From: Nitrosopumilus sp.
GTDB taxonomy: Archaea; Thermoproteota; Nitrososphaeria; Nitrososphaerales; Nitrosopumilaceae
DNA: 64,000 nt
Direction: 5' to 3'
Assembly (NCBI GenBank): GCA_965206745.1
Contig: OZ242220.1
Location: 1,120,001-1,184,000 of the forward strand
Of the stretch, positions 1-64,000 are shown one piece after another. The notes under the pieces were generated by a model. It ran no database searches. It had not been told where the DNA came from and saw nothing but the letters and a program-made list of their open reading frames with translations. Positions within the stretch are counted from its first letter, which is position 1, and each line of letters opens with the position of its first letter. Made by a program: the position numbers and the translations under genes.

Positions 1-900
1 TACAGGCCCCTCACAGAGAGACAGCACAAAACGCCTTTGCTAATTTCATATGCACTAATCAACAGATACCACATTTTGGATATTCAGCCAGAGAAGAGCT
101 GGGTCAGGAATTTGCTTCAGCAAGGATTTGACGTATACATGCTAGATTGGGGAACGCCAACAAGCATGGACAAGTATCTTGACTTTGATGATTATGTGAA
201 CGGATATTTGGATTCGGCAGTGGAGCATATCAAAAACGAGTCCTCTAATGAGAGGATCACACTGCAAGGATACTGCACGGGAGGAACAATTGCCACAGCG
301 TATGCTGCTTTGCATCCAGAGAGCGTAAAAAACTACATTGCCACAGCTCCGGTAATTGACGGATGGCGAGATACCACAGTAATCAGCAATCTTGCAAAGC
401 ACATGGACGTGGAGAAGATGGTCGACATCATAGGCAACATGCCACCAGAATTCATGTACTATTGCTTTTCGGTTCTCAAGCCATTTGAGCAGGGAATTGA
501 AAAATATGTAAAGTTTTTCAAAAATATAGACAATAAGAAATTTGTTGATAATTTCCTCAGAGTTGAAAAATGGTTAGGAGACACACCGCCCATCCCAGGG
601 GAACTATTCAAACAGTGGATTAAAGACATCTATCAAGACAACCTGTTAATTCAGAACAAAATGTATGTGGGTGGAGAACACATAGATTTGAAAAAGATAG
701 ACATGCCAACATTTACCCAGATAGCTGTAGGAGATCATCTGGTTTCACCAGAGTGCAGCATGCCACTGCATTACGCAATAGGTAGTGAGGATAAAACATT
801 GAGAATGTATCCGACAGGGCACGTGGGCATGATAGCTAGTTCGCTCTCACAGAAGAAGGTATTGCCTGAGCTAGGAAAATGGCTTGCTCAAAGATCATAA
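1..900 (+). CDS. phaC: Class III poly(3-hydroxyalkanoate) synthase subunit PhaC, 5'-truncated by the window edge
   Basis: Frame is open from base 1 (YRPLTERQHKTPLLISYALINR); lipase box GYCTGG, catalytic Asp (GDHLV) and His (TGHVG), LDWG motif. Confidence 0.92.
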   Translation, partial: YRPLTERQHKTPLLISYALINRYHILDIQPEKSWVRNLLQQGFDVYMLDWGTPTSMDKYLDFDDYVNGYLDSAVEHIKNESSNERITLQGYCTGGTIATAYAALHPESVKNYIATAPVIDGWRDTTVISNLAKHMDVEKMVDIIGNMPPEFMYYCFSVLKPFEQGIEKYVKFFKNIDNKKFVDNFLRVEKWLGDTPPIPGELFKQWIKDIYQDNLLIQNKMYVGGEHIDLKKIDMPTFTQIAVGDHLVSPECSMPLHYAIGSEDKTLRMYPTGHVGMIASSLSQKKVLPELGKWLAQRS

Positions 901-927
901 AAAAGGAAAAAATAAAAAAGGTTTCTG

Positions 928-1356
928 CTAGTTTGTTTTGTTGGCAAATGCGGAAATCCAGGATTGTAGAATATTTTTGTTCAGATCTGCAAATGACTTT
1001 GCATTATCGTTGAATGTTTTGATATTCTGTTGTGTTGCATCTATTGTTGCAAGGGTCACCTGATTTTGTATAGAAGTTGCCTTTACAAATTCTTCAGTAG
1101 TATCATTGATCACTTTTAGTGTCGCTTTAGGAACATTTGCTGCAATACCAGATTTGACCACATATTCTTTTTGTAATGTGATAGTTGAATCTACCATGTT
1201 TTCATATGCTTGCAGATATTCTTGTTGTACATTAGTGATTGACTGATGGTACTGCGGTACTGATTGTTTAATACCGTTGAATATTTTGTCGACATTTTCC
1301 TGATATACAGAAAATACGTCTTTAGAATTTGTTTGTGTTGTCTCGTTTTCACTCAT
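928..1356 (-). CDS. Putative phasin-like PHA granule protein (PhaP-like)
   Basis: 142 aa, Gln/Thr/Asn-rich, looks all-helical and amphipathic; converges on phaC and overlaps the upstream AbrB-domain gene by 4 nt. Function inferred from context. Confidence 0.55.
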   Translation of the reverse strand: MSENETTQTNSKDVFSVYQENVDKIFNGIKQSVPQYHQSITNVQQEYLQAYENMVDSTITLQKEYVVKSGIAANVPKATLKVINDTTEEFVKATSIQNQVTLATIDATQQNIKTFNDNAKSFADLNKNILQSWISAFANKTN

Positions 1357-1778
1357 TGTTTCACCTCCTTATTTTTTGATTTTTTTGCTATTGGCAGGAT
1401 AATGACTTGGACTAAATCACCGTCTCCCAAACCAAGTGCATTGCGTTCAGCCTCAGGAATGGATATTCGCCCATTGCTACTAATGGTAGTTTTGTAAGCA
1501 CCCCAATTCATAAATGATGGAAGCATTTGACCGATGCTAAACATAGTATCCATACTTTTGTTTTGTACAGTAGACATGTTATCCATCATGTTTGATTGGG
1601 TTTGTCTGACGCTTTGAGAAACCCCTTTGAGGGTCTCCAAAGGATTGAATGCCTGGCCATGTTGATTTGTCATCAGAGTGCCAAAATTCTTCATAAATTC
1701 TGCCTGAGCACGTCCGCTTTTTTGAATCCAAGATTTGAACATCTCAGAAGGATCATAAGGGTTTTGATTACCACTCAT
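1353..1778 (-). CDS. AbrB/MazE/SpoVT-domain protein (PhaR-like regulator or granule protein)
   Basis: C-terminal AbrB-type motif TTISSNGRISIPEAERNALGLGDGDLVQV; Met/Gln-rich N-terminal helices. Confidence 0.75.
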   Translation of the reverse strand: MSGNQNPYDPSEMFKSWIQKSGRAQAEFMKNFGTLMTNQHGQAFNPLETLKGVSQSVRQTQSNMMDNMSTVQNKSMDTMFSIGQMLPSFMNWGAYKTTISSNGRISIPEAERNALGLGDGDLVQVIILPIAKKSKNKEVKQ

Positions 1779-1800
1779 AGGTAATGGTTGGAATATGAGA

Positions 1801-1808
1801 TATATAAA
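1801..1808 (-). promoter_or_regulatory. TATA box (TTTATATA) for the AbrB-phasin transcript
   Basis: Ends 23 nt upstream of the ATG at 1778, typical spacing for a leaderless archaeal mRNA. Confidence 0.6.
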
Positions 1809-1813
1809 TAGAT

Positions 1814-2629
1814 CTAAGCATGATTTAGGAATTCGAGCACTTTGGAAGCAAAGGTGTGAGGATCTTCAACGTACGGAGTGTGACCGCATCCATCCATTCT
1901 AAAGAACCTGCAGTCTTGAATGCCTGAGACAAAGTCATCTGCATAATGAATTGGGATTACAGGATCATTTGCACCCCATACAATCAAAGTAGGTGCAGAT
2001 ATTGACTGAAGTTGAGATAAAATGGATTTAGAATTTTTTAGTCCCAAAATAGTAGACATGAAGGCAAGTTTTGCATTTGGCAATCGCATACGCTCTACAA
2101 ATCCGGTAATAATTTTGTCTTCAACGTTTCTGGGTGAACCTCCCATCATTTCAAATGCATTTTTTGCAATTGTATAATTTGGATATAATGCCGCCATAAT
2201 ATATGCATCAAGTGCGGGAGTAGATTTTTTCATCAGCCCAGAAGGAGATATCAAAATCAGTTTCTCAACATCCTTAGAGTGGGATGAGGCGTATTCTAAA
2301 GAGATCTGTCCGCCCAAGGAAGAACCAATGATGCTAGGTCGGATAATTTTAGATTCAGAAAAGAATTTTTCAAGAAAATCTGAAAAGAAATCAAGAGTGT
2401 AATCTGCAGTAGGCTTGTCACTGTATCCGAATCCGATCAGATCTGGAACAACTACACGAAAGTTATCAGTAAACAAAGGAATTACATGGGACCATCTTTC
2501 AGCAGATGCCCCTAGTCCATGGACTAGTACAAGAGTATTTTCAGAGTTACCAGATTCCAGATATCGGATTTTGTTTCCATCAATTTGGAGGAATTTTTCT
2601 TCCACTATTTTAGCAACAATTATCATCAC
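1814..2629 (-). CDS. Alpha/beta fold hydrolase
   Basis: HGLG oxyanion motif, PDLIGFGYSD, GSSLGG nucleophile elbow, WGANDPV Asp, CGHTP His. Confidence 0.9.
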   Translation of the reverse strand: MMIIVAKIVEEKFLQIDGNKIRYLESGNSENTLVLVHGLGASAERWSHVIPLFTDNFRVVVPDLIGFGYSDKPTADYTLDFFSDFLEKFFSESKIIRPSIIGSSLGGQISLEYASSHSKDVEKLILISPSGLMKKSTPALDAYIMAALYPNYTIAKNAFEMMGGSPRNVEDKIITGFVERMRLPNAKLAFMSTILGLKNSKSILSQLQSISAPTLIVWGANDPVIPIHYADDFVSGIQDCRFFRMDGCGHTPYVEDPHTFASKVLEFLNHA

Positions 2630-2825
2630 TAGATAAATTTAATGGATAAGGCGATCAAGTGGCCATGGAATTAATTTTGATTTTTTAATAGATGAAAATA
2701 AAAAATACATGCATATTTTCAGTTGATAGCGATCTATGAATTAATAAAATAAAACGTGGAATAGTATCAAATGGATTGTGAATTTTTGAAAATAATTTCT
2801 CATGAGTGTCAGTATCGATTTAGGA

Positions 2826-3023
2826 TTAGGCAGGATTAGAGATTCGTCCCATGGATAGAATCATGCCGCTTTCATCATCGGAGATGACAAACAAGAATGG
2901 GTGATCGGCGATAAACATAGGTCGAGGAAATACAGGGGAACTTGGTGAAGATACAGAAATAGTGGTAGTAGTGGCCGCCGCCTCTGTTTCCCCTTCGTTT
3001 ACCTTGATTTCAGTTCTGTACAA
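2826..3023 (-). pseudogene. Serpin C-terminal fragment (reactive-centre loop and terminal strands only)
   Basis: VNEGETEAAAT hinge-like motif followed by FIADHPFLFVISDDESGMILSMGRISNP, the serpin signature; the roughly 300 N-terminal residues are missing. Confidence 0.8.
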
Positions 3024-3421
3024 CGATCCAATCTGATATCAGGTGAAGTAAAACAGACAAATGGCATTACACCTAGTGTATATGAAAAATTAGATTTTTA
3101 CAGTCATTTTTGCAAGGCCGTCGAAACTTTTGTGACTACAATCAGATTTAATAGCAATTTACAATGATATCGATAAAGAAGACAAGCACCAAATGCTTTT
3201 TTATTTTTTGTGCCATATTGAGTTATTTTGTAGGGGATTATCTGTCTCTGATTGCCTGCGTTTTTGCACGATGGTAATCTTGAAGAGCCATGTGTTTGGC
3301 CATCAAATTGTATTTATTTTGAGCAAAAAAGTCTCAAGGGGCTAGAATGTAGTGTGCTGTTACAATGTTATCTAAAACCTTAACCTACAATGTTTTTTAG
3401 TATCAAAAATAACTCATTTAT

Positions 3422-3853
3422 GTGATAAAGAGAAAAATTTCAAAGATACTGGTCCCACTGGACGGATCTAAAAACTCTGTCAGGGGATTAGAGACGGCAA
3501 TCACCTTAGCTAGAGGCTGCGGGGCAACAATCACAGGAATTTACTCCATTTACGCACCGCCACACTCAGAATTTAGAGGAGTAGGCTCTGTCGAAAAAGC
3601 CCTAAACAAACAAGTGAAAAAATTCATGGAGGAGGCAAAGGTTTTGGCAGCCAAAAACGGCATCGTGTTTAAGGAAAAAATCGCAAGGGGGGAAATAGGA
3701 TACAACATCGTCAAACTTGCTCATGAAAAGGGCAAGTTCGATATAATCGTGATGGGATCAAGAGGCAGAAGCTCTACCAAAGAGATGTTTTTTGGAAGTG
3801 TCTCAAACTATGTCATTCACACATCAAAAATACCAGTCGTGATTGTAAAGTAA
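3422..3853 (+). CDS. Universal stress protein (UspA family)
   Basis: ILVPLDGS, DIIVMGSRG, FGSVSNYV, IPVVIVK motifs. Confidence 0.92.
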   Translation: MIKRKISKILVPLDGSKNSVRGLETAITLARGCGATITGIYSIYAPPHSEFRGVGSVEKALNKQVKKFMEEAKVLAAKNGIVFKEKIARGEIGYNIVKLAHEKGKFDIIVMGSRGRSSTKEMFFGSVSNYVIHTSKIPVVIVK

Positions 3854-3854
3854 C

Positions 3855-4310
3855 CTAAGAAAATCCGTGCTTTTTGAAATATTTTTGGTGGTACTCTTCT
3901 GCCTTGTAAAACGTTGAAGCAGGAACAATTTCAGTAACGACGGGACCGTCATATTTTCCTGATTCTTCTAATACTTGTTTTGATCTCTCTGCAATCTCTT
4001 TTTGCTGTTGATCATGGTAAAAGATCGCCGAACGGTATTGGATTCCAACATCAGGACCTTGGCGATTCAGGGTTGTAGGGTTGTGGTTTGCCCAAAACAC
4101 ATCAAGCAATTCTTCAAAAGAAATTTCGTCAGGATCATATTCTACTTCCACAGATTCTGCATGACCGGTTTTATCAGTGCAGACTTGTTCATATGTAGGA
4201 TTTGGGAGTTGGCCACCAATGTATCCCACAGCAGTGGATTTTACGCCTTTTGTTTTATTTAGTAAATCCTCAACGTGCCAAAAACATCCTGCACCAAACG
4301 TAGCTTTCAA
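3855..4310 (-). CDS. msrA: Peptide-methionine (S)-S-oxide reductase
   Basis: [28 protein letters not shown] motifs. Confidence 0.96.
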
Positions 4311-4362
4311 TATGACTTTTGGTTATCAGTGCCAAATTAAAACCATTTGCCAAAATTAAAAA

Positions 4363-5442
4363 TTAGCCAACTACTACAATGCCTTTCTGGATCAGATATT
4401 TCAAAGAATCAACAAATTCATCTTGGGAGATTAAATCTTGAGACCACCAATGAGCACTGTTACGAACCCAGTCAGGAATATCTTCATCAGAGACACTCTC
4501 AGGCAAGGGTGTCGAGATCACAATTATGTTATTTTTCAACATAAACTCAATGTCAGAAATAAATTTGGAATTTGGTATTTTTCCTGTTGCCCAAAGTTCA
4601 GCATTATTACGAATTGAATCAGGTATGGGGATTGGATCTGCATAGCCTAAAACATTGTAAATAGAAGAGTTTGGGAATTCAGAGTCAAACCAGGACTTGT
4701 AATTTGGTTCAGTGTCATATCTGTCAATATAGTACTGTGGAGGTTTATCAAAAGCAGGAAAGTTATCAATATGGGTTGATTTGTAACCGACAACATCATC
4801 AATGGAGTAATTGGGAAATTGTGAGTCAAACCAGGACTTGTAATTTGGTTCAGTGTCATATCTGTCAATATAGTACTGTGGAGGTTTATCAAAAGCAGGG
4901 AAATTTGGAATTTCTAATTTCAGAGTTGCAAAGCTTGCAATGGGCTCTGGCTCAGGTCGAGGGGTTGGTTGTGGGGAAGATGGTGGTGGGGATTTCGGTA
5001 TTGGTTGTGGGGAAGATGGCGGGATAGATTTGGGGGTTGGTTGCGGTGATTTCGGTGTTGGTTGTGGGGAAGACGGAATTGTTGAAGATTCGACGTATTC
5101 AATCGTCGTTTCTCTGGTAGTGCTTTCAGAGGTAACTTTGACAGGATAGAATCCATAAGAAGCCCAATAAGGACCGCCTGTACGAATTGTAACTGAAAAA
5201 CTGCCATCAGAATTTGAGATAGTCGGAGCAGCGGTAACAAGGCTACTGCGATCAGGAGTAATAACAGTCACAGTGACAGGAACAGAAGACGATTCTGAAG
5301 AGATAGTTCCAGAAACACGTATCGTGTCGCCATCATAATAGACAGATTTGTCAGTCTTGACGCTATCTACAGTTCCAAAGGCATATGAAAAACTCAGTGA
5401 GACAAATAAGAGCATAAAGATGGTCGCTAATCTGAGAGTCAT
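4363..5442 (-). CDS. Secreted or surface protein with Ig-like N-domain, Pro-rich linker, internal duplication and thaumarchaeal IPDWVRN-type C-terminal modules
   Basis: N-terminal hydrophobic signal; SPQPTPK-type repeats; duplicated NFPAFDKPPQYYIDRYDTEPNYKSWFDS; C-terminal IPDWVRNSAHWWSQDLISQDEFVDSLKYLIQKGII. Confidence 0.8.
   Translation of the reverse strand: MTLRLATIFMLLFVSLSFSYAFGTVDSVKTDKSVYYDGDTIRVSGTISSESSSVPVTVTVITPDRSSLVTAAPTISNSDGSFSVTIRTGGPYWASYGFYPVKVTSESTTRETTIEYVESSTIPSSPQPTPKSPQPTPKSIPPSSPQPIPKSPPPSSPQPTPRPEPEPIASFATLKLEIPNFPAFDKPPQYYIDRYDTEPNYKSWFDSQFPNYSIDDVVGYKSTHIDNFPAFDKPPQYYIDRYDTEPNYKSWFDSEFPNSSIYNVLGYADPIPIPDSIRNNAELWATGKIPNSKFISDIEFMLKNNIIVISTPLPESVSDEDIPDWVRNSAHWWSQDLISQDEFVDSLKYLIQKGIVVVG
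4682..4899. repeat. Exact 77-bp direct repeat (4682-4758 = 4823-4899) inside the surface-protein gene
   Basis: Direct comparison of the two stretches; offset 141 bp (47 codons). Confidence 0.9.
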
Positions 5443-5760
5443 TTACAAAAAATAATTTATAGTGTTAATTAAAGAATTCGCTGAATTACTCAGTAAGCCT
5501 AGAAATCATTCAAGATTACACGCATCAGTAGAGCACATTAGACCTTCCAGATCAACAAATGGTCTGTAATTGGGCCATTTGACAAACAAAAAATACAGAT
5601 GCATGATTTGCCATCCATTCTAAAGAGAATAAACACATTGTCTTGACATCTAGAATCAAAGTAGGGAATTATCGTATTGTGTGCCTGCTTGCAACTGCAG
5701 AATGTATTTGATCTCTTTGGTTTTACCGATGGCTTTCAGGGAGTCATTGTTTAATCGAGT

Positions 5761-6141
5761 TTAATTAACATCAGTGAAGATCTCTACAACTTTTTTTGCC
5801 AAGTTCTCAATGTTGGCAGAAGGCTCTGCAGAGATCAACAGTAGGATCTGGGTAATCGGGAATGGAAAACTCACTAAAACCGCCTTGTCTCGCCTAGCAG
5901 CAAGATAGTTTATCGGTCCCAAGCTTTCATCATACTCTTTTCGAATGGATGCTTTTGAAACAAATTCCAAAAATGCCTGCAACCGGGTCTCATCGCCCTC
6001 ATGCGGAGCAAGGCCATCCTTGAATCCACCTGCAATCAACTTGCCGTCTTTATCCACAATACCGGCAAAACGAATTTCAGACTCTTCCAATAATTGAGTG
6101 CATTTTTGAGCATGTAGGTTTGAATCAAAATCAGGCATCAT
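5761..6141 (-). CDS. Thaumarchaeal roadblock/longin-like protein (DUF6659-like)
   Basis: IRFAGIVDKDGKLIAGG, RKEYDESLGPINY, LLLISAE pattern typical of this expanded Nitrosopumilaceae family. Confidence 0.7.
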   Translation of the reverse strand: MMPDFDSNLHAQKCTQLLEESEIRFAGIVDKDGKLIAGGFKDGLAPHEGDETRLQAFLEFVSKASIRKEYDESLGPINYLAARRDKAVLVSFPFPITQILLLISAEPSANIENLAKKVVEIFTDVN

Positions 6142-6196
6142 TTCTTGAATAGGATATCAAAAATAAAAACCTAGCCTAGAATTTTACAATATTTGG

Positions 6197-7042
6197 CTAC
6201 AAATGGCATTTTAGCAACACATAATCAATTATGTTATCTTGTGATGCTTTTTTCATTCTTTGAATAGATCTAAATAAGATTTTTTCAACATATGGAGAAT
6301 ATTGTTTCAGGATTGATTTTTTCAGTTCTTCCCTGTTTTCAAGATAATAATCGGCAAGAGGATCATACACAGAAGAGCCGATTAGTTTTTCTTCAGAAAT
6401 TCTAAAGCCTCCAGAAACAACTGCCTGTTTTATTTGGTTCAAGCTATAATGCTCAGAGGCCCAGGTGAATTTTAAAATACCCAGTTTTAAAATGGATGAA
6501 GAGGTGGTGGTGACAGGAACTGCCAGAACCAATAACCCAGAATCAGACAAGATTCTTTTTGATTCGGATATAAAATTAGAGAAAGGCTTGAAATGCTGGG
6601 AAGACTCTAATGCCAAAACACGATCCACAGACTGATTGGCAAAAGGCAACTTTGTAGATGAGGAATTAAAAAAATCTATTTTTTGCTGAGAGCCAGAGTA
6701 AAGGAGCTGGTTGTAATTGATATTGATGCAGAATATGGATAAATTTTCGAAATTCTTTCTCCAAAATAACGCAGGAGCAGACAGCCCACTGCCCACATCC
6801 ACTACGGTTTTACATGAATTCAGTTCGGCCATTTGCGCAAAGGCAGAGCAAAGGTTCTCTTGAGCAGATATGGGATTTTTGTGTTGGGCATCCCAATATC
6901 CAAAGTTCAACATGCTGCCACCAGTTGCAAGTTGCATTACTGGCGATAAAGCATTATAGAGATTCACGACGTCTCGCTCATTTCTTCGAAGTGTCCACAA
7001 TAAGAGATCAAGGGGGTTAATAGAGATCAAAAAGATTTTCAA
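6197..7042 (-). CDS. Class I SAM-dependent methyltransferase
   Basis: LNFGYW, VVDVGSGLS motif I, LPFANQSVDRVLALESSQHF. The exact start is uncertain. Confidence 0.85.
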   Translation of the reverse strand: MKIFLISINPLDLLLWTLRRNERDVVNLYNALSPVMQLATGGSMLNFGYWDAQHKNPISAQENLCSAFAQMAELNSCKTVVDVGSGLSAPALFWRKNFENLSIFCININYNQLLYSGSQQKIDFFNSSSTKLPFANQSVDRVLALESSQHFKPFSNFISESKRILSDSGLLVLAVPVTTTSSSILKLGILKFTWASEHYSLNQIKQAVVSGGFRISEEKLIGSSVYDPLADYYLENREELKKSILKQYSPYVEKILFRSIQRMKKASQDNIIDYVLLKCHL

Positions 7043-7071
7043 TTTTATTGCCGATTAAAGGCTATTAATTC

Positions 7072-7203
7072 CTAAGGTAATCCTTCAGAATCTTCAGCAA
7101 TGCTTGTGCACCAATTGCTCAATCCCAGTTCCTTGAGATTTACTTGCCTGGCTGGATTTTGTCCCCCACAAGATGAACACGAGGCAGCAAATTTTGCTTT
7201 CAT
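7072..7203 (-). pseudogene. Degraded small Zn-binding protein gene (MKAKFAASCSSCG...AEDSEGLP)
   Basis: CxxC at the start; GDKIQPGK and VHKHC lie in shifted frames with internal stops, while the start and end share one open frame of 43 codons. Confidence 0.5.
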
Positions 7204-7262
7204 GCATGTGGATTATCACGTAGGAATAAATCATCTAGCATGTGTCAAGGGTTAACCAATAA

Positions 7263-7487
7263 TCAAGGTGGGTATCATCTAGAAATGCATCACGACAAAT
7301 CAAGGAAACACATAATGTATACGTGTCAAATGTGACCATTGCCACAAGGATACGAAAATACACAAAGGAGATCAAGGAATACACCTACACTCGGATTCCC
7401 GAACTATCAGACACATGGTCCATAGATGAGAGGGTACTAAACGTAAAGGATGCCGAAAAGATGACAAATGGATTTCACGGCATGTGA
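7263..7487 (+). mobile_element. IS6-family-like DDE transposase remnant
   Basis: Translates to VSSRNASRQIKETHNVYVSNVTIATRIRKYTKEIKEY...PELSDTWSIDERVLNVK: an HTH followed by the W-x-x-D-E first catalytic motif; no start codon, truncated, no terminal repeats seen. Confidence 0.65.
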
Positions 7488-7569
7488 TTGATGACATTCT
7501 AAGGAGGCATGTATTCTCATCAGTGTCAATAATCAATACTTTTTAATAATTTAAAGCGATTAGAATGGT

Positions 7570-8049
7570 ATGTCAGAATCAAGCGTCAACGGATCATCAG
7601 AGATAGTACTTGCCAGATGGACGGACAGATTTGTGGCATGGTTGATAGATTTTATCATAATTTCATCCATCTTAACAGTAATTATTTTTGGGTCAACTGG
7701 AGCAATGTATTATGAATTGGAGGGTGAAGAGTTCTGGTCAGAGAGTCTGCAGTACATTCCTACAAGCATCACTTTCTTTGCGTATTGGATCATTTTAGAA
7801 TACAAAACAGGTCAAACAATTGGGAAAAAAATTCTCAATCTAAGAGTCGTCAACACAAATGGGAGCAAAGTGAGTTTGAAGGGAGTCCTAGTCAGCAGTT
7901 TTGGAAAATCATTCTTACTTCCCATAGACATCGTGCTAGGATGGATTTTGACAAATGCAAAACGCCAAAGAGTGTTCAGCAAGGTGGGGGACACGATAGT
8001 TATCAAAATTAAAGAACCCCAAGCAGATATTGACTATGTGAAAGACTAG
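7570..8049 (+). CDS. RDD family membrane protein
   Basis: RFVAWLID, GQTIGKKILNLRVV, RQRVFSKVGDTIV. Confidence 0.88.
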   Translation: MSESSVNGSSEIVLARWTDRFVAWLIDFIIISSILTVIIFGSTGAMYYELEGEEFWSESLQYIPTSITFFAYWIILEYKTGQTIGKKILNLRVVNTNGSKVSLKGVLVSSFGKSFLLPIDIVLGWILTNAKRQRVFSKVGDTIVIKIKEPQADIDYVKD

Positions 8050-8767
8050 ATTTTTGTCATATTTTGTTAAACAGTTACGGTTAAAATTTCACCAACAGAT
8101 CTATTAGCCAGATCAGAGCCTTGGAAGACACATGTCAGAGGATAACAAACAATGGTGGGTTGGATTGCCTGATGAGCTTCAAAAAGACATAGAATTGGAA
8201 ATATCATAAAAAAGGATTACAGGTCATTTCAAACCCTTACGTAACACATCGTTAATGACACTAGAAAAGCTAGTCGAAACTTGAAGTGTGGATATTATTT
8301 TTGCTTGACGTAATCTGATTTTCTTATCCAATTCATCATCAAGCATGATGGTGACTCGTCTTGCCATTGCTATTATAATATTACTGTATTATTTAACCAT
8401 TTTTGATCTTGATGCTATAATGCCACAGGTTGGAAGAAAATATTCAAAATGCAGACGAGACAGAATCTGTTTGCGATTCATGATCGGCAATAACTTTGAT
8501 CGCCTAAAACAAGTACTGTTTGATCCAGTCAAGCCAATCAGATGTAAAAAAGGTTAGAGATTCCAAATTTTGCACAAGTGTCATCTAGAGGCATCTTTGA
8601 GCTCTGCATATAGATCCAAATCTGCCATGTGAAAATTTACCCGTTTCAGTCGGTAATCAAGGACCATTTACCGCATGAGAAGGTTAGCAAGATATAAGAA
8701 AAAAAGCTTTATTGTACATTTTATTAAATCTAATTTTTTTAATCAGTACGCACAATACCCTAATCTA

Positions 8768-9568
8768 GTGGCAAAGAAATTCAAACCGAAAATATCATAC
8801 ACCATGCGAGAGATACCAATTAAATATATCAAAGTCTGGGCCCAAGCTCAAGCTAGAAAACTTGATCGTGACAAAATAGCAGAACTGGCAAAATCAATCA
8901 GGCATGACGGATTGCTAAACCCACCCATGGTTCAAAAGAGTGGCAAAAACCAGTATCTGCTAATGTCTGGCCAGCGCAGGCTTGCAGCCATGAAAAGACT
9001 GCGTGCAAAAACCATTCTTGTGCATGTGATAATGAAAAAATCAGAACTGTCACTAGAGGAGGCAAAGGCCTCATCAGTTGTCGAGAATATTCACCGCAAT
9101 GACATGACACAAAAAGACATAGTCGCCGCAGCAACCCTGTTGGCTGAAAAGATGGGAAAACAAGCAGCTGCCAGATATTTGGGCATTACAATTGCAACAC
9201 TATACAGATATTTGGGATTTGCAGCAGTGCCAGATGTTCTAAAGGAACTAGTTCCAAAGACAATCTCAAGGGATGACATTACAAAACTATATCTTGCAAT
9301 AAACAATACAAAGCGTGCCGGAAACATTGCAGTAAAGATACAAAAGTTAGATCCGCAATTGAAAAAACACTACATCTCCATGCTATCTAGAAATCCCAAA
9401 ATGTCACACTTGAAGCTGTTGCGCCTTGCAAGGTCTTCATTGATTCGACAAAACATATCAATGAAACTGGCAAAGACCACTGCCAGAAAATTAAAGGTAA
9501 AGGCAGATAAAAACAACTTGTCTCCAAATGACATGGCAAAGAAGATCCTAGAAAGATACATCAAATAG
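8768..9568 (+). CDS. ParB/RepB/Spo0J-family protein (ParB-N, HTH, C-terminal RHH-like tail)
   Basis: ELAKSIRHDGLLNPPMV...SGQRRLAA, VVENIHRNDM, HTH KQAAARYLGITIATLYRYL. Start set at GTG 8768 instead of the ORF-track 8675. Confidence 0.85.
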   Translation: MAKKFKPKISYTMREIPIKYIKVWAQAQARKLDRDKIAELAKSIRHDGLLNPPMVQKSGKNQYLLMSGQRRLAAMKRLRAKTILVHVIMKKSELSLEEAKASSVVENIHRNDMTQKDIVAAATLLAEKMGKQAAARYLGITIATLYRYLGFAAVPDVLKELVPKTISRDDITKLYLAINNTKRAGNIAVKIQKLDPQLKKHYISMLSRNPKMSHLKLLRLARSSLIRQNISMKLAKTTARKLKVKADKNNLSPNDMAKKILERYIK

Positions 9569-10109
9569 TAATCAAACCGCTTCATATAGCAAATATGATC
9601 TTCATTGCAACGACAACCAAGTACATTGTTATCTCAAGGAAAGATGTCTCTTTTTCTAGCATCATGAAGCAAGCAATAATTATTCAAACAGACTTGTGTT
9701 TTTTAAAAATATCACAGTTAAACAAACCAGTGTTGATATCTTCAGTTAATTGTTGCACTCGCATAAAATATGTGGATTGGTAAATTTTTTTGAAATTGAA
9801 AACATTGATGTGGCAGTATTGTTTTAGAGAACTGGCATTTGCGTGCAATTTGTACTATTTGAAAAAATGCATGACAAAATAAAAAACCACAGCCAAATAT
9901 TAGAAATCCACAACACTGAAATTTTTCAAAAATACCATGTTTGTAAACTGTACTCATCATAATTGCTGCTCCGGTTGGGATTTTCAAAGAAATGGGCGTC
10001 TGTGTCCATCAGATAAAGGTCACACACAAAATACAGACAGACAAAAAATAAAAAAAGTTGCAACATGATGTACCAATGTTTTAATATAACACTATGACTG
10101 ATCAAGCCA

Positions 10110-11288
10110 ATGACACAAAAACGTATAATGACCTCAATTGGTATACTAGCACTATTTGCTATACTTCCAAATGTATATGCAGGTGCAGATGATGATGACG
10201 TGGCACCAGCCCCGCCATCAATAGGTGCAGACATACCACTGACATACTTTGGGCCAGCCCCATCTGATGTTCAAAAGGAATTAATCGGACCATATCAGTT
10301 ACTGAAATCTGGGCAAATGGATCTTGATGCAGGCACTATAACTTTGCCTTTGTATCAGGGATTCGTACAAATTGACCAATTCAACACTGAGACAGTTTGG
10401 TTTATCTTAACTGACACAACTGATGGTGCAAATGCAGCAGCACTTGGAATCAATCACTCTCCAAAGCTTGCATACTCAGAGACCGCAAATTCTGTTAGAA
10501 CAGGATTCATAAATGATAATGGAAACATTGCATTTAATGGCGGGTCAGTTGACTTTACGCCATCAAGATCTTTGACCCCTGGTCAAGCCTCACCATTTCC
10601 ACCAGCTGATTTTCAGCCAGGTAGTGTAGGCGATGCAGAGTATTCACCACTGGTAAAAATAACAAATGCCGGTGGACACATCTACAATGCACCAGTGGTA
10701 GCCACAGGTAGTGCTGACTCAGTAACTGCTTGTGACGGAGATCCTGATTACAAAAAAGTCCACGACAGGGTAGTCAGAATTTGTCCTGAAGAAGCAACTG
10801 TAACGATGGAGCTTGCAGCAGGCTTTAGCTTTGCACGACCGGTACTATACATCAGTACAGAATCGAATCATCCAATGGCTGCAACACTAGAAGGTGCAAC
10901 ATTTGCACCAGCACTTGATGGAATTGTTGTAGGTAGAGATGACTCTGCATTTTCAGCAGTTGAGAGAATCTTTGTAATTGCAAATGGCCCCATGGGAAAA
11001 GAAAATCCCCAAAGACAGGGTCTTAATAGTGCAATAGCAGATCACAGAACTCCTCTCAATGTACTGGGCGGCATACCAACAATAGCTACTGATTACTCCC
11101 CACTGTGGGATGTCAATTTGGGCTTTTGGACAGATGAGGCACTAGAGAAAAACTATGATTCCAGAGTATCTGAAGAGTTTCAGATATTGGGACTAGTTGA
11201 ACAAGGATGGATTACAGGACCAGATGGTGGTGACTTTGGCAGTACAGGTATAATTGTAAACTGCCCAATCGCCTTTAGGTTCCTATAA
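10110..11288 (+). CDS. Secreted acidic protein of unknown function
   Basis: Signal peptide ending VYA-G; 392-aa ORF rich in Gly/Asp/Pro; two YSPL motifs. Confidence 0.8.
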   Translation: MTQKRIMTSIGILALFAILPNVYAGADDDDVAPAPPSIGADIPLTYFGPAPSDVQKELIGPYQLLKSGQMDLDAGTITLPLYQGFVQIDQFNTETVWFILTDTTDGANAAALGINHSPKLAYSETANSVRTGFINDNGNIAFNGGSVDFTPSRSLTPGQASPFPPADFQPGSVGDAEYSPLVKITNAGGHIYNAPVVATGSADSVTACDGDPDYKKVHDRVVRICPEEATVTMELAAGFSFARPVLYISTESNHPMAATLEGATFAPALDGIVVGRDDSAFSAVERIFVIANGPMGKENPQRQGLNSAIADHRTPLNVLGGIPTIATDYSPLWDVNLGFWTDEALEKNYDSRVSEEFQILGLVEQGWITGPDGGDFGSTGIIVNCPIAFRFL

Positions 11289-11290
11289 CC

Positions 11291-11299
11291 TTTTTTTTT
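11291..11299 (+). terminator. Oligo-T archaeal terminator
   Basis: T9 run starting 3 nt after the stop codon at 11288. Confidence 0.55.
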
Positions 11300-11810
11300 A
11301 ATATTTTTCAAGCATTAAATGACATGACTCAGGCTTTGCCAGATGACTCTGGTTTTAAGCATCGATGATTGGTTGAACTCAGCAGTTTGGGCATGTCAGG
11401 ACAAACTAATAATCTGTAAAATAGACACCATTCACGGGGTAACGAGAACGGGTGGGAGATTGCATACGGTTGGATTTTCAAAACTTTTCTTGCTTCTAAT
11501 ATCACTTTGTTTCTTTTGTAACACAAGGCATGGTTTGAACAGATGAAAATATCAGATAATGATTCATAGTATTCAAATCTTGACTGAGCAAATAATGCAT
11601 CATAATTCATCAGTTTTGTATATTTTGTTTTCAATCATTTGGTCACTAGTAGACAAACACAGGAGTTTGAAGGACGTCAATTCTTACAAGTTCGTCAATA
11701 ACTTTCCTGCAGGATAGGTCATGAATCGACATGATATCAATGAATGTTGTTATCTCATTACATTAGACATAAAACGAAAAGATCATGATGATTTCATGGA
11801 AAGCTATGGA

Positions 11811-12461
11811 AAGCTCATGATGATTCATGTAAAGCTCATGATGATTCATGTAAAGCTCATGATGATTCATGTAAAGCTCATGATGATTCATGTAAAGCTC
11901 ATGATGATTCATGTAAAGCTCATGATGATTCATGTAAAGCTCATGATGATTCATGTAAAGCTCATGATGATTCATGTAAAGCTCATGATGATTCATGTAA
12001 AGCTCATGATGATTCATGTAAAGCTCATGATGATTCATGTAAAGCTCATGATGATTCATGTAAAGCTCATGATGATTCATGTAAAGCTCATGATGATTCA
12101 TGTAAAGCTCATGATGATTCATGTAAAGCTCATGATGATTCATGTAAAGCTCATGATGATTCATGTAAAGCTCATGATGATTCATGTAAAGCTCATGATG
12201 ATTCATGTAAAGCTCATGATGATTCATGTAAAGCTCATGATGATTCATGTAAAGCTCATGATGATTCATGTAAAGCTCATGATGATTCATGTAAAGCTCA
12301 TGATGATTCATGTAAAGCTCATGATGATTCATGTAAAGCTCATGATGATTCATGTAAAGCTCATGATGATTCATGTAAAGCTCATGATGATTCATGTAAA
12401 GCTCATGATGATTCATGTAAAGCTCATGATGATTCATGTAAAGCTCATGATGATTCATGTA
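11811..12461. repeat. Tandem repeat of 31 perfect copies of the 21-bp unit AAGCTCATGATGATTCATGTA, with degenerate copies on both flanks (about 11778-11810 and 12462-12487)
   Basis: Read directly; period 21, no spacers. Confidence 0.97.
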
Positions 12462-12524
12462 AAGCTCATGATGATTTCATGAATGTAAAGAAAATTTGTC
12501 GTGTAATATGTGATCGTCGTGCAC

Positions 12525-12557
12525 GGATCTGCCCAGGTTTGCACCTAAAGCAGATCC
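12525..12557 (-). other. GCAA-tetraloop hairpin in the 23S 3' trailer
   Basis: Minus strand GGATCTGC-TTTAGGT-GCAA-ACCTGG-GCAGATCC. Confidence 0.65.
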
Positions 12558-12574
12558 ACGCCTCTATGTAAGTG

Positions 12575-15567
<2,993 letters not shown>

Positions 15568-15684
15568 CGGTATATTCAGCCACATATTACACGACTATGC
15601 ACGACGATCATTGCAAACCACCGGTAAGTGGTCCACTACATCCTTCATACATCACTTTCGTGATGCATTGCATCGATGATTTCA

Positions 15685-17274
<1,590 letters not shown>

Positions 17275-17416
17275 CTCAGATATTGATCACTTGATCAAAT
17301 CCTCATTCTTGTATGCGTAACTGGAGGCCCATGAATCACAAAGTGGCATATTACCATACTTCATCACGAGCGCCGCCTATTGCGTTACGTATGCAGAAGT
17401 CAAAGAATGCAGAAAC

Positions 17417-17424
17417 CATATAAA
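17417..17424 (-). promoter_or_regulatory. Candidate TATA box (TTTATATG) of the rRNA operon
   Basis: Best TATA match upstream of the 16S leader. Confidence 0.5.
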
Positions 17425-17553
17425 CCAAGCGTGAAATTATGCCTGATCGGTTCAAAAAATTGTAAAAATTACACATTTTTCAGAACCAGCCTAGGCCAAA
17501 GCAAACGGGAGGATTCTTGTCAATGGTTAAAATGACAGATCTGGTTTTGAAAA

Positions 17554-18834
17554 TTGCTTTTGAACTATATCACAGAGTACAAAAAAAAGACAAAAAATTC
17601 TGCAAAAATATTTGCAAAGTCCTTGAAACTCCACGTGAATGGTGTCTCTCATAATATACGATTTTATGAACCATATCCATTTGTGGTAAAATCATCGGCA
17701 GGGAAAAATCTAGTCGACGTGGATGACAACAGATACACAGATTATTGGATGGGTCATTGGAGTTTGATTTTAGGACATGGCCCAAAAGAGGTCAAAGATT
17801 CCCTGAAAACGCAGATAGAGAAGAGCTGGATGTATGGAACAGTAAATGAGCAGACAATAAAATTATCAGAGTTGATTTCAAAGGCAGTCCCAGTGGCTGA
17901 AAAGATTCGCTATGTCACATCAGGAACAGAAGCTACAATGTATGCAGTCAGACTGGCTCGTTCGGCAACGGGAAGGAAGATCATTGCAAAGATTGACGGA
18001 GGATGGCACGGATACACATCAGATTTGCTAAAGAGCGTCAACTGGCCATTTACAGAATCAGAAAGCAGCGGGGTGGTAAATGAAGAAGAGATTGTTTCAA
18101 TACCATACAACGATTTGGAAGGTTCGCTTGAGATTCTCAAAAAACATGCAAAGAGATTGGCAGGTGTGATTGTAGAACCTGTGTTAGGTGGGGCAGGATG
18201 CATTCCAGCTACCTTAGAATATCTCAGGGGGATTCAAGAGTTTGCCCATAAGAACGAGTCGTTATTTATTCTCGATGAAATTGTCACGGGATTCAGATTC
18301 AGATACGGGTGTCTGTACCCCACGATGGGATTGGATCCGGACATCGTTACACTAGGCAAAATTGTGGGGGGCGGGATGGCAATCGGCGTGATGTGCGGCA
18401 AAAAAGAGATCATGGAACATGCAGATACCACAGGTAAAAAAAAATCAGAGCGAAGCTATGTCGGAGGCGGCACGTTTTCTGCAAACCCAGCATCCATGAC
18501 ATCAGGATATGCGACACTGTCAGTTTTGAAAGATAACAGTTCAGTGTATTCTAAAATTAATGATTTGGGAGAGTATGCCAGGGAAGAGCTAACCAAGTTC
18601 TTTGATGGGAAGGTGGTAGTTACAGGCAAGGGATCCCTATTCATGACACATTTTCTCAAAGATGGAATTACGGAGATCACTAATGCGGCCCAAGCATCAA
18701 TGTGTGATCTGAAGGCCCTGCATGAGTATCATTTTAAAATGATAGCACACGATGGAATCTTCTTTCTGCCAGGCAAGCTAGGGGCAGTATCAAATGCACA
18801 TACAAAAGCAGACATCAAAAAAATGACAAGTTGA
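17554..18834 (+). CDS. hemL: Glutamate-1-semialdehyde 2,1-aminomutase (class III aminotransferase)
   Basis: [25 protein letters not shown] Lys in [17 protein letters not shown]. Confidence 0.85.
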
Positions 18835-18840
18835 TCACCT

Positions 18841-19197
18841 TCAAATTTTTGAAAAAGACCTCTTCCACAGAGTCAGTTTGTTGAATATTTCAAGATAGTC
18901 ATCAGATCTTGTAGTGATGTGGATATGGGCCAATAATCTGCCATATTGTGCCTCCAAAATCATCGTACATTCATCCTTGAAAAAGGGTACAGATACGCCG
19001 ATCTTTTTCAAAGAATCAAATTTAAAATGCTCAACTTTCAGATAGTCGCTTCTAATGGCAACCTGCTTTTTGTCAGAATTGTTATTGATGGATTCATCAA
19101 GCTGCCTTTTTACAGAATCATCCCAGACGGGGGAATCTTGAGGCCACCTGTGAATGTGTACCTTGTCTGCAAGATAATTCAACTCAAAGTCAGGCAA
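18841..19197 (-). CDS. Hypothetical protein
   Basis: 118-aa ORF with protein-like composition, converging on hemL. Confidence 0.65.
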   Translation of the reverse strand: MPDFELNYLADKVHIHRWPQDSPVWDDSVKRQLDESINNNSDKKQVAIRSDYLKVEHFKFDSLKKIGVSVPFFKDECTMILEAQYGRLLAHIHITTRSDDYLEIFNKLTLWKRSFSKI

Positions 19198-19405
19198 TAT
19201 CTCAAATCATTTTTGATGAAAATTAAGCGTTATCATCAGGATCAAGCCAGGATAGCCACAGTAGGTTTTTGTCTAGTCACATCGTGAAAAAGATACAAGG
19301 CCCTCAGAGGACTGGCTGGAAGGCAAGAGGAGGTAGCAAGATTAGGCAGTAGGAGGATTTCAGGCCAGACCAAACTTTCATTAGCAATATCACTTTTGAG
19401 GGATC

Positions 19406-20227
19406 ATGGGACTGTTTGGCTCAAAAGAGGACGTGGAGGATTTGCTGTATAATGCAATGTCGCTAATGGAGAAGAACCAGCCAAAAGGGGCCATCGCACT
19501 ATTCAACAAGGTTCTAAAACAAGAGTCAAAAAACACCCCGGCGTTATTCAACAAAGGCCTAGCATTAAACCGGATAAAAAAGTACAGCGATGCCATAACA
19601 TGCTTTGATATTTTAATTGAGATTAACCCCAAAGACTCCCAAGCCTGGAACAACAAAGGAATTGCAATGGCTGAAAACGGAAATATCCAGGCATCAGCAG
19701 AGTGCTACGAGAATGCAATTCAGGCAGATCCAAAGAACGCGTCGGCGTACTTTAACAAAGGCGTACTGCTAGACAAACTGCAGGAACCCCAGGAGGCCTT
19801 GACGGTACTAGACAAGGCCATCACGATTGATTCAAGAAAGCCAAATGTCGTCATTTACAAAGGAATCATACTAGGCAAAATGAAAAGACATGAGGAAGCT
19901 TTGAACTGTTTTGAAAATGTTTGTAAAAAATATCCAAACAACCAAGATGCATTCTTTCAAAAGGGCGTCCAGTTGGCAGAACTAGGAAAGCATGAAAAAG
20001 CACTTGCAGTCTTTGATGGCATTCTGAAAAAATTCAAGGACAATGCAAACGTCATTTACGCAAAATCACGAAGCATGGCAGCATTAGAAAGATATCCCGA
20101 ATCACTGGAATTGCTAAAGCAGGCAGTCTCCAGAAACCCCAAAGTCATTCGCATGTGGGCAAAGGAGGAACCAATCTTTGAAAAATTACACAGCAATGAT
20201 CAGTTTAGAAAAATGGTAAAACTATAG
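19406..20227 (+). CDS. Tetratricopeptide repeat protein
   Basis: Repeated 34-aa units (ALFNKG, AWNNKG, AYFNKG, AFFQKG). Confidence 0.92.
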   Translation: MGLFGSKEDVEDLLYNAMSLMEKNQPKGAIALFNKVLKQESKNTPALFNKGLALNRIKKYSDAITCFDILIEINPKDSQAWNNKGIAMAENGNIQASAECYENAIQADPKNASAYFNKGVLLDKLQEPQEALTVLDKAITIDSRKPNVVIYKGIILGKMKRHEEALNCFENVCKKYPNNQDAFFQKGVQLAELGKHEKALAVFDGILKKFKDNANVIYAKSRSMAALERYPESLELLKQAVSRNPKVIRMWAKEEPIFEKLHSNDQFRKMVKL

Positions 20228-20932
20228 AATCTTTTTTCTAACTGCATCAATGCGAAGCAATCTGACTTTTTTCTTCGGTCCAATTAATCTGGCCTCAAAA
20301 ATAGGAATGTAAACTTCTGTAATCTTGTGCAATATGAACTCCTCGTTAAGATCCCTAACATCATTCTCCAGTGGTTTTTTTAATTGGGATCGAAGCATTT
20401 TGATTGCAGCATTATGCGTTATGTCGAGTTTGCTGACATTGGCAGAATTTTGCTCCAGCAGTCTTTTAGGATAGTTTTCAACAGTTTTTGAATTAATTTT
20501 AAAGGGAAATTTAATCTCTTGGCCGTGATGATCAAAGGCCAGTTCATTTTCTTCTTCAACAAAGACATGCTCTTCTAATTTCAAGTCAACCTTATTTTTG
20601 CCTCGCTTGCCAACAAATGCTTTTGTGATTTTGGATTTGGAACGAACTGGGAAAAGGCCGCCACCCAGGGAGACCTCAAGGACGTTGGAATCCACGGAAA
20701 TTAGGTGATCTGCATTTCTAAAATAGTCAGCAATGTATTTTCCTGAAACCATCAAAATGCATTCATAGTACAGTTTCAAAGAGTGGACATGCACATCATC
20801 TGCCTTTGGTCTGGAAAGCAATGATTTGAAGGGGGAGGTTTTTTTGGAGTTGACAATAGCCATGGCCTGCGTTTCATCAATTTTTTTTCGCAAGACCACA
20901 GTCTTTACATCATTATTTTTTGTCAAAACCAT
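20222..20932 (-). CDS. Hypothetical basic protein
   Basis: 236-aa ORF, no recognised motif. Confidence 0.75.
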   Translation of the reverse strand: MVLTKNNDVKTVVLRKKIDETQAMAIVNSKKTSPFKSLLSRPKADDVHVHSLKLYYECILMVSGKYIADYFRNADHLISVDSNVLEVSLGGGLFPVRSKSKITKAFVGKRGKNKVDLKLEEHVFVEEENELAFDHHGQEIKFPFKINSKTVENYPKRLLEQNSANVSKLDITHNAAIKMLRSQLKKPLENDVRDLNEEFILHKITEVYIPIFEARLIGPKKKVRLLRIDAVRKKIL

Positions 20933-21007
20933 TCAGAGTACGCTATTCTATCTATTAAATCAATTCAGATAGGAAAGAAATATTACATTTGGAATCATTC
21001 CCAAAGT

Positions 21008-21370
21008 ATGGCAGATAACAAGGGAGGATATATCGACAAATTCCTCAAAAAAGCAGACAAGGCAATTCAGGAGGGAGTTAAAAAGGCAGATGCGGCACTG
21101 GATGAGGCAGTAGAGTTTGGAACAATGACTGCAAGACAGGCAGCCAAGACAAGCAAAGAATTGCACAAACAGGCAGCCAAAGAAAAGGAATCATTACAAA
21201 AGAAAGGGATCAAAAAGATCAACGAAGGGATATCGGTTGCAAAAAGAGTTACGGCAAATACCAGTGAAGATTTAGAAATATTAGAAAAGTTAGGCAAGTT
21301 AAGAAAGGCACGAGTAATTACAGAGAAAGAGTTTCAAGATAAAAAGAAGAAGATTCTAAGCAGGATATGA
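21008..21370 (+). CDS. Coiled-coil protein with C-terminal SHOCT-like domain
   Basis: LEKLGKLRKARVITEKEFQDKKKKIL. Confidence 0.75.
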   Translation: MADNKGGYIDKFLKKADKAIQEGVKKADAALDEAVEFGTMTARQAAKTSKELHKQAAKEKESLQKKGIKKINEGISVAKRVTANTSEDLEILEKLGKLRKARVITEKEFQDKKKKILSRI

Positions 21371-21822
21371 AAAAGACAAACATTTCAGGTACCGGGGACA
21401 GGCGGGATGTAAACCCAGACTGGTTTACAAACAAAACATGGATGAAAGTACTTTCAGAGAAGATCAAGGCAAAGGATCAAGACATCTATCATGTTCATTT
21501 TCAAAACGGTGCAAGGACCAAACTTCATCAGCATGATGGCAATCAGGTGCTAATAGTCGTAAGTGGAAAAGGCAGCCTTGAGATCTTTAAAAGATACGGC
21601 ACCCACAAGTCCAACTTTAAGATAAGGAGAACAGAGAGGATCAGCCTAAACCAAGGGGACATCGTCCACATTCCGGCAAAAACACTCCACACGCATGGCT
21701 CAATTGAGAAGAGTAGGGAATTTTCCCACATTGCAATCAACATACTTGCAAAGAAGAACGGAGTGTACAAAACACAATGGTACGAGTCTGATTTTAAGAC
21801 CAAGGTTTCAAAGATCATCTAA
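21367..21822 (+). CDS. Cupin domain protein
   Basis: HQH...Q, GDIVHIPAKTLHTHG. Confidence 0.85.
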   Translation: MKKTNISGTGDRRDVNPDWFTNKTWMKVLSEKIKAKDQDIYHVHFQNGARTKLHQHDGNQVLIVVSGKGSLEIFKRYGTHKSNFKIRRTERISLNQGDIVHIPAKTLHTHGSIEKSREFSHIAINILAKKNGVYKTQWYESDFKTKVSKII

Positions 21823-21824
21823 AA

Positions 21825-22187
21825 ATGTCATTACGTAAAAACTCTCAGATAGATACGATTCAGGGGAATGAAGGAACTAAGATTAAGCAGTATTTTCACC
21901 CGCACAACACGCTAAACGGGATTAGCTATAGTTTGGCACAGTTCACTTTGGAATCTGGAAAAAAATCAAAATTGCACAAAATGAGTTCATCGGAGATATT
22001 CTACATTTTGGATGGCACAGGCATTTTGCACATCAATGATGAGACTCATCATTTAAACAAGGATGACTCAGCATACGTTCCGCCTAATGCCAAGCAGTTT
22101 ATTGAAAACTCTGGGAAAGAGAATTTAAGATTTTTGTGCATAGTTGAACCGGCATGGAGGGCAGAAGATGAGATTCTGCTAGAATAA
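21825..22187 (+). CDS. Cupin domain protein
   Basis: EIFYILDGTG, YVPPNAKQFIEN. Confidence 0.85.
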   Translation: MSLRKNSQIDTIQGNEGTKIKQYFHPHNTLNGISYSLAQFTLESGKKSKLHKMSSSEIFYILDGTGILHINDETHHLNKDDSAYVPPNAKQFIENSGKENLRFLCIVEPAWRAEDEILLE

Positions 22188-22234
22188 GGGACAAATACAA
22201 TTATTTTTAACATATGACAAATCAGTAATTCCTA

Positions 22235-22909
22235 GTGAACACATACCAAGCACTCAAAGTATTGAATATGGATTCCAATTCGTCACAAACTGAGATCAAG
22301 GCAGCATACAGAAGGATGGCATTGGAGCTGCATCCGGATAAAAATCAGAACAAGACCCAAGGGGAGGAATTCAAAAAGATTACCGAGGCATATAACCATC
22401 TAAAGAAAAATTACAGTCAAGATGACAGTTCTGGCCATCAGGGAGCAACCCAAGGTGGACCTAGAAATGATTTTAAAAGAAAACCCCAATGGGGAGCCCC
22501 AGATGATGGTAGCATTCCAGAGCAGGATTGGGGCAAGTATACTAGACAATTCGAAGAAGGAGATCCGGACTTTTGGAAAGAGTATGAGAGAAAGTTTTGG
22601 GAAGATTACAATGCACGGATTCGTGCAGACGGCAGAAATGGAGAATATGAAAAAGCACAAGAGCCCAAAAAACAACCAGATCTTTTTGTACAGGTCGACG
22701 AAAGTTTGTGCATAGGTTGTTGTAGCTGTGAAACCATTGCACCAGGAGTATTTGAAATAGATAGGAACCGCAAATCAAATCCCAAATCATCAGTGATCAA
22801 CCAAAAGGGCGAAGGAGTCAACAAAATAATGAATGCCGCTAAAACGTGTCCAACAAAAGCAATCAATGTAGAGGACTCTGAAACCAAAGAAAAGCTATTT
22901 CCGTATTAG
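22235..22909 (+). CDS. DnaJ-ferredoxin fusion (J domain plus Fe-S ferredoxin)
   Basis: HPD motif (LELHPDKN); C-terminal CIGCCSC...CP. Confidence 0.9.
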   Translation: MNTYQALKVLNMDSNSSQTEIKAAYRRMALELHPDKNQNKTQGEEFKKITEAYNHLKKNYSQDDSSGHQGATQGGPRNDFKRKPQWGAPDDGSIPEQDWGKYTRQFEEGDPDFWKEYERKFWEDYNARIRADGRNGEYEKAQEPKKQPDLFVQVDESLCIGCCSCETIAPGVFEIDRNRKSNPKSSVINQKGEGVNKIMNAAKTCPTKAINVEDSETKEKLFPY

Positions 22910-23310
22910 GATTTTAGTCGGTCGTATAGTTTGTCCATTTCAGATTCAGACATACTCACAGGTGTAAACATGCTATGAATTGGGCCTGCAGAATCACCCT
23001 TGCTTCTTGGAACTAGGTGCACATGAACATGGGGAATTTCCTGACCTGCATCTGGGCCATTGTGTATTGCAATCAGAGTAGACCCAGTGATCTTGTCCAC
23101 ATTTGGGATCATTTCGTGAACAAGAGAGAACAGATCGGTATTTTCTTCCACACTCATATCTTGCATCTTTTCATGGTGATTTTTTGGTATGACCAAAACA
23201 TGCCCACTTGCAAGAGGAAATGCATCCAAAAATGAAATGGAATTGGCAGTCTCTTTGAGAAATTTAGATTTGATTTTCCCAGAAACAATTTTACAAAAAA
23301 TACAATCCAT
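22906..23310 (-). CDS. HIT family nucleotide hydrolase
   Basis: DCIFCKI, AGQEIPHVHVHLVPR. Confidence 0.93.
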   Translation of the reverse strand: MDCIFCKIVSGKIKSKFLKETANSISFLDAFPLASGHVLVIPKNHHEKMQDMSVEENTDLFSLVHEMIPNVDKITGSTLIAIHNGPDAGQEIPHVHVHLVPRSKGDSAGPIHSMFTPVSMSESEMDKLYDRLKS

Positions 23311-23348
23311 ACAGTTTTGCTAAATGTCTGAAAATATTAAACCATCTA

Positions 23349-23590
23349 TTATGGCTTAACGGCAGAGATGCCCATGCAAGATCGTTTCCAGATTGAATAG
23401 CAGTAGCCATCGCCTGATTTCAATAGGCAGTCTGATAATTTTTATGGCATCATCGTGTATGAACACAACAGCTCCTCTACGATTACCTAGCAGTGTTACC
23501 TGCTCAAACACATCCCCACATATTAGACTCTAAAATGGGAAAACAGCAACAAATAACACAATTCCGGCAATAAGGCACCTACAGATACAA
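23349..23590 (-). pseudogene. Frameshifted small membrane-anchored protein gene
   Basis: Hydrophobic segment CLIAGIVLFVAVFPF followed by an in-frame TAG; DLAWAS and VKP-stop lie in other frames; resembles a small Nitrosopumilus protein from memory. Confidence 0.4.
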
Positions 23591-23622
23591 GACTAGTTTT
23601 TTGGCTTGGGCCAAAACTCCAT

Positions 23623-23790
23623 TTACCAGGTACCGCCATCTCCAGCATTAGGATCTAATTTTTTAGCAGGTACGTTTCCATGCGCTTTTTTCATGTGTTT
23701 TTTTAGTCGCTCTGGATCATGTAACTCAGTCCCGCAAACATCACATTTGGTGTTATTCTCGTCTTCTTTTTTACGTTTGAACAGACCCAT
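23623..23790 (-). CDS. Small C2H2 zinc-finger protein (55 aa; not in the ORF track)
   Basis: MGLFKRKKEDENNTKCDVCGTELHDPERLKKHMKKAHGNVPAKKLDPNAGDGGTW. Confidence 0.8.
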   Translation of the reverse strand: MGLFKRKKEDENNTKCDVCGTELHDPERLKKHMKKAHGNVPAKKLDPNAGDGGTW

Positions 23791-23985
23791 TAAATGGTAA
23801 AATATCGAAATAGATTAAAAATGATGCGAAAAGATCTTTCTGGATTTGAGAGTGTCAGGGGCAGGTTCACATCCGCATGCACAATCCAGGTGTAAATTTC
23901 GTATGTATGCAGGAAAAGATCCACCAATTTGAGTACACGCCCCTAAAAGATCACATTATAAGGGATATTCAATTTTTGCGTTATT

Positions 23986-25125
23986 GTGAGAGTGAAAAAT
24001 ATCACGGTTTTAGGTTCTGGGGTCATGGGACACGGGATTGCCCAGGTTTCAGCAACTGCAGGATACAATGTGGTTTTACGAGACATCAAACAGGAATTTT
24101 TGGATAAAGCAATGGAGAAGATAAGGTGGAGTCTAGATAAGCTAGTCTCAAAAGAAAAGATATCCAAGGAAGAAGGAGACTTGATATTTTCAAGAATTAT
24201 GCCCGTTGTAGATTTGGGTGATGCGGTAAAAAATGCAGAACTGGTAATTGAGGTGGTTCCAGAGATCATGGAGTTGAAAAAATCAGTTTATGCAGAACTA
24301 GACAAGGTTGCAGGACCCAAGGTAATCTTTGCATCAAACACAAGCACGCTGCCAATTACAGAGATCGCAGATACGACATCTAGGCCGGAGAAATTTATCG
24401 GGATTCATTTCTTCAATCCGCCACAGCTGATGAAGTTAGTAGAGATAATTCCGGGGGAGAAAACCGCACAAGAGATCACAGAGCTAACTCAAGAATATGT
24501 AAAATCAGTTAACAAGCAAGCCGTGTTGTGTAGAAAAGACGTTCCAGGATTCATAATCAACAGACTGTTCATACCGATGGTTCACGAAGCATGCTTTCTC
24601 AAAGACAGGACAGGTGCAACACTTGAAGAGATTGACTCGGCAGTAAAATTCAAGATGGGATTCCCAATGGGCATATTTGAATTGGCAGATTTTACAGGAA
24701 TGGATGTCATTCACAAGGCAACAGTCGAGATGCACTTGCGTGACAAAAAAGTGATCAACCCACATCCGCTTGTCAAGAGAATGTTTGATGATAAAAAACT
24801 AGGGCAGAAATCAGGCGAAGGATATTACAGATACACTGATGACAAATACCAACGTGTGGCACTATCAGAAGAGTTAGCAGAAAAATGTGATCCGATTCAA
24901 CTGGTTGCAAATATTTTAAACAATGCAGCATGGCTTGTTACAAACGGAGCAAGCGATGTAGAGGAGATTGAAAAGGCAGCTCAGTTGGGACTGGGTCTCA
25001 AAAAACCGCTATTTGAAACCGCAAAGGAGATTGGAATCAGAAAGATTGTCGATGAGTTAAACAAACTTGCAGACAGGCATGGGGAGTTTTACAAGCCAGA
25101 CCCGCTGCTGATTGCCATGCAATAA
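23986..25125 (+). CDS. 3-hydroxyacyl-CoA (3-hydroxybutyryl-CoA) dehydrogenase
   Basis: GSGVMGHG Rossmann motif, ASNTS, GIHFFNP, PMGIFELAD; this activity is part of the thaumarchaeal 3HP/4HB cycle. Confidence 0.92.
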   Translation: MRVKNITVLGSGVMGHGIAQVSATAGYNVVLRDIKQEFLDKAMEKIRWSLDKLVSKEKISKEEGDLIFSRIMPVVDLGDAVKNAELVIEVVPEIMELKKSVYAELDKVAGPKVIFASNTSTLPITEIADTTSRPEKFIGIHFFNPPQLMKLVEIIPGEKTAQEITELTQEYVKSVNKQAVLCRKDVPGFIINRLFIPMVHEACFLKDRTGATLEEIDSAVKFKMGFPMGIFELADFTGMDVIHKATVEMHLRDKKVINPHPLVKRMFDDKKLGQKSGEGYYRYTDDKYQRVALSEELAEKCDPIQLVANILNNAAWLVTNGASDVEEIEKAAQLGLGLKKPLFETAKEIGIRKIVDELNKLADRHGEFYKPDPLLIAMQ

Positions 25126-25189
25126 TTAACAAGATTGCAAATAAAATCGATCCAGATTAATTTATAAATAATAAAATAGCGAAAAAGAT

Positions 25190-25480
25190 ATGATTCCACA
25201 ACCACCCAGACAAGAGGTTAGTATCACAAGAATGACAATTTACTCAGTGCTACCAATTCTGTCAATTTATGCAGGATGGAGAATGGAGAAATTTCGAGTA
25301 TTGTTTTTGATCAACCTAGCGATGGGTTTTGCTTCAGGAATCATATTGGGTGAAACTTTAGACTCTTATGGAAGCATTATAGGATGGATTGCAGGCATAA
25401 CCATAACAATTGTACTAGTCAGATATTTTGCCAAAGCATACAACAAACAAATTCACAACGACCAACAAGATACAGTTTAG
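25190..25480 (+). CDS. Small membrane protein
   Basis: 96 aa with 2-3 hydrophobic segments; TATA-like TTTATAAA about 22 nt upstream. Confidence 0.7.
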   Translation: MIPQPPRQEVSITRMTIYSVLPILSIYAGWRMEKFRVLFLINLAMGFASGIILGETLDSYGSIIGWIAGITITIVLVRYFAKAYNKQIHNDQQDTV

Positions 25481-25537
25481 ACCAAGACAAACAGATTTAG
25501 AGACACATTAGAGATATTTTGCAGGCTTTAAATGAAA

Positions 25538-26047
25538 TTATACATCAATCAACCCTAAGATTTTCTGTACTGCCTCTTGTGCAGTGTCAACCCCAACTAT
25601 CTTGATATTTTTTCTATGATCAATGTATCCGTCAATATAGGGATCAACTGAGCTACCGAGATTTTTGATTGCCACCATCGGCTTTTTGTACATGTAAGAT
25701 GCGCATGCTTCAGAAAGGGTACCAGAACCGCCGCCAATAATTATAACGCCATCGGCACTGAGCGCATTAAGATAATCCCTAGCAAACCCCATTCCAGTAG
25801 GAATCACAATGTCACAGTACTCATTTGCAATCGATGCATCATCTTGAGGAATTATTCCCACAGTCAAGCCCTTTGCATCCTGTGCGCCATGGGATGCAGC
25901 CTCCATTACACCACCCAATCCGCCACTAACCAAAACCGAGTCAGATTTTGCAACTTCTGATCCAACATCGTAGGCGATTTTTTCATGCTTTGGAGTGCAG
26001 CCATTAGTGTCATTTCCAATTACCAAAATTTGTCGTTTCTTTGCCAT
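25538..26047 (-). CDS. TIGR00725/LOG-like (SLOG) Rossmann protein
   Basis: SGGLGGVMEAA, TVGIIP, IGGGSGTLSE. Confidence 0.88.
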   Translation of the reverse strand: MAKKRQILVIGNDTNGCTPKHEKIAYDVGSEVAKSDSVLVSGGLGGVMEAASHGAQDAKGLTVGIIPQDDASIANEYCDIVIPTGMGFARDYLNALSADGVIIIGGGSGTLSEACASYMYKKPMVAIKNLGSSVDPYIDGYIDHRKNIKIVGVDTAQEAVQKILGLIDV

Positions 26048-26122
26048 GCGAGATATTGAAAAAATGGTTTGAAATATCTTTCCAAAAGAAAAAGATATTA
26101 GGCAAAAATATCGACTAAAACC

Positions 26123-26245
26123 ATGGAAAATCGTTCAATGCCAGTATGCTTTACTGAAAAACAGTACAAGGTGATCGAAGAGTTTGCCAAGAGAAACGGC
26201 ATGCTTAACACAAGCCAAGCCCTTGAAAAGATCTTAGGCGAATAA
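26123..26245 (+). CDS. Small ribbon-helix-helix-like protein (40 aa; not in the ORF track)
   Basis: MENRSMPVCFTEKQYKVIEEFAKRNGMLNTSQALEKILGE, followed by a T-rich terminator. Confidence 0.6.
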   Translation: MENRSMPVCFTEKQYKVIEEFAKRNGMLNTSQALEKILGE

Positions 26246-26306
26246 ACATTTTTGCTATTTTTATTTTATTTACATTTATAGAATATACCATATCAGAAAT
26301 TATCAA

Positions 26307-26717
26307 ATGGGATTATTTAGTAAAAAGCCATCATTTTGCAGCATATGCAACAAAGAGCTAACTCACAAGCACAAACCAAAAAAAGAGTGGAATATCAAGG
26401 GCCCAGTGTGTGGGGACTGTCATTTTGACAAGTCCAAGGAATACTATGAGGGCAAAGTTAGACAGCCATGTATCGTATGTGGAATGACACAGAAAATTAC
26501 AGATTTGTGGGAACCCAGATGGCAGTGGGACATGGAGGGTCTGCTATGCAAAAAATGCTTTGATCAAAAAGAAGAGGACCATGGCAAGAAAAAGAACTTT
26601 TGTTCATTATGCGGAGGGAAAATGGGGCTGATCAGGTACAACCCAAAGGGAAATTGGAAGATAGAAGGTCAGCTTTGCAGAAAGTGCTGGGATGAAAAGA
26701 AGGCAGAGTTTGGATAA
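26307..26717 (+). CDS. Protein with three CxxC...W..G..CxxC zinc-binding repeats
   Basis: CSIC..WNIKGPVCGDC; CIVC..WDMEGLLCKKC; CSLC..WKIEGQLCRKC. Confidence 0.85.
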   Translation: MGLFSKKPSFCSICNKELTHKHKPKKEWNIKGPVCGDCHFDKSKEYYEGKVRQPCIVCGMTQKITDLWEPRWQWDMEGLLCKKCFDQKEEDHGKKKNFCSLCGGKMGLIRYNPKGNWKIEGQLCRKCWDEKKAEFG

Positions 26718-26718
26718 A

Positions 26719-26916
26719 GTGGCATTCTTTAAAAAAATCAAATGTGAAATATGTGATAAGAAATTTTCAAAGGAAGAGGAGGTCATGAATCACAAGCAAA
26801 TCGTTCATGGTAAAGACTTGAAGTATGATTGCAAAGTTTGTGACAGATATTTTTCAAACATGGAAGATATGAGAACACATTTGCAAAGAGAGCACAGCTA
26901 CAAAAAAGACAGATAA
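26719..26916 (+). CDS. Tandem C2H2 zinc-finger protein
   Basis: CEIC...HKQIVH and CKVC...HLQREH; GTG start at 26719. Confidence 0.85.
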   Translation: MAFFKKIKCEICDKKFSKEEEVMNHKQIVHGKDLKYDCKVCDRYFSNMEDMRTHLQREHSYKKDR

Positions 26917-27111
26917 TTAGATTGCTTTTACTGTCTTGACTACTGGTGGTCTATCTTTGGTAAATACTCTGAATCCGCAAATACATTTGATTTCAGGTAA
27001 TCGAGACAATTCAGAATTTAGAACGCTAGTACCGCATCTCAAACACGAATAACTTACATCAAAAGTCTCAACAGGGATCTCTTCTACCTCATCAATTTGT
27101 TCTTCAGCCAT
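26917..27111 (-). CDS. rpoP: DNA-directed RNA polymerase subunit P (Rpo12)
   Basis: YSCLRCG...IKCICGFRVFTKDRPPVVKTVKAI. Confidence 0.88.
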   Translation of the reverse strand: MAEEQIDEVEEIPVETFDVSYSCLRCGTSVLNSELSRLPEIKCICGFRVFTKDRPPVVKTVKAI

Positions 27112-27149
27112 ATTTATCATCAAAATTTCTATAATTTAAGGATACCAGA

Positions 27150-27458
27150 TTATGTCAGGGATAATTCAATATATACATCATCGGGGATCTTTAGCCTCAT
27201 TAGTTGTCTGATTGCCTTGTCATCAGCGTTGATATTGATAATTCTTCTATGCATCTTCATCTCCCATTTTTCATAGGTTTCAGTTCCACTGCCACATGGC
27301 GACTTTCTAGTTGCAACATGGAGTCTTTTTACAGGAAGCGGAGTCGGACCTTTAACCTTGACACCGGTTTTTTTACCAATGCCCATGATCTCGCCACATA
27401 CATCATCCAATTTTGGAAGGCTAGTAGAAGTGAGTTTAACACGGGCGGTTTGTGTCAT
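27150..27458 (-). CDS. rpsJ: 30S ribosomal protein uS10
   Basis: GPTPLP, RKSPCGSGTETYEKWEMKMHRR. Confidence 0.97.
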   Translation of the reverse strand: MTQTARVKLTSTSLPKLDDVCGEIMGIGKKTGVKVKGPTPLPVKRLHVATRKSPCGSGTETYEKWEMKMHRRIININADDKAIRQLMRLKIPDDVYIELSLT

Positions 27459-27467
27459 AAAATCCGC

Positions 27468-28766
27468 CTATGGTTTGTACTCTTCGGTAATTTCCTTTAC
27501 AATTCCTGCTGCAATAGTTGCACCCATGTCTCTAAGGGCGAATCTTCCCATCTCAGGGAAGTCTTGGAAAGTTTCTATGCATGTTGGTCTCACAGGTCTG
27601 ATCTTTACAATTGCAGAGTCTCCAACCTTGAGGAATTTTGGATTTTCTTCTTCAACTGCACCAGATGCTGGATTGATCTTTTGGAGGAATTCTGTAACTG
27701 TTGCTGCAACTTGTGTAGTGTGTGCGTGCATTACCGGCGTATAACCAGGAGCAATTGCAGTTGGGTGGTGAATAACAATAATTTGTGCCTTGAACTCTTT
27801 TGCAACGTTTGGTGGTGCATCAGGAGTACCAAGAACGTCTCCCCTCTTGATATCTTTCTTTTCAATACCTCTAAGGTTAAAACCAATGTTGTCACCTGCT
27901 TCGGCACTTGGCATCTCTGTGTGGTGTGTCTCGATGGATTTGATTTCGCCGAGTGCGCCAGAAGGCATGACGATGATCTTTTGTCCTGCTTTCATTAGAC
28001 CAGTTTCTACTCTGCCTACAGGCACAGTACCTACACCAGTGATAGTGTAGACGTCTTGTATAGGAACACGCAATGGTTTGCCTACAGGTTTTTCAGTTAT
28101 CTTAAAGTCATCAAATGATTCAAGCAGTGTCTTGCCTTTGTACCAAGCCATGTTTTCAGATCTATTGACCAAGTTATCGCCCTTCCATCCAGATACTGGA
28201 ATGACAGGCACGTCTTCTAACTTGTAACCAACAGATTTTGCTAGTTTTTCACCCTTTTCTTTGGCTGCAAGAAATGCATCTTCTTTGTATTCGACTGCAT
28301 CCATTTTGTTGATTGCAATAATGATTTGGCTTACACCAAGTGTTTTGAGCAAGAATGCGTGTTCTCTTGCCTGCCCACCTGCAGCAATTGCAGTGTCAGT
28401 CTCGCCTTCTTTTGCTGAAAGTACCAAGATGGCAGCATCTGCTTCAGAAGCACCAGTAATCATGTTTTTAATAAAATCCCTGTGACCAGGAGCATCAATT
28501 AGGGTAAAGAAATACTTTGGTGACTCAAATTTTTGGAAGGCCAGATCGATTGTAATGCCTCTCTCCCTCTCGTCTTTAATGTTATCCATAACCCAAGCAT
28601 ACTTGAAAGTATCACCTTTTCCGGTCTTTTCGGATTCTGCTCCGTGAGCAGCAATAGTCCTTTCATCTACAACCCCAAGATCCATCAAAAAATGACCCAT
28701 AGTAGTGGATTTTCCATTATCAATATGTCCTGTAACAATCAGGTTCAAGTGTGGTTTATCTGCCAT
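27468..28766 (-). CDS. tuf: Translation elongation factor EF-1 alpha
   Basis: GHIDNGKST, ERERGITI, DAPGH, NKMD; start set at MADKPH (28766). Confidence 0.98.
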   Translation of the reverse strand: MADKPHLNLIVTGHIDNGKSTTMGHFLMDLGVVDERTIAAHGAESEKTGKGDTFKYAWVMDNIKDERERGITIDLAFQKFESPKYFFTLIDAPGHRDFIKNMITGASEADAAILVLSAKEGETDTAIAAGGQAREHAFLLKTLGVSQIIIAINKMDAVEYKEDAFLAAKEKGEKLAKSVGYKLEDVPVIPVSGWKGDNLVNRSENMAWYKGKTLLESFDDFKITEKPVGKPLRVPIQDVYTITGVGTVPVGRVETGLMKAGQKIIVMPSGALGEIKSIETHHTEMPSAEAGDNIGFNLRGIEKKDIKRGDVLGTPDAPPNVAKEFKAQIIVIHHPTAIAPGYTPVMHAHTTQVAATVTEFLQKINPASGAVEEENPKFLKVGDSAIVKIRPVRPTCIETFQDFPEMGRFALRDMGATIAAGIVKEITEEYKP

Positions 28767-28896
28767 ATGAGATGGCTTACAAAGGGCATTTATTACTGTT
28801 ATGAATTTTTGAAGAAAAATCAAAAAATATTCAAATAATTACAGATCAGAAAACTTTGCTAAAAGCACATAAATCAAAGAGATAAAAATCAAAACT

Positions 28897-30030
28897 ATGA
28901 AAATTACAGTTTCAGTTATCAAAGCAGATGTCGGTGGAATCGGCGGGCATACAAGACCTAGTGACGGCCTAATCAAAGCAATTAGAGATACCGTTAAAAA
29001 TTCAGGAGATCTTCTAATTGATCATTACATAGGATATTGCGGGGATGACACCCACATTGTCATGACTCATACGCATGGTGTGGACAATGAAAAAATCCAC
29101 AAGCTAGCATGGGATGCATTCATGGCAGGAACTAAAGTGGCAAAAGAAGAGGGGCTGTACGGGGCAGGTCAAGATTTGCTAAAAGATTCTTTTTCAGGAA
29201 ATGTAAAAGGAATGGGTCCAGGAGTTGCAGAACTGGAATTCGAAGAAAGGCCAAATGAAGCTTTCACCGTATTTGCAGCAGACAAGACAGAGCCTGGAGC
29301 ATTCAACTATCCCATCTACAGAATGTTTGTAGATACGCTAAGCAACACAGCATTGATTGTAAACAAAAGTCTTGCAAGTGGGGTGGTAATGAACATCATG
29401 GATGTGGAAAAGGCACAAATTGCAGAACTGCACCTATGGGAAGACAAACCTACTATCGAGGCGGCATTAATGTATCCTGGAAGATACGTTGTAGATTCAG
29501 TATACACCAAAGATGGACAGCCGATTCTTGATGCATCAACTGACAGACTGCACAACATTGCTGGAACATATGTTGGAAAAGATGATCCGATCATGCTAGT
29601 AAGAACTCAAAAAAACTTTCCAGCAACAGAAGAAGTTGGAAGTATGTTTAACAATCCGCACTATGTTGCAGGAAACACAAGAGGTAGCCATAATATGCCA
29701 TTAATGCCGGTAAAATTAAACTCGGCAGCATCAATCAACTTTTGCATTCCAATTGTGGAATCACTAGTGTTCAGCATGCACAATGGCAAATTGGTGGGAC
29801 CATTTGACGGATTCTCAACTCCTGATTGGGACTATATCAGGGAAATTGCAACAAAGAAGGCAATTGCAATCAGAGGCCAAGGGTTCATTCATCCGGCAAC
29901 ACTAGTGCCATCAGAACTAGAATATGCTGAAGGCTACAGGGCAAGAATGGACGTTCTTCAAACCAAGATGAAGCCAATGAAAGAGACATCATCTAGCGAA
30001 AAGAGAGAGAATTACGAAGATCCAGATTAG
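28897..30030 (+). CDS. fbp: Fructose-1,6-bisphosphate aldolase/phosphatase
   Basis: IKADVGGIGGH, GLYGAGQDLL, DKTEPGA, YVGKDDP, RGSH. Confidence 0.96.
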   Translation: MKITVSVIKADVGGIGGHTRPSDGLIKAIRDTVKNSGDLLIDHYIGYCGDDTHIVMTHTHGVDNEKIHKLAWDAFMAGTKVAKEEGLYGAGQDLLKDSFSGNVKGMGPGVAELEFEERPNEAFTVFAADKTEPGAFNYPIYRMFVDTLSNTALIVNKSLASGVVMNIMDVEKAQIAELHLWEDKPTIEAALMYPGRYVVDSVYTKDGQPILDASTDRLHNIAGTYVGKDDPIMLVRTQKNFPATEEVGSMFNNPHYVAGNTRGSHNMPLMPVKLNSAASINFCIPIVESLVFSMHNGKLVGPFDGFSTPDWDYIREIATKKAIAIRGQGFIHPATLVPSELEYAEGYRARMDVLQTKMKPMKETSSSEKRENYEDPD

Positions 30031-30077
30031 CAGATCCGGATCTTGCCAGCCATGGGAAATAGTTAAATCAAAAAAGG

Positions 30078-30506
30078 TTGTACCAATATCAGGTCATGAA
30101 TGCGTTTCAGAAGATGCTGGATTGGAAGACATACATGTTTACAGCAGTGGCAGTCATATCTTTTTCAAGTTTTGTAGCGGTATTATTTGGACAGACTATT
30201 CCGGGAATCATTTTAGCGTTTTTCAAAATCGCCGGAGAATACGTAATTTTAGGATCTGTGTTTATCTTTGCACTTGCATGGCTCCTCAAAGCAAAACCAC
30301 ATAATCGCCCCAAAGAATACGAAATAGTTCCATTTGATGTATATGGCAAGAAAAGCAGAATAGACGGGATCAGGACAAAGTTCAGGACAAACGATGTGGC
30401 GTGGAGCTTTATGAAACAATACAAGGAATCATACCCATTTTACAACTTTGCACTAGTTTCAAATCTTCCAAAATCGGACAAACCTACCATCTTCAGATAC
30501 ATCTAA
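30078..30506 (+). CDS. Membrane protein, hypothetical (start probably at ATG 30096)
   Basis: Two hydrophobic segments followed by a soluble tail. Confidence 0.7.
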   Translation: MYQYQVMNAFQKMLDWKTYMFTAVAVISFSSFVAVLFGQTIPGIILAFFKIAGEYVILGSVFIFALAWLLKAKPHNRPKEYEIVPFDVYGKKSRIDGIRTKFRTNDVAWSFMKQYKESYPFYNFALVSNLPKSDKPTIFRYI

Positions 30507-30542
30507 TTCAGACTTTTATTCGAGATTGTACAGAGAAGTGAG

Positions 30543-32309
30543 ATGGAGTTTTCAACATTAGCTGAATCTTTTGAGAAGATGGAATCAACTAGAAAAAGAC
30601 TAGAGTTGACACAGTTTCTAGTAGAGTTGTTTGAAAAAACACCCCATGATGTTATTTCAAAAATAGTGTATCTCATCCAAGGAAAGTTAAGGCCTGACTT
30701 TGAGGGGGTTGAGTTAGGGGTCGCCGAAAAGCTTGCAATAAGGGCAATATCAAAATCATCAGGAATTCCAATAAAAAAAATCGAGGATGAATACAGAAAA
30801 GGGGGAGATTTGGGGCACGCATCATCAATAATTTTAGAGCAGAAGACTCAGACTACATTTCTTGTCGAGGACATCACAGTAGAGAGGGTATATGACACAT
30901 TATTTAAAATTGCAAAGCTGGGAGGATCAAGATCTCAAGATATGAAAATGAAATACATTTCAAGTTTGCTCAATGACGCAACCCCATTAGAGGCGAGCTT
31001 CATTTTGAAAATATTGTTAGGCACTTTAAGATTGGGAATAGCAGAGAACACAGTAATGGATGCTCTGGCAATAGCGTTTTCAGGGAATAAGGAGAATAGG
31101 AAAAAATTACAATATGCGTACAACGTATCTAGTGATTTGGGAAAAGTTGCCGAAACAATTGCAGCAAAAGGTTTGGAGGGGATTGAAAAATTCGAGATTG
31201 TTTTGTTCAACCCCATCAGACCAATGTTGGCTGACAGAGTAAAAAGCGAATCAGAGGCAATAGAAAAAATGGGCAATGAGTTTGCCGCAGAATACAAACT
31301 AGACGGAGAAAGAGTGCAACTTCACATAGAAGGAGAGAAAGTGGCATTGTTTTCAAGAAGTTTGGAAAACATTCAGAGTTACTACCCAGACATTATAGAA
31401 AGAATCCCCAAAAACATACAAGCAGACAACATAATTTTAGAGGCAGAAGCTGTGGCAATAAATGAAAACACCGGGGAGTTTTTGCCTTTCCAAGAGTTAA
31501 TGCACAGAAGAAGGAAATACAAGATCGAAAAGGCAGTTACAGAATACCCAATCACGGTAAATTTTTTCGATGTCCTGTATTGCAATGGAAAGAGTTGCAT
31601 GGAGATAGATTACAAAGAAAGAAGGGAAAAACTAGAAAAGCATGTCAAAGAGGATGAGTTTGCGAAATACATCCCAATGAGTATAGTAAAAAATGAAAGC
31701 GAGATTGGGGATTTTATGGAAAACAGCATCAATGCAGGAAGTGAAGGATTAATGTTGAAAATGCTAGACAAGCCATATCAAGCAGGGTCTAGAGGAAGTC
31801 ATTGGTTGAAATTAAAACGAGAGTACAGAAATGAGCTAGGGGATAGTTTGGATCTCGTGGTGATAGGAGGATATTTTGGCAAAGGCAGAAGAACCGGAAG
31901 CTATGGAACGTTGCTCTTAGCAACGTATGATGAAGACGAAGATACGTTTCCAAGTATTTGCAAAGTGGGAACGGGGTTTTCAGATGAATCCCTAGATCAG
32001 TTGTATCAGATCTTACATCCAAAAGTTTCAATCAAGAAGAATCCACGCATCATAAGCGAGATGGAGGCAGATGTGTGGTTTGAGCCCGAATTGGTAATTG
32101 AGATAGTCGCATCAGAAATTACGCTCAGTCCAATCCATAAAGCCGCAATGGGCGCAATACGAAAAGATACAGGGCTGGCTTTGAGATTTCCAAAATTCAC
32201 AGGGAAGATCAGGCTGGAGAAAGCAGTGGAGGATGCATCAACCAATGAGGAGGTTCTCACGCTATACAAAGGACAGAAGAAGGTAGCACATGAGAAAAAT
32301 TTAATGTGA
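30543..32309 (+). CDS. lig: ATP-dependent DNA ligase
   Basis: EYKLDGER, EGLMLK, WLKLK, LRFPKF. Confidence 0.97.
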   Translation: MEFSTLAESFEKMESTRKRLELTQFLVELFEKTPHDVISKIVYLIQGKLRPDFEGVELGVAEKLAIRAISKSSGIPIKKIEDEYRKGGDLGHASSIILEQKTQTTFLVEDITVERVYDTLFKIAKLGGSRSQDMKMKYISSLLNDATPLEASFILKILLGTLRLGIAENTVMDALAIAFSGNKENRKKLQYAYNVSSDLGKVAETIAAKGLEGIEKFEIVLFNPIRPMLADRVKSESEAIEKMGNEFAAEYKLDGERVQLHIEGEKVALFSRSLENIQSYYPDIIERIPKNIQADNIILEAEAVAINENTGEFLPFQELMHRRRKYKIEKAVTEYPITVNFFDVLYCNGKSCMEIDYKERREKLEKHVKEDEFAKYIPMSIVKNESEIGDFMENSINAGSEGLMLKMLDKPYQAGSRGSHWLKLKREYRNELGDSLDLVVIGGYFGKGRRTGSYGTLLLATYDEDEDTFPSICKVGTGFSDESLDQLYQILHPKVSIKKNPRIISEMEADVWFEPELVIEIVASEITLSPIHKAAMGAIRKDTGLALRFPKFTGKIRLEKAVEDASTNEEVLTLYKGQKKVAHEKNLM

Positions 32310-32376
32310 TTTATGCTCAAAAAATATCCAAAATCATAGAGGATTTAAATTACCACGAGATATTTTCATTTATGTT

Positions 32377-33030
32377 ATGTATAGTGGAGAGCTTGAAGTT
32401 CAAGCAAAAAGAAAGGCCATAGCAGTTTTACAAGACGAAATCAACAGAATTCTAAATGCGTCCAGAGAACTTGCAACGCTTCCTGAATTAATGATGAAAA
32501 AGGACAAGGCAGGAATAAAAAACACGCTAGAGCAAATTTCAACAATCGAGGAGGAAGTTGAAAATTTGAGAAGGAAGATCACACGTGAAGTTGCAGATGT
32601 GGGAGGATTAATCATGAACAGAGAAAATCTTTTGAACACAGCATACACGATGGATGAGATTGCAGGTTACATTACAGGCATCTCATTTAAGCTATCAAAT
32701 GTAAAAATTACAACGCTAAAGAGTGCAAAGCTGGATACGGACATTACAAAATTGATTGAATTGGTGGTAGACGAAGTTTACAAACTAAATGAAATCATTC
32801 GTAGTCTCAATACAAACACTGCAAATGCCATTGAATTAGCACAGGAAACACAGACAATTGAAAGAGAGATCGACATAAAATACAGACAGGCCACGATAAA
32901 ACTCCTAACGGCAGTTACAAATACAAAAGAACTGTTGTTGATCAAAGATGTAATAGAGGGAATCGAGGAGATGTCAGATAAATGTCAAAGGGTTTCAGAT
33001 TCTTTCATACTGCTAGCACTAAGCCTGTGA
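32377..33030 (+). CDS. DUF47/PhoU-like helical protein
   Basis: Two helical repeats (IEEEVENLRR; IEREIDIKYR; EEMSDKC). Confidence 0.8.
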   Translation: MYSGELEVQAKRKAIAVLQDEINRILNASRELATLPELMMKKDKAGIKNTLEQISTIEEEVENLRRKITREVADVGGLIMNRENLLNTAYTMDEIAGYITGISFKLSNVKITTLKSAKLDTDITKLIELVVDEVYKLNEIIRSLNTNTANAIELAQETQTIEREIDIKYRQATIKLLTAVTNTKELLLIKDVIEGIEEMSDKCQRVSDSFILLALSL

Positions 33031-33120
33031 CCAAAGTCTCATATTTTTACTTTATTTTCAATTTTGAGCGGCGCTCCGCGTCACTAGAGAATTCATATAC
33101 AGACAGAAGGTTGCAAGTAT

Positions 33121-33657
33121 ATGAAAAGTGAGTTAATTGAAAACAGAATCATAGTATGGAATATCGAGGATTCAAAGAAACTTTTCAGCCAGGGATACTA
33201 TGGCAAGCCCATTGGAATTCCAAAACCAAAAATTGAAGAGATAGACGCACCCCTAATCCTAGATCTAATCGAAGGGCTGTACTTGTTGGAAAATAAAAAA
33301 ATTACGATTACAAAATCAAAACAAAGAATTTCCGTGGAGGGATTAATAGAGATATGCAAGAAGGAAGTTTTTGAGTTTGATAAAAAGTATCTAGTGTACA
33401 GGAACTTTAGAGACAAAGGATACATCATCAACCCTGGAATAAAATTTGGATGTGACTTTGCAGTTTATGAAAAAGGCCCAGGCATTGATCACGCCCCATT
33501 TTTAGTTCAAGTGTACACAAGGAGTGAATCAATATCATCAACAGCAATAGTTCTGGCAGGAAGATTGGCAACAACGGTCAGAAAACAATTCATTTTGGCA
33601 ATCCCAAAAGGCAAAGACAAGGTGGACTTTTTGGCGCTAGATTGGTGGAAAGCTTAA
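33121..33657 (+). CDS. endA: tRNA-intron lyase, catalytic subunit
   Basis: GIKFGCDFAVY, GIDHAP, RLATTVRK (Tyr/His/Lys triad). Confidence 0.93.
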   Translation: MKSELIENRIIVWNIEDSKKLFSQGYYGKPIGIPKPKIEEIDAPLILDLIEGLYLLENKKITITKSKQRISVEGLIEICKKEVFEFDKKYLVYRNFRDKGYIINPGIKFGCDFAVYEKGPGIDHAPFLVQVYTRSESISSTAIVLAGRLATTVRKQFILAIPKGKDKVDFLALDWWKA

Positions 33658-34037
33658 ACAGACTTTATGTGAGCTGCTATTTTATCATAAATTTCAAAAA
33701 GTTCTTTGGTGATTCCAAAAGCGATATGGTTGTCCCATTTACTTCTGATTCTGACTGCCACTTCTGTAGGCTCAACATAGATGGTGGCATCTTTGATGGA
33801 TTGTTTTGCTATCATTTCATTGAGTTCAGTGTCAGCGTTTAGTTTTGAGGCCAAACTTCCAGGGCCATCCCATTCCACCTTAACTATGGTCTTTGTTCCA
33901 AAATGACCCCTAGTGGCCAGTTTAGTTTTTGCAACATAGTTGGCAAACTCCAAACCAGCAGATTTTCTAACTATAAACTGGGCTTGAAATCTGTCTAGTG
34001 CGCCCCATGGAAGTGGATTTGTATCTTGCATTCCCAT
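33654..34037 (-). CDS. Hypothetical protein
   Basis: 127-aa ORF, tightly spaced with the upstream gene. Confidence 0.7.
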   Translation of the reverse strand: MGMQDTNPLPWGALDRFQAQFIVRKSAGLEFANYVAKTKLATRGHFGTKTIVKVEWDGPGSLASKLNADTELNEMIAKQSIKDATIYVEPTEVAVRIRSKWDNHIAFGITKELFEIYDKIAAHIKSV

Positions 34038-34039
34038 CC

Positions 34040-34279
34040 CTATCCCTTTTGAATAATTTGTATTGCGTCAATATTTGAATTCTTGAGATCAATACATCCT
34101 CGATTAGTCACCATTCTTGGTGTTTGGGCAAAATATCTACTATAATAATCGTCTCTTTCAATTTCATCAGTTCCAATCTCTTTAGATTCAGAATCTATGC
34201 CGATCTCTTTTAACATTGAAGAAAATTTCTCAGGCCATGATTGGTAGACAAATGTGTCTGATTCTGTATCATGCATCAA
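34040..34279 (-). CDS. Hypothetical small protein
   Basis: 79-aa ORF; TATA-like TTTATT about 22 nt upstream. Confidence 0.65.
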   Translation of the reverse strand: MMHDTESDTFVYQSWPEKFSSMLKEIGIDSESKEIGTDEIERDDYYSRYFAQTPRMVTNRGCIDLKNSNIDAIQIIQKG

Positions 34280-34374
34280 AAATCATGAATCATACCCACA
34301 AATAAAGATATCAAGAAAAAATCAGGGCAGGGATCAATCAAAATAAATATCACAAAAGTTTTGTCAGTTCATCT

Positions 34375-36147
34375 ATGCTGAAATTTCAAGGCAAACTCGC
34401 ACTAATTACTGGCGGTGGTACAGGCATAGGCCAAGCAATCGCCAAGAGGTTCGTAGAAAACGGTGCCAGCGTAATCATCATGGGTAGACGAAGGGAGCCA
34501 TTAGATGAAACATCAAAGATGCTAGAGGGGATCATCTCTGAAAAAAATAGCGGGGCATCAGTCAGGATATTTTCAGGTGTGGATGTCGCAGATGAAGCTG
34601 CAATGAATGGAATGTTTGAATCACTAAGTAAAGACAGCATTACAATAGATTACCTAATTAACAACGCAGGAGTTTCAGGTCCCGTAACGTGTTTTGCAAA
34701 TGCGACAATGGATGAATTTAAAAGTACAATAGCAATTCACCTGACAGGTACGTTTTGGGGATCTGTTCAAGCATTAAAGGTAATGAAACAGGGCGCAAAA
34801 ATAATTACAATCTCAACATTTTTCACAGAGGAGCGACCATTAGAACAGAGGCCCTACAGGTTTAGAAGTCCATATACAGCATCACAGGGCGCCAAAAATA
34901 GATTGGCAGAGCTGATGTCTTGGGAATTGACAGAGAAGGGGATTATTTCAATTGCGACAAATCCAGGCCCCGTTCATTCAGATAGGATTTACAAGACGGT
35001 GTATCCAAAAGCCGCTGCAGAATTTATGAGGGTCAGTGGATTCGAAGATCTAGTTCCCACAGAGGTGGATGCAGCAAATAAAGAACTGTTGGCATTGCTA
35101 GGAGAGGACGAGGGAGTAATCAAAGAAGGAATTGCAAAAGCTGCTCAAAAACTGGCAAACGGTAAGGATGCCAGCAAGCTTGCAGAGACGTTTACAAACC
35201 TACTAAATAAGATTCAAACCATAGCTGAAAAAGTTCAAAACAACACATCGCATATGATTGCAAACCAAGAATTTCTATCACAGGAGCAGGTTTCAGAATC
35301 AGTTCTTAACTTGTGCGATGATCATATAGCAAAAATACTAAACGGCAAAGTGATTCCAGGGGACAGAGTGTTTTATCCTGTAAAACCTCACATCGGAACT
35401 ACAACGCCGGGAGTCCACCAACCTGACTTTGCAGGAAAAGCAGTTGTCTTTACAATTGATGCAACAGACAAAACAGATGCGCAGAGGGTTGAATTTTTGG
35501 CACAGCATGTTGAAAAGAACGGAGGCAAAGTAGCATGCTTTATCTCACAGACGACCCCGACAGAACTTCAAGAATACATCAGTGGCAAATTCCACTCACA
35601 TGTTGTAGATATTAAAAATGCCAAAGAGGTTGAGAGGTGGCTAAACACGGCCAGAACAAACATCGGAGAAGTTCTAGGAGTGGTTCACGTTACAGGAAGG
35701 TTGACTGAGGGCATAAAGTTAACAGAACTGTCACGTGCTCAATGGGAAGCACTAGTTGAGAAATTCATATCCACCCCTGCAAATGTGGCACAAAGGGCAC
35801 TAGAGCAGTTCGTACCGGGAGGAAACAGAGATCCTCGACTGTACAAAGATGCAAGGGGAGCAATCATGATTATCGGCCCCGACCTGCCAATTGGGAGAAA
35901 AGTGACCGGAACACAAAGGGCACAAATAGAAGTCTTTAGGGGGGCACTAAGGCCATTTACCACAACTGTAAACCAGGAGCTAAGCGATGTGCTAAAATCA
36001 CGGATCAGAATGTTTACAGTCCTCCCAGGTTCTGTAACAGGTTCAGAGCCAGATAACCAAAGAATTGCAGATGCATTTAACTTTCTAGTCTCGGAGAGCT
36101 CTGCCTCATCGTCAGAAGTGACCTTCTGTATAGACGAATCAAGATAA
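34375..36147 (+). CDS. Two-domain SDR family oxidoreductase
   Basis: TGGGTGIG, NNAG, YRFRSPYTASQGAK, PGPV; degenerate second SDR domain. Confidence 0.88.
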   Translation: MLKFQGKLALITGGGTGIGQAIAKRFVENGASVIIMGRRREPLDETSKMLEGIISEKNSGASVRIFSGVDVADEAAMNGMFESLSKDSITIDYLINNAGVSGPVTCFANATMDEFKSTIAIHLTGTFWGSVQALKVMKQGAKIITISTFFTEERPLEQRPYRFRSPYTASQGAKNRLAELMSWELTEKGIISIATNPGPVHSDRIYKTVYPKAAAEFMRVSGFEDLVPTEVDAANKELLALLGEDEGVIKEGIAKAAQKLANGKDASKLAETFTNLLNKIQTIAEKVQNNTSHMIANQEFLSQEQVSESVLNLCDDHIAKILNGKVIPGDRVFYPVKPHIGTTTPGVHQPDFAGKAVVFTIDATDKTDAQRVEFLAQHVEKNGGKVACFISQTTPTELQEYISGKFHSHVVDIKNAKEVERWLNTARTNIGEVLGVVHVTGRLTEGIKLTELSRAQWEALVEKFISTPANVAQRALEQFVPGGNRDPRLYKDARGAIMIIGPDLPIGRKVTGTQRAQIEVFRGALRPFTTTVNQELSDVLKSRIRMFTVLPGSVTGSEPDNQRIADAFNFLVSESSASSSEVTFCIDESR

Positions 36148-36149
36148 GA

Positions 36150-36602
36150 ATGATAAAGTTCTCAGAGTTTAGAGTGGGTGATGCATTTTATTCCACATGC
36201 AGTATTTCAGACAAAGAGCTAGAAGAATATCTAAAATTTTCCAGAGTCAAAAACGCATTCTTGAAAGATAAAAGAGACGGTGGGCGACAACTAGTATCCG
36301 GAAGAGCAATCCTGTCAAGGATGGAGGGGGAATTTACCAGACTGACTCAGGTTTATGGAAATGATATAATTTTTCTTGGGACAGACGGGGATTCTCAATG
36401 GAAAAATAGGAACACCAGATTTCTCAAACCATTCTATACGGATCAGGTATTGAAATTGAAATTTACAATTTCACAAAAAGAAGACATTGATGAAGAATTT
36501 GGGAAAATTTTTGTTGATTATGAGGGGACCTTGCAAGAGGGCAAAATCATAGTAATATCAAAGAAGAATATCTACAGGATTAAAAAAGAGCCACCCAGAT
36601 AG
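36150..36602 (+). CDS. MaoC-like hotdog-fold protein
   Basis: FRVGD, LVSGRAILS, RFLKPFY pattern; 2 nt after the SDR stop. Confidence 0.65.
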   Translation: MIKFSEFRVGDAFYSTCSISDKELEEYLKFSRVKNAFLKDKRDGGRQLVSGRAILSRMEGEFTRLTQVYGNDIIFLGTDGDSQWKNRNTRFLKPFYTDQVLKLKFTISQKEDIDEEFGKIFVDYEGTLQEGKIIVISKKNIYRIKKEPPR

Positions 36603-36611
36603 AATTCAAAA

Positions 36612-36674
36612 TCAATCTTCTGATTCTTCATCGTCTCTTCTTGACGGCCTTATAGGGACAAACATTATGGTCAT
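36612..36674 (-). CDS. Candidate 20-aa peptide MTIMFVPIRPSRRDDEESED
   Basis: ATG-to-TGA ORF with TATA-like TTAAATA ending 22 nt upstream. Confidence 0.3.
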   Translation of the reverse strand: MTIMFVPIRPSRRDDEESED

Positions 36675-36852
36675 ATGAAAGATTGATTTGTTTTGTATTT
36701 AACAGAGACGTACAAATCATACTTGAATTATTTCAACATGCAAGACAAAATCCAAGTTTCCGCGCATTATCCCGAGAGGCCAGTCAAGTCGGAGTGTTTC
36801 GAATTACTGTTCAGTCATATGCTTGAGGGAATTCCTCTTTAATCATCAAAAA

Positions 36853-37623
36853 TTAAATTCTTGAAAAAAATAATTCAAGTGAATTTTCAAATTGCTTATT
36901 TAATTTTTGAAGATGGGCCGTATCTACCAAAAGAGCCTGTTCATCAAACCAAGGTTTTGACAAATACAAATTCCTATTCATCTCAACTTGAATCCAAGGA
37001 ATCGGGTTATTTCCATATGTTCTGATAATACGCCCTCCATGAAACGGGTCATTTAGGGAGATGTCTTTTCTGCCTATGCCATAAGATTCTGAGATAGAGT
37101 CAGCTAAAAGTTCCAACATCTCTTGTGATGATGTTTCCCCATCATTGTTTGACAAACAAAACAACGGTCTCTTGTTGTTATTTCCATCTGGTGAAATTTC
37201 TGGCGCAACTGATGCCATAGAATGACAATCCAAACACAATTGTAAATCTAGTTTTTTGAGAGATTGTTCAATAGATTTATGATACGGGTTATAATACAAC
37301 TCGATCAGTAGAGTTCTAAGAGCATCATCAGGTTCCTTATTTTCAACATAGATTGGTTTCCGATAACAAGTCAAACTCTTGATCAAGCCGTCGGGATTAT
37401 CAGGAGGCATGTCTTGTAATGAACGATTAAGATCAACAAATGCGCGGGCAATATTTGTCTTGATTACACGTTGAACTTTATCCCCTAAATCATACAGATC
37501 CACTGCAAAAGGATCTGAATCATCAAACAGATCTTTGTGTGTAATAGACAAATGGCCTGCAAGTTCTGCAGGCTTTTGCATCCCACCGTGCGGAATTGAT
37601 AGCAATACAGGAAGTGTATTCAA
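36853..37623 (-). CDS. N-formylglutamate amidohydrolase family protein
   Basis: SIPHGG, DSD, RAFVDLNR, YYNPYH, DCHSM, IQVEMNR. Confidence 0.9.
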   Translation of the reverse strand: MNTLPVLLSIPHGGMQKPAELAGHLSITHKDLFDDSDPFAVDLYDLGDKVQRVIKTNIARAFVDLNRSLQDMPPDNPDGLIKSLTCYRKPIYVENKEPDDALRTLLIELYYNPYHKSIEQSLKKLDLQLCLDCHSMASVAPEISPDGNNNKRPLFCLSNNDGETSSQEMLELLADSISESYGIGRKDISLNDPFHGGRIIRTYGNNPIPWIQVEMNRNLYLSKPWFDEQALLVDTAHLQKLNKQFENSLELFFSRI

Positions 37624-39252
37624 TTAAATGCCCTCTGCGATCCCATCACGCCTGACCTCTGCCACGCCATGAAATTCATTTTTCGATTGACATTTCATTA
37701 TTGCATGAATTGCACCATGATAAAACGAGTATCTGTCCTTTACAGAAATTTCATAGCCCATTTCCTTGAGATATTCAATTATTTCAGTACGAAATCCCCC
37801 ATCCTCAATGCTGACAGTGCCATTAATGGAGCAATGGAATCGGGGTTTCTCTATTGCAGTACTCATTGACAGATCCCCATCAATTAGCCTTGAAAGAAAC
37901 TGCGTGATGGTAGAGAAGATCCTCTGGCTGCCAGGACTGCCAAGCACCATCCAGAGCTTTGAATTGTTGAAGACCAAGGCAGGGGATACAGAAGTCCAAG
38001 GAATGGAGTTGGGTCTGACATAGAAAGGATGGTTCGGATTTGTGAATTCAAATGCAGACATGTAATTATTGTATAGAAACCCCAAGCCATCAGCTGCTGT
38101 CTTTGAACCATACACAAGTTCCACGGACTGGGTGATCCCTACTGCATTTCCTTGATCATCCATGGTGGAGAGATGGGTTGTGTCTTCGCCTCCAAAATCA
38201 GGATCTATCATCGGCAAAGTGGCATCCATCGAATTGTGTATTGATTCGGCCATCTGTTTTGCAAAGGATCTTTGGAGATGAACCTTCTCCTCAATTTGAT
38301 CATAGGTATGGCGGTTAAATGGCTGTTGCATTCTGTGCAGGAATGCCTTTCTGAAAGTTTCTGCAACAAAATGGTACGAGCCGGGTTTTGAGCTACGTAG
38401 AAACTTTGAAGGCAGATGGTTGAGCATCATCAATGTAAGTAGCAATGTATTTCCCGCAGCAGGAGGGGGCAGAGTGACGACTGAAACGTGACGGTATTTT
38501 CTGCTAATGGTCTTTCTTTGAATGGGTTCAGGAATATATGCCAAATCTTCTTCCTGAATCAACCCACCATTATTTTTCATGTCCTGGGCAATTTTTTTGG
38601 CAATTTCACCATGGTAAAAAATCTGATACCCGTATTTTGAGATCAATGTGAGTGTTTCAGACAGATCTTCTTGGATGAATCTATCCCCGACATCATATGG
38701 CACTAGGCCGTCTTTGAGAAAGTATTTTGCTCCAGATTTTGACTTGATCGAAAGGAAATTTTCCAGCTCCTTCTCTTGCAAATCATGTTGGAGTTGGGTG
38801 ATTTTGTATCCTTTTTTTGCAATGTGGATTGACGGCGCAACAATTTTTTGCCACTCTAAACTACCGTACCTTTCATGTAAAAATCCAATCAAGGCAAGAG
38901 TACTAGGAACAGTGGTTGCCTTGTATCCAAGACGACGATTTTTCTTGTTTGCATATACAGAAGAGTGAACCAGTGAGGGGGACCTGCTAGAACCGTCAAT
39001 TGCGTATGATTTTCCATCGACATGGATAATCCCCATAGATTGGCCTCCGATTCCAGATGCCTGAGGCTCACACACACCCAACGCAAGGGCAGTCGCACAG
39101 GCAGCATCAATGGCATTTCCGCCTTTTTTGAGCATGTCTACTCCAGCTTTAGTAGCATCAGAAAAGGCTGATGAGACCATTCCTTTTTTTGCAACAGAGC
39201 ATTTTTTGTCAGATGTCTGTTTGAACGAATTTTCTATCTGCTCGACGTTCAT
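37624..39252 (-). CDS. ggt: Gamma-glutamyltransferase (cytoplasmic, no signal peptide)
   Basis: GGNAIDAA, EPQASGIGG, autoprocessing site DTTHLSTMD, GSPGS. Confidence 0.92.
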   Translation of the reverse strand: MNVEQIENSFKQTSDKKCSVAKKGMVSSAFSDATKAGVDMLKKGGNAIDAACATALALGVCEPQASGIGGQSMGIIHVDGKSYAIDGSSRSPSLVHSSVYANKKNRRLGYKATTVPSTLALIGFLHERYGSLEWQKIVAPSIHIAKKGYKITQLQHDLQEKELENFLSIKSKSGAKYFLKDGLVPYDVGDRFIQEDLSETLTLISKYGYQIFYHGEIAKKIAQDMKNNGGLIQEEDLAYIPEPIQRKTISRKYRHVSVVTLPPPAAGNTLLLTLMMLNHLPSKFLRSSKPGSYHFVAETFRKAFLHRMQQPFNRHTYDQIEEKVHLQRSFAKQMAESIHNSMDATLPMIDPDFGGEDTTHLSTMDDQGNAVGITQSVELVYGSKTAADGLGFLYNNYMSAFEFTNPNHPFYVRPNSIPWTSVSPALVFNNSKLWMVLGSPGSQRIFSTITQFLSRLIDGDLSMSTAIEKPRFHCSINGTVSIEDGGFRTEIIEYLKEMGYEISVKDRYSFYHGAIHAIMKCQSKNEFHGVAEVRRDGIAEGI

Positions 39253-41426
39253 TTTTTTGCTTGTCCGTTTGATGCCAGTTTGTTTAACACCAGTGCCAAC
39301 AAGACACCTCTGTCAACCATGCTGTCTTTTAAAATATATTCATTGGGAGTTCTGTAATCGGTACCAATAGGACCCATTCCTCCAACCATCGAGATGTCTT
39401 GTAAGACGTTACATAGACTAGAAGTTGCAAACCTATGTGTGGATTTAACTTTTATGTCTGCATCCTCTGCAGTTTTCTGAATCAGATCATACAAGCTTGA
39501 GATTTTTTCAGAGTTTTCCACAGGATCTCTTGTAGCTTGTTTTGAAATATGAATATCCAATTTTGATTGATCTTTCTTTTTAGCAATCCTGTGTAATTCT
39601 GAATCAAACCTTTGCCCTTGTGCTAAATTTGAATATCGTGATTCTAAAGATAATTGCCCATACTGGGGGGATCTTCCAAAAGAGGTTCTTGCTCGAAATT
39701 CAGAGATGGTAATTCTAGCATCATCATGATCTTCGGAGACTTTCTTCCAGGAGACTATTTTCTTGCACATATCAGGGATCACATCTTTGATTGTTTCATC
39801 ATGACGCCTAACGTGGGTCAGATCAACATGATACCTAGTGATGCCAGAGCAAGATGTTACAATTCCGCCGTTTTCCAGTCCCCACTTTAGCTCAATAATG
39901 TTTTTTGAGATTTTTGCAGTATCATATACTAGCTGCTTGCTAAATCTTCCACCCAAGCTATCATCAGTGATTAGTAAGACTCCACATTTTAGGTTCTTGA
40001 GCTTTCTAGCAAAACGCAGGGATTTTAGTGCTGCAAGCATGGTCACCAAACCTCCTTTACTTTCAGCAATGCCTGAACCGTAGAGCTTGTTACTAATCTT
40101 GTAAAAAGGCGTGAAATCCTGATTGGCATACCAAGTATCAAGATGTCCCAAGAGCAAAACGTCGTTTTCCTCAGAGTCATGGTTAGTAAAATACAGCATA
40201 TTTCCAACATCAAATTCGTGGTATTCTTGAACGGTGAATCCGAGGGGTGAGAGTCTCTTGGTCATCATTGTGCCAAGTTTGTTGACATCCTCCAGATTAG
40301 TTACACTAGAGTTTACATTTACAAGATGTTCAAGCAGTGCTTCGTTTGTCGTTGCATGGCTTCTGATATGGCTTCGCACTATAGAGCGTAGTGGTTGCGA
40401 TTCAACATTCTCTGAAGATTCTTCATGTTTGTGGGATTCCCCAAAATAGCGCAAGGCTGCAACATCAAGCATTTTGTTGATTAGCGAATCATATGTGTAT
40501 CCGGCACTCTGGGCGGCGGCAAAAAAGGATCCAGTAAGACCCAAGCTGGCCATGGAATTTAGCTCCAGAACATAAAAATTCCCATCTGCATTCATTCGAA
40601 AATCAACGCGGGTGAAATCATTTAATCCCAATTTTTTAAATGCCGCAAGGGAGATCCTTTTGATTTCTGCGGTTTGTTCCTCTGTTAGCAGTGCGGGACA
40701 TATTTTATCTACAGGGGTCTGTTTTTTGTCACTGATGGTCTGAATGCGGTTTGGATCCCCATTAAGATCCATCTCCACGATTGGTAGAATCTCAATATTG
40801 TTGCCATTACCCAACAATCCAACTGCAAATTCTCTGCCAGCAATAAACTGTTCCACTAAAATCTCCTGAGAATATTTCTCCATCTGTTTTACAACTGCTT
40901 TGTGTAAATCATCCCAATTATCAACTACCTCCATTCCCATGGATGTGGATTCCATTTTTGGTTTCACGATTACAGGAAATACCAGATCATCAAAGGTATC
41001 ATCAGGTGATGAAAATACCCAGAAACCAGGAGTGGGAAGATTGTTTTTCTGTAACACGATCTTCGTCATCACCTTATCTTGGACAACTGCATGAGTTTCC
41101 GGACCAGAGCCAGTATATGGAATTCCCAGCATTTCAAGCATAGCAGGTACGTGTGTGTAGCGATTCTGCCCTTGGATTCCATAAGCCATGTTAAACACCA
41201 TGCCGGGCCTCTCCCCTGAAACAACTCTTGGCATGAAATTTTTCATGTCATCGATAAAATTCATCCCTCCTTCGATGATCTTTACAGAGTGACCCCCTTT
41301 TTCCAAGGATTTGGCAACTTTCTCTACAGTTTTGGTACTATAGTGCTCTTTAGTAACCATACCAAAGACATTGATCACGTCATTTTCATCAACTGATTTT
41401 TTGTTATAAACGATAGCTACTTTCAA
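39249..41426 (-). CDS. D-Ala-D-Ala-ligase-like ATP-grasp domain fused to an M20-family peptidase-like domain
   Basis: IPYTGS, DKVMTK, VKPKMESTSMG, EQFIAGREF, RVDFR, ELN; C-terminal GHLDT, GIAESKGG. Confidence 0.88.
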   Translation of the reverse strand: MKVAIVYNKKSVDENDVINVFGMVTKEHYSTKTVEKVAKSLEKGGHSVKIIEGGMNFIDDMKNFMPRVVSGERPGMVFNMAYGIQGQNRYTHVPAMLEMLGIPYTGSGPETHAVVQDKVMTKIVLQKNNLPTPGFWVFSSPDDTFDDLVFPVIVKPKMESTSMGMEVVDNWDDLHKAVVKQMEKYSQEILVEQFIAGREFAVGLLGNGNNIEILPIVEMDLNGDPNRIQTISDKKQTPVDKICPALLTEEQTAEIKRISLAAFKKLGLNDFTRVDFRMNADGNFYVLELNSMASLGLTGSFFAAAQSAGYTYDSLINKMLDVAALRYFGESHKHEESSENVESQPLRSIVRSHIRSHATTNEALLEHLVNVNSSVTNLEDVNKLGTMMTKRLSPLGFTVQEYHEFDVGNMLYFTNHDSEENDVLLLGHLDTWYANQDFTPFYKISNKLYGSGIAESKGGLVTMLAALKSLRFARKLKNLKCGVLLITDDSLGGRFSKQLVYDTAKISKNIIELKWGLENGGIVTSCSGITRYHVDLTHVRRHDETIKDVIPDMCKKIVSWKKVSEDHDDARITISEFRARTSFGRSPQYGQLSLESRYSNLAQGQRFDSELHRIAKKKDQSKLDIHISKQATRDPVENSEKISSLYDLIQKTAEDADIKVKSTHRFATSSLCNVLQDISMVGGMGPIGTDYRTPNEYILKDSMVDRGVLLALVLNKLASNGQAKK

Positions 41427-41879
41427 TACATAATTACAGATTCAACAAGTAAAAAAACTAATCTGGACTAAATAATATTCAAACTGCCACGATGACAGGT
41501 ATTTTCACAGACGGCATAGTCAGAGGGTTTTTAGGATTTCTGACAAATTATGAAGAATTCCCCTCAATCTGCGGGTCATGAGATGATCTGATCTGTGAGG
41601 CACATAAAATATGGATTCCATTCAGATTCATAAAATTACCCATTTGGAGCTTGAGATGTAATCAATCAAATGGTTCTGCAATGATGTCTGTTATAATGCC
41701 CAGATTTTAGATGATGGTTTGAGGGTGGCTGTTTTTGCCATACAGGGCATTAGTAATTCTGGCCAAAGTCGCATTGTTGATTTCAGATCTTGCATCACCT
41801 GTTGCCCAGTTCTGCAGCGTTTAGCAAGTCTTGCAAGAATGGTTGATGTAAAACAATATCTTTAAATTAAAAAATATTT

Positions 41880-42641
41880 TTGCATGTTTCGTTGAACAGA
41901 AAGAATTTATCCATTCTTGTTATTTTGCTATCTGTCGGTATTGGTGTTAGTGTATTTCTGATGATTTTAACATCTTTTGAAGATACAGCTGAAATTTACA
42001 TTGAGGGAGATACGCTGTTTTATCATGGTGAAATTAATGAATCAAGCTATGAAAAACTAAAATCAATAACAGATGAGAATCCAAATGTCAGCACGCTTGA
42101 AATAGCATCTACCGGGGGGGATACAAAATCGGGCAAAGACATCGGAAAGATAGTGTTTGATAGAAAGCTAGACGTGGTTGTTGACGCAATTTGTTTTTCA
42201 TCATGTGCTAATTACATATTTCCCAGCGGAGTAGAGAAATTCATCAAGGAGAACAGTTTTGTTGGTTGGCATGGCTCAGAGTTCCAGTACGATGTTCTGT
42301 CTGAAATTTATGATGAATCCTCTGAAGTACTTTTAAAAAATGCGATAGCAGAGAGTTGTAACAATGATTGGTCATGTTCGATTAGTGATGAATATGTACA
42401 AAACGAGTACGAATTAATCATAAGCGGACTAGAAGATGAAGAGGGATTTTTCGATATGATTGGAATAGACAAAAATGTAACACTAAACGGGTTGTATACC
42501 CTTACGGATTCAGAATGCATTGGGTGGACTCATTCCATATCAGATATGGCCATGTATGGAATTGACAATGTGTCTTATTTGTCAGACATGCCATACCCCG
42601 ATGAGGCCATACTAGAGGAGTATGGCATTTGTCTGATTTGA
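41880..42641 (+). CDS. Membrane-anchored acidic protein with ClpP/crotonase-like motifs
   Basis: N-terminal TM segment; YHGEI, IASTGGD, CFSSCANYIF, VGWH. Confidence 0.7.
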   Translation: MHVSLNRKNLSILVILLSVGIGVSVFLMILTSFEDTAEIYIEGDTLFYHGEINESSYEKLKSITDENPNVSTLEIASTGGDTKSGKDIGKIVFDRKLDVVVDAICFSSCANYIFPSGVEKFIKENSFVGWHGSEFQYDVLSEIYDESSEVLLKNAIAESCNNDWSCSISDEYVQNEYELIISGLEDEEGFFDMIGIDKNVTLNGLYTLTDSECIGWTHSISDMAMYGIDNVSYLSDMPYPDEAILEEYGICLI

Positions 42642-42794
42642 TGGTTCTGCACAATGTCAAGTCATACTTGTGAAATTCATCAAAGATTTCAGCGGAAAAA
42701 TAAATCACATCATGCAGACTTGGCCAAGGTCTGATGCACCACGTGCTATGAAAATAATGTTTGTATTTACACACATATTTTAGAGAACAAGTTA

Positions 42795-42842
42795 CAGGAG
42801 AGCCGACTAGTCTCTCCCGCCCTTAGGCCATAAGACCTAATG
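42795..42842 (-). ncRNA. Candidate small structured RNA (two tandem hairpins)
   Basis: TTAGGTC-TTAT-GGCCTAA and CGGGAGAG-ACTAGTCGG-CTCTCCTG with G-U pairs on the minus strand; TATA-like TTTTATAC at 42865-42872. Confidence 0.35.
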
Positions 42843-42893
42843 AACAACATACATTACAAAATTAGTATAAAAACATAAAATAAGATATCGAGG

Positions 42894-43664
42894 CTAAAGA
42901 CCTAGTGGACCATTTCCGTATAGCGAATCAAAGAATAATTTTGCAGCGGCAATTAGAATGACAAGGGATACGAGGATTTGCAGATAACGCTCCTTGATAT
43001 CAACGGATAATCTTGCGCCAATCAATCCCCCAATAAAAGATCCAACAGATAGTAAGCCGGCTTGGAGAAAATCAGGATGGCCCAAAAAACTATGTACGAT
43101 GACACCTGACATTGATGCAAACAACAGAATCATTTGTGATGTTGGTGCGGCTTTTTTCATTGCCATTCCCATCCCAACCACCATCAAGGGCACAAATACA
43201 ACTCCGCCGCCGATGCCAAAAAATGACGAGATCATCCCTGCAAAAAAGCTTGCTCCAATTACAAGGACAATCATTTGTCTTGAGAGGGTCTTCTCTTTGG
43301 TCTCTAGTTTTTTTCTCAAAAATATGTATGCAGCAGATCCAATCAGCACAAACCCAAATAAAATCTTAAAAATATCTGGTGCAACATCAGTTGATACGAC
43401 TGCACCCAAAATCGTTCCAGGGATTGAGAGTAACCCAAGCTTGATGCCCAAAGAGTACTCTATGCGTTTTTGTTTTGAATAAGAGATCGTAGATGCAGTG
43501 GCATTGCTTAATGCGGCAAACAAACTACTGCTTGCAGCAACAGTCGGAGGAAATCCCAGAAATGTCAATACAGGAACAATGACTACCCCACCGCCGAGGC
43601 CAATCATAGAACCCAAAATTCCTGCTGCAAATCCCAACAGAACAAGCCATAGTTGATCAATCAT
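42894..43664 (-). CDS. Sulfite exporter TauE/SafE family membrane protein
   Basis: Duplicated GLGGGVVIVP / GIGGGVVFVP motifs, about 8 TM segments; start set at MIDQLW. Confidence 0.9.
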   Translation of the reverse strand: MIDQLWLVLLGFAAGILGSMIGLGGGVVIVPVLTFLGFPPTVAASSSLFAALSNATASTISYSKQKRIEYSLGIKLGLLSIPGTILGAVVSTDVAPDIFKILFGFVLIGSAAYIFLRKKLETKEKTLSRQMIVLVIGASFFAGMISSFFGIGGGVVFVPLMVVGMGMAMKKAAPTSQMILLFASMSGVIVHSFLGHPDFLQAGLLSVGSFIGGLIGARLSVDIKERYLQILVSLVILIAAAKLFFDSLYGNGPLGL

Positions 43665-43703
43665 CGTAATGCCAATCGTAGGATTTTCCAGCATATAATC
43701 AAA

Positions 43704-44333
43704 CTACTTTACAATGATTAGTGTCTGTAAGACAGAGTTGTCCTTGAAAGTAATCTCTAAAGATATTTCAGAATCACCCAAATTATCAATTTTGGACTTT
43801 ATGTTTCTATTATCAGAATCACGAGAAAATGTGTGGGCAGCCTCCAGCCATGAAGAAATGGATTCATAGTCCTCAGATTTCTGATCTGCCCAACAGTCAC
43901 AGACAAGTGTCTCAATCACGGCTTCAAATACTGCAAAGACATCATCAGAATTGGATTCCAAAGTTGCAGTTTCAAGGTTGGTCACTGCCATGACAGGGGA
44001 GTAGAGATCACCTCCGATGTTGATGTTTCCAAGAGCATTTCCTTGGGAATCCAATACTGCAGTTGTGGTACAATATTCTACATTTATTGCGACCCCATTC
44101 TCAAAGTATGTGCAGTATCGATTTATCGTATGATCAGTTATTGCCACGGGTGTGGATACTGTAATGTTTTGCTGGGCCAAAGTATCTTGAATGTCATCAA
44201 TGTCGTAATAAGCAAAACCGGCATCGCCAATGGATGGGGGTTGAGGCTCAGTAGAGTTCTCATCCAGCAAAAAATATACAAAGACTGAGATCACGATAAC
44301 GGCAATTACAGGCACTACAAGGAGTTTGTTCAT
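43704..44333 (-). CDS. Membrane-anchored hypothetical protein
   Basis: N-terminal TM segment, acidic ectodomain with Cys pairs (VCDCW). Confidence 0.75.
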   Translation of the reverse strand: MNKLLVVPVIAVIVISVFVYFLLDENSTEPQPPSIGDAGFAYYDIDDIQDTLAQQNITVSTPVAITDHTINRYCTYFENGVAINVEYCTTTAVLDSQGNALGNINIGGDLYSPVMAVTNLETATLESNSDDVFAVFEAVIETLVCDCWADQKSEDYESISSWLEAAHTFSRDSDNRNIKSKIDNLGDSEISLEITFKDNSVLQTLIIVK

Positions 44334-44373
44334 GAATTACAAAAATTTTATTCAAAGATAAGGTTTTGCAATG

Positions 44374-44865
44374 CTAGATTGAAATTACGGTCAGTTTGGA
44401 GTCAGCGGTAATATTATTCTGCTCGACAAACCCAGAAGTCACCTCAAGAACATAGAATGCCTTGTTGTCAGGAACGATGCTTTGACAAGTTGCGATTTCT
44501 AAAGCGGTTTTACAGGGGGGAATGTCTTTTTCAATATGCACTACATTACCGTCATGATCAAACCAAATCATATCCAGGGGAAACTGCATGTTGAGCATCC
44601 ACAAAGAATACAAGCCGGGTTGGTCAAATACAAAGATCATTCCCTGATCATAAGGGAGTTGATCTTGAAACATCAGTCCCCTGACACGTCTAGGTTCGGA
44701 ATCTGCAATCTGTACCTCTAAAGCAATATCGTCTACCAAAATAGTGCCTCGTGGAAATTCAACTGATTCTAGTTTGCTATCACTTGGAAGGGTCAGCATA
44801 CCAATTACCCCAATAATTACGGCTGCAATCGTAATTGGAATTAATGCCTGTGCACGAGTTGTCAT
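44374..44865 (-). CDS. DUF192 family protein
   Basis: RGLMF, GMIFVF, WMLNMQFPLDMIW, VLEV. Confidence 0.9.
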   Translation of the reverse strand: MTTRAQALIPITIAAVIIGVIGMLTLPSDSKLESVEFPRGTILVDDIALEVQIADSEPRRVRGLMFQDQLPYDQGMIFVFDQPGLYSLWMLNMQFPLDMIWFDHDGNVVHIEKDIPPCKTALEIATCQSIVPDNKAFYVLEVTSGFVEQNNITADSKLTVISI

Positions 44866-44904
44866 GATTAAATAGGTTCGAATCCTTTTAAAAACCAATA
44901 GAGG

Positions 44905-45255
44905 TCAGAATATGGAATTCTTAAAATCCTTGATTGCAGACAGGTTATTCTTTGTTTGATCCCCGACATCATGAAGCGTTGAGCCGTTGTACTTTTTGTC
45001 AAGATATCGCCCTGCAACTATCATCGGGCCGCCAATGGCACAAGTCACGCCAGTTGGCTCAGGCACCCATAACATCAAAAATCCAATCTTTTGGAGTTTT
45101 TTGCCTGGAGCAGAGGCTTTGTGAAGGGCCCCTAATGAGCTGGCAGTACGCTTATCATCAATGCTAGACACTTCAGTATACAGATTTGCCCTACGCTTGG
45201 CAGAATCAGAGAATTTCCGTAATTCGTCCAGACGTTCCTTTAGGGGGTCAACCAT
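44905..45255 (-). CDS. Hypothetical protein
   Basis: 116 aa with a hydrophobic hairpin (MLWVPEPTGVTCAIGGPMIVAG). Confidence 0.7.
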   Translation of the reverse strand: MVDPLKERLDELRKFSDSAKRRANLYTEVSSIDDKRTASSLGALHKASAPGKKLQKIGFLMLWVPEPTGVTCAIGGPMIVAGRYLDKKYNGSTLHDVGDQTKNNLSAIKDFKNSIF

Positions 45256-45388
45256 TCCAATCTTGATTTAAAAGAAAATAGTTAAGAAACATAGATCAAC
45301 TACGGTTACATTCAAGTCAACAAAGAGTAACCAAAATCAGCGAAAAGACACCCAATTATACTAGATTGTATACAGATACAAAAGACCC

Positions 45389-45853
45389 ATGAAATCTAAA
45401 AACTCTAAAAGGCTGGATTCGATCAAGGCGGCACATCAGTCAGAGAGGGAGCGCTCAAGTACAAGAATGGAGGATTATCTAGAAATAATCTCAGAGCTAG
45501 TAGAACTGAAAGGATATGCAACGACTCTGGACATATCAAGGTACATGAATGTGAGCGCGCCAAGTGTTACCAAAATGCTCCAAAGATTAGATGAGGGCGG
45601 ATTTTTAGAGTATGAAAAGTATCACGGAATCAATCTCACAGATAAAGGAACGCAGATAGCAGAAGGGATAAGACAAAAGCATGGAATACTGTTGGAGTTT
45701 TTTGAGATTTTGGGGGTAGGGTATGATACTGCCAATCAGGATACAGAGGGGATCGAGCATCACCTAAACCCAAAGACCATAAAACAGCTAAGAAAATTCA
45801 TTACTTTTCTAAAGGCAAACCCGAAAATCATTGAGAGTTTTAAAAATCTTTAA
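45389..45853 (+). CDS. DtxR/MntR family metal-dependent transcriptional regulator
   Basis: MEDYLE, VSAPSVTKML, RQKHGILLEF, EGIEHH. Confidence 0.92.
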   Translation: MKSKNSKRLDSIKAAHQSERERSSTRMEDYLEIISELVELKGYATTLDISRYMNVSAPSVTKMLQRLDEGGFLEYEKYHGINLTDKGTQIAEGIRQKHGILLEFFEILGVGYDTANQDTEGIEHHLNPKTIKQLRKFITFLKANPKIIESFKNL

Positions 45854-47672
45854 GATAAAGCTTGATGTCGTTTTGTGATGATGTAAAATCCATCAGAGTT
45901 CTTGCAGCATCAGAGCGTTTAGGAATTTTGATCTGTCCCTTTTTGCCAATCCTGACAGACGTGATGAACTTTTCATTAGCATAGATATCGGCATGCATCG
46001 AAGTGAAATCCCTGTTGACTGTGATAAGCAAAGCGGTTTTTGATTCTGAGAAGCTAAAGGGCAGGTCATTTGATGTTAATGACACATCATCAGATGTCTT
46101 TGCCACCACGTCAATATGGACTTTGAGATGCTTTTCAATCTGATCAATGTTTGAGCCACCTCTTCCGATTATTGATGCAATATATTGCTCATTGACCATT
46201 ACCTTGGCCCGATTATCAGAGAGAATTTCAACTTCAGCGCGAGGGTCATAGCTTCTAAAAGTTTCTTTGATCTTCTCTTCTGCTAGCTTTTCAATTCCAA
46301 CCTTATCTGCCTTCTTCCCTACAGGAACAATGACGTTTTCTTCGCCAAAGGTGTAAATTTCATGCTCCAAAACATCATCATCAAAATTCCTAATTTCAAT
46401 TACTGGTCTGGCCAAATCAGATTCAGTCATGCCAGTCGGGACTTTGACCTTTAACTCCAAATCATAGACTTTCTCAATCGCGCCGCCTTTAACAAAGACG
46501 ACAGTGTCCAGCACGTTTGGAATTATTCCAAGCTCGATTTTTCCAATAAAGCGTTGAATTGCATCAAGGGGGGAGTTTGCATGGACCACGCCTACCATCC
46601 CAACCCCAGTCAATCTCAAATCGGCAAAGGTCACAAAATCTTCTCGTCTTCTCACCTCATCAAAGATTGTATAGTCAGGCCTTACAAGCAGCAAAATATC
46701 AGCAGAATTATCAAAGCTTCCATCAAGCTTGCTGTATTGAGTCACTCCGGAATCAACTTGCAAGTCGCGCGGGGACTCGAATGTTTTGACTATTTTTCCT
46801 TTTTTGTGATAAAAGTTTGCAAGGCCAGATGCCAGAGTACTTTTTCCAGAACCTGGAGAGCCAGAGATGACGATTCCCTCGGCACTGTCAGAGAAACGCT
46901 CCATCAGTTTTTCAGAGATTGCATAGTCGTCAAGGGACAGCTTTACAATAGGATGAACGATTGTGATTTCAAAGGATTCAGAAAATGGCGGATAAGTTAT
47001 CGCAATACGATAATCCTCATGTTGTACCACAGATGCGCCAGTCTTAGAAATCTCCAGTGTGCTAGAGTCAGACATGTTTGCAACGTCTAAAATTTGAGAT
47101 GAGATCATTTCCAGGTAATCTCGTGACAGGGGCTCATCATTTAATTTTGTTAGTACAAACGCTCCAGGCTTGCCTTTTTTTGCCAACGGGCACTGGCTTT
47201 CCTTAAGATGTATACTCATGGTTTCAGGATCAAAAAATTTTAAAAATTCCAATGACTCATTTTTGAATTCAGGCTTGAGAAAGACGGCATCAATGCCCTC
47301 AGCCTGCGCCACCAAATACTGCACATTGTCAGAAGTGTACAAGACCGCATTACTTTGTTTGGCCATGTCAACTATCAGGGAGTCAATCCTACCGCTACTT
47401 GCAAGTTTCACGTCATCAGAAGACGGATGGGTTCCACTTACAGCAACAGTCAATCCGTGGCTTCCAGATAGTGACTTGAGCTTTTGAATTTTTTGAAGGC
47501 CTACGAATCCCTGTTCTTTTCTCTTTGATGCCTGAGATTGCAATTCATCAAAAACAGCCTGCGGGATGATAATTTCAAAATCCCTGATGCCGCCAGACTC
47601 TATTTGGGAAACTAGCTGGCCGTTAATTATTACGCTAGTGTCAGCTACAATTTTCGACAATTTTTTAATCAA
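45840..47672 (-). CDS. PIN-domain ATPase with KH domain (PINA / PINc-VapC ATPase)
   Basis: VADTSVII PIN domain, GSPGSGKS Walker A, RPDYTIFDEVR, IIGRGG KH motif. Confidence 0.92.
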   Translation of the reverse strand: MIKKLSKIVADTSVIINGQLVSQIESGGIRDFEIIIPQAVFDELQSQASKRKEQGFVGLQKIQKLKSLSGSHGLTVAVSGTHPSSDDVKLASSGRIDSLIVDMAKQSNAVLYTSDNVQYLVAQAEGIDAVFLKPEFKNESLEFLKFFDPETMSIHLKESQCPLAKKGKPGAFVLTKLNDEPLSRDYLEMISSQILDVANMSDSSTLEISKTGASVVQHEDYRIAITYPPFSESFEITIVHPIVKLSLDDYAISEKLMERFSDSAEGIVISGSPGSGKSTLASGLANFYHKKGKIVKTFESPRDLQVDSGVTQYSKLDGSFDNSADILLLVRPDYTIFDEVRRREDFVTFADLRLTGVGMVGVVHANSPLDAIQRFIGKIELGIIPNVLDTVVFVKGGAIEKVYDLELKVKVPTGMTESDLARPVIEIRNFDDDVLEHEIYTFGEENVIVPVGKKADKVGIEKLAEEKIKETFRSYDPRAEVEILSDNRAKVMVNEQYIASIIGRGGSNIDQIEKHLKVHIDVVAKTSDDVSLTSNDLPFSFSESKTALLITVNRDFTSMHADIYANEKFITSVRIGKKGQIKIPKRSDAARTLMDFTSSQNDIKLYLKDF

Positions 47673-47705
47673 TGTTTGAATTATCCTACACCCTAAATTA
47701 CTTTC

Positions 47706-47913
47706 TCAAGTCAGGGTTCTCAGTTGATTCCAAAATGCCTCCTAAAACAGAGGGTTTTGATATGTGTGATACCAGCACTTGCCAAAGAAGAAAGCCAGAA
47801 TTTGGCAACAAAGCAACCAGAGGCATCTTGGGCAAATTACTGCCCACATATGGCCAAAGAGAGACATCTCGATTTGCAAGCCCCAAGGAATCCTCAAAAT
47901 GCAGATTACCCAT
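47706..47913 (-). pseudogene. Possible frameshifted small Trp/Cys-rich membrane protein gene
   Basis: MGNLHF start, then in another frame HMWAVICPRCLWLLCCQILAFFFGKCWYHTYQNPLF-stop-EAFWNQLRTLT. Confidence 0.3.
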
Positions 47914-47993
47914 AAACCTGCTTAAAGAAAACGAACTTTCAGGGCTAAAATACCTCACACTCTTAAAAAAATGGAGGTTTGAGGAGTTAAGGT

Positions 47994-48134
47994 ATGGAAC
48001 AAGCCCCAGTCAGAAATGAGGAATTTTACAAAAACTGTACCAAATATTTTGAATCTTTGCGCAAAAAAGGCATGACAGACTATGATTTTGAAGACGAATA
48101 TTATTTTACCATGCCTGCCATATCCAGCCACTAG
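47994..48134 (+). CDS. Small hypothetical protein (46 aa; not in the ORF track)
   Basis: MEQAPVRNEEFYKNCTKYFESLRKKGMTDYDFEDEYYFTMPAISSH; GAGGAG about 7 nt upstream. Confidence 0.55.
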   Translation: MEQAPVRNEEFYKNCTKYFESLRKKGMTDYDFEDEYYFTMPAISSH

Positions 48135-48162
48135 ATAGCAGAAGATTTACGAACCACCACAA

Positions 48163-49587
48163 ATGGTACAAGTTATGGATTCAAAACTATGCGATCTTGC
48201 AGATAAGGCAGTCAGGTACGCACAAGAAATAGGAATCCAGTATTGTGATGTCAGGGCAGAGCATCAGAGACGAATGTCGGTTCTTTTGGAGAATGGTGAG
48301 ACAGAGCATGCCAGGATGGGTGATGATAAGGGAGTTGGAATTAGAATGATCAAAGACAACGTATGGAACTTTTGTTCCATAACAAATCCAGAGTCATTTG
48401 GGCAAATCAAAGATTTGATGGATAGTTCTATAAAAAATTCCAGAGGCGGGAATCAGAGCAGAATAGATCTGCATCCAAACGTTCCAAAAAAGATCAAAAT
48501 AGATTATCAATCAATCAGAAAACCAGGACTAGATGAAATGGTAGAAATAGGACTGGAGTGCAGTAAAATCATTTTGCAAGTTCCAAAGATAATCAAATCA
48601 ATTGTCAATCCATGGTATACATTAAACTCAAAATATTTTGTAAATTCAGAAGGCTCAGAAATACAGCAGAATTTCACAGATACAGTAGTAGAGATGATAG
48701 CAACTGCTCATGATTCAGGAATAACCCAAGCAGTAAACATTACAGAGGGAGGCAGGGGAGGACTGGAACAAATAACAAAGGAGGACAAGATCTATCAGAG
48801 CGCAAAAGAAATTGCCTCAAAGGCATCGCAATTAACTCAAGCAAAACCTGCTAAAGAAGAGAATGCAACAGTGGTGATGAATCCAGACTTTGTGTCACTG
48901 CTCACACATGAGATACTCGGACACCCATCAGAAGCTGATAGAGTACTGGGAAAGGAGATGGCATGGGCAGGGGGTGCATGGTGGAAAGGCAAGCTAGGAG
49001 AGAAGATAGGTTCTGAGAACCTAAACGTGTTTGATGACCCCACAATAAAAGAAAGCCTTGGATGGTATCAATTCGATGACGAGGGAATTGAGACTAGAAG
49101 AACAACCCTGGTTGAAAAAGGGGTTTTGAAGAACCACATGCAAAGCAGAGAGACTGCGCAGATATTCAATTCAGCGCCCACAGGAAACATGAGGGCCTCA
49201 AATTATCGATTCATGCCCCTAATACGCATGGCCTGCACATGTATCGGTAACGGGGATAGAGACGTAGAGGAGATAATAAAGGAGGTCAAATGCGGCTATC
49301 TAATTTCCAATATGAAGATCCCCTCAATTGACATGAAACGATATAATTGGAGCATATCGTGCCAGTATGCACAGAGGATTGAAGATGGAGAAATTACGGA
49401 TTTGCTAAGAGACGTGATAGTGATGGGAACAGCACCGGAATTCTTTGAATCCATCGACGCGTGCGGTAACGACTTTACAGTAAGACCGATAACTAATTGT
49501 GGCAAAGGTGATCCAATGCAATCAATGATAATGGGAAATGGCGGGCCTACAGTCAGAGGGACCGCAACGGTGAAGAGTGTGAATTAG
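48163..49587 (+). CDS. tldD: TldD family metalloprotease
   Basis: HEILGHPSEAD, FDDEG, PLIRM, CGKG. Confidence 0.88.
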   Translation: MVQVMDSKLCDLADKAVRYAQEIGIQYCDVRAEHQRRMSVLLENGETEHARMGDDKGVGIRMIKDNVWNFCSITNPESFGQIKDLMDSSIKNSRGGNQSRIDLHPNVPKKIKIDYQSIRKPGLDEMVEIGLECSKIILQVPKIIKSIVNPWYTLNSKYFVNSEGSEIQQNFTDTVVEMIATAHDSGITQAVNITEGGRGGLEQITKEDKIYQSAKEIASKASQLTQAKPAKEENATVVMNPDFVSLLTHEILGHPSEADRVLGKEMAWAGGAWWKGKLGEKIGSENLNVFDDPTIKESLGWYQFDDEGIETRRTTLVEKGVLKNHMQSRETAQIFNSAPTGNMRASNYRFMPLIRMACTCIGNGDRDVEEIIKEVKCGYLISNMKIPSIDMKRYNWSISCQYAQRIEDGEITDLLRDVIVMGTAPEFFESIDACGNDFTVRPITNCGKGDPMQSMIMGNGGPTVRGTATVKSVN

Positions 49588-50181
49588 ATGAGCCAGAAAT
49601 TAGAGATCATCAAAGAAAGCGTGATCGAGTGTACAAAATGTGATCTTTGCAAGACGAGAACCAATTCAGTTCCAGGCAAGGGAAACTTTCACTCAGATGT
49701 GATCTTTGTGGGAGAAGCACCGGGCAGGAACGAGGATGAGGGCGGTGAGCCATTTATCGGAATTGCAGGGAAAAAACTAACAGAGGCCCTAGAAGAGGCA
49801 GGCATTTCAAGGGATGATGTCTACATCACAAACATTGTAAAGTGCAGGCCCCCAAAGAACAGAGTCCCAACCACAGTTGAGAGAGAGACATGCCAAGAAT
49901 ACCTAAAGCAGGAGATATCAATCATCAAGCCCAAGATAATTTGCGTGCTGGGAAATACAGCATTTAACTCGCTTTTGGGAGGCTCGGAGATAACAAAATT
50001 CAGAGGCAAGTTAGTCAGACGAGACGGCCAGTTATATTTTCTGACCATACATCCGGCAGCTACAATTTACAATCAAGAGTTGATCAAGGTCTTGGACAAA
50101 GACATTGTAAAATTGTTTGACTTGATCACAGAGTTAAAAGACAACAGAAAAGTGCAGATAGATATTGACTATACTTCCTAG
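49588..50181 (+). CDS. udg: Family 4 uracil-DNA glycosylase (Fe-S)
   Basis: CTKCDL, GEAPG, NIVKCRPPKNR, HPAA. Confidence 0.93.
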   Translation: MSQKLEIIKESVIECTKCDLCKTRTNSVPGKGNFHSDVIFVGEAPGRNEDEGGEPFIGIAGKKLTEALEEAGISRDDVYITNIVKCRPPKNRVPTTVERETCQEYLKQEISIIKPKIICVLGNTAFNSLLGGSEITKFRGKLVRRDGQLYFLTIHPAATIYNQELIKVLDKDIVKLFDLITELKDNRKVQIDIDYTS

Positions 50182-50722
50182 AGGGTTTTATTCAAGAGAT
50201 ACATCTGTAGTAGCAAGAAATCTCTTGGGCAAAAAGATCATCAGGAAGATAGGCAGAGATGAGATTTCAGGCATAATCACAGAGACTGAAGCGTATGGAC
50301 ACAGCGATGATCCGGCAAGTCATGCATTTAGAAGGGTCACGGAGAGAAACAGGGCAATGTTTGATAAAGTGGGTTTGGCTTATGTCTATTTCACTTATGG
50401 AATGCATTTTTGCTTTAACATAGTTGCCAGAGAACCAAGAGAGGCTGCCGGAGCTGTGCTTATTCGTGCAATTGAACCCGTAAAAGGAGTCAAAATTATG
50501 CAAGAGAACAGAGGGATGCAGGATTTGAAAAATCTTGCCAACGGACCTGCAAAACTAGCCCAAGCTCTACACATTACAAAAAAACATTACGGTTTTGATG
50601 TTACAAAAAAATCAGAGATATACATTACTCGGGGGATAAAGTCGCAAAAGATCACAGCATCGCCAAGGATAGGAATCACCAAGGCAGCAGACAGGTTGTG
50701 GAATTTTAAAATAAATATCTAG
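50165..50722 (+). CDS. mpg: DNA-3-methyladenine glycosylase (MPG/AAG type)
   Basis: ETEAY, YVYFTYGMHFCFN, AVLIRA, GPAKL, PRIGI. Confidence 0.93.
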   Translation: MTILPRGFYSRDTSVVARNLLGKKIIRKIGRDEISGIITETEAYGHSDDPASHAFRRVTERNRAMFDKVGLAYVYFTYGMHFCFNIVAREPREAAGAVLIRAIEPVKGVKIMQENRGMQDLKNLANGPAKLAQALHITKKHYGFDVTKKSEIYITRGIKSQKITASPRIGITKAADRLWNFKINI

Positions 50723-51354
50723 TCTTCTTTATTATTTTCATCCAAGGTCCACGGTGCAAACCTGCCAAGGATTCTTGCCCAGTCCAATCGCAGCAGCAAC
50801 ACAATAACTGCAGTCATCATCACTCCAAAGATTATGATTCCGATGTAGATCGGGGTGGCATCATCAATATTTTCAAGCAAAGGCTCTACCAAAGACAGTC
50901 CCAAATGGTGCGAGATAAATACAATTGAATAGCTTAGGACAATTTTTCCAGTAAGAGTGGCAATAAAGAATCGCTTGGGATTGTATCTTGCCAGTCCCAA
51001 TGGAACGTAGACCAGATCGTCGGGAATCGGGGTTGCAGCAGCAAAAAAAGCAGCTCCTGCGCCATACCGCTTGATTAGGCGCTCAAATGGACGCATCCTC
51101 TTTCGGGTTTTTTCATTGATTATCCTCCTTCCGCCATAACTGACATAGAAGATAATTTGCTTTGCGATAGTTGCGGCAATTGCAGAGACTAGCGCCAAAA
51201 TATGTAGATCATATTGATTACCTACGGACATTGTTGCAAGAAGCAAAAATCCAGGTAGCGGGACAAAAGGTATCAGAGAGCCAAAGAAGTTGACTAGAGC
51301 CAGAAGAGAGTAACCAACATCAGGCGCAAATGGAAAGATGTCAATAAAATCCAC
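50719..51354 (-). CDS. DedA/VTT-domain membrane protein
   Basis: IPFVPLP, AATPIPDD, F...GK motifs; start set at GTG 51354. Confidence 0.85.
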   Translation of the reverse strand: MDFIDIFPFAPDVGYSLLALVNFFGSLIPFVPLPGFLLLATMSVGNQYDLHILALVSAIAATIAKQIIFYVSYGGRRIINEKTRKRMRPFERLIKRYGAGAAFFAAATPIPDDLVYVPLGLARYNPKRFFIATLTGKIVLSYSIVFISHHLGLSLVEPLLENIDDATPIYIGIIIFGVMMTAVIVLLLRLDWARILGRFAPWTLDENNKED

Positions 51355-51444
51355 AGATCTGACTTGTCTCAGGCTGTATTTAATTAAACCTAGAATGAGA
51401 GACTTGCAATTCATTAAAATATCATCTCTTTAGAACTCTATTGA

Positions 51445-51819
51445 TTGTCAAAGAAAGATTTTGAAGCGATTTGTAGTGCCATTGCAACAATTAGCCCATT
51501 TATCAGATTTATAGGCGTGATTGGGGAGAGTGGGAATTTGCGCGCATACAAACGAAGGCCGGAACTAGTTCCTCTTTTAAACGAAAAAAATACCCAGTAT
51601 CAATTCTCGCACATTGCAATGAAGACGGATTTGGAAGGATTTTTTGACAAGAATCTGGGCGAGGTCGAGTTTGTCTGGGAAGAGAGGAAGAAGGTTCAGA
51701 CGATCTCATTTGCAATTAAAAAATCAAGAGTATGGATATCAATCGATAAAAAAGTGATCAGAACAGAGATGTTGAGAATCATCGATTCGTGCTTGCCAAT
51801 TGTGAAAAAATATTCCTAA
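51445..51819 (+). CDS. Thaumarchaeal roadblock/longin-like protein (DUF6659-like)
   Basis: IRFIGVIGESG, PLL, FDKNLGEV, WISID; same family pattern as 5761-6141. Confidence 0.7.
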   Translation: MSKKDFEAICSAIATISPFIRFIGVIGESGNLRAYKRRPELVPLLNEKNTQYQFSHIAMKTDLEGFFDKNLGEVEFVWEERKKVQTISFAIKKSRVWISIDKKVIRTEMLRIIDSCLPIVKKYS

Positions 51820-51941
51820 CGCATCAAATGACCGTATTGTAGAGCAGTTTAGATTCACATGACAGATGCCCCTACCATATATCCATCTTTAGTTCACAAG
51901 AGTCACCTAAACCATAAGTTTCTTCAGAAATTCTGCAAACC

Positions 51942-52715
51942 TTGGCAAGAAAATTAATGTTTTTTAGTGAAAAGCAACAAATTTCTTTAATGAATGATAA
52001 AACTAATTGGAAAATTAATTTTGTACTATCAGAAGAAATTAACTGTAGGGATCTTCCTTCATGCAATGATGTAGAATTTGATGTCATTACAAATAAAGCA
52101 AATCCAAAATCCATTACGGGGTTTGACATCATACTGAATAATATAACAAAAGACCAAGTTAGGCAATTAGCCACAAGCAAAGCTCAAAGAGTGACAGATC
52201 TGTTTGCATATCTTTCGTGTATAGCATTAAAATGCAAAATAAATGGAATTAGTGAAAAAAAACCATCTGGAGGTTACACTGTATCAAAGATATTGACTAT
52301 AGAATATAAAATTAAAAATAATATAGATATTACTATATTTAACCAAAAATTAACTGATGTGCTAAAAGGCAAAGATTTGAAATTAAATCAACAAATGGAA
52401 TACTTCAACAAGGCTTTAAATTCTATAACATTTGGAGATCCTGATTCAGCCATTAGAAATTTGTTTTTGATGTATGATGTTAAAGAACTACCAAAAGACG
52501 TGGAAAAATACGAATCACTTAGACATGCATTAAGTCATGACACAGTTTATCCATGTAATATTGAAAATATATCGAATAATTTTGGCAAGGATTATTTCAA
52601 ATTTACTGAAAAAGGACATTTTGATCATAGTTCAGAAAATAATAAAAATCATCTAACTGTAGAAGCAAATAATTTTCTAAATCAAGCAAAAAAAGAAATA
52701 AAAAAAATACTGTAA
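51942..52715 (+). CDS. AT-rich hypothetical protein with C-terminal HEPN-like RxxxxH motif (start may be ATG 51990)
   Basis: Helical C-domain with LRHALSH; visibly AT-richer than neighbouring genes. Confidence 0.65.
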   Translation: MARKLMFFSEKQQISLMNDKTNWKINFVLSEEINCRDLPSCNDVEFDVITNKANPKSITGFDIILNNITKDQVRQLATSKAQRVTDLFAYLSCIALKCKINGISEKKPSGGYTVSKILTIEYKIKNNIDITIFNQKLTDVLKGKDLKLNQQMEYFNKALNSITFGDPDSAIRNLFLMYDVKELPKDVEKYESLRHALSHDTVYPCNIENISNNFGKDYFKFTEKGHFDHSSENNKNHLTVEANNFLNQAKKEIKKIL

Positions 52716-52984
52716 GCCAATTCTGTCAACTAAAACCAAACTGTTACATCAAGAATCACATGCAAGCAAGAAACATCAGATTCAAGATTGAATAATTTTG
52801 AAATTATATAAAGAATAATATCCAAATTCACCATCGCACTCCATTTTGAAATCTAATTCAACTCTAATTCCAATATCTATTGAATTTCAAAAAAATGAGT
52901 TTTGATTAATATGTACATTTTTCTAGATTCTATCAATCTGACGGAATACAGTGATACAATCAAACCATTCAGTAAAAAGTAAAA

Positions 52985-53926
52985 TTATTTTTCATCCTCA
53001 TACAACCAGCACCGGACGTATCCTGTTTCGGTTTTAAATTTAGGAGGAAGTTCTTTGCATTTTTCTATGGCCAGAGGACATCGCTCGATGAATCTGCACT
53101 GGTTCGGGGCATCAAGTAAGCTAGGCGGAATGCCTTTGATGTATTTTGGAGTGTCGCCTTTCAAAGTTGGGATAGACTCCAAAAGTCCCTGAGTGTAAGG
53201 ATGCTTGGGATTTTTGTAAATTTGTTCTGAAGAACCAAATTCTACCATCTGCCCGCCATACATGATGCCAATTTTATCGGCAATTTCAGATAGGACCGCC
53301 AAATCATGCGTGATTAGCATAAATGACATGCCGTCTTTTTTGAGGGATTTTAAAAGATTGATGATTTGTGCCTGAATTAAAACATCTAATGCAGTAGTAG
53401 GCTCATCTGCAATCACAAATTTGGGTTTGAGTAGTAGCGCCATTGCAATTATCACCCTTTGCTTCATCCCTCCACTAAGTTCATGGGGATATTTTTTGAG
53501 AATATTTTCATCAAGACTGACAGAATTCATAGCATCAAGTATTGTCTTCTTTGAATCACCATTAAACGAATGGGCATTTAGAATCTCAACGAACTGCTCA
53601 TTGATTGTAAAAACAGGATCCAACGAGTTCATGGCCCCCTGAAATATCATGGATATTTTTTTCCACCTGTATTTGTCATTAAATTCAGATTCATCCAGAT
53701 CCAAAAGGGAGATGCCATCAAACGTGATCTGGCCTTTTGCAGTACCGCCTGAGAGCATCCGAATTAATGACAGGCCCAGGGTGCTTTTTCCGCATGCGCT
53801 CTCACCTGCAATTCCTATTGATTCCCCATCATTTAATTGAAAATCAACATCATCGACGGCGTAAACTGGCCCTTGAGACGAAGAGTACCTTGAAGATAAT
53901 CCGTCAACTTTTAGAAATGTCATCAT
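52985..53926 (-). CDS. Oligopeptide/dipeptide-type ABC transporter ATP-binding protein
   Basis: GESACGKS, LSGGMKQR, DEPTTALD, HPYT, C-terminal Cys cluster. Confidence 0.93.
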   Translation of the reverse strand: MMTFLKVDGLSSRYSSSQGPVYAVDDVDFQLNDGESIGIAGESACGKSTLGLSLIRMLSGGTAKGQITFDGISLLDLDESEFNDKYRWKKISMIFQGAMNSLDPVFTINEQFVEILNAHSFNGDSKKTILDAMNSVSLDENILKKYPHELSGGMKQRVIIAMALLLKPKFVIADEPTTALDVLIQAQIINLLKSLKKDGMSFMLITHDLAVLSEIADKIGIMYGGQMVEFGSSEQIYKNPKHPYTQGLLESIPTLKGDTPKYIKGIPPSLLDAPNQCRFIERCPLAIEKCKELPPKFKTETGYVRCWLYEDEK

Positions 53927-54005
53927 TCTCTCAGATCCAAACTAGGATTTTTGTTTTGCACTAAGGGATATAAACAACATTATCAGAATGAAAAAGTCGA
54001 TTTAA

Positions 54006-54518
54006 ATGAAATTACCTATTTGTGGCTTTGATGCCAAAAACGCAGTTCTCTGTCCTCAATGTGAGAGCAAAGTCGAGTCAGGCACGCTGACAAAGGCTGA
54101 CGTGGAGGCATCACTGAATCTTGCAAAGATTGCAAAGTCAAATAAGGAGATTGAAAATTTCACATTATACTCATGTAAGGAGTTTGAGGGAAATTTCGTG
54201 TTATCTTTGGAAAAGAGAGATATCATGATAATTAGGCAAAGCAGGACCCTATATAGGATATTGCAAGATCAGTTCAAAGGAAAGATCTGGCTTGTGGAGG
54301 CAGATGAGACAGACAAGCGGTTCATAGAGGATTTGTTTTTTCCGACAAAAATTCTGTCAATTAACGCAGTCTGGGCACCAGGAAAGGTTCAAAAAACAAA
54401 AGCGGTCGTTTCAGGCAGATGGACTCCCAAATTCCCAATTGATACAGAAAAAGTCATACAGATAGTGAAAAATGCCCGAAACCTTGACATTGAGATAGAA
54501 TTTGAGGATAAGAGATAG
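54006..54518 (+). CDS. Archaeal NusA-like protein with N-terminal Zn-binding motif
   Basis: MKLPICGFDAKNAVLCPQC followed by KH-like segments. Confidence 0.7.
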   Translation: MKLPICGFDAKNAVLCPQCESKVESGTLTKADVEASLNLAKIAKSNKEIENFTLYSCKEFEGNFVLSLEKRDIMIIRQSRTLYRILQDQFKGKIWLVEADETDKRFIEDLFFPTKILSINAVWAPGKVQKTKAVVSGRWTPKFPIDTEKVIQIVKNARNLDIEIEFEDKR

Positions 54519-54522
54519 CACC

Positions 54523-55809
54523 ATGGTCTTCGTAAAAACGCACAACATCTCTGAATTAAACCAAGAATTGATTGGAAAGCAAGTAGTATTGGGAGGATGG
54601 ATTGAGGATCTTAGAAAGTTGGGAAAGATGTCATTTATCACCCTCAGAGACATCTCAGGGCTATCCCAAGTGATAGTCAAAGGAGAACTAAATGACAATC
54701 TTGGAGAGATCAATCGCCAAAGTGCAGTAAGCATCAAAGGAATAGTTCAAGAGACCAAAGCTCGTGACTTTGCCTTTGAGATTAAAGCAGAAGAGATACA
54801 AGTACTTGGAAAGGCGATTCACCCATTACCAGTCGATCCGATTGGAAGGCTAGAAAGTAACATCGATACAAGATTAAATCACAGGGCACTAGATATGAGA
54901 AATCAAAGAACGGCTTCAATCTTCAAGTTACGTCACCATGTTTTACAATCATTGAGAAAGACATTGTCTGATAAGAAATTCTTGGAGATTACAACGCCGA
55001 AAATTATCGGCAGTGCAAGCGAGGGAGGCGCAGATTTATTTTCATTGGATTATTTTGGAAAAACAGCATATCTTGCACAAAGCCCTCAACTATACAAGGA
55101 GCAGATGACCATAGGGCTAGAGAGAGTCTTTGAGATCTCAAACTTTTACAGGGCGGAAAATTCCCACACAGGAAGACATCTGACAGAATTTACCAGCATA
55201 GACATCGAGGCGGCATTTATGGACTATGAAGACGTCATGGATGTTTTAGAGTCACTGGTTGTGTCAGTTTACAGAGACATTTCAGAAAACTGCAAAGCAG
55301 AACAGGATGCAATTGAGCATGCCATAGAAATGCCATCAGCACCATTTGAGAGAGTAACATACACTCAATGTGTAGAAGAGTTGAAGAGTGCAGGAGAAAA
55401 ATTAGAGTTTGGGGACGACCTGCTTGACTCGCATTTAAGAATCATTGGTCAGAACCATCCGGGATTCTTCTTTCTGACTGACTGGCCCATGAAATTAAAA
55501 CCATTTTACATTAGAGAAAAGGACGAGGACCCAACATTGTCGCGTTCGTTTGATTTGCAGTATGGATTTTTAGAGTTGTCCTCAGGAGGAACCAGACTTC
55601 ACAATCCAGAGATGCTAAAGAACAGGCTAAAAGAGCAGGGGCTTGATCCGGCTCAATTTGCAGACCATCTTAAGACATTTGATTGGGGAATGCCACCGCA
55701 CTCAGGATGGGGTATGGGGTTAGACAGACTGATGAGCACGTTGATTGGAATTGATAATGTTCGTGAAGTTGTATTGTATCCACGAGATCCGGACAGGCTA
55801 AGCCCATAA
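54523..55809 (+). CDS. aspS: Aspartate--tRNA ligase (archaeal type)
   Basis: OB-fold start, LAQSPQLYK, YRAENS, GMPPHSGWGMGLDR. Confidence 0.96.
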   Translation: MVFVKTHNISELNQELIGKQVVLGGWIEDLRKLGKMSFITLRDISGLSQVIVKGELNDNLGEINRQSAVSIKGIVQETKARDFAFEIKAEEIQVLGKAIHPLPVDPIGRLESNIDTRLNHRALDMRNQRTASIFKLRHHVLQSLRKTLSDKKFLEITTPKIIGSASEGGADLFSLDYFGKTAYLAQSPQLYKEQMTIGLERVFEISNFYRAENSHTGRHLTEFTSIDIEAAFMDYEDVMDVLESLVVSVYRDISENCKAEQDAIEHAIEMPSAPFERVTYTQCVEELKSAGEKLEFGDDLLDSHLRIIGQNHPGFFFLTDWPMKLKPFYIREKDEDPTLSRSFDLQYGFLELSSGGTRLHNPEMLKNRLKEQGLDPAQFADHLKTFDWGMPPHSGWGMGLDRLMSTLIGIDNVREVVLYPRDPDRLSP

Positions 55810-55826
55810 AGGAGGTATTGTGAATC

Positions 55827-56060
55827 ATGACGCTATTCTGTAAACAATGCAATCAAAGAAGACTGCCAATCATATTTGCAAAAGACAAAGCCCCGCTGTG
55901 GCTATGTGAGGAATGTGAGAATTTTGCAGATGGCAATGATGTCATCATCAGAGAGCTAGCCAAGGATGAAAAGGATCAGAGAAATAGGAAACTAGACGAT
56001 TTTCAAAAAAACACAGCGCTAAACGGAGAAAAACTAAGAAGAAGGAAGGGCGTTAATTAA
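55827..56060 (+). CDS. Small zinc-ribbon protein
   Basis: CKQC...WLCEEC; GGAGG upstream. Confidence 0.7.
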   Translation: MTLFCKQCNQRRLPIIFAKDKAPLWLCEECENFADGNDVIIRELAKDEKDQRNRKLDDFQKNTALNGEKLRRRKGVN

Positions 56061-56062
56061 TC

Positions 56063-56317
56063 ATGATCGAGCAAGCAGATGCTAAAAAAGTGGTGGAGGT
56101 AATTGGAAACAATTTGATCGGGGTATCACATGATTCAAGCAGCTTTGCAAAGTTGCCAGACTCGTTTTGGGGATACTTTGCAAGAGGCCATGACACAAAG
56201 GGAACATTTGGAGTCATCGTAACTTACTCCCAAGAAGGCAAAGACGTAGATGAATTGATAAAAATGTATGAGGAATGGGCTGCAAAAAACAAAGCAGAAT
56301 CAAAAGAGTCTACTTAG
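56063..56317 (+). CDS. Hypothetical protein
   Basis: 84-aa ORF 2 nt after the previous stop. Confidence 0.7.
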   Translation: MIEQADAKKVVEVIGNNLIGVSHDSSSFAKLPDSFWGYFARGHDTKGTFGVIVTYSQEGKDVDELIKMYEEWAAKNKAESKEST

Positions 56318-56441
56318 TCTCTTTGAGCAGTTTGCGATATCCAGCACATTCCTTACAAATTGGTTTCCCCTTATACTTTGGATTGCCGTCAGTGATTTTC
56401 AGGGTTCCCGGAACGACTTTACAAATACAGCAATCGACCAT
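56310..56441 (-). CDS. Small CxxC...CxxC zinc-binding protein (43 aa; not in the ORF track)
   Basis: MVDCCICKVVPGTLKITDGNPKYKGKPICKECAGYRKLLKETK; TTTATTAA about 22 nt upstream. Confidence 0.65.
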   Translation of the reverse strand: MVDCCICKVVPGTLKITDGNPKYKGKPICKECAGYRKLLKETK

Positions 56442-56481
56442 ATGTTTGGATTAAGGACGGGATTAATAAAAATTGGTAATT

Positions 56482-57495
56482 TTAGAGATTCTCTGTGATT
56501 TGTCGGGCAAACTCACTAGTGCTCTTATCTCCACCAATGTCTTTGGTTTTCACACCGGATTTTACCAAGTCAAAGATTGTGGATTCCAATTTTGCTCCGA
56601 CCTTGACGCACTTGGAATCACCATGTTTGTTTCCAAGCCAATCAAGCATCATCTTAATTGATAGTAAGAATGACGAGGGATTGGCAATGTTTTTTCCTGC
56701 AATGTCAAATGCGGCACCGTGCACTGGCTCAAACAATGCAAATTTGTCTCCAATGTTGGCAGCTGGGGCCATCCCTAAACCGCCGACGACTTGTGAGGAT
56801 TCATCAGATAAAATATCGCCAAACAGGTTAGTAGTAACTACAACATCAAACTGCTCTGGTTGCCGAATCAAGTTCATAGCGCATGCATCCACATACATTT
56901 GTTCAAATGCAATATCAGGATAGTCTGCAGAGACATCAGAGCATGCTTTTGCAAACATGCCATCAGTAACTCGCATCACATTTGATTTATGCACGCATGT
57001 TACTTTTCTCATAGAGTCACGCTGCTTGGCAGTTTCAAAAGCATATTTTGCAATTCTTTTTGAGGCTTTCTCAGAGATTATTCTCAATGCGACAGACGAG
57101 TCGCCCAAGCTGAATTCTTTGCCAGTATAAAGATCTTCAGTGTTTTCCCTCACTATCACCATGTCAATGTCATCACGCAATGCAGGCATGTGCGGGTATG
57201 ATTTTGCAGGTCTGATGTTGGCATACAAGTCAAGCATTCTTCTCAACACCACTATGACATCAGCTGCACTTTCACCAACAGGTGCCTTTAAACAAGCATC
57301 AGACTGTTTTATGGATTCAACTGTTTCATCAGGAAGTGCCTTGCCAGTCTCAGACAGTGCCCTGTCACCTGCAGATAACTTTGCAATATCAAATTTTAAA
57401 TCAAGTTTATCATGAATTGCATCCAAAACAGAGATTGCAGACTCTGATAACTCAGGCCCTATCCCATCGCCGGTAATTAATGAAATTTTATACAT
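56482..57495 (-). CDS. leuB: 3-isopropylmalate dehydrogenase (ICDH/IPMDH family)
   Basis: GDGIGPE, RENTE, NLFGDILSD, EPVHGAAFDIAG; lies downstream of leuA. Confidence 0.85.
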   Translation of the reverse strand: MYKISLITGDGIGPELSESAISVLDAIHDKLDLKFDIAKLSAGDRALSETGKALPDETVESIKQSDACLKAPVGESAADVIVVLRRMLDLYANIRPAKSYPHMPALRDDIDMVIVRENTEDLYTGKEFSLGDSSVALRIISEKASKRIAKYAFETAKQRDSMRKVTCVHKSNVMRVTDGMFAKACSDVSADYPDIAFEQMYVDACAMNLIRQPEQFDVVVTTNLFGDILSDESSQVVGGLGMAPAANIGDKFALFEPVHGAAFDIAGKNIANPSSFLLSIKMMLDWLGNKHGDSKCVKVGAKLESTIFDLVKSGVKTKDIGGDKSTSEFARQITENL

Positions 57496-57536
57496 ATCAA
57501 AGCATCATATCAAAGGGAATTTTAGGTTTATCTTGC

Positions 57537-59045
57537 CTATTTTTCATCAAACATCTTTTTGAGCATGATTCTATTGATTGCATCGATGACTGCCTTGACA
57601 GAGGTGGTTACTATATCCTCACCAACTGACTTTGCAGAAACCTTGTTTCCCAATGGATCCTCAACTTTTACTGTAACTTCACACAATGCCCCAGAGCCAC
57701 CAGAGATAGATGCCAAACCGTAATCTTTTATCTTGATCTCAGAAATTTTGCCGGTAATTTTTTGAATCGCATTTAGCGCCGCATCCACCGGCCCGACCCC
57801 GTAGTCAGTCCCGATATGATCCTGGCCATTGATGTTTAGTTTCACAAATGCATAAGGCATGGTACCAATTCCAGTGGAGACTGAAAAACCAGTTAATTGG
57901 ACGATTCTTTCAAGTTCTTTATCACCCAAAACCTCGCTTGCCATAGATAGCAACTCCACATCAGTGATTAGTTCCCCCTGATCACCGAGTATTTTTACTT
58001 TTTCCAAGATCTGTTTTGCTTGATCGTCTGTAGGCGTTACGCCGTACTTCTTCAACATCGCATTCATTCCATGAACTCCCGCATGTTTTCCAACTTTGAG
58101 CCATCTTTTTCTTCCAACCAACTCAGGGCTGATTGGTTCGTAAGTGAGAGGGTTATTCAACACACCATGTGTGTGAATTCCAGATTCGTGTCCAAACGCA
58201 TTGGCCCCAACAATTGCCTTGTTTGGCTGTACTATAATTCCCACAGTCTTTGAGATGAATCTGGATGTTTCATAGATTAACTGTGATTTGATGTTAGTTT
58301 CATAACTTTGCTCATAAGGCAAACATTTGAGTGCCATAGAAAATTCTTCCAATGAGGCATTTCCTGCCCTTTCTCCAATTCCATTGATTGTAACATGAGC
58401 ACATGCAGCTCCTGCATGAATTCCAGACAAGGCGTTTGCAACTGCTAATCCAAAGTCATTGTGACAGTGGACACTTACCGGGAGTTTTGTAGCTTCAATA
58501 GCATCTCTGGTGAGTTCTGCCATGTATTGAGGTGTGGAATATCCGACAGTGTCAGGTATGTTGACTCTGTCAGCCCCTGCTTTTGCAACATCACCGAAAA
58601 CTTTTTTCAAAAATTCCCTATCTGTTCGTGACGCATCTTCGGCTGAAAACTCCACTTGCAGTCCACGCGATTTGCCATACTCTACTGCCTCAACTGCTTT
58701 TTGAAGTGCCTGATCTCGAGTCATGTGAAGCTTGTGCTCCAAGTGGATATCAGAAGTTGCAATAAATGTATGAATGTAATTTAGTCCCACATCAACTGCG
58801 GCATCAATGTCTTTTTTGGTAGTTCTGGCCAATCCAGCAATCTCACAGGACAGCCCTTCAGATGTAATCATCTTAACGGCTGTAGATTCACCATCAGAAA
58901 TTATCGGAAATCCAGCCTCAATTGCATCAACGCCTAACGCATCTAGTTTTTTGGCAATTGCTAGTTTTTGATCAGGCGATAGTGAAACCCCAGGTGTCTG
59001 CTCTCCGTCTCGTAATGTTGTATCAAAGATTCTAACGTTTACCAT
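57537..59045 (-). CDS. leuA: 2-isopropylmalate synthase (LeuA/CimA family, with regulatory domain)
   Basis: DTTLRDGEQ, HCHND, GERAGNA, HESGIH, GVGPVDA; citramalate synthase is not excluded. Confidence 0.82.
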   Translation of the reverse strand: MVNVRIFDTTLRDGEQTPGVSLSPDQKLAIAKKLDALGVDAIEAGFPIISDGESTAVKMITSEGLSCEIAGLARTTKKDIDAAVDVGLNYIHTFIATSDIHLEHKLHMTRDQALQKAVEAVEYGKSRGLQVEFSAEDASRTDREFLKKVFGDVAKAGADRVNIPDTVGYSTPQYMAELTRDAIEATKLPVSVHCHNDFGLAVANALSGIHAGAACAHVTINGIGERAGNASLEEFSMALKCLPYEQSYETNIKSQLIYETSRFISKTVGIIVQPNKAIVGANAFGHESGIHTHGVLNNPLTYEPISPELVGRKRWLKVGKHAGVHGMNAMLKKYGVTPTDDQAKQILEKVKILGDQGELITDVELLSMASEVLGDKELERIVQLTGFSVSTGIGTMPYAFVKLNINGQDHIGTDYGVGPVDAALNAIQKITGKISEIKIKDYGLASISGGSGALCEVTVKVEDPLGNKVSAKSVGEDIVTTSVKAVIDAINRIMLKKMFDEK

Positions 59046-59530
59046 TACACACCACTTCTCTGCAATGCTGCAACACCAGTCCGTGCAACATCAAGTATTC
59101 CAAAGGATCTTGCCAATTCCTCAAATGCCTTGATCTGATCAGGAGTGGCAGTTAATTCCACCATGATTGAATTTTTTTTCACGTCATGGACTTTGCCTCC
59201 ATATGCGTTTGCCAATTTGTTAATCTCCATACTATCATTAGCATTACTGAGTTTTATCTTAAAAATACTAAGCTCACGAAATACTGTCTTGTGCTCATCT
59301 AAACGCTCAACTTTGACAGTGTCTATCATCTTGTCAAGTTGCTTTACTATCTGATCAATTTGTTTTTCATCACCATATGTGGTAATTGTCATCTTGGAGT
59401 AATCAGGATTCTCAGTAGTTCCCACAGAAATGCTATCAATATTGAAATTTCTTGCCCTAAAAAGATGCGTTATCTTAAATAAAATTCCAGGTTTGTTTTC
59501 AGCCAAAATAGAAAGAATCGCCCACATCAC
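59045..59530 (-). CDS. ilvH: Acetolactate synthase small subunit
   Basis: ACT domain ENKPGIL...RNFNIDS, QLDKMID, ARTG. Confidence 0.93.
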   Translation of the reverse strand: MMWAILSILAENKPGILFKITHLFRARNFNIDSISVGTTENPDYSKMTITTYGDEKQIDQIVKQLDKMIDTVKVERLDEHKTVFRELSIFKIKLSNANDSMEINKLANAYGGKVHDVKKNSIMVELTATPDQIKAFEELARSFGILDVARTGVAALQRSGV

Positions 59531-59537
59531 AAATCAC

Positions 59538-61235
59538 CTAAGAGGGTAAGATCATATCCGATAACGAAGTTCCAGGAGCTACGAATGGCAATACGTCTTC
59601 TTCGGGATCAATTGGAATGTCAATTACTGTTGCAACATCGCTGCTCAATGCAGTCTTGATTGCTTTGTCAAGTTCATCCATTGACTGTGCACGGATTCCT
59701 TGTGCGCCATAAGACTCTGCTAATTTAACATAATCAGGACAGCTGTGCTGTTCTACACCAATCATCCTCCTATCATAAAAGGTTCTTTGCCATTGGGCCA
59801 CCATACCCAATGTTGAATTGTTTAAGATAAATACGATTACCGGAATATCTTCCAATACTGCAGTTGCAAGAGAGTTTTCAGTCATGCTAAAGCTTCCATC
59901 GCCTGCAATATCCACAACTGGAACATCAGGCCTTGCAACCTTGGCACCAATAGCTGCTGGGAATCCCCAACCCATGGTGCCAAGTCCAGTAGAGCTAAAA
60001 AAAGTACCAGGCTGTATTACGTCATAGAACAGCGATGCCCACATCTGATGTTGTCCTACCTCAGTAGTTACAATGGATTCTTTTGGTAGCAATTCACGAA
60101 GTTTGCGTAGAATTTTAGCAGCTCCCATCTCACCCGGGTGGATTTTTAGGTTTTCCTTCCAATAATCTTTGGTTTCTTTGACATGCTTTATCCAGGGGGA
60201 TTCATCGGTTTTTTTAATTGCCTTTTGTAAAAGTATCTTTACCATGACTCTAAGATTTACTTTTACATCGCCAACAACTGCAATCTGGGCATTTTGATTC
60301 TTGCCAATCTCGGCAGGATCAACATCCATGTGAATAATTTTTAATCGTTTCTCAAAGGCTTCAAAAGTCCCAACGGATCTATCTGAAAATCTAGTTCCAA
60401 TAGCTAAAACACAGTCAGCTTCTGCCATCATTTTGTTAGCTTCTGCATGCCCATGCATTCCTATTGGACCTAATGACAAGGGATGGGTCTCAGGAAATGC
60501 CCCCTTGCCTTTGAAAGTGGTAACGACGGGAAGCATAAGGGTTTCTGCAACAGATTGTAATTCAGCAAAGGCAGATGAGATGATGGCCCCGCCACCAGCT
60601 AATATGATTGGTTTTTCAGCATGAAGCAACATCTCTATTGCTCTTTCAACATTAACAAGATCAGGATCAGCCCATGGATGATACCCTTGAATTTTAAATT
60701 CATCTGGAAAATCCATCGGTGCCTCATTGGTTTGAACATCTTTTGGGATGTCAATTAACACAGGTCCGGGTCTTCCAGTTTCTGCAATGAAGAATCCTTT
60801 TTTTACAACCTCCGGAATTTCCCCGGCAGTCCTTGGTTGGAACGCATATTTTACAGCAGGATTTGCCATCCCAATAATATCACTTTCTTGAAATGCATCT
60901 CTGCCAATCATGTTAACAGATACCTGCCCAGTTACTGCAATCATTGGAGCAGAATCTGCCTGTGCAGTTGCAATGCCAGTCAAAATGTTAGTTGCGCCAG
61001 GTCCAGATGTGGCAAAACATACTCCGGGTTTCCTGCTAACTCTTCCAAATCCATCAGCCATGTGAGATCCTGATTGTTCGTGTCTTACCAGAATATGTCT
61101 AATGTCACATCTAGCAAATTCATCATACATCGGAAGATTGGCACCGCCAGGCAACCCAAATACTTGTTTGACGCCTTCTTTTTCCATAGCAGTCATCAAG
61201 GCCTTTGCGCCAGTCATATTTTCCATTTTATTCAT
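59538..61235 (-). CDS. ilvB: Acetolactate synthase large subunit
   Basis: RHEQ, TSGPGATN, GMHG, GQHQMW, GDGSF...NN; start set at ATG 61235 because GGTGA (61244-61248) sits 8 nt upstream. Confidence 0.95.
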   Translation of the reverse strand: MNKMENMTGAKALMTAMEKEGVKQVFGLPGGANLPMYDEFARCDIRHILVRHEQSGSHMADGFGRVSRKPGVCFATSGPGATNILTGIATAQADSAPMIAVTGQVSVNMIGRDAFQESDIIGMANPAVKYAFQPRTAGEIPEVVKKGFFIAETGRPGPVLIDIPKDVQTNEAPMDFPDEFKIQGYHPWADPDLVNVERAIEMLLHAEKPIILAGGGAIISSAFAELQSVAETLMLPVVTTFKGKGAFPETHPLSLGPIGMHGHAEANKMMAEADCVLAIGTRFSDRSVGTFEAFEKRLKIIHMDVDPAEIGKNQNAQIAVVGDVKVNLRVMVKILLQKAIKKTDESPWIKHVKETKDYWKENLKIHPGEMGAAKILRKLRELLPKESIVTTEVGQHQMWASLFYDVIQPGTFFSSTGLGTMGWGFPAAIGAKVARPDVPVVDIAGDGSFSMTENSLATAVLEDIPVIVFILNNSTLGMVAQWQRTFYDRRMIGVEQHSCPDYVKLAESYGAQGIRAQSMDELDKAIKTALSSDVATVIDIPIDPEEDVLPFVAPGTSLSDMILPS

Positions 61236-61279
61236 TAAATTTCTCACCATAATTTTAATCTAGTAAATTTTTGAGCACA

Positions 61280-61339
61280 TTATAGCAGAGCAATAAGAGG
61301 CAAATTTTTGCCAAATTTTACTGTTAATTGCATACTCAT
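61280..61339 (-). CDS. Putative ilv/leu operon leader peptide MSMQLTVKFGKNLPLIALL (19 aa)
   Basis: ATG-TAA uORF between the TATA-like TTTATTAG (61368-61375) and the ilvB SD; 7 of 19 codons are Leu/Ile/Val, five of them in the last seven. Confidence 0.55.
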   Translation of the reverse strand: MSMQLTVKFGKNLPLIALL

Positions 61340-61459
61340 TGAAATCAAACAAATAATCAACGTATAACTAATAAAGATTGTCTGAAAAATAATCAGAATT
61401 TGACTCTATTTGATGCATAAGACTTAAACCAATATTTTCTGAACTTGAAATGAACTGTT

Positions 61460-61864
61460 TTGAGCGATAATGCGGAGATCATACAAGTGATAGAGACGTT
61501 GTTTCAAGCAGGAATTACCAAGGATCTTTCAAAACTAAGAGACATCCATCTTAATGATTCAAAATTTTCTAGTTTTAGTGATTTGCCACCATATGATCTT
61601 AAAGATTATCAGACAACCATAGAACTTGAAGAATTAAGATTCATCAGCATATCAGATTATACATATGAAATTAAAAATCCAAAGATCAGCTTGTTTGGAG
61701 AAACAGCAGTTGTTGCTTTAGAATTGATTCAAAAAGGAATGCTGGTAGATAACAAAGCATACACCGGAGAGCACATGGTAATCACTGGGCGTGCAACATT
61801 TGTTCTAGTAAAACAATCAACATGGAAAATTGCGCATATTCATTTATCAAAGATAGACGGATAA
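61460..61864 (+). CDS. NTF2/SnoaL-like protein
   Basis: GETAVV, RATFVLVK...WKIAHIHLS. Confidence 0.85.
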   Translation: MSDNAEIIQVIETLFQAGITKDLSKLRDIHLNDSKFSSFSDLPPYDLKDYQTTIELEELRFISISDYTYEIKNPKISLFGETAVVALELIQKGMLVDNKAYTGEHMVITGRATFVLVKQSTWKIAHIHLSKIDG

Positions 61865-61882
61865 TTCAAAATTAAGAAAGTT

Positions 61883-62749
61883 TTATTTTATTTCGTTTGT
61901 AGTGGGTTTGCCTTGTTCAGGGTTGTTTGGTTTGTTTTTGGATGATTTTTGTCGGTTTTTTGGCTCCTCACTAACTAATTTTTGATATAATTTGAAAGCT
62001 TGATCAACATTTCGGTTACCGTGAACAATTTCTCTTACGGCTTTGATCATAGAGACAGGATGCTCTGATTGCCAGATATTTCTACCCATATCCACACCCA
62101 CAGCACCAGCTCTGATAGCATTGTAAGTTAACTGCATAGCATCACGTTCAGGGATTTTCTTTCCACCTGCAACAATGATTGGGACAGGGCAGGATTGAAT
62201 TACTTTTTCAAAGTCATCACAGTAGTAGGTTTTTACAATATGTGCCCCTTGCTCAGCTGCCACACGACATGCCAATGAAAGGTATCTAGCATCTTTGCCA
62301 AGGTCTTTTCCTACAGCAGTAACTGCCAAAACAGGCAGTCCATATTTTTCTGCTTCACTAACCAATTTTCCAAGATTTACAATAGTCTGATACTCGTATT
62401 TTGAGCCAACAAAAATAGACATTGCAAGGGCACTGGCATTTAGTCTGATTGCATCTTCGATGGATACGGTAATGTCCTCTTTGGATAAATCATCACCTAT
62501 AATACTTGAACCGCCTGAAACTCTCAAAACCATCGGAGTGTTAGTGGTTGCAGGAACAGATGTTCTTTGAATGCCTCTTGTAACCATCAAAGAATCACAA
62601 TATTTCAACAGGGGTACAATTACTTTTTTTGGGTTTTCAAGTTTTTCAGTAGGGCCAAGAAAGTATCCGTGGTCTACTGCCAACATCAACGCACGGTTAT
62701 TTTGTGGTTTAATGATACTGGAAATTCTGTTTTTTAATCCCCAATCCAT
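61883..62749 (-). CDS. lsrF: LsrF-like DhnA-family aldolase/thiolase
   Basis: MDWGLKNR, LAVDHG, VKTYY, AGG, DMGRNIWQ. Confidence 0.8.
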   Translation of the reverse strand: MDWGLKNRISSIIKPQNNRALMLAVDHGYFLGPTEKLENPKKVIVPLLKYCDSLMVTRGIQRTSVPATTNTPMVLRVSGGSSIIGDDLSKEDITVSIEDAIRLNASALAMSIFVGSKYEYQTIVNLGKLVSEAEKYGLPVLAVTAVGKDLGKDARYLSLACRVAAEQGAHIVKTYYCDDFEKVIQSCPVPIIVAGGKKIPERDAMQLTYNAIRAGAVGVDMGRNIWQSEHPVSMIKAVREIVHGNRNVDQAFKLYQKLVSEEPKNRQKSSKNKPNNPEQGKPTTNEIK

Positions 62750-62794
62750 ATTTCTTCGATTTTGAAGGAATGAAAATCCCTTCTTAAGCCTTTC

Positions 62795-63823
62795 TCATTT
62801 TGTTATGATTATCTTCATCGCATTTTCACCAGAACGTGCATGATCAAATGCCTTTTGAGAATCAGATATACGATATGTATGAGTGATTAATTGTTTAACA
62901 TTAATTTGGGATGATTCGATTAGATTTAGAGCTTGCCGAGTGTCTGAATCAGATGCGGCATAGCTAGTTACAAGAGTAATTTCCTTGGAGTAAATTTTAC
63001 TCATATCCAAATCTAATTTGGCGCCTTTTGACGGAACGCCAAACATCATTACTGTGCCACCCTTTCTAGTCAGATCTATTGCATCATCTAATGCTTTCAG
63101 ACTGCTTGTAGCAACGATTGCAACATCCACACCCAACCCGTCAGTGTTGTCTAGAATCTTTTGCCGCCTATTTTCATCCATAGAGGAGATAGATGCAGTG
63201 ATGTTGAATTTTTTTGCAAAATCTAATCTGAAATCATTTATATCAAGACAAAATATTTTTGAGAATTTTTTCACATGAGCAAGCATGACGTGCATTATTC
63301 CGGTAGGGCCAACGCCAAAAATTGCAACAGAGTCATCTTCACGATAAGAAAATTTCGACCAGGCCCTAACACAGCATGCCAACGGTTCAACCATTGCGGC
63401 TTCTTCAAAACTAAGGGAATCAGAAATTTTTAAAACGCCACCATGAGAAACGTTCCATGCAGGAACGACATACTCTTCAGATAGCCCACAGGGAGAAAGA
63501 TTGGTTTCATAATACTTTTGACACATTGTTTCATTGGCATGATTGCAAAAATGACAATCGTAGCATGGAACATGATGGTGAGTAAACACCCTATCTCCTT
63601 TTTTGAATTCCGTTACATCAGAACCAACATCCAATACCACACCTGAAGGCTCATGACCTAACCGCATTGATGGTTGGCCATATTGTCCAAAGACTTTTTC
63701 CAAGTCAGAGCCACAAATTCCACAAGCTTGCATCTGTACTAGTATATCACCAGATGTCAATTGTGGTTTTTCTGTTTCATCAATGGAGATAATTGACGAT
63801 CCCTTGACAAATGCGGTTTTCAT
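62795..63823 (-). CDS. Zinc-dependent (MDR) alcohol/polyol dehydrogenase
   Basis: CGICGSD, GHE, CxxCxxC...C, EPLAC, GVGPTG. Confidence 0.92.
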   Translation of the reverse strand: MKTAFVKGSSIISIDETEKPQLTSGDILVQMQACGICGSDLEKVFGQYGQPSMRLGHEPSGVVLDVGSDVTEFKKGDRVFTHHHVPCYDCHFCNHANETMCQKYYETNLSPCGLSEEYVVPAWNVSHGGVLKISDSLSFEEAAMVEPLACCVRAWSKFSYREDDSVAIFGVGPTGIMHVMLAHVKKFSKIFCLDINDFRLDFAKKFNITASISSMDENRRQKILDNTDGLGVDVAIVATSSLKALDDAIDLTRKGGTVMMFGVPSKGAKLDLDMSKIYSKEITLVTSYAASDSDTRQALNLIESSQINVKQLITHTYRISDSQKAFDHARSGENAMKIIITK

Positions 63824-63855
63824 GGTAGGAGATTAGAAATTTGATTATAAGTAGA

Positions 63856-64000
63856 TTATACGCCTAGAATCTTCTTTAACATTACTCTGTAATCAACTTC
63901 AGTTTTTTCACTTCCAGTGGCAGGCAGTGCAAATACAAGTGTTGATTTTTCAGCCCTCAGTGCAGTCAGTTCATCGTTGATGGATTCTGTAATATCATCG
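63856..64000 (-). CDS. atpF: A/V-type ATP synthase subunit F, C-terminal part (5'-truncated by the window edge)
   Basis: DDITESINDELTALRAEKSTLVFALPATGSEKTEVDYRVMLKKILGV-stop. Confidence 0.7.
   Translation of the reverse strand, partial: DDITESINDELTALRAEKSTLVFALPATGSEKTEVDYRVMLKKILGV

Follow-up and report, generated by a model that had tools for sequence, protein, structure and literature searches.

Which compound may be made and broken down by the products of three adjacent genes of Nitrosopumilus sp., encoding a D-Ala-D-Ala ligase (Ddl)-like ATP-grasp protein fused to an M20 domain, a gamma-glutamyltransferase (GGT) family protein and a member of the N-formylglutamate amidohydrolase (FGase) family, is the question raised by this locus, which was analyzed within a stretch of 64,000 nucleotides referred to as the window (Table 1). 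The 16S and 23S rRNA of the window are archaeal, homologues of its proteins were named from Nitrosopumilus, and each of the three genes has close orthologues in this genus. A literature search found no description of a ligase-GGT-FGase operon. The ligase and GGT reading frames overlap by 4 nt and the FGase frame follows GGT with a gap of 0 nt; the operon proposed in a preliminary description of this DNA is real. None of the three proteins has an N-terminal hydrophobic segment (over the first 45 aa, the mean hydropathy of 12-residue stretches peaked at 0.51-1.17 in a crude test, not SignalP), in agreement with the reported lack of signal peptides. The flanking gaps of 453 and 250 nt, previously regarded as decayed spacers, contain no detectable gene remnant: tblastn with 1310 queries gave a best match of only E 6e-5, and a profile of the class I amidotransferase (GAT) that replaces GGT/FGase elsewhere scored 0.8 bits and was outscored by shuffled controls.

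Table 1. Genes and predicted domains of the operon
Feature	Position	Strand	Size and start	Basis
ATP-grasp ligase-M20 gene	41426-39249	minus	725 aa, TTG start	Pfam Dala_Dala_lig_C E 1.4e-33, Peptidase_M20 9e-10
Ddl-fold ATP-grasp ligase domain	40437..41426	minus	residues 1 to ~330	Pfam PF07478 E 1.4e-33
C-terminal carboxypeptidase G2 (CPG2)-like M20 domain, predicted catalytically dead	39249..40394	minus		alignment to CPG2 1cg2
GGT gene; cytoplasmic GGT-family Ntn hydrolase, predicted nucleophile T358	39252-37624	minus	542 aa	TIGR00066 369.7 bits vs cut-off 357.85; Pfam G_glu_transpept 3.7e-112
FGase gene; FGase-family zinc amidohydrolase	37623-36853	minus	256 aa, TTG start	Pfam FGase PF05013 E 1.5e-43

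The predicted fold and the conserved residues show the N-terminal domain to be an intact Ddl-type ATP-grasp amide ligase. Its AlphaFold model (pLDDT 93) has the three-domain Ddl-type ATP-grasp fold and matches DdlA best (8evv; Z 32.8, rmsd 2.6, 300 residues aligned), sharing 23-28 % identity with the best-matching Ddl structures, whereas RimK gave Z 21.1 (21-23 for RimK/LysX-like folds) and the RimK Pfam score stayed under the cut-off (18.9 vs 21). The ATP and acyl-phosphate residues are shared with the Ddl/Van family; the catalytic and ATP-site residues S162, K234, R273, E288 and N290 are identical in 105/105 full-length members, and so are S294 and the family-specific pocket residues E27, Y82, Q85 and R89. 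The D-Ala motifs are altered (AYGIQG..RY for LHG..GEDG; ELNSMAS for E.NT.PG), and the variants quoted earlier were found again at residues 79 and 288. Apart from the Y82/Q85/R89 pocket and MASL in place of xPG, the protein differs from the Ddl/Van family in an extra N-terminal loop, the fused pseudo-M20 domain and the lack of peptidoglycan context. Curated Ddl models were missed (164.1 vs 243 bits for NF002378; 152.8 vs 245.65 for TIGR01205), and the Ddl N-terminal Pfam domain gave no match in the ligase. The different invariant substrate pocket, together with scores that fall short of each Ddl cut-off listed, indicates that this ligase is no Ddl, in line with the preliminary description. Several family members are labelled D-alanine-D-alanine ligase in some databases.

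The model of a homologue (P0121) has the M20 catalytic and dimerisation fold, with CPG2 1cg2 as the top Foldseek match (E 9e-29, TM 0.79 by target). In the window protein one of the five metal ligands is kept (H428), this residue being retained in just 13/75 GTDB members, and the others are replaced by S456, S490 and K514, assigned by alignment to 1cg2 with what we take to be the CPG2 residue numbering, and by R692, which lies outside the aligned stretch and was assigned from the motif. The domain is thus a predicted pseudo-peptidase, a point overlooked by the preliminary description, and with four ligands missing any recycling by this domain is not supported. It is probably a dimerisation or ligand-sensing module. 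An inactive M20 alongside an amidotransferase-type gamma-glutamyl hydrolase recalls the yeast glutathione hydrolase Dug2/Dug3, in which Dug2 is reportedly a WD40-M20 fusion with an inactive M20 and Dug3 a class II enzyme, but here the dead M20 is fused to the ligase.

The second protein has the Ntn fold and the family score of GGTs, and its T358 corresponds to the autoprocessing T391 in alignments with the E. coli and H. pylori enzymes. In E. coli numbering the substitutions in its donor pocket are R114S, N411E, Q430Y, D433A and G484S, with an E411-type residue, one Ser of S462-S463 and one Gly of G483-G484 retained; D433 is kept in 18/23 non-thaumarchaeal members. The variant motifs PWTSVSP and GSPGS were confirmed at residues 418 and 438. 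Passages of PMC8062742 describe Ser in place of R114 in extremophile GGTs as well, and Glu at the N411 position in B. subtilis GGT. Since the donor pocket is altered, the sequence suggests that the window GGT is probably hydrolytic rather than a transpeptidase, and since R114, Q430 and D433 are lost, something other than a free gamma-glutamyl group may be its donor.

The FGase motifs H12, D35/D37, N66-R67, H134 and E214 are intact and conserved across 18 family members, their roles being presumed by analogy to carboxypeptidase A, and the enzyme probably frees the C-terminal amino acid from an N-acyl-amino acid. Family and metal motifs liken it to the HutG N-formylglutamate deformylase, but it scores far under the HutG model TIGR02017 (89.8 vs 278.75) and lacks hut context. 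The reported absence of hut genes held among the window proteins scanned (52 + 6, overlapping sets), and no hutHUI/F linkage was seen in the recurring clusters or in 78/139 neighbour representatives, the loci being scanned non-exhaustively.

Linkage was followed in 80 GTDB loci, the best 80 of at least 591 obtained with a Methanosarcinales-like query, among which Nitrosopumilaceae are absent. The ligase-GGT-FGase order is intact and contiguous in 16 of these 80, carried by ANME/Methanosarcinales, Bacteroidota, Ignavibacteria, Acidobacteria, spirochaetes and Planctomycetes. GGT adjoins the ligase in 22/80, 17 of them with FGase, and neither hydrolase lies beside it in 16/80, three of which are ended by contig edges. 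Nitrosopumilaceae-like matches have the operon genes on shared contigs, and the linkage in other genomes on which the preliminary description depended was borne out by both sets. The divergences of ligase, GGT and FGase run parallel across 18 operons (Mantel rho 0.53, 0.39 and 0.30, with 0, 1 and 5 of 2000 permutations equally high). Cultured carriers include Carboxylicivirga and Propionigenium maris, as well as N. koreensis for GGT and FGase. The suggested lateral acquisition was not supported as a recent event, GC, GC3 and codon use being within ~1.5 SD of the flanking genes; an old transfer is plausible, as the genes are patchily distributed and phyla intermingle in the gene tree.

In 42 of the best 80 of at least 591 loci the place of GGT/FGase is occupied by a class I GAT, and in none (0/80) do the two occur together. 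The replacement points to a gamma-glutamyl amide product, though few events underlie it: just 3 switches on the tree of the ligase account for the GGT/GAT exchange, which does not pass an independent-pairs test. The GAT is compact (191 aa), has a mean column identity of 72 %, the same as the ligase, and usually lies just upstream of the ligase, overlapping it in some loci and separated by MscS or on the other strand in several (L058, L078). The glutaminases of the GMP synthase subunit A type (E 4e-32) are much nearer to it than plant gamma-glutamyl peptidase 1 (E 2e-7) or Peptidase C26 (1.5e-6), a relationship that speaks against a gamma-glutamyl peptide. The Cys is retained in 43/43 GATs, the HPE motif in 42/43, and Glu stands at Cys+4 in 43/43, where GMP synthase A carries Gln; part of PMC12710020 describes Glu114 beside Cys110 in folate gamma-glutamyl hydrolase.

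Because the GGT, FGase, class I GAT and CPG2-like folds all come from glutamyl-amide families, they were counted in favour of a gamma-glutamyl peptide. The best explanation, adopted tentatively, is that the operon makes with ATP and then hydrolyses a cytoplasmic gamma-glutamyl di- or oligopeptide serving as a compatible solute or glutamate store. The ligase would activate a carboxylate as acyl-phosphate and join the acyl group to an amine; the activated group would be the glutamate gamma-carboxylate, with the invariant R89 and E27 holding the alpha-carboxylate and amine. An amino acid whose carboxylate is free would serve as acceptor; in the simplest case it would be glutamate or glutamine, and the product gamma-Glu-Glu, gamma-Glu-Gln or a short oligomer with gamma-linkages. 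GGT may trim gamma-glutamyl units N-terminally and the FGase-family enzyme take the C-terminal residue, a single GAT elsewhere replacing both hydrolytic steps, and the M20 domain devoid of its metal site would dimerise the ligase or sense glutamate or product. The neighbours suggest that on osmotic downshift the peptide, a compatible solute or nitrogen/glutamate store, would be hydrolysed or exit via MscS. Of the earlier proposal of a make-and-recycle system for a gamma-glutamyl or N-acyl-glutamate compound, the core stands as the best reading and is strengthened by the GAT-for-GGT replacement, but capsular poly-gamma-glutamate and any recycling by M20 are not supported; a protein tag is possible, yet no target gene is linked.

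MscS was found in 29 of the best 80 of at least 591 loci, in at least 4 phyla (43/1227 ORFs), Bacteroidota accounting for 20 of the 29, many related to each other, and an ion or osmotic gene of some kind in 36/80. This linkage strengthens the osmolyte option raised earlier; no MscS or ion gene was detected near the operon among the window proteins scanned. An RloB-like 7TM protein accompanies related stand-alone ligases, as a fusion partner or a neighbour, and in Bradyrhizobium so does the same GGT subfamily. The sections of PMC12239564 on RloABC present an ATP-grasp/polyglutamate-peptidase operon required for hypo-osmotic tolerance, and Pseudomonas RloABC and RimK/RimB resemble the present operon in joining an ATP-grasp ligase with a glutamate-chain peptidase; as described there, RloC and RimK are RimK-type and connected with alpha-glutamate chains, and their peptidases are of the aspartic class, that of Rlo being secreted. 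The partners of the present Ddl-type ligase are a cytoplasmic GGT, FGase or GAT, which implies a gamma-linkage. Among the recurring neighbours of the 80 loci no aspartic peptidase was found, and the 7TM inactive-transglutaminase partner, absent there and from the window, occurs only with related stand-alone ligases. The NAGGN pathway (asnO-ngg plus a peptidase) likewise builds a glutamine/glutamate dipeptide osmolyte by an ATP-grasp enzyme and co-encodes a degrading enzyme, but the present operon lacks the acetyltransferase domain and AsnO-type amidotransferase and has another ligase clade and other hydrolases. The occurrence of NAGGN as a solute is mentioned in a portion of PMC7824335.

Polyamine synthesis or uptake genes in 16 of the best 80 of at least 591 loci, in four phyla, suggest that the ligase might gamma-glutamylate putrescine, spermidine or homospermidine, GGT or GAT stripping the group in the manner of PuuA/PuuD, which likewise combine a ligase with a class I GAT hydrolase. 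A Desulfobulbaceae MAG (L080) has potA/potB 8 nt after its ligase gene, AdoMet decarboxylase is immediately 3' of FGase in L007, and Bacteroidales and L079 carry genes for arginine decarboxylase and agmatinase as well as one resembling deoxyhypusine synthase. This reading seems unlikely, however: 13 of the 16 loci belong to Bacteroidota, where the genes may merely share an ion/stress island, none was found among the window proteins scanned, polyamines lack the C-terminal carboxylate that FGase-family enzymes bind, PuuA has a glutamine synthetase fold and not that of ATP-grasp, and no oxidase/dehydrogenase genes recur. It is also rather improbable that the GAT, or GGT in its place, is a glutaminase feeding ammonia to the ligase to form an osmolyte with a primary amide, for example beta-glutamine or a dipeptide in amidated form, with FGase degrading it. 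The likeness to GMP synthase subunit A, of a class normally serving a synthase, and the mostly direct upstream, in some loci overlapping, position and equal conservation (72 %) of the GAT fit this idea, but the glutamine-binding Gln is Glu in all 43 GATs, MscS intervenes or the strand differs in the loci named above, and no GGT is known to donate ammonia to a ligase.

A beta-amino acid, probably beta-glutamate from a KamA-like aminomutase, would yield a beta-glutamyl peptide and suit the altered hydrolase pockets through its shifted amine. In support of this, members of a single KamA subfamily occur as a fusion with a family ligase (P0157), 26 nt ahead of the complete operon in ANME-1 (L005) and before the ligase gene in Bradyrhizobium and Mesorhizobium; KamA also neighbours Ddl-like proteins of more distant kinship (L004, L091). 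The subfamily has FQ[GC]R in place of the canonical-type YQCD, with an Arg for Asp that suggests an acidic substrate. Nevertheless 6 of the best 80 of at least 591 loci contain KamA, in 1 of them as an adjacent gene, the window has none, the subfamily reaches no aminomutase equivalog cut-off, and an oxygen-sensitive radical SAM enzyme sits poorly with aerobic Nitrosopumilus, so we regard this substrate as quite improbable. Glutamylation of protein C-termini or of a cofactor such as folate or F420, with trimming as in CofF/RimK and RimB, is favoured by the CPG2-like M20 and the gamma-glutamyl hydrolase-type Glu of the GAT, both CPG2 and that hydrolase being folate-glutamate enzymes, and by the RloB-like membrane domain fused to one member; it is very doubtful given a Ddl-like (Z 32.8) and not RimK/LysX-like (Z 21-23) ligase fold and no recurring cofactor or target gene among the neighbours. 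D-Ala-D-Ala synthesis and capsular poly-gamma-glutamate are unlikely readings, to which hardly any weight can be given as accounts of the operon, even though Ddls are the nearest solved structures, some databases use the D-alanine-D-alanine ligase name, and a stand-alone relative in Sinorhizobium NGR234 precedes a CapA-family gene. The best Ddl score is 164 vs 243 bits, the Ddl N-terminal Pfam is missing, the D-Ala motifs are changed, and no mur gene recurs among the neighbours. capA occurs in 0 of the best 80 of at least 591 loci, the NGR234 CapA matched only itself in a phmmer search of 1310 proteins, CapB/CapC families were absent among the 78/139 neighbour representatives scanned and cap families among the other window proteins scanned (52 + 6, overlapping sets), and export signals are lacking in the ligase, GGT and FGase by the crude hydropathy test. 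Poly-gamma-glutamate, suggested earlier as a storage polymer, thus found no support in its capsular form, the ligase being ATP-grasp and no Mur-type CapB being seen among the neighbours scanned.

The ammonia oxidiser Nitrosopumilus is among the most abundant marine microbes. An evolutionary survey lists ectoine, proline/betaine uptake and MscS as its osmotic tools, and a term search of that text returned no passage on ATP-grasp or formylglutamate (PMC7554672). The operon is a new variant among ATP-grasp-plus-peptidase modules, with a putative product. More speculatively than the gamma-glutamyl peptide reading itself, a new ligase of the Ddl clade could supply Nitrosopumilus, ANME and marine anaerobic bacteria with an unrecognised gamma- (or beta-) glutamyl di- or oligopeptide that acts as compatible solute or stores nitrogen; the dead peptidase domain would sense the product or salt, and hydrolases from three unrelated families would degrade the compound interchangeably. 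Should the operon make a glutamyl peptide solute, a new ATP-dependent ligase for gamma-glutamyl peptides would be available and the naming would be corrected for a family with at least 591 loci across the species genomes of GTDB, several of them labelled D-Ala-D-Ala ligase. A glutamyl peptide solute would represent a new osmolyte or nitrogen-storage route in Nitrosopumilus, ANME and marine Bacteroidales, and possibly a source of dissolved organic nitrogen.

The three ORFs of the Nitrosopumilus operon, their overlap and the motifs quoted in the preliminary description were all confirmed in the sequence. Pfam and NCBIfam searches identified a Ddl-like (D-Ala-D-Ala ligase-like) ATP-grasp domain fused to an M20 domain; the gamma-glutamyltransferase-family protein (GGT) passed its family cut-off, and the N-formylglutamate-amidohydrolase-family protein (FGase) fell far under that of HutG. 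By its rRNA genes the window belongs to an archaeon, and the nearest relatives with a name are Nitrosopumilus. Among the matches listed, those to the ligase at 60-87 % identity included N. sp. K4, those to the GGT at 71-89 % included N. sediminis, N. koreensis AR1, K4, b3, SW, S4 and S6, and those to the FGase at 68-84 % included SW, N. cobalaminigenes, AR1, S4 and S6. The gaps flanking the operon had been described as decayed spacers, but they held no gene remnants and the candidates were no better than shuffled sequences. A remnant of a class I glutamine amidotransferase (GAT) in the spacer 5' of the ligase was rejected, as its score was not above shuffled controls. Lateral acquisition had also been considered probable; a recent transfer is not supported, since the operon resembles its neighbours in composition (GC 0.37-0.43, GC3 0.30-0.42, codon index 0.69-0.77 versus 0.725 +/- 0.027 for 31 flanking genes). 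A promoter and terminator scan with bacterial models, which are unsuited to archaea, remained at chance level.

A single GTDB scan with a Methanosarcinales-like query found at least 591 relatives, of which the best 80, none from Nitrosopumilaceae, were analysed. GGT adjoins the ligase in 22 of these 80 loci, 17 of them with FGase and 16 in the exact order of the window. The GGT-type loci are spread over Methanobacteriota (5, including ANME), Bacteroidota (3), Acidobacteriota (2), Spirochaetota (2), Ignavibacteriota, Thermoplasmatota and Planctomycetota, with 7 unclassified. Within Nitrosopumilaceae the evidence for linkage is indirect and comes from matching contig sizes: among 120 listed matches per gene, the ligase and GGT lists have 9 contig sizes in common, including ones of 4,014 and 6,695 nt that leave little space except for ligase-GGT adjacency, the GGT and FGase lists have 17, and one size (29,562 nt) is found in all three lists. 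The identity matrices of the three genes are correlated across 18 operons. The genes are therefore linked in other genomes, and the absence of such linkage, which the preliminary description had named as refuting its proposed pathway, was not observed.

The model of the ligase domain (residues 1-339, pLDDT 93) matched Ddls with Z scores of 28-33, and RimK, LysX, L-amino acid ligases and glutathione synthetase with 18-23; an ESM Atlas search returned only Ddl-family clusters. S162, K234, R273, E288 and N290 are identical in 105/105 full-length members, from which an active ligase is expected. In place of the D-Ala motifs stand the equally invariant E27, Y82, Q85 and R89, and we infer that R89 would hold the second carboxylate of the donor. 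The M20 domain has a carboxypeptidase G2-like fold. Three of its metal ligands are replaced by S456, S490 and K514 in the alignment and the last His, assigned by motif, by Arg; the first metal-ligand His is present in all 30 archaeal sequences and in only 13/75 GTDB sequences. Judged by these residues the domain is a pseudo-peptidase; most loci nonetheless retain the whole domain, which points to a function in structure or regulation.

The GGT, which lacks an export signal, retains its nucleophile T358. Compared with the E. coli enzyme it has lost R114, Q430 and D433 and carries Ser at G484; the R114, D433 and G484 changes are present in at least 119 of 120 close homologues. Among the GGTs of the other loci D433 is kept in 18 of 23, which rules out its loss throughout the subfamily. 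According to PMC8062742, a GGT without D433 can no longer transpeptidate but still hydrolyses, position 411 is Glu in the B. subtilis enzyme, and Ser replaces R114 in GGTs of extremophiles. On these grounds the window GGT most probably hydrolyses a gamma-glutamyl-like donor, and the donor may alternatively be glutaryl, N-acylated or beta-aminoacyl. The conserved FGase motifs are retained across 18 members.

MscS genes occur in 29/80 loci (43/1227 ORFs) and CorA in 12; 36 loci carry at least one ion or osmotic gene. The ligase and GGT of one KSB1 locus are separated by an MscS-cluster gene, and in an ANME-1 locus (L005) MscS, CorA and CNNM genes surround the operon. PMC6397837 describes the MscS-type YggB of C. 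glutamicum as an escape valve for solutes and glutamate. Against an osmotic reading, 20 of the 29 MscS loci are Bacteroidota, and no MscS, CorA or other ion/osmotic gene lies beside the operon in the window.

No full-length ligase-M20 fusion was found in 773 plasmid records, and the plasmid search gave no close GAT homologue. Stand-alone ligases on rhizobial plasmids neighbour KamA, GGT and an RloB-like 7TM gene, or CapA, or EctB and a second ATP-grasp gene; these clusters, often bounded by IS elements, are candidate small-peptide clusters. The KamA subfamily with the FQ[GC]R motif may represent a further kind of 2,3-aminomutase, acting on glutamate or aspartate.

Features of the window and of individual ligase loci (L-numbers)
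Sequence	Coordinates	Strand	Feature
Window	39249-41426	-	ligase-M20 fusion
Window	37624-39252	-	GGT
Window	36853-37623	-	FGase
Window	41880-42641	+	253-aa ORF divergent from operon; N-terminal hydrophobic segment; weak ClpP-like match (NF045542, E 0.006); Atlas look-alikes are bacterial clusters; absent from recurring neighbours of the 80 loci
Window	34375-36602	+	convergent with operon: 590-aa tandem short-chain dehydrogenase, then 150-aa protein without Pfam match
Window	51942-52715	+	257-aa ORF, GC 0.27, GC3 0.19, stands out most clearly in composition within the window; without Pfam match
Window	12577-17194	-	16S and 23S rRNA genes of archaeal type; window without a 5S match
Window	37-900	+	alpha/beta hydrolase (Pfam Abhydrolase_1, DUF3141), probably truncated by window edge; by motif, similar to class III PHA synthase PhaC
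L002 (also L001, L003, L088, L089)	4282-9047 (L002)		rhizobial-plasmid ligases among KamA-like, GGT, 7TM, PanD, EctB, second ATP-grasp or CapA genes
L005	8874-9974		KamA subfamily, FQ[GC]R and IMSH..GK motifs, under all aminomutase equivalog cut-offs
L002	4282-5520		same KamA subfamily (also P0157, a KamA-like domain fused to a family ligase)
L004	10001-12076	+	together with next row: KamA gene and other Ddl-like genes, divergent from ligase-M20 gene; the latter present as two ORFs (351 and 279 aa), perhaps through frameshift or assembly error
L004	5693-9194	-	as above
L018	8313-17928		ligase flanked by two divergent GGT paralogues; MscS-cluster and K-Cl cotransporter-like genes
L063			two ligase-M20 copies with MscS and GAT between them
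L067	6894-8420		~508-aa protein with C-terminal nitrilase domain, Bacteroidales polyamine/MscS/ligase island; also in six other loci
L091	2557-8038		Thioflavicoccus plasmid: EctB-like, SbnA, SbnB-like, distant Ddl-like ligase, convergent KamA gene

In 42 of the best 80 loci (of at least 591) the ligase adjoins a 191-aa class I GAT, mainly in marine Bacteroidales and also in Ignavibacteria, Bacillota, Fusobacteriota and others; GAT and GGT never share a locus (0/80). The GGT type looks the older on the ligase tree because the window ligase and the distant Bradyrhizobium ligase both have GGT. The exchange needs only 3 changes on this tree, and an independent-pairs test (3 pairs on well-supported branches) was not significant. 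Cys110 and Glu114 are catalytic in folate gamma-glutamyl hydrolase. The GAT has the catalytic Cys in 43/43 members, HPE in 42/43 and Glu at Cys+4 in 43/43, the same spacing as Cys110/Glu114 (PMC12710020). Replacement of GGT and FGase by one GAT-class enzyme is the main reason for considering a gamma-glutamyl amide as the product. Complex prediction for GAT and ligase-M20 of Carboxylicivirga mesophila (alignments A2 and A3) scored 0.00 in two runs, which speaks neither for nor against an interaction. The GAT is closest to GMP synthase subunit A; that the ligase performs glutamine-dependent amidation is considered unlikely.

A gamma-glutamyl-polyamine product, in whose favour polyamine genes are found in 16/80 loci, is likewise an improbable alternative. 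KamA-like genes are present in 6/80 loci and adjacent in one; a beta-glutamyl peptide as the product appears quite unlikely, and a cofactor or protein tag very unlikely. Membership in a Ddl or capsule pathway is the most improbable, since the ligase fails every listed Ddl cut-off, its D-Ala motifs are replaced, and capA, whose linkage the preliminary description had proposed to check, occurs in 0/80 loci. The NAGGN and PuuA/PuuD systems each pair a ligase with a hydrolase. The operon is alike in this pairing to both, to RimK/RimB and to RloABC (PMC12239564), but fails the defining tests of all four and also those of Ddl, M20 peptidase, HutG and CapBCA. No description of the operon was found in the literature searched, which consisted mostly of the main texts of open-access papers.

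The reading we tentatively prefer, at somewhat less than even chance, is a module that makes and breaks a gamma-glutamyl peptide. The folds, the state of the active sites (intact or lost) and the linkage of the genes are established; the substrates, product and osmotic role that we infer would be as follows. At the expense of ATP, the ligase would couple glutamate through its gamma-carboxylate to an amino acid, yielding gamma-Glu-Glu, gamma-Glu-Gln or short oligomers, while the M20 domain, being catalytically dead, would tune or assemble the ligase. The product would be disassembled by GGT and FGase, or by GAT, and may serve the cell as a compatible solute or store.

Follow-up and report, generated by a model that had tools for sequence, protein, structure and literature searches.

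A candidate branched-chain amino-acid leader peptide precedes ilvB in ammonia-oxidizing archaea

How archaea sense amino-acid starvation is poorly understood, the known cases being amino-acid-binding transcription factors. To our knowledge, neither the RelA/(p)ppGpp system nor the T-box system of bacteria exists in most archaea, and we know of no demonstrated amino-acid-sensing leader peptide in this domain. The bacterial attenuators of branched-chain amino acid (BCAA) synthesis include ivbL-ilvBN, ilvL-ilvGMEDA and leuL-leuABCD of Escherichia coli and Salmonella. A 64,000-nt stretch of DNA from Nitrosopumilus sp., referred to here as the window, holds a short upstream open reading frame (uORF) in front of ilvB, and a preliminary description made from its letters proposed a leader peptide of this kind. 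The question raised by the locus is whether the uORF senses the supply of branched-chain aminoacyl-tRNAs and, if so, how it could act on the operon that follows.

The window belongs to a genome of 1.86 Mb and 41% G+C whose 16S rRNA gene and AmoA are both archaeal, and the closest named relatives of its IlvB are found in Nitrosopumilus (93%), Nitrosarchaeum, Nitrosotenuis and Nitrosotalea. Directly downstream of the uORF, four minus-strand genes are packed as an operon: ilvB (59538..61235), encoding the large subunit of acetohydroxyacid synthase (AHAS; Pfam TPP_enzyme_N/M/C, E 1.5e-41, 7.7e-48 and 4.3e-49); ilvH/ilvN (59045..59530), encoding the AHAS small subunit (ALS_ss_C, 4.1e-23; ACT_AHAS_ss, 1.4e-21); leuA (57537..59045), of the 2-isopropylmalate synthase type (HMGL-like, 2.9e-86; LeuA_dimer, 1.1e-29); and leuB (56482..57495), of the 3-isopropylmalate dehydrogenase type (Iso_dh, 7.3e-100). 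The Shine-Dalgarno (SD)-like sequence GGTGA (61244..61248, minus strand) lies 8 nt before the ATG at 61235 and is complementary to the 3′ end GAUCACCUCC of the 16S rRNA of the same genome; its third position differs among relatives, with GGAGA, GGTGA, GGCGA and GGGGA all occurring. Two start codons are candidates for ilvB: the ATG at 61235 would be SD-led and serve the longer transcript from a distal promoter-like box (P1), and the conserved ATG at 61226 would be used in a leaderless manner from a proximal box (P2). The ATG at 61250 was rejected as the ilvB start, its frame not being kept in relatives.

The uORF (61280..61339, minus strand) was read from the sequence and has homologues or analogues in relatives. 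It comprises 19 codons and a TAA stop (MSMQLTVKFGKNLPLIALL; ATG AGT ATG CAA TTA ACA GTA AAA TTT GGC AAA AAT TTG CCT CTT ATT GCT CTG CTA TAA), with its start ATG at 61339 and its stop at 61282-61280; the uORF is unannotated because it falls far below the length limits of gene callers. The final seven residues, LPLIALL, contain four Leu and one Ile, and their codons (TTG CCT CTT ATT GCT CTG CTA; 61283..61303) form a putative regulatory tail. Leu is specified by five codons in the uORF, none of them repeated (TTA, TTG, CTT, CTG and CTA); by simple arithmetic, an all-different set of five has a chance of ~9% if usage is uniform. Downstream of the stop, a spacer (61260..61279) contains neither a hairpin nor a T-run in the window's genome, and GGTGA (61248-61244) follows the stop after a gap of 31 nt. 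These features were as the preliminary description had given them: the TATA-like box with a gap of 28 nt to the ATG at 61339, the 19-codon ORF with five different Leu codons and a Leu/Ile tail, the 31-nt distance to GGTGA as an SD, now matched to the host's own 16S 3′ end, and the gene order ilvB-ilvH-leuA-leuB, with which the Pfam assignments agree.

To place the uORF among its relatives, ilvB was located in 151 family genomes and in a set of 41 drawn from the genus and order, and 109 upstream regions were read for an ATG-initiated uORF that ends <130 nt before ilvB and holds at least five Leu, Ile or Val (L/I/V) residues in an eight-residue window. A qualifying short uORF was present in 84 of the 109 regions. 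When only the first representative of each genus was considered, at least six of the eight terminal residues were L/I/V in 24 of 36 genera, compared with a mean of 0.25 genera and a maximum of 3 in 300 rounds of dinucleotide shuffling, and the reverse complement of the same 36 representatives gave 0 qualifying tails; these counts overstate independence because the genomes are related. Among four further genera of the order, three reached five of eight L/I/V and none six. The tails in the window's genus follow the pattern ..LP(L/V)(V/I)(V/I)LL, and those in the family include ..ILLLVDLML, ..SLLVDLLL, ..LLLEVLY and ..VLLVVLVL, while other families of the order have unalignable peptides with like endings (..LLLLVVLLD, ..PLVLVVV, ..EVLLVILI and ..SLILVIILLL). 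Named carriers are Nitrosarchaeum sp. LAS73 (MSTTTNYALGVLSLVYLVL), a Nitrosotenuis metagenome-assembled genome (..AVLLPVELVL) and Nitrosotalea devanaterra (MTKVDSTSISSILLQVELVL).

The distribution has gaps. The uORF was not found in the sampled genomes of five genera and was missing from 5 of the 32 genomes of the window's own genus. Beyond the order, 51 of 53 ilvB upstream regions from 19 other families of the phylum were anchored, and a scan that also allowed GTG and TTG starts and required a tail of at least six L/I/V in eight residues gave a comparable uORF in one family only; seven ilvB loci of Methanosarcinales and Methanobacteriota had no such uORF. Comparison of the ilvB upstream regions of relatives had been suggested in the preliminary description as a check on the idea, and it came out in its favour: L/I/V enrichment of the uORF is kept despite divergence of both nucleotide and peptide sequences, which supports a BCAA leader peptide in an archaeal lineage.

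The uORF is flanked by two TATA-like boxes, each with a spacing that would suit leaderless transcripts. The distal box P1 (TTTATTAG; 61368..61375, minus strand), a putative promoter preceded by a conserved AATC, begins at -36 and ends 28 nt before the uORF ATG, and its homologous counterpart in relatives is a CTTTATTAATTAT / ATTTATAAATTAT element. Immediately before the ATG, a conserved TGATTTCA (61340..61347) is near-invariant in 18 sequences of the genus; transcription probably starts within it, giving a 5′ UTR of ~0-7 nt and hence a leaderless-type start or one with a leader of 5-7 nt. A TATA-like 8-mer is present 45-22 nt before the ATG in 76 of the 84 uORFs, with a mode at -36/-37. For genes of the window's genome that have free space in front of them, the frequency of TATA-like 8-mers is highest at 36-28 nt ahead of the first ATG, which suggests that leaderless mRNAs are common here, and the P1 spacing of the uORF is close to this peak.

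The proximal box P2 (ATTAAAATTA; 61250..61259, minus strand) stands 24 nt before the ATG at 61226, a spacing that equals the genome-wide leaderless geometry, and is likewise a putative promoter, which would yield a leaderless ilvB mRNA. Its TTAAAATT is identical in 18 of 18 genus sequences, and the box is present also in genomes and genera where the uORF is absent, constantly 20-25 nt before ATGGA(A/G), so that its conservation exceeds that of the uORF. Since P2 is kept in genomes that have lost the uORF, expression of ilvB appears not to require the leader, whose importance in the genus may be small. Six genera have no P2, and in these the uORF stop lies 36-39 nt from the ilvB ATG with an SD in between, so that uORF and ilvB would have to share a transcript there. 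In the window, the uORF would lie on a transcript upstream of ilvB, with the second TATA-like box between the two. A search of sequencing runs gave none recorded as RNA that contains the locus. Contigs of three runs, whose RNA nature is only a guess, reach position 61235 of ilvB and nothing upstream; contigs cannot show transcript starts, and this gap is uninformative.

The same geometry would suit a role without sensing, in which the uORF is a leaderless first cistron that loads ribosomes for the SD-led ilvB, either by termination-reinitiation or by keeping the mRNA open; the short distance from stop to start (36-70 nt), with the SD in between, points in this direction, and translational coupling in prokaryotes, reportedly the subject of one paper, would fit it. 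We nevertheless regard it as unlikely that loading is the whole function, since it leaves unexplained both the L/I/V-rich tails of peptides that are unalignable across many genera and the tie to ilvB alone, and since ilvB in the genus has its own TATA-like box with leaderless geometry.

RNAalifold on 18 genus sequences predicted one 4-5 bp hairpin as the only element of the consensus fold: GGCAA-AAAT-TTGCC (61299..61312, minus strand), with arms at 61312-61308 and 61303-61299, which lies inside the uORF and ends where the L/I/V tail begins. Its positions paired in 90% of cells, compared with 24-47% in slid controls; both sides had changed in three of the five pairs, and the covariation of 0.312, against 0.213 in shuffled alignments, was matched by 1 of 500 shuffles. 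The preliminary description had pointed to this hairpin, which is thus present and conserved with compensatory changes in the genus. It had also listed two copies of CAAAAATTT and an AGTAAA/TTTACT pair as the basis of alternative folds; the sequences themselves are there, and neither they nor the alternative folds are conserved in the genus. Both the long-range AGTAAA/TTTACT pair and an SD-sequestering UUACUA:UGGUGA hairpin appeared in the single-sequence fold of the window, are not kept in its nearest relatives and were rejected. Pairing of the 5′ arm of the hairpin with a post-stop UGCU/UGCC was rejected as well: 82.5% of cells pair, with no covariation, and 274 of 500 shuffles reach the observed pairing. 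No mutually exclusive terminator/antiterminator helices overlapping the uORF were found in the genus.

Around the uORF stop, the picture differs between lineages. For a 41-nt segment of the window that spans the stop, the folding energy is -1.2 kcal/mol (z +0.7), and the window has no intrinsic terminator (hairpin and U-tract) and no run of four or more T before ilvB, which bears out the earlier remark that a U-tract terminator is absent. Among 28 genus representatives, 10 have a stop-region folding z below -2. In some relatives a hairpin overlaps the stop and T-rich sequence comes after it, and the hairpin of other families is rich in G+C and begins at or just after the uORF stop. Leaders of the Nitrosotalea/Nitrosotenuis type likewise have a stop-overlapping hairpin. 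In the six genera without P2, a helix TCGAC:GTCGA recurs, which explains a conserved Asp/Glu codon inside the tail of this group, together with a helix GCTG(T):(A)CAGC, in which the last Leu codon and the stop make up the 5′ arm and which is followed by T-rich sequence and the SD; these two small helices are independent, with no alternative pairing in the group. Runs of T4+ follow the uORF stop in 45 of the 84 cases and runs of A4+ in 65. At 716 gene ends in the genome, T5+ runs are about as frequent as A5+ runs (30.3% versus 29.2%); with no excess of T-runs at gene ends, the missing U-tract says little.

The L/I/V tract paired with the SD region of ilvB no better than shuffled tracts did, either in the window (-9.9 kcal/mol, z -0.2) or by genus (mean z -0.12; 2 of 28 below -2), and its pairing was suggestive only in the six genera without P2 (z -1.4 to -2.6). 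Rfam gave no family for positions 61100-61500 of the window, the best scores being 11-15.5 bits against gathering scores of 39-249, and no match at E up to 0.1 for 20 related leaders.

The substitution pattern, in turn, carries the marks of coding. The last eight residues of the 84 uORFs consist of 50% Leu, 21% Val and 6% Ile, compared with 24% L+I+V in the rest of the peptides, figures that are partly circular because the uORFs were picked by L/I/V richness. Among differing codon pairs, synonymous changes or swaps within L/I/V/M made up 506/769 (genus group), 309/415 and 962/1490 in the last seven codons, and 124/991 (genus group), 168/914 and 215/2032 in codons at least 10 from the stop; conservative differences thus account for 65-75% in the tail versus 11-18% upstream, in related genomes and in uORFs chosen for L/I/V richness. 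The stop codons vary (TAA 60, TAG 17 and TGA 7 in the 84 uORFs), and the lengths cluster at 17-20 codons, with length changes that preserve the frame.

These data bear on the possibility that what is conserved is an element of the DNA or RNA, with the ORF as its by-product, be it the operator of an amino-acid-binding factor between tandem promoters or a structured non-coding leader. Lrp-type factors commonly regulate archaeal amino-acid genes, and the tandem TATA-like boxes, the small covarying hairpin within the uORF and the Asp/Glu codon that the TCGAC:GTCGA helix accounts for would all agree with such an element. It would, however, account poorly for the coding signatures, namely the fixed TATA-ATG distance, the varied stops, the frame-keeping lengths and the synonymous turnover of Leu codons, or for the finding that the class of amino acid is conserved between families and the nucleotide sequence is not; moreover, the helices are merely 4-5 bp. 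We accordingly give this interpretation little credence.

If the uORF is translated, its product could instead be a small hydrophobic trans-acting peptide, a micropeptide that binds a membrane or an enzyme and merely happens to be encoded beside ilvB. The conserved frame and hydrophobic C-terminus are compatible with this, and work on the bacterial leader peptide peTrpL is said to concern such trans functions. The peptides, mostly of 14-23 residues with ~8 hydrophobic ones, are too short for a membrane span; their N-terminal halves evolve almost freely, at the low upstream rate of conservative change given above; and they do not align from one family to another, while their place in front of ilvB stays the same. 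A function in trans is, on these grounds, quite improbable.

How far the uORF stands out depends on the scale of comparison. Within one genome alone its signal is weak against chance, as 28 of 1751 ATG-initiated short ORFs (sORFs; 8-45 aa; 1261 upstream regions), or 1.6%, have at least five L/I/V in the last seven residues; across genomes, comparison of the sequences places it far beyond chance. A 21-nt motif over the tail and stop was counted 59 times, in 56 of the 151 genomes of the family, and its reversed control 0 times; the tallies take in three unpublished genomes (G112, G113 and G128), from which no sequence was used. Wherever coordinates were compared, the motif adjoins ilvB. The genes behind the other L/I/V-tailed sORFs did not look BCAA-like by reading of their translations alone. 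Of the 70 sORFs with promoter geometry in the window's genome, the uORF alone combines an L/I/V tail with a position in front of an amino-acid gene, which makes it a single-locus element and not part of a regulon; scans of these sORFs and of sORFs rich in His, Trp, Phe, Thr and other residues gave no convincing case of a second leader peptide in the genome. A chance ORF in AT-rich promoter DNA, as the 1.6% frequency of such tails might suggest, is therefore hardly credible in view of the 24 genera observed against 0.25 by shuffling and 0 on the reverse strand, and of a tail-stop motif unique to the ilvB upstream region, and is refuted as far as comparative data can refute it.

Taken together, these observations lead us to consider it probable that the uORF is a cis-acting leader peptide that senses the charging of Leu-, Val- and Ile-tRNAs for ilvB-ilvH-leuA-leuB: end-product codons at the 3′ end of the uORF, conserved in kind and not in sequence and placed before the genes of the pathway, read as an aminoacyl-tRNA sensor. 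Transcription from P1 would begin at the uORF ATG or a few bases ahead of it, and on account of this start we propose that ribosomes load in a leaderless way. When branched-chain aminoacyl-tRNAs are scarce, ribosomes would dwell on the L/I/V codons among the last seven to eight codons and would stay at the 3′ end of the uORF beside the stop codon; with a good supply, they would finish and leave. The occupancy of the stop-proximal stretch would set the enzyme yield per P1 transcript, and P2 in the genus would probably supply a basal, unregulated leaderless ilvB mRNA. In folds computed with ribosome-sized masks, only those ribosomes that sat on the final few codons blocked the stop-proximal hairpin, and early stalls did not; because the classical bacterial switch is absent and only last-codon ribosomes block the hairpin, an occupancy model of this kind is favoured.

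As to the step that is regulated, our preferred version is post-transcriptional and is put forward tentatively. A parked ribosome would shield the stop-proximal RNA, which in many relatives is predicted to form a hairpin with a 5′ arm of the last Leu codon and the stop, from folding or attack, and the shielded RNA would allow more ilvB initiation or a longer survival of the mRNA. The alternative, a doubtful one in our view, is that the parked ribosome blocks premature and probably factor-dependent termination in the untranslated spacer of 30-60 nt; some weight is left for a sensor that acts at a different step. One archaeal factor for such termination is aCPSF1/FttA, and the position of the L/I/V codons at the stop end of the uORF would suit such a factor. 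If the stop-overlapping hairpin and the T-rich sequence of other genera served as a terminator, simple kinetic considerations suggest the wrong sign for early stalls.

A wider formulation, which we advance as possible and somewhat short of probable, would be that in ammonia-oxidizing archaea a leaderless leader peptide senses branched-chain aminoacyl-tRNA supply without the bacterial terminator/antiterminator switch, that the fate of the operon mRNA is decided, through aCPSF1/FttA-type termination, 5′-to-3′ decay or re-initiation, by a ribosome halted on the final Leu/Val/Ile codons at a stop-overlapping hairpin or spacer, and that the element is ancient in the order and was lost in some lineages of unusual genome size or G+C.

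The proposed sensor shares with the attenuators of E. coli and Salmonella a short ORF before ilvB or leu genes, a cluster of end-product codons near the C-terminus and preferred Leu codons. Those leaders are SD-led, whereas the archaeal uORF has what appears to be a leaderless-type start and belongs to another domain of life; furthermore, the genus is without a terminator/antiterminator pair and without a hairpin with a U-tract, and there is no Rfam leader match. We know of no use of hairpin terminators by the RNA polymerase of archaea. In tnaC-type control, a ribosome held at the end of the leader ORF blocks the access of Rho; the likeness is one of position, as the regulatory site would be the extreme 3′ end of the uORF at its stop, followed by an untranslated spacer. 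The stalling at tnaC differs in that it needs free tryptophan and the nascent peptide and not hungry codons.

Closer parallels come from bacteria with leaderless leaders. BCAA-rich uORFs recur in front of bacterial ilvB genes (PMC10272879), and the leader peptide IlvL of Corynebacterium ilvBNC is translated from a leaderless transcript that lacks a ribosome-binding site (PMC11857589). The archaeal uORF resembles IlvL and the ilvB-II motif in being a BCAA-rich, in the archaeal case probably leaderless, uORF before ilvB with the same comparative signature of in-frame start and stop and BCAA enrichment (PMC11857589, PMC10272879). The Corynebacterium leader is a three-hairpin attenuator with an intrinsic terminator (PMC11857589, PMC10272879), whereas the archaeal leader has no more than two hairpins, one within the uORF and a second at the stop codon; in addition, the Nitrosopumilus genus differs in having an extra promoter-like box. 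In mycobacteria, leaderless poly-Cys sORFs (the 'Cys ribulon') act as translational attenuators (bioRxiv 10.1101/834739). Like these, the archaeal uORF would be a leaderless first-cistron sensory sORF, and in the mycobacterial case stalled ribosomes act post-transcriptionally and a terminator is unneeded (bioRxiv 10.1101/834739). The Cys tract is there reported to pair with the downstream ribosome-binding site, whereas pairing of the archaeal tract is not above chance overall, and the archaeal element further differs from the Cys ribulon in concerning another amino acid and one locus rather than a regulon (bioRxiv 10.1101/834739).

A full-text literature search, covering main texts, found no archaeon for which a leader peptide that senses amino acids is described, nor did passages of PMC7261190, PMC10219788 and PMC13158618 give such a case. 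If our proposal is true, the uORF would be the first amino-acid attenuator of the ribosome-mediated kind in Archaea, and translation-coupled sensing of tRNA charging would exist in this domain, built on leaderless initiation and apparently without hairpin terminators. The uORF-ilvB leader would then provide a sequence-defined system for the interplay of archaeal ribosome, RNA polymerase, termination factor and RNase on one short RNA. It would also be relevant to the physiology of globally abundant nitrifiers, and the ratio of leader to ilvB reads could serve as a ready marker of amino-acid status in metatranscriptomes.

The Leu codons of the tails show a preference of their own. CTA and CTG together make up 63% of the tail Leu codons in the window's genus and 75% in the rest of the family, compared with 9.4% of the Leu codons in 21 ilvB genes of the genus and 39% genome-wide in a crude ORF set. 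A reading of these as rare codons was rejected, as the two are rare in the ilvB genes and not in the crude genome-wide set. Particular Leu codons are also favoured in bacterial leu leaders.

Between the proposed leader peptide and ilvB there is a TTAAAATTA-type box (P2; 61250-61259, minus strand), which lies 20-25 nt upstream of the conserved ilvB start ATGGA(A/G) and recurs in the corresponding upstream regions of other genomes (L012, L015, L019, L031, L033, L048, L057 and L075). This box is better conserved than the uORF, and G+C-rich genomes without the uORF still retain it. It is probably a proximal promoter giving rise to a leaderless ilvB mRNA. In the interval 60900-61235, one contig of a 98%-identical relative, from a run only guessed to be RNA, stops precisely on the A of ATGAAT (61235); such a lone contig end carries no weight. 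The SD words of this genome are GGTGA and GGAGG, because the 3' end of its 16S rRNA reads GGATCACCTCC; the gene (15724-17194, minus strand) is the only match in the genome to the archaeal 16S rRNA model and lies inside the window.

The Leu codons of the uORF tails are mostly CTA or CTG across the ilvB upstream regions L001-L110, with CTG as the final codon in 51 of the 84 uORFs; these two codons are scarce in the adjoining ilvB genes (9.4%). The bias could reflect either a sensitive tRNA-Leu isoacceptor or a constraint imposed by a hairpin involving CTGTAA.

In another family of the phylum (L129 and L130), a uORF with the C-terminus ..VIVVILK or ..NVVILK is located ~60-170 nt upstream of ilvB, and a strong hairpin, GCGCCTTAAG...CTTAAGGCGC, directly follows it on the 3' side, succeeded by an SD and then by ilvB; this arrangement is a comparable putative leader beyond the order. 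Other elements were found upstream of ilvB elsewhere. In family f23 (L155, L156, L157 and L179), a conserved TGCCAACTAC and a short ORF ending in ILVV or VSVL lie between the arms of a long GTGATGGTG...CACCATCAC-type inverted repeat, an arrangement that may represent a different structured leader; an Rfam scan of L155-L157 gave no match. Rfam scans likewise gave no match for two further elements: the motif GGATGA(T/G)(G/C/T)GGTGG..(T)ACCCTCCAAGT, conserved ~60-110 nt upstream of ilvB in L160-L163 (f34) and L148-L149 (f42), and the sequence GTGAG(T/C)GTGAGA ... (A/C)ACAC(A/T)C(C/T)TTACTGGAAA, conserved at ~60-130 nt in the Methanosarcina-type loci L192, L194, L195 and L196, where no L/I/V-rich uORF accompanies it.

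The divergent upstream neighbour is a SnoaL-like gene (61460-61864, plus strand; Pfam E=3e-8). This reading frame has no in-frame ATG close to its 5' end, and its predicted start would be the TTG at 61460.
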